Assembly: GCA_029939785.1 (NCBI GenBank)
Contig: JAOZSG010000006.1
Location: 1-25,731 of the forward strand
Length of the DNA stretch: 25,731 bases
Origin: Fidelibacterota bacterium
Lineage (GTDB): Bacteria; Fidelibacterota; UBA2242; JAFGTP01
Direction: 5' to 3'
Part shown: positions 1-25,731 of the stretch, piece by piece
Position numbering within the stretch: the stretch's first letter is position 1
Layout: each line of letters starts with the position of its first letter
Translations under genes and position numbers: made by a program
Notes under the pieces: model-generated
Databases searched by the model: none
Told to the model about the DNA's origin: nothing
Seen by the model: the letters and a program-made list of their open reading frames with translations, nothing else

Positions 1-577
1 AATCATTTCTGTATTCTTTTTCGGCATTATCCAATTGAAGTTTTAATGATTTTAATGAATTCTGGATTTGGGCATTTTTTTGTTTAAAATTTTCCTGCTG
101 ATAAATTTTTGCAAGGGAGTTTGCCAGATCTTTTGTCAAAATCGGATCATAATCTCTAACTTTTATATTTATAATATTAGTAAAACCCTCTTGTTCGGTA
201 GTAACTCTAGATTTAAGTCTTTCAATTGCACTTACAGAACTTTGGTCCTCCTTTATTTCACTGGAAGTCATGTTTGAATCAATTATTCCTAAACTTTTTG
301 CTGCTTTCTCAATCATAGAATAACTTTTTATAACAGCGGCTCTAGTTGCTAGATCATCACCGTAATTCCATGAAATACTTTGCATATATAATCCGGTTAA
401 TGATGTAGATCGTTCTATCTGAAGGCTTGCTGATGTCTGATATACCGGCGTTGGCTTATTAAGGATAGAGAAAATTAAACTAAAAAAAGTTAACATGAAT
501 GCAGTGAGTATTACAATCAATCTTTTCTTTTTAATTATTCTCCAATAATCATTAAAATCTAGTTCATATTGAGTCAT
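1..577 (-). CDS. Polysaccharide co-polymerase / chain-length determinant (Wzz/GumC/Wzc family), N-terminal part; runs off the left edge
   Basis: Not in the ORF track; translated by hand from ATG at 577-575 (AGGA upstream, 10 bp after the Wza-like stop): MTQYELDFNDYWRIIKKKRLIVILTAFMLTFFSLIFSILNKPTPVYQTSASLQIER..., open to position 1. The E-L-D-x-x-D-Y-W-R-I-I start, one TM helix and P-x-Y-x-T-S-A-x-L motif match the Wzz N-terminal domain. A kinase domain cannot be seen because of truncation. Confidence 0.85.
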   Translation of the reverse strand, partial: MTQYELDFNDYWRIIKKKRLIVILTAFMLTFFSLIFSILNKPTPVYQTSASLQIERSTSLTGLYMQSISWNYGDDLATRAAVIKSYSMIEKAAKSLGIIDSNMTSSEIKEDQSSVSAIERLKSRVTTEQEGFTNIINIKVRDYDPILTKDLANSLAKIYQQENFKQKNAQIQNSLKSLKLQLDNAEKEYRND

Positions 578-587
578 TATAATCCTG

Positions 588-1802
588 TCATCTAGTTGTA
601 CTTATATAATATACTGATAAAGCAGAAGCAACAAGTTGTATTATATAGTAATATGGTCTGATATATTCTGAAAATTCCCATACAAAACCACGTTTTTTGG
701 GTAATACAATAATTCTATCACCGTCTGCCAGATAAATATTATTTTTATCTTTTCTTTTAAATAGAAAATCTTCGAGATTAAACTTTAATTTATCTCCATT
801 TTTACGAGTAATTATTATTTCGTCGTAATCTGCATTTTTAGTTATTTTACAAGTATTTGCTAAAAAGTCAGCAAGCCTGAGATTACCTCGTATAGGATGT
901 ATTCCGGAATTTTCAATTTCACCGAAGACATAAACAGATTTATGACTGACAGTTACAACACTTATATCTACTATTGGAGTAAGCATATATTGGGATGCTT
1001 TCTCTTCTAACAACATTTTTGTTTTTAAAATAGACATACCGCCTACATGTACATTACCGAGAAGTTTATGATAAATATCGCCGTTATTATCAATTGGGCA
1101 CGTTTCTGTTTCATCTGGATTTATTTGACGGGCTGAAGTTTCATTAATAGCAATTTCTAAAACATTACCATATTGTAAAATATAATTATCAGAATATCTG
1201 CTATAAATCCTCTTATCAGCTAATTTATGAACTATTACTTTATCGCCATTTTGAAGTTCTATATTCTCTTCAATTTTATTTGCATACAAATAATCTATCA
1301 TATTAAATAATGAAGACTGACCGTTTAAATGTAAAATCGTAATTTCAGAAAGATCAGCATTTGGAAGAGTACCACCCTTTTCAATAATAAATTCTGCGAC
1401 TTTTTTCCCATGCTCAACTTGATAAACACCTACAGAAGACACTTCCCCATATAATATAATAGTATTACTCATCTTATCCACAATTTTTATTGAGATAAAC
1501 GGATTTGTAAAATATTTTTTTAATTTTATTTGTAGTATTTTCTCGCTATCATGAATTGTACGATTTTCAAGATTAATTTCCCCTAATAAAGGATGGTATA
1601 TTTGTCCATCTTCCATTATTTCGTAAATATTTGTTTCCACTTTTTGAGTATCACGGAAATTTATATCAGAGTATGTAATCTGAATTTTATCACCAATTGA
1701 TAACACTGAATTATCCTTAGTATCCTGTCCATATAATGATATAAACATTAAACTTAGTATTAATGTCACAATTTTCAAGTGAGTAATTAGTTTGATTTCC
1801 AT
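588..1802 (-). CDS. Wza/OPX-like polysaccharide export protein with two tandem (Poly_export + SLBB) modules
   Basis: N-terminal signal peptide without lipobox Cys. Module 1 motifs: GDKIQI, DGQIYHPLLGEI, LYGEV, NIELQNGDKVIV. Module 2 motifs: GNVLEI, NGDIYHKLLGNV, VFGEI, NIYLADGDRIIV. Aromatic/hydrophobic C-terminal helix. Directly upstream of a Wzz/Wzc gene. Confidence 0.85.
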   Translation of the reverse strand: MEIKLITHLKIVTLILSLMFISLYGQDTKDNSVLSIGDKIQITYSDINFRDTQKVETNIYEIMEDGQIYHPLLGEINLENRTIHDSEKILQIKLKKYFTNPFISIKIVDKMSNTIILYGEVSSVGVYQVEHGKKVAEFIIEKGGTLPNADLSEITILHLNGQSSLFNMIDYLYANKIEENIELQNGDKVIVHKLADKRIYSRYSDNYILQYGNVLEIAINETSARQINPDETETCPIDNNGDIYHKLLGNVHVGGMSILKTKMLLEEKASQYMLTPIVDISVVTVSHKSVYVFGEIENSGIHPIRGNLRLADFLANTCKITKNADYDEIIITRKNGDKLKFNLEDFLFKRKDKNNIYLADGDRIIVLPKKRGFVWEFSEYIRPYYYIIQLVASALSVYYISTTR

Positions 1803-1829
1803 TAGATTATACCTTTAATCTACTTAAAA

Positions 1830-2204
1830 TTAATATGCTGATAATATTTTTGCCATTACACTTGTTGATAAATAATTTAGATCAATAGGCTTGGTAATAT
1901 AATCGGTAGCACCATTTTCAATTGCTTCAAGTGCAATTTCTCTATCACTTAATCCAGTAACCATTATTATTTCTATTTCAGGATATTGTGGTTTAATTTT
2001 TTTCAGAAAATCAATTCCGTATCCATCTGGTAATCTAATATCTAGTAATACAAGAAAAGGGCGAAAATTCTCTATTTTTTCTTCTGCTTCTTTTAGATTT
2101 CCTGCAGTTTCGGTTTCATAACCCTGTGCTACTAAAAATTCTTTGACGAGATATCTTATTTCAGGTTCATCATCTACTATTAAAATTTTCTTCATGTTTT
2201 TCAT
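1830..2204 (-). CDS. Single-domain (CheY-like) response regulator receiver
   Basis: ILIVDDE acidic pocket, LVLLDIRLP phospho-Asp, MVTG and ITKP are all conserved; 124 aa with no output domain. Confidence 0.92.
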   Translation of the reverse strand: MKNMKKILIVDDEPEIRYLVKEFLVAQGYETETAGNLKEAEEKIENFRPFLVLLDIRLPDGYGIDFLKKIKPQYPEIEIIMVTGLSDREIALEAIENGATDYITKPIDLNYLSTSVMAKILSAY

Positions 2205-2266
2205 ACTTTCATATTAGCTTTTAAACAATTTAATTATTAATCTATTATATGTCAAATTAATCTATA

Positions 2267-3433
2267 TTAATATCTAAAGAATTCAGTGCATCCTTTTGAA
2301 CAAATATTAAACGATTTTTTTTTAATTATATATTTCCTTAATGTTTTATATTTATCATTATTCCATATTTTTGTAAATTTGTTTGCTTTTATATTACCTA
2401 ATTCATGATTCATAGAATGATAAGGTCGGACACTTCCGTCAGGAAATATATAACTTGTCATCCATAAACTCATGCAACGATTTTTATATGAATGTGATTT
2501 AAATGTAAATTTTTTGTACCATTCCAGAATTTCATCATGATCAAAATTGGGATAAAATGAAATATCAAAATTCTTTTTAATTCTTTTAATTTTTTTAATC
2601 TGCTCGATAATTATTTCAGGTTTAATATTAGGAATTGTTTCATTCGCAAAGCCCTGCCAATCTTTTGGATTACTTTGAAATTTAGTAACAAATTGTTTTT
2701 GAAAATTATTTACAGTTTGAGTATTAAGAAAAAGAAGATGGTGAAATGTTAAATTATCTGGAAAAAAAATCTTAGACGATTCAATAGTATCAATTAATGT
2801 ATCATAATTATTTTCAAATATTGTACTATTAATATTAATTAAGGGCTTTTTTAGATTGAATTTAGATTTAATATTATGAATTGTTTCAAAACCTTCTAAT
2901 GCTTTTTTATAAGCACCTTTTATTCCTCTGATTCCATCATGAACTTCTTCTGATCCATCCAAAGAAAAAATAATTTCATCAATTCTTGCATTAATTAATT
3001 CTTCTGCATATGATGCTAATAAAATTCCATTTGTAATTAGATTACATCTTAAACCGGCTGATTTGATAATTTTTATTACTTCCACAAAATCAGGATAGAT
3101 TAATGGTTCACCACCAAAAAGCGTAATATTCGGTTTAAAAAATTTCACATCATCAATTAATTGTTTTATTTCATCTAAAGATAATTGTTGATTTAAAACA
3201 GATGTACTATATTGTTTAAAAACACCCGCTTCCCCCCACTGTCCACACATTTTACATTTTAAATTACATCGATATGTTAAAAAGATTGAGATTGTTTCAG
3301 GCCAAAAACTTTTTCCATTCTCGAAATGATAAGAAAATCCAGACTTTAGTCGATGGGAAATATTTTGAAATGCATATCCTGGTTGTTTTATTGATTTTTT
3401 AAATGCTCTTAATATATTTTTTTTTGGTATCAT
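2267..3433 (-). CDS. Radical SAM protein with a C-terminal SPASM/twitch-like domain
   Basis: CNLKCKMC (CxxxCxxC), GGEP and FSLDG motifs; C-terminal CMSLW...IFPDGSVRP...LGNI...KIWN...CSKGC. Specific substrate not assignable. Confidence 0.9.
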   Translation of the reverse strand: MIPKKNILRAFKKSIKQPGYAFQNISHRLKSGFSYHFENGKSFWPETISIFLTYRCNLKCKMCGQWGEAGVFKQYSTSVLNQQLSLDEIKQLIDDVKFFKPNITLFGGEPLIYPDFVEVIKIIKSAGLRCNLITNGILLASYAEELINARIDEIIFSLDGSEEVHDGIRGIKGAYKKALEGFETIHNIKSKFNLKKPLININSTIFENNYDTLIDTIESSKIFFPDNLTFHHLLFLNTQTVNNFQKQFVTKFQSNPKDWQGFANETIPNIKPEIIIEQIKKIKRIKKNFDISFYPNFDHDEILEWYKKFTFKSHSYKNRCMSLWMTSYIFPDGSVRPYHSMNHELGNIKANKFTKIWNNDKYKTLRKYIIKKKSFNICSKGCTEFFRY

Positions 3434-3542
3434 AATCCTATATAGTTTCCTATTAATTAAAATTAATACTAATTAACAAAAAATCAATAATAAACATTAA
3501 TTATTTATATTTTATACATTCAATTTGCTATAATGACAATAA

Positions 3543-3571
3543 AAAGTATTTAAATTGTCACTTTTTGTCAA
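3543..3571 (-). promoter_or_regulatory. Candidate sigma70 promoter for the radical SAM/EPS operon
   Basis: The minus strand reads TTGACA-17 nt-TACTTT: perfect -35, and a -10 matching only TAnnnT. The AT-rich context weakens this. Confidence 0.3.
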
Positions 3572-3674
3572 AAAAAATATTTTATTATCTGTGATTAGTT
3601 TAAATATTTACCTTTAGAATTTATTTAGGTTATAACAACCAAAATTGGTATGACTTTTTGACTTACATACTCAA

Positions 3675-3690
3675 TGGCACGTACTTTGTA
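3675..3690 (+). promoter_or_regulatory. Candidate sigma54 (-24/-12) promoter upstream of groES
   Basis: TGGCACGTACTTTGTA versus consensus TGGCACN5TTGCW. GG-N10-G spacing is correct, with T in place of the -12 C; about 80 bp upstream of the groES start. Confidence 0.45.
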
Positions 3691-3768
3691 AAACGGCTCA
3701 ATGATTTTTTTAATAAATGTACAATATTTTAAAACAATATAATACTAAGTAACAAAAAAGGAGACAAA

Positions 3769-4053
3769 ATGAAATTAAGACCATTAGGAAATCGAGTTCT
3801 TTTAATCCCTGAACAGGCTGCAGAGAAAACAGCAGGTGGTATATTTTTACCAGACACCGCAAAAGAAAAACCCCAAAAAGGTAGTATTGTTGCAGTTGGA
3901 GCAGGAAGCGTAAAAGAAAATGGTGAACGAACACCCATGGAATTAAAAGTAGGTGACAACGTTCTTTATGGTAAATATTCAGGTACTGAAATTACTTATG
4001 AAGGTGAAAATTATTTAATCATGCAAGAAAGTGACATAATGGCTATTCTATAA
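3769..4053 (+). CDS. groES: Co-chaperonin GroES
   Basis: [45 protein letters not shown]; AAGGAG RBS; adjacent to groEL. Confidence 0.99.
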
Positions 4054-4056
4054 TGA

Positions 4057-5730
<1,674 letters not shown>

Positions 5731-5753
5731 TAAATTCCTTAATTCATAAACTT

Positions 5754-5789
5754 AAAAGCCTTAGCAACTTTCAGCTAAGGCTTTTTTTT
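5754..5789 (+). terminator. Intrinsic terminator of groESL
   Basis: AAAAGCCTTAGC-AACTTTCA-GCTAAGGCTTTT stem-loop with an 8-T run, about 25 bp after the groEL stop. Confidence 0.9.
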
Positions 5790-5868
5790 AATATATAGAA
5801 AAACTATATATCCTCTTTCTTGATTATAAATTAATACTTAATTAAATTTGAAAAAAACAGGACTAAAA

Positions 5869-6240
5869 ATGGATAAAATTAGATTAAAAAACATGACTTT
5901 TTATGGATATCACGGAACTCACGAACAAGAAAAAATATTAGGTGGAAAATTTGAAGTAGATTTAGAATTTGCATTTGATCTCACTTCTGCGATTAAATCT
6001 GATCAACTTGAAGATACAATAAGTTATGTTGACATTTACAAATTAATTCAGCAAATAATGACAAACTCAAAGTATCATTTAATAGAATCCTTAGCAGGAA
6101 ATATTATAAAATCAATTTTTCAAAAATTCCCTATAGATAAAGCAACCATAAAAATTAGAAAACCACATGTACATATTCAAGGCGTTATAGATACAGTAGA
6201 AGTTGAAATAACGAGAACAAGAAACAATATAAATGAATAA
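5869..6240 (+). CDS. folB: Dihydroneopterin aldolase
   Basis: FYGYHG...EQEK...KFEVDL, TISY, LIESLA, IRKPH. Start moved from the track's TTG 5848 to ATG 5869 because ACAGGA lies just upstream. Confidence 0.93.
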   Translation: MDKIRLKNMTFYGYHGTHEQEKILGGKFEVDLEFAFDLTSAIKSDQLEDTISYVDIYKLIQQIMTNSKYHLIESLAGNIIKSIFQKFPIDKATIKIRKPHVHIQGVIDTVEVEITRTRNNINE

Positions 6241-6757
6241 AAGTATTTGCTATCTTGGACTTGGAACAAACATCGGTGATAGAAAACAAAATTTAAAGGA
6301 CGCAATTTTTAAAATTAGTCATAATTCTAAAATTAAATTATTATCCGTTTCTTCCATTTATAAAACAGAGCCAATGTACGAAAGAGATCAAGATTATTTT
6401 TACAATTCCACACTTAAAATAGAAACTATATATGAACCTGAAGAATTATTAACAATTTGCAAAAAAATTGAAAGAGAAATGGGACGGGATTTTCACCAAA
6501 TTAAAAATGGACCAAGAATAATTGATATTGATATAGAATATTTTGCAGATAAAATAATTGACAAAGAAATTCTTCAAATTCCTCATCCCAGAATTATGGA
6601 GAGACTTTTCGTTTTGAAACCTTTATCTGAGATTGCAAAAAATTTCATTTGCCCCAAAAGTGGTAAAACTATAAAAAAATTATTATTAGATTGTCCGGAT
6701 AAAAGTTATATTATCAGTATTGGTAATTTAGATATTATCAGAAATTTGAAAAAATAA
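6233..6757 (+). CDS. folK: 2-amino-4-hydroxy-6-hydroxymethyldihydropteridine diphosphokinase (HPPK)
   Basis: YLGLGTNIGDR, SSIYKTEP, GPRIIDIDI, PHPRIMERLFVLKPL; overlaps the folB stop. Confidence 0.95.
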   Translation: MNKSICYLGLGTNIGDRKQNLKDAIFKISHNSKIKLLSVSSIYKTEPMYERDQDYFYNSTLKIETIYEPEELLTICKKIEREMGRDFHQIKNGPRIIDIDIEYFADKIIDKEILQIPHPRIMERLFVLKPLSEIAKNFICPKSGKTIKKLLLDCPDKSYIISIGNLDIIRNLKK

Positions 6758-6776
6758 CAGGAGAATTATTAATCAA

Positions 6777-7424
6777 ATGAAAAACCTTTATTATATTGCA
6801 ATAGAAGGTGTTATTGGTGCAGGGAAAACCAGCTTTGCAAAACTTTTAGCAGAAAGATTATCTGCAAAAATTGTTTTGGAAAAATTTGAAGAAAACCCTT
6901 TTCTGGAAGAATTTTATAAGGAACCTGAAATATTTTCTTTTCAGACCCAATTATTTTTTCTATTAAGCCGATATAGACAACAAATGGAATTAAAACAAGT
7001 CGATTTATTCCACAATATGCTTATTAGTGATTATATGTTTGAGAAAGACAGATTATTTGCCAATTTGAATTTGAGTGACAAAGAGCTTGTTCTTTATGAT
7101 AAAATTGCAAATTTATTGGAAAAAGAAATTCCTAAACCTGATTTGGTTGTTTTTCTTCAGGCAAATACAGAAAGATTATTAGACAATATTTCAAAAAGAG
7201 GCAGGGATTATGAAAAAGACATCTCTGAGGAATATATAGAATCTCTAAACCAAATTTATAATGAGTATTTTTTTAGATTTAATAAAAGTCCTTTAATTAT
7301 AATTAATACAAACGACATTGATTTTGTTCATAATAAAAATGATTTAGATGAATTAATAAATGTAATCAGGCAGCCAATTAGTGGAACTGTATATTATAAT
7401 CCGGAAGGGAATTCCCTAATATGA
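6777..7424 (+). CDS. Deoxynucleoside kinase (dCK/dGK/dAK family)
   Basis: P-loop IAIEGVIGAGKTS, ENPFLEEFY, FQTQLFFLLSR, DYMFEKDRLFA, lid ISKRGRDYE. Substrate specificity not assignable. Confidence 0.93.
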   Translation: MKNLYYIAIEGVIGAGKTSFAKLLAERLSAKIVLEKFEENPFLEEFYKEPEIFSFQTQLFFLLSRYRQQMELKQVDLFHNMLISDYMFEKDRLFANLNLSDKELVLYDKIANLLEKEIPKPDLVVFLQANTERLLDNISKRGRDYEKDISEEYIESLNQIYNEYFFRFNKSPLIIINTNDIDFVHNKNDLDELINVIRQPISGTVYYNPEGNSLI

Positions 7425-7612
7425 CAAAACTAATTCAAATAGTATTAATTATATTAGTCGCTCGATATTTATGGAGACTTCTAAAAAAGTATATCCCAAA
7501 AATTGAAGATATTAATCAACAACAAAAAAAAACCGATCAATCGTTAAATATTAAACTTGATAAAAGTGATATAGAAGATGCAGAGTTTAAAGAAGTTGAT
7601 GATAAGAATTAA
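7421..7612 (+). CDS. Small single-pass membrane protein of unknown function with an acidic C-terminal motif
   Basis: ATGA overlap with the kinase stop; hydrophobic N-terminus LIQIVLIILVARYLW, basic stop-transfer segment, C-terminal DIEDAEFKEVDD. Confidence 0.75.
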   Translation: MTKLIQIVLIILVARYLWRLLKKYIPKIEDINQQQKKTDQSLNIKLDKSDIEDAEFKEVDDKN

Positions 7613-7698
7613 CTAATTCTGTTGATTTCATGTTAAATTATAAAGAGTTCTCAAGTATCAAGATCAAACATATTATTATAACCACTTATTCCTCAAAA

Positions 7699-8685
7699 TC
7701 AGATCGGCAGCTCGAAGTTTTTCGAATAAGTTTCTTTTAATTTATAAAGAATATCTAATGATTCAGCAACAGAATTAGCAAGAACTAATTTTTGTCTCAA
7801 TTTTGCTGCTTGTGGAAATCCTTTGAAGTAAGGTCCATAGGCTTTTTTCATTATCCTATTTGCAAAATCTTCTCCTCTATGAGATATTTCTAAATTTATA
7901 TGTTCAATACACATTTCTATTTTATCTGAAATACAAGGTAATTTTGTTTCTTTACCTGCAAAATGATCAATAATATTTTTAAATATCCATGGATTCCCAA
8001 TTGCACCACGACCAATCATTACAGCATCACAATTTGTTTCATCCATCATTTTTATGGCGTCTTCCGTATTTTTTATATCACCATTACCAATTACAGGAAT
8101 CTTAACTGTATTTTTCACATCTGCAATGATCTTTAAATTTGGTGTATTTCCAAATCCATCTGAAGCTGTTCTGGGATGAACTGCGATTGCTTTAATACCT
8201 TTGTCTTCTAATATTTTCGCAACATCCACTGCAACAATTTTGTTGTGTGTCCATCCTGCACGTATTTTAGCAGTTACAGGAATTGACACTGCCTTAACAG
8301 TTTTTTCTGCTATTTCACCTAATAAATCTAAATCTTTTAGAAGTGCTGCTCCTGCATTTTTTTTGACAACTTTACGAACTGAGCATCCGAAATTTATATC
8401 AATTAAATCCGGTGAGAATTTATCTTCAACATACTTTGCTGCTTCTGCCATAGCTATTGGATTATGCCCAAATATCTGAACTCCAACTGGTCTTTCATCA
8501 TCTACACTTATTAGATAAGTTTCTGTTTTTTCAGAACCTCGAATTAATCCTTCTGAACTAACAAACTCAGTATAAACAATTCCTGCTCCCATTTTTTTAC
8601 ATAGTAAACGAAAAGGTAAATCTGTATAGCCAGCCATCGGAGCAAGTAAAACCTGACTCCTTATATTTAATTTTCCTATTTTCAT
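7699..8685 (-). CDS. dusB: tRNA-dihydrouridine synthase, DusB type
   Basis: LAPMAGYTD, DINFGC (catalytic Cys), GAALL, VTAKIRAGW, PVIGNGDI, VMIGRGAIGNPWIF. Confidence 0.93.
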   Translation of the reverse strand: MKIGKLNIRSQVLLAPMAGYTDLPFRLLCKKMGAGIVYTEFVSSEGLIRGSEKTETYLISVDDERPVGVQIFGHNPIAMAEAAKYVEDKFSPDLIDINFGCSVRKVVKKNAGAALLKDLDLLGEIAEKTVKAVSIPVTAKIRAGWTHNKIVAVDVAKILEDKGIKAIAVHPRTASDGFGNTPNLKIIADVKNTVKIPVIGNGDIKNTEDAIKMMDETNCDAVMIGRGAIGNPWIFKNIIDHFAGKETKLPCISDKIEMCIEHINLEISHRGEDFANRIMKKAYGPYFKGFPQAAKLRQKLVLANSVAESLDILYKLKETYSKNFELPI

Positions 8686-8868
8686 GCCTAAATATAAAAT
8701 TTATTACGGTTTCAAACAATTTGAAAAAATTATTGTCTCTAACAATGTATTATCTTAAATTAGGCCGCTTTGAGAATATGATAATTGAAAAAGTTGTTAT
8801 TATACTAAATTAATTAATATTATAACAACAAATAAATAAACTTCGTCGGTTTTAAAGGAGTAATTAAA

Positions 8869-9057
8869 ATGTCTAAAATATGTGAAAAATGTGGAAAAAA
8901 ACCTATGTTTGGAAATAATGTGAGTCACTCTCATAGAAAAACAAGACGTAGATTTGATCTTAATTTACATAAAATCAATGTTAACGAGAACGGAACTATG
9001 AAGAAAATCAAAATATGTTCTGCTTGTTTAAAAAAAGGTGAATATATAAAAGCATAA
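8869..9057 (+). CDS. rpmB: 50S ribosomal protein L28 (zinc-ribbon, CxxC...CxxC form)
   Basis: [35 protein letters not shown]; AAGGAG RBS. Confidence 0.97.
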
Positions 9058-9083
9058 TCATCGCTTATTATATATGATAATTT

Positions 9084-9115
9084 AATCCACTGTAATTTTT
9101 GCAGTGGATTTTTTT
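9084..9115. terminator. Intrinsic terminator after rpmB, between convergent rpmB and ftsZ
   Basis: AATCCACTG...CAGTGGATT stem followed by a T-run on the plus strand. It may also serve the dcw transcript, but the minus-strand U-tail is weak. Confidence 0.8.
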
Positions 9116-9194
9116 ATTTATTTTGTAATCGTTCTCATTTATTGTCCAACCAATTGTTAACTGGTTATAAGGTTACCAAACTGTGATTCAAAGA

Positions 9195-10445
9195 CTAATT
9201 TTTTTTTGTGGCATTTCTTAAAAAAGCCGGAATACCAAGTTGTTCATGGTCTTTATATTTCTTATTATAAAAAGTTACTTTACTTTCCTTTGATTTTACT
9301 TTTCCAGATATTAATTCAGTATTTAATTTATTTTCTTCACTTGATATTATATTTTGTTCAATGTTATCCATTTCAATAATATCCAATTGTTTATCTTTAG
9401 GAACCTCAAAGGGTAAATTACTAATTGATTTTTCAGATTCCTGCTCTTCGATAATAATATCATCTATTTTATCTTGTTTAATATTTTTCGGATTAAAACC
9501 GGTTGCAATTACAGTTATCATAATCTCATCTTCCAGTTTTACATCTTCAACAGCACCTACAATGATATCTGCATCTGTTCCAGCTTCTTCTGTAATAATT
9601 CTACATGCTTCATCATATTCAATAAGTTTTAGATCTTTACCACCCGTGATATTAATTAATATACCTGTTGCTCCTTTTATACTTCTATCATTAAGAAGAG
9701 GACTTGAAATAGCTTGTTGAGCTGCAAGTATAGCGCGTTCTTCACCAGTCGCTACACCAGTACCCATTATTGCATCACCTTTATCTTTCATTATACTTCT
9801 GACATCTGCAAAATCTAAATTCATCAAACCATGATTATTAATCAAATCAGATATTCCTTTAGTTGCCTGATATAATATACTGTCTGCAGTACGAAATGCT
9901 TCTCGCAATCCAGTATTTCTATCTACAATGTTTATCAATCTTTGATTAGGAATTGCTATTAAAGTATCAACATTCTCTTTTAATTCCATTAAACCTTTTT
10001 CTGCTTGCTCTTTCCTGTTTTTTCCTTCAAAATCAAAGGGCATTGTAACAATTCCAACTGTTAAACAATTTTGGTTTTTTGCAATTTTTGCTATCAAAGG
10101 CGACGCTCCTGTTCCTGTGCCACCACCCATTCCGGCAGTAATAAAAACCATATCTGCATTACCTATTGCTTGCTCTAGTCCGTGAGTATCCGCTAATAAG
10201 GCATTCTGTCCAACAGTATTTTTTCCACCGGCTCCTAAGCCTCTTGTAAGTTCTTTCCCAATTTGAATTTTTGTCTTCGCTTTACTATCTTCCAGATCCT
10301 GGGCATCAGTATTTACAGAAATAAAATCAACTCCATCCAAACCGGCTTCAATCATCCTATTCACAGCATTACCACCTGCTCCGCCAACACCAACAACTTT
10401 TAACCGTGCTCTCTGATCGATTGTTTCATCAAATTCAAATTTCAT
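9195..10445 (-). CDS. ftsZ: Cell division protein FtsZ
   Basis: VVGVGGAGGNAVNRM, AGMGGGTGTG tubulin signature, NLDFADV T7 loop, acidic linker, C-terminal IPAFLR. Confidence 0.99.
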   Translation of the reverse strand: MKFEFDETIDQRARLKVVGVGGAGGNAVNRMIEAGLDGVDFISVNTDAQDLEDSKAKTKIQIGKELTRGLGAGGKNTVGQNALLADTHGLEQAIGNADMVFITAGMGGGTGTGASPLIAKIAKNQNCLTVGIVTMPFDFEGKNRKEQAEKGLMELKENVDTLIAIPNQRLINIVDRNTGLREAFRTADSILYQATKGISDLINNHGLMNLDFADVRSIMKDKGDAIMGTGVATGEERAILAAQQAISSPLLNDRSIKGATGILINITGGKDLKLIEYDEACRIITEEAGTDADIIVGAVEDVKLEDEIMITVIATGFNPKNIKQDKIDDIIIEEQESEKSISNLPFEVPKDKQLDIIEMDNIEQNIISSEENKLNTELISGKVKSKESKVTFYNKKYKDHEQLGIPAFLRNATKKN

Positions 10446-10467
10446 AATTTAATACCCTCCGTTTATC

Positions 10468-11721
10468 TTATGATATTTTTTTTATATATGATTTAATTTT
10501 TTGCCAAAAATTAGTTGATTTTTCAACAAAAGCATAGATTCTTTTAGGTTTATTTTCTATTGCAAACTTTAATAAACCTATTAATGCTGAATATTCAGGT
10601 AATGATAATTCATCTTCAAATCCTTTAAATCCTTTTGGAAAAGCTAAACGTGTTGAACTTTTGAATATTTTATCTGCTAACTCTTCGCATCCTCTTACTG
10701 TTGCACCTCCACCAGTCAAACAAATTACAGGATTAATTCCTTCAATAATATCTGCATTATTTGCTTCAAGCATTGCATCTTGTAAAATCTCTTCCATTCT
10801 TGCTTTTATATATTTTGCCAAACTAATATTATCAATATCCTTTTTATTTCTGCCAGCCAAACCTTTAAATTCAATTACTTCTCTTTTTGGAATAATAGTA
10901 TCTTCAGCCCAACCATAATCTTTTTTTACTTGTTCTGCATTTTCATGTGTAATTTTTAGCATGTATGATATGTCATTGGTCACACTATTACCTGCATTAT
11001 TTACAGTTCCAGTATGATAAACACTATTCTTATAAAAAACAATGACATCAGTAATTCCATATCCAATATCAAGCAAAATTGTGCCAAGTTCTTTTTCATC
11101 TTTATCCAAAGTACTGTATGAAGAAGCCAAAGATTGTAAAACATATCGTTCGATATTTAAACCAGCTTTATTTATACATTTTGTCAAATTACTTACAGAA
11201 ATTACATTATAAGTAGAAAGATGTACCTTAACCTCAAGTCTCCTGCCATTAAGATTAATAGGATTTTTTATACCATGTTGACTATCTATAATATATTCTT
11301 TTTCAAAAAGATGAAGTATTTCTCGTTCTGAATGAAGTGGAAAACCTTTAGTATGCTCTAAAACTTTTCTAACATCGCTTTGTATAATTTCTCTAGGTTC
11401 ACCTAAACCAGGTGTATTTTCCTTTGATACTGAGATTCTTCCATTCGTATCAATTCCTCTAATATGATCTCCTGTTATTCCAACATAACAATTTTCAATT
11501 AATAATCCTGACATTTTTTCAGCAATTCTCTTCGCTTCTTTAATTGCTTTGGTTGCTTCTTCTACATCTGATATTAATCCTTTACTTATTCCTCTCGCTG
11601 GTACTTCACCATACCCTCGAATTATAGGTTCTTTCATTTCTTCATTAACTTCTGCAACTGCAATTCTGATCTTTGATGATCCAATATCCAGAGCTGCAAT
11701 TTGTCTTGTATTCATTTTCAT
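10468..11721 (-). CDS. ftsA: Cell division protein FtsA
   Basis: ALDIGSSKI, LLDIGYGITDV and LTGGG actin-fold motifs, amphipathic C-terminus, directly upstream of ftsZ. Confidence 0.97.
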   Translation of the reverse strand: MKMNTRQIAALDIGSSKIRIAVAEVNEEMKEPIIRGYGEVPARGISKGLISDVEEATKAIKEAKRIAEKMSGLLIENCYVGITGDHIRGIDTNGRISVSKENTPGLGEPREIIQSDVRKVLEHTKGFPLHSEREILHLFEKEYIIDSQHGIKNPINLNGRRLEVKVHLSTYNVISVSNLTKCINKAGLNIERYVLQSLASSYSTLDKDEKELGTILLDIGYGITDVIVFYKNSVYHTGTVNNAGNSVTNDISYMLKITHENAEQVKKDYGWAEDTIIPKREVIEFKGLAGRNKKDIDNISLAKYIKARMEEILQDAMLEANNADIIEGINPVICLTGGGATVRGCEELADKIFKSSTRLAFPKGFKGFEDELSLPEYSALIGLLKFAIENKPKRIYAFVEKSTNFWQKIKSYIKKIS

Positions 11722-11728
11722 TGAAACT

Positions 11729-12481
11729 TTATTCCTTTACAATGATTTGATTTTTCCATCTTAAATCCAAATATTTATAATCACTTAATCTTCTGCTTCC
11801 TGCAATAACATTTTGAAATTGTGCTAAAATCTTCATTTTTTTACTATAATTTTTCCCACCAAGAAATATGGGATTTCCACTATCAACATTATATAAATTA
11901 AGTTCATCTTTTTTTCTATTATATTGTATTTCTGAAATTGTCATAAATAATGCTTTTAGATTTGTATATGACGAGATTACAATATTTGTGATTTCGGAAA
12001 TTTTTGGCACACTAACAATTTTACCTAAATGTAAATTATAAGTCGAATCAGAAAAACCTGATATAATTGGCAATTCGTTGATAATTACTTCTTCTGGCAT
12101 TGGTAAAAGTATATTTTCCTGATCTATCAAAAACAATTCATCAACATTGAGATAAGCAATTGGAATTCTTTCATTAATTTGAATATTGATTTTATTTGGA
12201 TAAACCTTACTAACCCATGCGGCCTTAACATAGGGAATAACCTCAATATTATTTTGAGTAGTCTGAATATCAATTTTCCGAATATTGTTCCCTTTATACA
12301 AATTACTTACTGATAAAATTTGATCATCTGTCAACAGATTTGTTCCTGAAATAATTACTGTATCCAGACCAAAAAAGTTTGAATATTCACACCAGGACAA
12401 TGTACTCCTAAAAAATGTAACAACACAGCCTACACTAATTATTAGAAAAATGATCCTTTTTATTTTTATTTTTTCAAACAT
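11729..12481 (-). CDS. ftsQ: Cell division protein FtsQ/DivIB
   Basis: N-terminal TM helix, POTRA-like ISGTNLL...PYVKAAWVSKVYPNKINIQINERIPIA, C-terminal YLDLRWKNQIIVK; upstream of ftsA. Confidence 0.92.
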   Translation of the reverse strand: MFEKIKIKRIIFLIISVGCVVTFFRSTLSWCEYSNFFGLDTVIISGTNLLTDDQILSVSNLYKGNNIRKIDIQTTQNNIEVIPYVKAAWVSKVYPNKINIQINERIPIAYLNVDELFLIDQENILLPMPEEVIINELPIISGFSDSTYNLHLGKIVSVPKISEITNIVISSYTNLKALFMTISEIQYNRKKDELNLYNVDSGNPIFLGGKNYSKKMKILAQFQNVIAGSRRLSDYKYLDLRWKNQIIVKE

Positions 12482-13592
12482 TTTTATTTATACTTTTTAA
12501 AATATCATTCACAATTTCTTTTGCTGCATTAGGTTTTGATAATGCTCTGGCGTTTTCAGACATTCCTTTCATTCTTCTTTTATCATTAAATATTTCATTA
12601 ATGTGATTCGAAATATTCTGAATATTTAAATTTTTTTGTAATAATACAATACCAGCTTGTTGATTCTCCAAACTTCGTGCGTTTTTCTCCTGATGGTTTC
12701 CGGCAGCTGTTGGTAGAGGTATCAATATAGATGGTTTACCAAACAAACATATTTCAGCAAGAGTTAAAGCCCCTGCTCTACTTATTATCATATCAGATGC
12801 AGAGTATGCAAAATCCATATTATAAATAAAGGGTGATATATGTAAATATTTATTTTTTCCATATTTTGAATATATTTTATCAAAATCTGCCGGTCCGGTT
12901 TGCCAAATAAATTGACAATCAATTTTTTCCAGTAATTCTTCTATATTTTCATATAAAAAATTATTTATTGGTCTTGATCCCTGACTGCCACCAAATACGA
13001 ATAATGTTCTTTTCCCAGGAATGAGTTTAAAAAAATCTAAACTTTTTCCTTTCGGTTTTTCTTTTAATGAAATTCTTAACGGTGTACCAAAAAATTTAAT
13101 ATTTTTCAAATATTTTTCTGATTCACGATAAGAAACATATATTGTATTTGAGTATTTTGATAGCATCCTTATAGTCACACCAGGAAAAGCATTCTGTTCC
13201 TGAAGAAAAATCGGGATTTTCAATTTTGCCGCGACATAAATAGCAGGACCTGAAGCATAGCCACCGGTACCAATTGCAATATCCGGTTTAAATTTGTTAA
13301 TAAGTATGAATGATTGTACAAAACTAATTACTATTCTAAATGGTGCCAGTAAATTAATTTTGATTGAGCGAAATGAAAAATCTCGCTGAAATCCTTTTAT
13401 CCATATTTTACCAAAATTATAACCTAATTTAGGAACTAATCTGCTCTCTATTCCATAACTAGATCCAATGAACAGTTCCTCCATATTTTCACCTAACTGT
13501 GATTTAAATTCTTCACACAAAGCAATTGCCGGATAAAGATGTCCCCCGGTACCTCCACCTGAAAATAATATTTTTATTTTTTTATTAATCAT
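12474..13592 (-). CDS. murG: Lipid I GlcNAc transferase MurG
   Basis: GGGTGGHLYPA, GTGGYASGP, QEQNAFPG, GGSQGS, SRAGALT, NHQEKNA. Confidence 0.98.
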   Translation of the reverse strand: MINKKIKILFSGGGTGGHLYPAIALCEEFKSQLGENMEELFIGSSYGIESRLVPKLGYNFGKIWIKGFQRDFSFRSIKINLLAPFRIVISFVQSFILINKFKPDIAIGTGGYASGPAIYVAAKLKIPIFLQEQNAFPGVTIRMLSKYSNTIYVSYRESEKYLKNIKFFGTPLRISLKEKPKGKSLDFFKLIPGKRTLFVFGGSQGSRPINNFLYENIEELLEKIDCQFIWQTGPADFDKIYSKYGKNKYLHISPFIYNMDFAYSASDMIISRAGALTLAEICLFGKPSILIPLPTAAGNHQEKNARSLENQQAGIVLLQKNLNIQNISNHINEIFNDKRRMKGMSENARALSKPNAAKEIVNDILKSINKNV

Positions 13593-14700
13593 TTATAATA
13601 ACCAATTTTTCATCATTGATTTTTTGCTGATGTTGTCTTGATATATTAAGAACAATTCCAACAGCAATAAAATTATATATCATCGAAGAACCACCGTAAC
13701 TGATAAAAGGTAATGGTAAACCTGTGACTGGAAATATTCCACAAACAACTCCAATATTTATTAATGCATATATAAAAATACTCACAGACAATCCTACACC
13801 AACAAGAGTACCAAAAATATCAGAAGACCTAAAAGAAATTTTCATTCCTTTTATAAAAATATATATAAATATAATCAATAGTAACATCGCTCCAATAAAT
13901 CCAAATTCCTCTCCAAAAATTGCAAATATAAAATCTGTATTCGCCTCAGGCAAAAAGTGATTTTTTCCGATACTATCACCAAGTCCTGCACCCCAAACAC
14001 CACCATTTCCAAGACAAAGGTATGATTGATAAAGTTGATATCCTGCTCCCTGAATATCCTGCTCAGGATTCATATATGAAAAGACTCTTTTTATTTTATA
14101 TGGTGAATGAATTATTGATACAAAAGCGAATAACAGAAATAAAAAACCAAAAATCATAAGATGTTTCATTTTGGTTCCACCAATAAACATAATCATAACT
14201 GCAATTGCGGCCGTTACTGCACTAGTACTGAAATCAGGTTCAAGTACAATCAAAAATAGAAATACAAAAAGAACTATCGTAAGAGGTAAAAACCCATTCT
14301 TAAAATCATGTAATTCCTCCTGATGATTTTCAAAAAAAGTGGCAAAATAAATGATCAATGCAAATTTTGCAAATTCAGCAGGTTGTATTTTAATTGGTCC
14401 GATAGGTAACCAGCGACACACATGAGTATGACTATCTTTGAAAAATAATACTGCAACAAGTGAAATGATGGATAAAACCGCCACTACTAATGATATTTTT
14501 TTTAAAAATTTATAATTAATAAATAAGAAAAACAGCCCAATAATAATTCCAATACCAATTCTCATTAAATGTCTCACCATAAAATAATTAGGATCTTTTC
14601 CAAGTTTTGAACTTGCACTATATTGAATAATAAATCCAATACAAATAAGTAAACCTGTTGCAAATAAAAATCCTTTGTCAAATTTTTTTGTTCTATACAT
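13585..14700 (-). CDS. ftsW: SEDS peptidoglycan polymerase FtsW
   Basis: Multi-TM protein; RWL...IQPAEFAK, EPDF, GYQL.QS, LPEANTDFIFAIFGEEFG, PVTGLPLPFISYGGSS. Confidence 0.96.
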   Translation of the reverse strand: MYRTKKFDKGFLFATGLLICIGFIIQYSASSKLGKDPNYFMVRHLMRIGIGIIIGLFFLFINYKFLKKISLVVAVLSIISLVAVLFFKDSHTHVCRWLPIGPIKIQPAEFAKFALIIYFATFFENHQEELHDFKNGFLPLTIVLFVFLFLIVLEPDFSTSAVTAAIAVMIMFIGGTKMKHLMIFGFLFLLFAFVSIIHSPYKIKRVFSYMNPEQDIQGAGYQLYQSYLCLGNGGVWGAGLGDSIGKNHFLPEANTDFIFAIFGEEFGFIGAMLLLIIFIYIFIKGMKISFRSSDIFGTLVGVGLSVSIFIYALINIGVVCGIFPVTGLPLPFISYGGSSMIYNFIAVGIVLNISRQHQQKINDEKLVIIND

Positions 14701-14770
14701 TATTATTCCCGAAAAAAACTAATCACTTCATTAAATATCTCTTATAAAAATTCGACATAAACCCAATTCA

Positions 14771-15874
14771 TTATAAAACTTTAAAACTACTCAAACTCAA
14801 TAAAGCGAGTAAGATACCAACAATCCAAAATCTTATTACTATTTTTTCTTCCGGCATTCCATTTAATTCATAATGATGATGAAGTGGTGCCATTTTGAAA
14901 ATTCTTTTACCTTCACCTGTACGTTTTTTTGTATATTTGAAATAACTTACCTGAATCATTACCGATAAAGCTTCAACAACAAATACTCCCCCAAGTAAGG
15001 CAAATAATATCTCTTTACGTAATAAAATGGCAAGAGTACCAATAGCCCCACCCATTCCAAGAGATCCAATATCACCCATAAATACTTGTGCTGGCTTACT
15101 GTTATACCATAAAAACCCAAGTAAACCACCAGTTAATGCAAGGCAAAATACTGTTAATTCTCCTGAGCCTTCAAGATAAATTGTATTAAGGTAATTACTG
15201 AAATCAATACGACCGGAAACATAACTTATCAAAGCTAATGATAATGCAGCAATACCCATTAATCCGGCAGCTAAACCATCCAATCCATCAGTCAGGTTTA
15301 CAGCATTGGAAGTACCTGTTATCACAAAAACAACAAATGGAATATAAAATATACCAAGATCAATATACATATTTTTTAAAAATGGTATAGAAACAATAGT
15401 GTTGAATTCACTAAACTGAGGTAAAAAATAAATTGTACTGCCAACTATTAAACCTGCTATAATCTGACCAATCATCTTATACCTGGCAATCAAACCCTTT
15501 TTAAATTTTTTAACTACTTTTAAATAATCATCAATAAACCCAATTCCACTCATCCATAATGTTGCAAAAAGTATAAGTAAAATGTAAACATTACTCAAAT
15601 CAGCCCATAAAAGTGTTGGTAATAAAACCGAAAAGAGAATAATTATTCCTCCCATTGTAGGAGTTCCTTTTTTACTTTGATGAGATTTAGGACCATCATC
15701 TCTAATTGTTTCACCTATCTGATTTTTTCTAAGTATTTTTATAATCAACGGACCTATAAAAAAACTTATTATCATTGCAGTAATTGCTGCCATTGCAGCA
15801 CGAAAAGTTATATAACTGAACAAGTTGAATGCTGAAAATTTATCTTTTAACGGGTATAAAAAATTATAAAACAT
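14771..15874 (-). CDS. mraY: Phospho-MurNAc-pentapeptide translocase MraY
   Basis: KKGTPTMGG, GFIDDYLK, NAVNLTDGLDGL, VFMGDIGS, MAPLHHHYE. Confidence 0.99.
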   Translation of the reverse strand: MFYNFLYPLKDKFSAFNLFSYITFRAAMAAITAMIISFFIGPLIIKILRKNQIGETIRDDGPKSHQSKKGTPTMGGIIILFSVLLPTLLWADLSNVYILLILFATLWMSGIGFIDDYLKVVKKFKKGLIARYKMIGQIIAGLIVGSTIYFLPQFSEFNTIVSIPFLKNMYIDLGIFYIPFVVFVITGTSNAVNLTDGLDGLAAGLMGIAALSLALISYVSGRIDFSNYLNTIYLEGSGELTVFCLALTGGLLGFLWYNSKPAQVFMGDIGSLGMGGAIGTLAILLRKEILFALLGGVFVVEALSVMIQVSYFKYTKKRTGEGKRIFKMAPLHHHYELNGMPEEKIVIRFWIVGILLALLSLSSFKVL

Positions 15875-17232
15875 TAGTGAGTAATTCCTTTTATTATTTC
15901 TTCCATTTTTGAGCCTCTCGATCCTTTTACCAAAAGAACATCTGATGGATTTAAATTTTTATTTAATAACGTAATAATATCATCTTTTTCTGAAAAATGA
16001 ATTGCGTTTACCATACCATTTTTTCGGGCTTCTTTTGTTGCATAAAATGATCTTTTGCCTGATGTATAAAAATAATCAATTTTATTTTCTACTATGAATT
16101 TTCCTATTTCACCATGAAGATCATTTTCTCTTTCGCCTAATTCAAGCATATCTCCGAGTATAAAGTATTTCTTACCTTGAGTTTTTATTTTATTTAAGGT
16201 AGTAATTGCAGCTCTTGTTGAATCCGGATTTGCATTATATGAATCATCAATAATTCTACATAATCCCTGAACATTAGCAAATCTCCCGTCTACACTGGTA
16301 TAATTTTCCAATGCGTTTTTAACATCACTAAAAATTACACCAAAATGTAATCCTACACATGCTGCTCCCAAAGCATTATTAGCCTGATATAAACCACAAA
16401 CAGAAAGTTGAATTGTTTCTGAATTATTTATAGAAAATGCAACACATCCATTATCATCAATTGATACAATTTTTCCATAATAATCTAATTTTTTTGATGT
16501 AAAACCATATTTTATACAATTCACAGCAGGTTTAAATTCTTTAATATATTTATCATCATAATTAATAAATGCTGTTCCATCTTTGGTTAAATTATCAAAT
16601 AATTCTCTTTTTTCCTTTGCAACTCCTTCAATATTATGTAAAAATTCAATATGCCCCTGCCCGATATTTGTTATAAGTCCATAATTTGGTTTTCCAATAT
16701 CACAGAGTATTTTTATTTCACCAAAGCCACTAGTCCCCATCTCCAGAATAGAAAAATCATATGAATCATTCAGAGTCATTATTGTCATTGGAAGTCCAAG
16801 ATGGTTATTCAAATTTCCTTTTGTAGAATGCACATTATATTTTTTATTTAAAATTTCTCTGATCATAGAACGGGTAGTTGTTTTGCCACTTGTTCCGGTG
16901 ATTCCTAAAAATGGTATATCAAAACTTTTTCTAACAACTTTCGCTAATTTTTGCAGAGCCAATTCAGGTGAAGAAACAATCCAAAGTGGATAGTTGGAAA
17001 AATCAGATGAATTGTTTTGAAACCATTCCTCAGACACAATGCTAAATGCTGCACCATTATCACTTGCCTTTGCAATAAAATTATGACCGTCTGTGTTTTC
17101 ACCCTTTAGAGCAACAAAAATTACATTTTGTGTAATTTGCCGACTATCAATCGAAACTGCAGTCCCATAATCTGAAAAATTTATCACTTTCCCATATTTA
17201 ATTTTTAATATCAAATCCTTATTAATATTCAT
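15874..17232 (-). CDS. murF: UDP-MurNAc-tripeptide:D-Ala-D-Ala ligase MurF
   Basis: IDSR, FVALKGENTDGH, GITGTSGKTTT, GNLNNHLGLP, EMG...GEI, IIDDSYNANPDS, GDMLELG and LVKGSRG are MurF-type motifs. The MurE DYAHTP and MurC DDYAHHP motifs are absent. Confidence 0.95.
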   Translation of the reverse strand: MNINKDLILKIKYGKVINFSDYGTAVSIDSRQITQNVIFVALKGENTDGHNFIAKASDNGAAFSIVSEEWFQNNSSDFSNYPLWIVSSPELALQKLAKVVRKSFDIPFLGITGTSGKTTTRSMIREILNKKYNVHSTKGNLNNHLGLPMTIMTLNDSYDFSILEMGTSGFGEIKILCDIGKPNYGLITNIGQGHIEFLHNIEGVAKEKRELFDNLTKDGTAFINYDDKYIKEFKPAVNCIKYGFTSKKLDYYGKIVSIDDNGCVAFSINNSETIQLSVCGLYQANNALGAACVGLHFGVIFSDVKNALENYTSVDGRFANVQGLCRIIDDSYNANPDSTRAAITTLNKIKTQGKKYFILGDMLELGERENDLHGEIGKFIVENKIDYFYTSGKRSFYATKEARKNGMVNAIHFSEKDDIITLLNKNLNPSDVLLVKGSRGSKMEEIIKGITH

Positions 17233-17273
17233 TTATAAAATCTTTCAAGATTTATTTATCTTCATTATCTATT

Positions 17274-19265
17274 TCATGAAGAAAGATCAACAATACAAAC
17301 AGTTCCATTTTTTACAATTTTCCCTCGCGAAACACTTTGTTTCTGTACTTTACCAGAACCTCTGATTATCATGTGTAATCCACAGGATTGACCTACTGTC
17401 AATGCTTTTTGCATACTCATTTTTCTAAAATCAGGAACTTTAATCATTCCACTATTATTATCAACTTTTGATATAAATTGATTTCCCTTTCTCGGTAAAG
17501 TTTTTTTGACAATCTCATTTTCTAAAGTTGTCGTTACTATATTACTATTTTGTTTATTTTTCTTATTCTTCTTATTTGTTAACATTATTGTATTGGATAA
17601 ATTTGTAATTCTTGTAAAAACATTTTTAACAACCGGGGCAGATACTGTACCACCATAATGATTAGGACCTTTAGGATTATCTACAACTACAACACAAACA
17701 AGTTGGGGATTTTCTGCCGGAAAAAATCCTGCAAAAGATGCAATATACTCAGATTTGCTATATTTACCATCTACAACTTTCTGTGCTGTTCCTGTTTTTC
17801 CGGCTATATTCATACCTCGAACATTAGCCTTTGTTCCGGTTCCACTTTTCACTGTATGTAATAGTAATTTTCGAATAATTTCCATTGTATTTTCTGATGC
17901 AACTCTCCGAATAACTTTCTTTTTATTTATACTAATTTTTCCAGTTGGTTTTATAATTGATTTAACTATTTGTGGCTTTAACAATTCTCCTCCGTTAGCA
18001 ATAGCAGAGTAAGCCATTGCAAGTTGCAGAGATGTACAGGTTATTCCATGCCCCATAGCAACCTGAGCAAGTCTTAAATCAGTCCATTTTTTTAGACTTA
18101 CAAGTTGTCCCGGCACTTCACCTGGAAAATCAATATTAGTTTTTGCTCCAAATCCAAATTTTAAAATGTATGTGAACAATTCAGACTTCCCTAATTTTTG
18201 TGCGACTTTAATTGTCCCTACATTACTACTATGTTTAATTACATCAGCAAAAGAAAGATTGGGATAAACTTCATGATCATGAATTTTTCTGGTTTGGACA
18301 ATAATATATCCTTTCTCAGTTTCAATAGTATCTTCCGGAGTAACTGATTTTTCTTCTAAAGCTGCTGTAGCTGCAACTATTTTAAATGTTGAACCGGGCT
18401 CAAATATATCGGTAACTAAAATATTTTTTCGACTTGAAACATTGTAATCCAGAGTATGATTCGGATCAAATAATGGAATACTGGCAACTGCTCTAATTTC
18501 ACCTGTTGCCGGATCAACTATAATACCCATTGCATTGTCTGCATCAAACTTTTCAAATGCAGCATATAATTCCTGTTGAAGAATCGCCTGATATTCATGA
18601 TCTAAAGTTAAAATTATATCAGAACCATCAATTGCCGGTTTTTTGTTAAAATCCGGACGGAATGTTTTTTTTCCTTTACCATCTTTTTCTAAAATCTGAA
18701 AACCCGGAGTACCTGACAATTCCGAATTAAATTCCTTTTCAAGTCCACTTAAACCATTGTTATCGACATTTGTAAACCCGAGAAGCTGTCCAGATAACTC
18801 ATTAAAAGGATATTCACGATGATTTTTTTCATAAATAATAATATTTTTATTATTTTTATATTTTTTAAATAATTCATTACCTATGCTTTTAGGAACATTT
18901 CTTTCAAGCCATACAAATTTCTGACCTGATTTTAATTTTTTAAGATATTGTTGATAATTTGTATTGAACGTCTTTGCAAATTCTTTTGCTAATCTTGTCT
19001 TATACTTTATTTGAAGAGGATGTGCTGCAAAAGAATAATGAATAGTGTTTATAGCCAGAGGTTTATGATTTCTGTCAAAAATTGTGCCTCTGCCTGATTC
19101 TAAAGTTTTTTTATACTCAGATTGTTTACGTGAAATATTACGATAATGTTCATTATTAGTGACCTGGATGGAAAATAATTTACCAACAATTACAATCCAC
19201 ACCAAAACTAAGAAAAAACTTAAAAAATAGATTCTTTTTTTTATATTTGATTTTATAATTTCCAT
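17274..19265 (-). CDS. ftsI: Class B PBP FtsI/PBP3 with a C-terminal PASTA-like domain
   Basis: N-terminal TM, RGTIFDR, R.YP, GLSGLE, EPGSTFK (SxxK), SSN (SxN), GKTGTAQ (KTG), C-terminal VPDF...GSGKVQKQS. Confidence 0.96.
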   Translation of the reverse strand: MEIIKSNIKKRIYFLSFFLVLVWIVIVGKLFSIQVTNNEHYRNISRKQSEYKKTLESGRGTIFDRNHKPLAINTIHYSFAAHPLQIKYKTRLAKEFAKTFNTNYQQYLKKLKSGQKFVWLERNVPKSIGNELFKKYKNNKNIIIYEKNHREYPFNELSGQLLGFTNVDNNGLSGLEKEFNSELSGTPGFQILEKDGKGKKTFRPDFNKKPAIDGSDIILTLDHEYQAILQQELYAAFEKFDADNAMGIIVDPATGEIRAVASIPLFDPNHTLDYNVSSRKNILVTDIFEPGSTFKIVAATAALEEKSVTPEDTIETEKGYIIVQTRKIHDHEVYPNLSFADVIKHSSNVGTIKVAQKLGKSELFTYILKFGFGAKTNIDFPGEVPGQLVSLKKWTDLRLAQVAMGHGITCTSLQLAMAYSAIANGGELLKPQIVKSIIKPTGKISINKKKVIRRVASENTMEIIRKLLLHTVKSGTGTKANVRGMNIAGKTGTAQKVVDGKYSKSEYIASFAGFFPAENPQLVCVVVVDNPKGPNHYGGTVSAPVVKNVFTRITNLSNTIMLTNKKNKKNKQNSNIVTTTLENEIVKKTLPRKGNQFISKVDNNSGMIKVPDFRKMSMQKALTVGQSCGLHMIIRGSGKVQKQSVSRGKIVKNGTVCIVDLSS

Positions 19266-19267
19266 TA

Positions 19268-19537
19268 TTATTTATTTATTACCACTAATAATGTTTCCGG
19301 AGCAGGAATAACCATATCCAGTTTTAAAGATGCAATCTGTTTAATTCTATCCGCTCTTGATAATTTTTCGATTTCAATTGTAATAGTTTGATTCTCATTT
19401 ATCAATCTATCCTGTTGTATTTCCAATATACTGATATTATCAATTAACATATCTATTTTATTCCGTTTCCAAATATATAAAAACAAAGAAGATATAATCA
19501 ACACTCCCATTATTAACAATTTTATATGTTTACTCAT
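19268..19537 (-). CDS. ftsL: Cell division protein FtsL
   Basis: 89 aa with a short cytoplasmic N-terminus, TM helix, coiled coil and LSRADRIKQIA...L.M..P; lies between rsmH and ftsI. Confidence 0.85.
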   Translation of the reverse strand: MSKHIKLLIMGVLIISSLFLYIWKRNKIDMLIDNISILEIQQDRLINENQTITIEIEKLSRADRIKQIASLKLDMVIPAPETLLVVINK

Positions 19538-19551
19538 AATACACTCTACTC

Positions 19552-20478
19552 TTATGTTATTAGTTCTACAACTCTAAGTTTTGCACTTCTTGCTCTTGAA
19601 TTTGTTTTAATCTCTTCTTTAGAAGGAAGAATAATTTTTTTTGATAATTTTTTAAATTTTGCAACATGATTACACGTACAAATAGGAAATTCCGGAGGAC
19701 AAAGACACGATGTTGTTTCTCTTTTAATAAATTTCTTAACAATCCTATCTTCCAGAGAATGATAAGTAATTATCACCAATCTTGAACCAACACTCAAAGT
19801 ATCCAATGTCTGTTGAAGTGTGTCCTCAAGAATGTCTAATTCCTGATTTATATGAATTCTAATTGCCTGAAAAACACGACTTAGTGTTTTATTATGAAAG
19901 CGGGATGGCGTGATTTTTTTTATTACATCCGCCAGTTCTATTGTTGTTGATATCCTCTTAATTTCTCTTGCTTTAATTATTGCATTTGAAATTCTTACAC
20001 TATTTTTTTCTTCACCATATTCCCAAATTACTTTTCTAAGAGATTCAAATTCAGCATTATTAATAAAATCTGCTGCACTCATTTTTATTTCTGGTGAAAA
20101 ACGCATATCAAGCGGACCATTTTTACTAAAAGCAATACCTCTTTCAGGATTATCCAGAGCAAAAGATGACATACCAAGATCCATTAAAATACCATTTACT
20201 TTTGGAAAGCCATTCCTGAAACAAAATTTACGTAAAAATTCAAAATTAGAATTAACATATATGGTCTTCTGTTTTATATTAAGATTTTGCTTACAATATT
20301 CTATTGCCTGTGGATCCGCATCAAAACCAATTAATACTGCATCCTTATCAGTATTTCGGGCAATTTCTGAAAAATGTCCACCAGTACCTAAGGTACAATC
20401 AACATAAACACCCGACTTATCGGTGATTAAATAATTTATACATTCATGCAATAATACAGGTATATGCACAGTTACCAT
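19552..20478 (-). CDS. rsmH: 16S rRNA m4C1402 methyltransferase RsmH (MraW)
   Basis: HIPVLL, DCTLGTGGH, DLGMSS, GPLDMRF, VFQAIRI.INQEL, ITYHSLEDRIVK, NSRARSAKLR. Confidence 0.98.
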   Translation of the reverse strand: MVTVHIPVLLHECINYLITDKSGVYVDCTLGTGGHFSEIARNTDKDAVLIGFDADPQAIEYCKQNLNIKQKTIYVNSNFEFLRKFCFRNGFPKVNGILMDLGMSSFALDNPERGIAFSKNGPLDMRFSPEIKMSAADFINNAEFESLRKVIWEYGEEKNSVRISNAIIKAREIKRISTTIELADVIKKITPSRFHNKTLSRVFQAIRIHINQELDILEDTLQQTLDTLSVGSRLVIITYHSLEDRIVKKFIKRETTSCLCPPEFPICTCNHVAKFKKLSKKIILPSKEEIKTNSRARSAKLRVVELIT

Positions 20479-20497
20479 AAAGTCTTACTTCCTAAAA

Positions 20498-20950
20498 TTA
20501 TTTTAAAAGTTCACTAAGTCCGGAAAAATATTCATCATCAGGAGTAAAATTACTGGTATCATAATTTTTATACGTATCAATATTCCATATTTCAAGATGA
20601 TCAACCATGCCAATTATTTTCACTTCTTTTTTAATTCCAACATTATCCAGAAGAATTTGAGGAATAAGAATTCGTCCTTGTTTATCACATCGAAGTCTCT
20701 TCGCTTCGACAACATTAGCTCTAATAAATGCATTATGTTTTCTATCATATGGAGATAAACTTCTTATCATTTTTTCAACCTTAACATCCCATTCCATCGA
20801 AGGATGAACCACAAGACATGGATCAACTCCTCTTGAAACAACAAAAATGCACGATTCCTCATCTGACCATCTACGAAATTCAGCGGGAATACTCAAGCGA
20901 TTCTTTGAATCGATATTATGTGTTGAACTTCCAATTAAAGATACAATCAT
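20498..20950 (-). CDS. mraZ: Transcriptional regulator MraZ
   Basis: Two SpoVT/AbrB repeats (IDSKNRLSIP and CDKQGRILIP), GMVDHLEIW; first gene of the dcw cluster. Confidence 0.95.
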   Translation of the reverse strand: MIVSLIGSSTHNIDSKNRLSIPAEFRRWSDEESCIFVVSRGVDPCLVVHPSMEWDVKVEKMIRSLSPYDRKHNAFIRANVVEAKRLRCDKQGRILIPQILLDNVGIKKEVKIIGMVDHLEIWNIDTYKNYDTSNFTPDDEYFSGLSELLK

Positions 20951-20995
20951 TTTTAGTACTTAACCTACATTTTGTGGGATCTAATAGGAAATCAT

Positions 20996-21010
20996 CCCAC
21001 TTCCTACCAC
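20996..21010 (-). promoter_or_regulatory. Candidate MraZ operator (GTGG direct repeats, 10-bp period)
   Basis: The minus strand reads GTGGTAGGAA GTGGG immediately downstream of the -10 box. MraZ is known to bind TGGG/GTGG-type direct repeats with ~10-bp period upstream of mraZ. Confidence 0.6.
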
Positions 21011-21011
21011 A

Positions 21012-21040
21012 ATATTACGTGTTTTCACCATTTTAGTCAA
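21012..21040 (-). promoter_or_regulatory. sigma70 promoter of the dcw cluster
   Basis: TTGACT-17 nt-TAATAT on the minus strand, about 60 bp upstream of the mraZ ATG. Confidence 0.7.
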
Positions 21041-21167
21041 GTTATATTTCATCTTTTTATAAAGATAAAACAAAAAACAATCTTTCTATTATTTCCTATT
21101 GTGAATATAGAATGTAATTGCTATTTTCAATACATGATAATATGAATAAAAACCAAGGCCTATAAGA

Positions 21168-21854
21168 ATGAACGCAGATATTTTAATAGTTGAAGATGAT
21201 CAAACATTACAAAACATTCTACAAATATTTTTTGAAAACAATTCTGACTATAATTTTGAAATTGTATGGGATACCAAATCAGCTTTGGAGATTTTAAAAG
21301 ATCAAACTTTCGATATAGTTATTACTGATAAAAATCTACCGGGGCAATCTACAAAAGAAGATGGTGGTATAGAAATCCTAAAATATATTCAAAAATTTTG
21401 TCCGAATACCGAAGCAGTAATGATGACAGGATATTCATCTGTTGATACGGCAACAGAGGCAATGAAATTAGGTGCTTTTGATTATATCTGTAAGCCATTC
21501 AAACTTACTGAACTTAAAGAAAAAATCGACAGAATATTAGAATATAAATCTCATTTAGGTCCAAATGAAACCATCTATAATTATAAAAATTTCTACAAAG
21601 ATGTATTAACTTTAATTCAAAATAATAATTCATTATATGAAAATGAAAAACAAGACATTCTTACCACATTTGAAAAAAAGATTGACTATTTTTTCAAAGG
21701 ACAAAAAAACCTGGAACAGATAATTATAGCACAACGTGAAGCCTTGCAAAAAGCCTCCTCACATGCAGAAGAATTACTTGATCACATCAAAAAATCAGAC
21801 CCTGCTTATGATCTCTTATTGAAAATTATTGATGATACTTCAAATCGAGTTTAG
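21168..21854 (+). CDS. Response regulator: receiver plus ~100-aa helical C-terminal domain of unknown function
   Basis: ILIVEDD, VITDKNLP, MMTGY and GAFDYICKPF receiver motifs. The remainder shows no HTH, AAA+, GGDEF or kinase motif that I recognise. Confidence 0.88.
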   Translation: MNADILIVEDDQTLQNILQIFFENNSDYNFEIVWDTKSALEILKDQTFDIVITDKNLPGQSTKEDGGIEILKYIQKFCPNTEAVMMTGYSSVDTATEAMKLGAFDYICKPFKLTELKEKIDRILEYKSHLGPNETIYNYKNFYKDVLTLIQNNNSLYENEKQDILTTFEKKIDYFFKGQKNLEQIIIAQREALQKASSHAEELLDHIKKSDPAYDLLLKIIDDTSNRV

Positions 21855-22756
21855 GATTTTCTGAATAATTCAGTACTTAAATATTTTTCACCTCTATCAG
21901 GGAATATTACTATTATGTTTCCTGATTTTATTCTTTGAGCAATAGACAATGCAGCAAGCATTGCAGCTCCACTACTCATCCCAACAAAAATGCCTTCCTC
22001 TTTCACAATTTTTCTGGTTATCTCAAAACTTTCTTCTGTTCCAACAAATATATTCTCATCTATAAGATCTGGATCATATATTTCAGGAACAATCGCTTCC
22101 TCCATATTTTTTAAGCCCTGGATATAATGGCCTTTTTCAGGATTTGCACACACTATCTGAATCTTTGGTTTATTCTCTTTTAGTGCTTTTCCAATTCCCA
22201 TTATTGTTCCCGACGTACCAATAGAAGAAACAAAGTAATCGATATTTCCATTTGTCTGTTCCCAAATTTCCTGGCCTGTAGTTTTATAATGAGCAATTTT
22301 ATTGTAATGGTTTGAAAATTGATCCGGCATAAAATATTTATCAGGAAATTCCATAACAAGATCTCTGGCTTTTTGAATCGCTCCATCAGTTCCATTAGTT
22401 TTATCCGTTAATGTAATTTCAGCACCAAATGCCTCAATCATTTTTCTTCTTTCTATACTAACAGATTCACTCATCACAATCTGAACTTTGTAACCTTTTA
22501 CTGCCCCAATCATTGCCAGAGCAATTCCGGTATTACCTGATGTTGGTTCAATTATTACTTTATTTTTTATTAAATTTCCTTCGTTCTCAGCCTGCTCTAT
22601 CATTTTCAGGGCAATTCTGTCTTTTATGCTTCCAGTTGGATTAAATCCTTCCAACTTAGCATAAATATGAACATCCTGGTTTGAATGTAATTTATTTAAT
22701 TTTACAAGAGGAGTTCGTCCAATTGTTTGTAAAATATTATTATATGCAAGAATCAT
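21851..22756 (-). CDS. Cysteine synthase (PLP-dependent, CysK/CysM family, probably CysM-like)
   Basis: PTGSIKDR (PLP Lys), EPTSGNTGIALA, DQFSN, SIGTSGT, GIFVGMSSGA, FPDRGEKYLS. HYIQGLKNM resembles CysM-type more than CysK (HKIQGIG). Confidence 0.9.
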   Translation of the reverse strand: MILAYNNILQTIGRTPLVKLNKLHSNQDVHIYAKLEGFNPTGSIKDRIALKMIEQAENEGNLIKNKVIIEPTSGNTGIALAMIGAVKGYKVQIVMSESVSIERRKMIEAFGAEITLTDKTNGTDGAIQKARDLVMEFPDKYFMPDQFSNHYNKIAHYKTTGQEIWEQTNGNIDYFVSSIGTSGTIMGIGKALKENKPKIQIVCANPEKGHYIQGLKNMEEAIVPEIYDPDLIDENIFVGTEESFEITRKIVKEEGIFVGMSSGAAMLAALSIAQRIKSGNIIVIFPDRGEKYLSTELFRKS

Positions 22757-22913
22757 AATAGTATTCCTTTCTTTATAAACGTGGTAATATCCAAAATATT
22801 TCGACTTATTTCAAGCACAATTTTACATAAATAATTTTTAATGCAGTTTATCATTTTTTTTTATAATTTTATGCTTATGTTTTGATCGATAATAAAACTT
22901 TTTGGAGGCTAAA

Positions 22914-23336
22914 TTGTCAATAAAAAATACACATTCTGTAACTTGTCCTAATTGTAATAATTCTCAGGAGACAACAATATATAGTTCTGTAAATATATCT
23001 TTGGACAAAGATATAAAATCAAAAGTATATGATGGTGAAATAAATTTGTTTAAATGTAATGAATGTTCTCATGAATCTTATATTCCTGTTCCATTTTTAT
23101 ATCATGACATGGACAGAAAATTTGCGGCACATTATTTCCCGAAAACCTCGATGAAAGACACTAATTTTTTATCAAAATTCGATCTCAATGGCAAATTAAA
23201 AACAGATGATTTGAATGTTGATTTTAAAATTCCTGAATACATGCATAATATTCATATTGTATTCGATATGAATGAACTTCTCAGTTATATTATATTCAGA
23301 GAAATTTTATTTGATTACGTATCTAACAATAATTAA
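22914..23336 (+). CDS. CpXC-domain protein (putative Zn-binding)
   Basis: CPNC-x33-CNEC followed by PFLYHD, typical of the CpXC domain. Start moved from the track's 22902 to TTG 22914 because GGAGG at 22904-22908 is a well-spaced RBS. Confidence 0.8.
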   Translation: MSIKNTHSVTCPNCNNSQETTIYSSVNISLDKDIKSKVYDGEINLFKCNECSHESYIPVPFLYHDMDRKFAAHYFPKTSMKDTNFLSKFDLNGKLKTDDLNVDFKIPEYMHNIHIVFDMNELLSYIIFREILFDYVSNNN

Positions 23337-23347
23337 TAGGAATATAA

Positions 23348-25537
23348 ATGTCAAATAACACAAAAAAATTTGGAACTTTTGAAGGAGTCTTTACTCCTAC
23401 AATTTTGACTATACTAGGTGTTATAATGTACCTTCGCCTTGGCTGGGTTGTCGGTAAAGCAGGTTTTGGAGGAGCATTAATAATAATCCTTCTGGCAAAT
23501 GTAGTGACAATGACAACCGGCCTTTCTCTTGCATCCATTGCTACAAATATTCGGATAGGCACCGGTGGTCTCTATGCTCTTATTTCCAGATCTCTCGGTC
23601 TTGAAGTTGGCAGTGCTATTGGTATCCCACTATATATATCACAAACTTTGAGTGCCGCTCTATATATTACAGGATTTACCGAAGGCTGGCTTTCTATTTT
23701 TCCGGAACATAACGCTATAATAATATCAAGTATAGTTTTGCTAACACTTTTAATAGTTTCCCTGATAAGTACTAGTTTAGCATTAAAAGTACAATATCTT
23801 ATCATGACTATTTTAGTTTTATCACTTATATCCTTTTTTTTAGGTAAAAATGATGTTCCCAGAGAAATAATATTAATGGGTGATTTATCAGATACCACTT
23901 TCTGGAAAGTATTCGCAATATTTTTCCCTGCTGTTACAGGCATTAGTGCCGGTGCTGCAATGTCAGGAGATTTGAAAAACTCCAGGAAAAGTTTACCGCG
24001 AGGTATTTTGCCCGGGATTGGTATTACTATGTTGCTTTATATAGGAGTTGCTTATTGGTTTGATTATATGGCTACATCTAAACAACTGGTTGAAAACTAT
24101 GCAATAATGATTAATTTATCCAGATGGCCGATTCTTATAATCGGTGGTATTCTTGGTGCAACATTATCGTCTGCCCTTGGGAGTATCATAGGTAGTCCGC
24201 GTACACTGGTTGCTCTGGGACGTGACAAAGTAATACCATTCTCAACAAGTTTTGCCCGATTATCAAAAAAAGGCGAACCCTATTTTGCACTAATATTTAC
24301 AATAGTAATTGTTGAATTTTGTTTACTTTTAGGCAATTTAAATACATTAGCTCCTCTTCTAACAATGTTCTTCCTGATAACATATGCCGTTGTCAATCTC
24401 GCAGTTGCAATAGAAAAGGGAATTAATATACCATCTTTCCGCCCAACTTTCAATATACCTCTGTTTGTTCCTGTTGTTGGTTTTTTCTGGACCGTATTTA
24501 TTATGTTTTTAGTAAATCCAATTTTTGCTTTAATTGCACTTATTTTTATATTAGTGTTTTATATCTATCAAGTAAAAAAAGGAATACAGGCACCTTGGGG
24601 AGATGTACGAAGTGGATTTTTTCTGGCACTATCTGAATGGGCTGCAAAAATATCTATTAACCTCCCGAAAAATGCAAAGTCCTGGAAACCTAATCTATTA
24701 ATTCCAATAGAAGATCCCCAAAACATGAAAACTCTAAATAAATTTATTCGTGATATAAGTTATCCAAGTGGTACTCTACGCTTTTTCTCTATCAAAATAT
24801 CAGAAACTTTGACTAATGAAATTCCTGATCCTTTTTCAAACGAAAATATTTCAGATTCAAACCCACAAGAGAAAATGGAAATTAAAAAATTGCAAGATCA
24901 ACTGGAATCCTTTGTTTCACCTTTAAAATCCGAAGGAATTTTTACAGTAAGTACAATAATCAGATGTAATGACTTTTTCCAGGGATTGAATACAGTTACT
25001 CAAGTATCTAAAGGAATGTTTTTTCCTCCAAATATTATGTTTTTAACTATGAGTAAAGATCCTTTTAAAAACAAAAAATTAGAACAAATTGTGAATATTG
25101 CATCAAGTGAACACTTGGGATTATGTATATTATCACAGCATGGCAAAAATAATTTCGATAATCATAAAATAATTAATGTATGGCTAAGAAGAGGAAGCCC
25201 AAATAGTCACCTTGCTTTACTGATTGCATTACAATTGAAAAAAAATTGGGAAGGACAAATCAGGCTAATTCTTGTTATTAATGATGAAACAAATAGAACT
25301 GCAGGCACAAAATTTCTCGCAAAAATGGCAGAAAAAGCCAGACTTCCAATAGACTCTGAGAAACTTATTTTATCAGGGGAGTTCAAAGATATTCTTAAAA
25401 ATACAATTACAGGAGACTTAAATATTTTTGGAATGACTGCCCGTGTAAAAGGTTTTACTATGCAGGAAATCACTGGTATTTCTACTGCGTCCTGCATATT
25501 TGTCAAGGATTCGGGTGAAGAGAGTATAATGGCTTGA
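23348..25537 (+). CDS. APC-superfamily permease, prokaryotic cation-chloride cotransporter (SLC12-like) with a cytoplasmic C-terminal domain
   Basis: KKFGTFEGVFTPTILTILGVIMYLRLGWVVG, GGLYALISRSLGLEVG, FAIFFPAVTGISAG, many TM segments, PSFRP, and a ~290-aa soluble C-terminal domain beginning WKPNLL. Confidence 0.88.
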   Translation: MSNNTKKFGTFEGVFTPTILTILGVIMYLRLGWVVGKAGFGGALIIILLANVVTMTTGLSLASIATNIRIGTGGLYALISRSLGLEVGSAIGIPLYISQTLSAALYITGFTEGWLSIFPEHNAIIISSIVLLTLLIVSLISTSLALKVQYLIMTILVLSLISFFLGKNDVPREIILMGDLSDTTFWKVFAIFFPAVTGISAGAAMSGDLKNSRKSLPRGILPGIGITMLLYIGVAYWFDYMATSKQLVENYAIMINLSRWPILIIGGILGATLSSALGSIIGSPRTLVALGRDKVIPFSTSFARLSKKGEPYFALIFTIVIVEFCLLLGNLNTLAPLLTMFFLITYAVVNLAVAIEKGINIPSFRPTFNIPLFVPVVGFFWTVFIMFLVNPIFALIALIFILVFYIYQVKKGIQAPWGDVRSGFFLALSEWAAKISINLPKNAKSWKPNLLIPIEDPQNMKTLNKFIRDISYPSGTLRFFSIKISETLTNEIPDPFSNENISDSNPQEKMEIKKLQDQLESFVSPLKSEGIFTVSTIIRCNDFFQGLNTVTQVSKGMFFPPNIMFLTMSKDPFKNKKLEQIVNIASSEHLGLCILSQHGKNNFDNHKIINVWLRRGSPNSHLALLIALQLKKNWEGQIRLILVINDETNRTAGTKFLAKMAEKARLPIDSEKLILSGEFKDILKNTITGDLNIFGMTARVKGFTMQEITGISTASCIFVKDSGEESIMA

Positions 25538-25540
25538 TAC

Positions 25541-25570
25541 TGCTTGTCCGGCGTAATGAAATGAAGACGG
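25541..25570. repeat. GC-rich REP-like element TGCTTGTCCGGCGTAATGAAATGAAGACGG
   Basis: Abrupt GC rise 3 bp after the permease stop; imperfect CCG...CGG fold-back. Resembles dispersed GTCCGGCGTA...GAAGACGG intergenic repeats I recall from environmental genomes. Single copy in the window. Confidence 0.35.
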
Positions 25571-25571
25571 G

Positions 25572-25588
25572 GGTGCTGGGTGCTGGGT
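25572..25588. repeat. 7-bp tandem repeat (GGTGCTG)2.4
   Basis: GGTGCTG GGTGCTG GGT read directly. Confidence 0.8.
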
Positions 25589-25596
25589 ACCTTTTC

Positions 25597-25624
25597 AAAT
25601 CATAAATCGTTATTCGTAAATCGT
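25597..25624. repeat. 7-bp tandem repeat (AAATCGT-like) x4
   Basis: AAATCAT AAATCGT TATTCGT AAATCGT read directly. Confidence 0.75.
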
Positions 25625-25660
25625 TTTTTTATCAATCTTACATCCATCTCCCAGTCTTCT

Positions 25661-25686
25661 CGTTCCCAAAGCATTATTTAGGAATG
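25661..25686. repeat. Imperfect palindrome, REP-like (CGTTCCCAAA-N6-TTTAGGAATG)
   Basis: 10-bp stem with one G-T pair and one mismatch, 6-nt loop, no U-tail. Confidence 0.45.
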
Positions 25687-25731
25687 CTATTATCATCATG
25701 TAAAAAATATATAATAGTCTGCTGAAGCAGT

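Follow-up and report, generated by a model that had tools for sequence, protein, structure and literature searches.

Within the Fidelibacterota, Fidelibacter multiformis IA91 was reportedly described by Katayama et al. in Nat Microbiol in 2024 as a bacterium whose wall is built from exogenous muropeptides. The strain needs exogenous muropeptides for its wall, and its authors trace the trait to the ancestor of the phylum and to anaerobic sub-lineages (IJSEM 2024, PMC11652737). In Tannerella forsythia, MurA and MurB are missing, external MurNAc or muropeptides are needed, and AmpG and the AmgK/MurU bypass are used (PMC7670621, PMC5790795). E. coli and Pseudomonas can do without their peptidoglycan recycling, which runs parallel to the de novo pathway (PMC3060825).

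The window, i.e., the whole 25,731-nucleotide stretch of DNA that was analysed, belongs to an uncultured Marinimicrobia (Fidelibacterota) bacterium (source: vent and marine sediment). Its metagenome-assembled genome (G000) has 3.30 Mb in 434 contigs, is 91.2% complete, and has ~30% G+C. It was compared with G003 (another genus of the same family, 97% complete), the relatives G001, G004, G005, G006, G009, and G010, and three other carriers of a MurE-epimerase module (G216, G217, and G221, the last two distant from G000). A second genome of the same genus was sought via MurE homologues, and the search led to G217 and G221, which are distantly related and carry complete canonical clusters.

All genes of the dcw cluster in the window lie on the minus strand. 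The cluster begins with mraZ (20498..20950; TIGR00242, 100.8 bits, cut-off 98.35; Pfam MraZ), rsmH, also called mraW (19552..20478; TIGR00006, 330 bits), ftsL (19268..19537; Pfam FtsL, 28 bits, over threshold; TIGR02209, 34 bits, below cut-off), and ftsI, encoding a class B PBP with a C-terminal PASTA domain (17274..19265; Pfam PBP_dimer, Transpeptidase, and PASTA). A gap of 41 bp (17233..17273), the canonical murE slot, separates ftsI from murF, which encodes the D-Ala-D-Ala-adding ligase (15874..17232; TIGR01143, 404.9 bits, cut-off 288.6, vs 122 bits on the murE model). The gene mraY follows (14771..15874; TIGR00445, 408.7 bits), then a gap of 70 bp (14701..14770) in the canonical murD slot, ftsW (13585..14700; TIGR02614, 352.7 bits), and murG (12474..13592; TIGR01133, 306 bits). 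The canonical murC slot is reduced to an 8-bp overlap (12474..12481) between murG and ftsQ (11729..12481; Pfam POTRA_1 and FtsQ_DivIB_C), and the cluster ends with ftsA (10468..11721; TIGR01174, 349 bits) and ftsZ (9195..10445; TIGR00065, 401 bits).

The order mraZ-rsmH-ftsL-ftsI-murF-mraY-ftsW-murG-ftsQ-ftsA-ftsZ, as read in the first-pass annotation, was thus borne out by open reading frames and family scans. The frame coordinates also confirmed its two gaps and the overlap, all three slots being too small for a ligase. Its reading of the late peptidoglycan steps as intact agrees with the family scans, in which MurF, MraY, MurG, FtsW, and FtsI were all retained. The canonical interleaved order ftsI-murE-murF-mraY-murD-ftsW-murG-murC-ftsQ was seen in E. 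coli and the relatives G001, G004, G005, and G010; in the window, the slots for murE, murD, and murC are empty, and relaxed tblastn recovered no remnants of the three genes. Mis-assembly at the junctions, which the annotation had named as a possible refutation, was excluded by contigs from two independent studies crossing all three. One of these, a 15,174-bp contig, comes from an independent run on marine sediment and covers window positions 10395-21200 with 12 mismatches and 0 gaps; those from a hydrothermal-vent study span the three junctions one by one. Within the family, G003 (62-kb contig) and G006 (295-kb contig) share the reduced order.

MurC and MurD were not found above cut-off in the 3.30 Mb of G000, and neither were MurA and canonical MurI; the weak MurA match was AroA, and no murC, murD, or murI remnants were detected. 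Genes with the Mur ligase fold comprised MurF, FolC, one Mpl-like ligase, and a single MurE. The full set in G003 is the same but for MurE, which was not found there, nor were MurA, MurC, MurD, or canonical MurI. Of the ordinary, vertically inherited murC, murD, and murE that could have lain elsewhere in the G000 genome, the first two were not found, and the third was present as a xenologue. MurC-F and MurI are still present in most genomes of the class, and MurA in only 16 of 41. Canonical MurI was found in 21 of 23 high-quality relatives, the two exceptions being G000 and G003. In G006 and G009, however, murI lies in the same block as the ligase genes, so its absence is not independent evidence of ligase loss, and MurI was dropped as a separate test.

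Several genes of precursor synthesis remain. G000 retains a MurB-like gene, the foreign MurE, and DapF, and shares with G003 a divergent MurI-like racemase in which both catalytic-cysteine motifs are kept, its retained motifs being DSGLGG, ACNT, and GCTHY; this racemase paralogue also occurs in relatives possessing canonical MurI and MurD. Because of the MurE, the MurB-like gene, and the racemase, some endogenous synthesis is possible. The function of MurF depends on Ddl. Ddl was not found in G000, which indicates that the assembly has gaps; G003 has Ddl, LdcA, and a MurU-like gene.

The Mpl-like ligase of G000 scored 274 bits on the mpl model and 245 on the murC model, with full-length alignment to both, and the former score is below the curated equivalog cut-off (388.7 bits, TIGR01081). 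All three Mur ligase domains (Mur_ligase, Mur_ligase_M, and Mur_ligase_C; PF01225, PF08245, PF02875) were present in precomputed Pfam assignments of near-identical and homologous proteins. The nearest solved structures were 3HN7 (168 bits) and 3EAG (131), and MurC structures reached at most 121. In the tree, the ligase was sister to E. coli Mpl with 100% bootstrap, and the MurC clade stood apart with 95%. The Mpl-specific motif (S/T)AFFDKRSK and the C-domain residues of Mpl have been defined previously (PMC3060825). The seven-residue insertion found only in Mpl is present in the G000 protein, its motif reading SAYFEKISK; most C-domain residues are also kept (KRR, DDFAHHP, and SN retained, EPRSNT replaced by EPKSAT). 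Compared with Mpl of E. coli, Psychrobacter arcticus (3HN7), and N. meningitidis (3EAG), it thus has the same three-domain fold, the insertion, and most C-domain residues, and differs in the motif and in the sub-cut-off NCBIfam score. These sequence features place the ligase in the Mpl family, as a divergent subfamily with a predicted enzyme activity.

Bacteriovoracia and Bdellovibrio-like bacteria are the main other holders of this subfamily; within the phylum, just 4 of the 199 high-quality genomes have it. An amidase-mpl-folC arrangement is conserved in G000, G003, G004, and G006, the amidases having hydrophobic N-termini. As the closest homologues of the ligase are from Bacteriovoracaceae and Bdellovibrio-like predators, a predatory nature of the organism was considered and rejected: the ligase gene alone is shared, its flanks are not, and both the rarity of the gene in the phylum and the Marinimicrobia label of the relatives' MurD homologues argue further against it.

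Among the recycling genes of G000, MurQ (396 bits) and AnmK (438 bits) were over cut-off. The other members of the set AmpG, AnmK, MurQ, AmgK/MurU, LdcA, and Mpl were best matches below it, including an AmpG-family MFS permease adjoining a SpoIID-type protein (144 bits, cut-off 350) and an AmgK-like/MurU-like pair (AmgK-like, 48 bits; MurU-like, 136 bits, cut-off 250). LdcA, an Opp-like operon, and a predicted exported Amidase_3-type amidase were also present; no AmpD or MpaA homologues were found in G000.

We consider it likely that this bacterium no longer makes UDP-MurNAc-tripeptide de novo and builds the precursor from peptidoglycan fragments that it takes up. The AmpG-family permease and the Opp-like ABC system would let in muropeptides or free stem peptides, and salvaged MurNAc would be converted to UDP-MurNAc by AnmK and the AmgK-like/MurU-like pair. 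The single Mpl-family ligase would couple the tripeptide to UDP-MurNAc, replacing MurC, MurD, and MurE, after which MurF would add D-Ala-D-Ala, and MraY, MurG, FtsW, and FtsI, all encoded in the window, would build the wall. Gene content and phylogeny were observed directly; substrate use and dependence on external muropeptides are proposed by analogy with E. coli/Pseudomonas recycling and F. multiformis. The dependence would reach beyond the peptide, as MurA was not found either. Of the options listed in the first-pass annotation, an Mpl-like ligase with scavenged stem peptides is the best supported for G000 and G003, which have the Mpl-family ligase and recycling genes and in which no MurC, MurD, or canonical MurI was found. 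The interpretation given in the annotation is supported in part, and a foreign murE is present elsewhere in G000.

The gene pattern looked for as a sign of muropeptide-dependent wall synthesis of the Fidelibacter type, with de novo precursor genes missing, recycling genes present, and late steps kept, is seen in G000, in a genome 91% complete and with a MurB-like gene and a foreign MurE; de novo precursor genes are missing from G003 as well. Strain IA91 cannot make peptidoglycan itself and carries muropeptide-recycling genes, as inferred here for G000. It belongs to class AB16 and has 45.6% G+C, whereas G000 (~30% G+C) is from another class, in which most genomes retain MurC-F and MurI. There is no complete genome like that of IA91 among the 41 relatives of G000, and the trait was shown by experiment in IA91 and is predicted from genes in G000. 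Tannerella retains MurC-F; in G000, by comparison, the peptide-building MurC and MurD are also missing, and in G003, MurE as well. From the recycling pathway of E. coli and Pseudomonas (AmpG, NagZ, AmpD, LdcA, and Mpl; AnmK, MupP, AmgK, and MurU), G000 has homologues of AmpG, AnmK, LdcA, Mpl, and AmgK/MurU, as well as MurQ. Recycling appears to be the sole route in G000; no AmpD homologue was found, and the amidase is of the exported Amidase_3 type.

Relocation combined with an assembly gap is an unlikely alternative, in which G000 would keep an unassembled or unbinned ligase block and synthesis from UDP-MurNAc onwards would be ordinary. In G006 and G009, murI-murE-murD-murC form one stand-alone block of ~5 kb, which in G006 lies 80 kb from a reduced dcw cluster. 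Relocation or a separate ligase set, two further options of the annotation, thus hold for G006 and G009, and scavenging is better supported for G000 and G003. With a single block in these relatives, a single deletion or an absent contig could account for the loss in G000, and the earlier argument that three non-adjacent losses suggest functional replacement is weakened. The fragmentation of G000 into 434 contigs, its completeness, and the missing Ddl also favour a gap, as does contig C82 of G000, which begins inside the gene that adjoins murC in G009. On the other flank, however, contig C338 continues for 4 kb with unrelated genes. Synteny was used to look for a clean deletion, but the genes flanking the block vary in their order, and C82 ends there. 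Against the gap, neither the block genes nor any fragment of them were found in the 3.30 Mb of G000, any particular 5-kb block would be entirely absent with a probability close to the missing fraction (about 9%), and G003 also lacks the same four genes. A MurD from the sample of G000 itself was sought, and this gave about 50 candidate homologues with 48-62% identity, none of them assignable to a sample. No simple history of the interleaved (G001, G004, G005) and operon (G006, G009) types fits both the species tree and the ligase tree. In the preferred scavenging reading, the loss of the ligase genes was probably that of a single murI-murE-murD-murC block, which relatives still carry.

The MurE of G000, on contig C107, is full length (residues 1-490; NF001126, 545 bits, cut-off 373), and its gene adjoins a homologue of the enolase-superfamily L-Ala-D/L-Glu epimerase (MR_MLE N and C domains present; NF041118, 315 bits, cut-off 500) and LysA. 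It is 83% identical to the copy in G217, compared with 32% to the dcw murE of G004 and 36% to murE of G006, and the dcw proteins of G217 are just 23-60% identical to those of G000. On these identities, the C107 murE is a horizontally acquired xenologue and not a vertical orthologue of the dcw murE of the family.

A hybrid route could be drawn from this module: the epimerase would interconvert L-Ala-L-Glu and L-Ala-D-Glu, a broad-specificity Mpl-like ligase would load L-Ala-D-Glu, and the acquired MurE would add the cell's own meso-DAP, bypassing MurC, MurD, and MurI without whole tripeptides. If true, it would be partly de novo stem-peptide synthesis without prior description. We regard it as improbable. 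The MurE in G000 has no other evident substrate source, the pairing of MurE with the epimerase recurs in distant lineages, and DapF is present; Mpl of Psychrobacter is weakly active on L-Ala-D-Glu (1.4 per min, against 260 with the tripeptide, PMC3060825). However, G003 has the same reduced cluster without the module, and the epimerase score is below the curated cut-off. In G216, G217, and G221, the module stands beside a full canonical ligase set and is therefore accessory there. At the G217 locus, it also adjoins an NlpC/P60 peptidase, resembling the ykf genes of B. subtilis, which are catabolic. The epimerase homologue is clustered with DAP-handling genes, as in E. coli ycjG-mpaA and B. subtilis ykfABCD, but in G000 its partners are LysA and a full-length MurE, a combination that, to our knowledge, is not part of those described operons.

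Assembly of the stem tripeptide inside the cell by a non-homologous enzyme set, with D-Glu from the divergent racemase, is very improbable: G000 and G003 share this racemase with its motifs intact, and conserved genes upstream of the amidase-mpl operon have no Pfam or NCBIfam match, but no candidate ligases were identified, the racemase also occurs in relatives that possess canonical MurI and MurD and could equally catabolise scavenged D-Glu, and the upstream genes are also present in G004 with its full ligase set.

Scavenging of muropeptides, the preferred reading, is a lifestyle already published for the phylum (F. multiformis IA91, 2024), and no new principle is revealed. The bacteria recently described as building walls from other cells' fragments would gain a second lineage, which belongs to a different class of Fidelibacterota. 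The finding also suggests that the dependence deepened stepwise: MurA disappeared from much of the class, horizontal transfer brought in an Mpl-type ligase, and the peptide-building genes may then have gathered in one murI-murE-murD-murC block, which was later lost. The Mpl-like ligase and the MurE-epimerase pair are enzymes that can be tested, and the gene pattern may serve as a marker for scavengers in sediment metagenomes.

The minus strand of the window carries the dcw genes mraZ, rsmH, ftsL, ftsI, murF, mraY, ftsW, murG, ftsQ, ftsA, and ftsZ. ORF calling and family profile scans gave the same spacings as the first-pass annotation (41 bp between ftsI and murF, 70 bp between mraY and ftsW, and murG overlapping ftsQ by 8 bp). 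The gene following ftsI was identified as murF by its score of 405 bits on TIGR01143, and a murE identity was ruled out (122 bits on the murE model). The junctions initially described were confirmed in independent assemblies: a 15-kb contig of one marine-sediment run spanned window positions 10395–21200 without gaps, and contigs from a hydrothermal-vent study bridged each of the three junctions. The gene order was identical in two genomes of the same family, G003 and G006. The reported absence of murE, murD, and murC from the dcw cluster is real. The FtsI protein (window positions 17274–19265) has a C-terminal PASTA domain (residues 608–659), and its top NCBIfam match was of the SpoVD type; such an FtsI stands out for an FCB-group lineage that is probably diderm and probably lives on muropeptides.

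The source genome of the window, G000, is a 3.30-Mb MAG (434 contigs, 91.2% complete, about 30% G+C), in which the window is contig C24; its depth is about 8x and 19x in the two source studies. A genome-wide profile search for MurC and MurD, as suggested in the first-pass annotation, found neither. One MurE is encoded on contig C107, and the remaining Mur-fold genes, besides MurF and a ligase on C316, were FolC copies. The two FolC genes lie on C421 and on C316, where the contig stops within the gene. A match to MurA was reassigned to AroA, so the divergent MurB-like gene of G000 (C39:20063–21103), which scored below the cut-off, is present without a MurA. Canonical glutamate racemase (MurI) was not found in the profile search of the genome. 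A divergent MurI-like paralogue (C329:13161–14039, L049:7161–8039; in G003 on C37, L048:16955–17848) scored 57–66 bits, had no Pfam match, and kept both catalytic-cysteine motifs. The gene beside it encodes a LysM protein (G000) or an M20 amidohydrolase (G003), and the paralogue also occurs in several relatives having canonical MurI. Ddl was not found in the genome search of G000 although MurF is intact, and single absences in this MAG are therefore weak evidence. In three relatives, a complete Ddl-like ATP-grasp region (143–167 bits; G003 C28:5829–6692, G004 C60:5314–6180, G001 C113:4326–5192) is fused to about 400 more residues; this protein of 718–728 aa was not found in G000.

The Mur-ligase-fold genes of G003, a 97% complete genome of a different genus in the family, were limited to MurF, the Mpl-like ligase described below, and FolC. 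Canonical MurI was not found in G003; Ddl, DapF, LdcA, and a MurU-like gene were all present. Across the class, MurD scored over the cut-off in 36 of 41 genomes, and of 23 high-quality genomes 21 had canonical MurI, all but G000 and G003. Since MurA was found in only 16/41 class genomes but the MurU-like gene in 33/41, MurNAc salvage seems common in the class.

The three empty dcw slots were real but are not in themselves evidence of loss of the sub-pathway: G006 has the same reduced cluster, yet keeps a separate murI-murE-murD-murC operon 80 kb away (C61:201008–205922, L157). The same block was found in G009 of the sister family (C16, L159:10892–15942). In trees of the ligase genes, those of the G006 and G009 blocks clustered together at 100%, apart from the genes interleaved in the dcw clusters of G004, G001, and G005, whereas the dcw-protein tree placed G006 with G004 and G001, and G000 next to these. 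This conflict indicates that two ligase sets have coexisted in the family of G000. Losing the one block removes exactly the D-Glu supply and the three additions. The main rival explanation is that G000 retains the block on one unassembled stretch of 5 kb, which would leave an identical pattern. We consider this unlikely, given a missing fraction of about 9%, a search for remnants that found no fragments of block genes in G000, and the matching state of G003, with the reduced cluster and the block genes not found. In a synteny comparison, contig C82 starts within the gene that adjoins murC in G009, contig C338 continues for 4 kb with unrelated genes on the other flank, and gene order around the block is not conserved.

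The absence of murE held for the dcw cluster but not for the genome. The MurE on C107 spans the full length and exceeds the cut-off, but is only 32–36% identical to MurE proteins native to the family. It is flanked by an L-Ala-D/L-Glu epimerase homologue and LysA (C107:15444–19345, L051; related loci L138, L139, L164, and L165). The three-gene module is 81–84% identical to that of the distant MAG G217, in contrast to 23–60% for the dcw proteins of the two genomes. A 67-kb scaffold from the same population, assembled independently, places the module amid ribosomal-protein and other core genes, and the composition of C107 is typical for G000. Taken together, these comparisons identify the module as a recent horizontal gain rather than native genes that moved. 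The murE-epimerase pair recurs in distant lineages, mostly with lysA following it, and CP030759 (a complete genome), G217, and G221 each have the module on top of a canonical ligase set. The module of CP030759 includes a second epimerase; that of G217 is followed by an NlpC/P60-SH3 peptidase.

With the Mpl model the C316 ligase reached 274 bits and with the MurC model 245, both under the cut-off. Its best solved-structure relatives were Mpl proteins (3HN7 and 3EAG). It grouped with E. coli Mpl at 100% bootstrap, with a separate MurC clade (95%), and has the 7-residue Mpl insertion that is absent from MurC. The motif (S/T)AFFDKRSK of published Mpl (PMC3060825) reads SAYFEKISK in this protein. 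Since G001, G004, G006, and G009 hold both a homologue of the ligase (55–57% identity) and MurC (about 25–30%), the sequences identify it as a paralogue of MurC, not an orthologue. In the loci compared (G000, G003, G004, and G006), the gene is always flanked by folC and an Amidase_3 gene, whose product has a hydrophobic N-terminus. Conserved genes upstream of this amidase-mpl-folC set (G000 C316:3816–6431, L132; G003 L030:2593–5294; G004 L032:9200–11775) encode uncharacterised proteins of about 450–650 and 265–285 aa, for which a Pfam/NCBIfam scan gave no match; the copy in G003 shares about 30% identity with its G004 and G006 counterparts. The closest ligase homologues (50–60% identity) are spread over about 112 species in Bacteriovoracia and among other Bdellovibrio-like bacteria (L052–L131), and share no flanking genes with the G000 locus. 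As the ligase occurs in only 4/199 high-quality genomes of the phylum, horizontal transfer of this one gene is likely, in either direction. Three predators carrying the SAYFEKISK subfamily were checked (Halobacteriovorax marinus, Halobacteriovorax sp. CON-3, and Bacteriovorax sp. BSW11_IV), and each also has two MurD-type genes over the cut-off.

G000 encodes adjacent MurQ and AnmK, each over the cut-off, an AmpG-family permease adjoining a SpoIID/LytB-type protein, LdcA, and an Opp-like ABC operon. An AmgK-like kinase and a MurU-like uridylyltransferase overlap by 4 bp (C45:3612–5069 and 5066–5803, L135:985–3176). A RapZ C-terminal domain (Pfam PapZ_C, 120 bits) forms part of the same polypeptide as the APH domain of the kinase; a RapZ-type domain is not known to have been linked to MurNAc salvage. 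AmpD and MpaA homologues were not found in G000. With this salvage route encoded and MurC and MurD not found, the scavenging of stem tripeptides through an Mpl-like ligase, proposed at the outset, is the best reading for G000, and we regard it as probable. Imported muropeptides would be converted to UDP-MurNAc-tripeptide by the salvage enzymes, the amidase, and the Mpl-like ligase, and MurF, MraY, MurG, FtsW, and FtsI of the window would then finish the wall. The C107 MurE may act on UDP-MurNAc-L-Ala-D-Glu made from dipeptide by the Mpl-like ligase; Psychrobacter Mpl has weak activity of this kind (PMC3060825).

The relatives of G000 are labelled Candidatus Marinimicrobia or Neomarinimicrobiota, a phylum since renamed Fidelibacterota. 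The isolate Fidelibacter multiformis IA91 (AP035449) of this phylum derives its peptidoglycan from exogenous muropeptides (PMC11652737; cited also in PMC13507758). Class AB16 was reported to lack peptidoglycan-synthesis genes and to keep recycling genes, and muropeptide dependence was traced back to the ancestor of the phylum (PMC11652737). An older precedent is the MurNAc auxotrophy of Tannerella forsythia (PMC7670621, PMC5790795). G000 is probably a further case of this already published muropeptide-dependent lifestyle. The abstract of Katayama et al. (Nat Microbiol 2024, 9:1954) reportedly also proposes muropeptide dependency in many phyla. Details of note in this case are the probable block-wise loss, the Mpl subfamily, likely transferred, and the transferred MurE-epimerase module.
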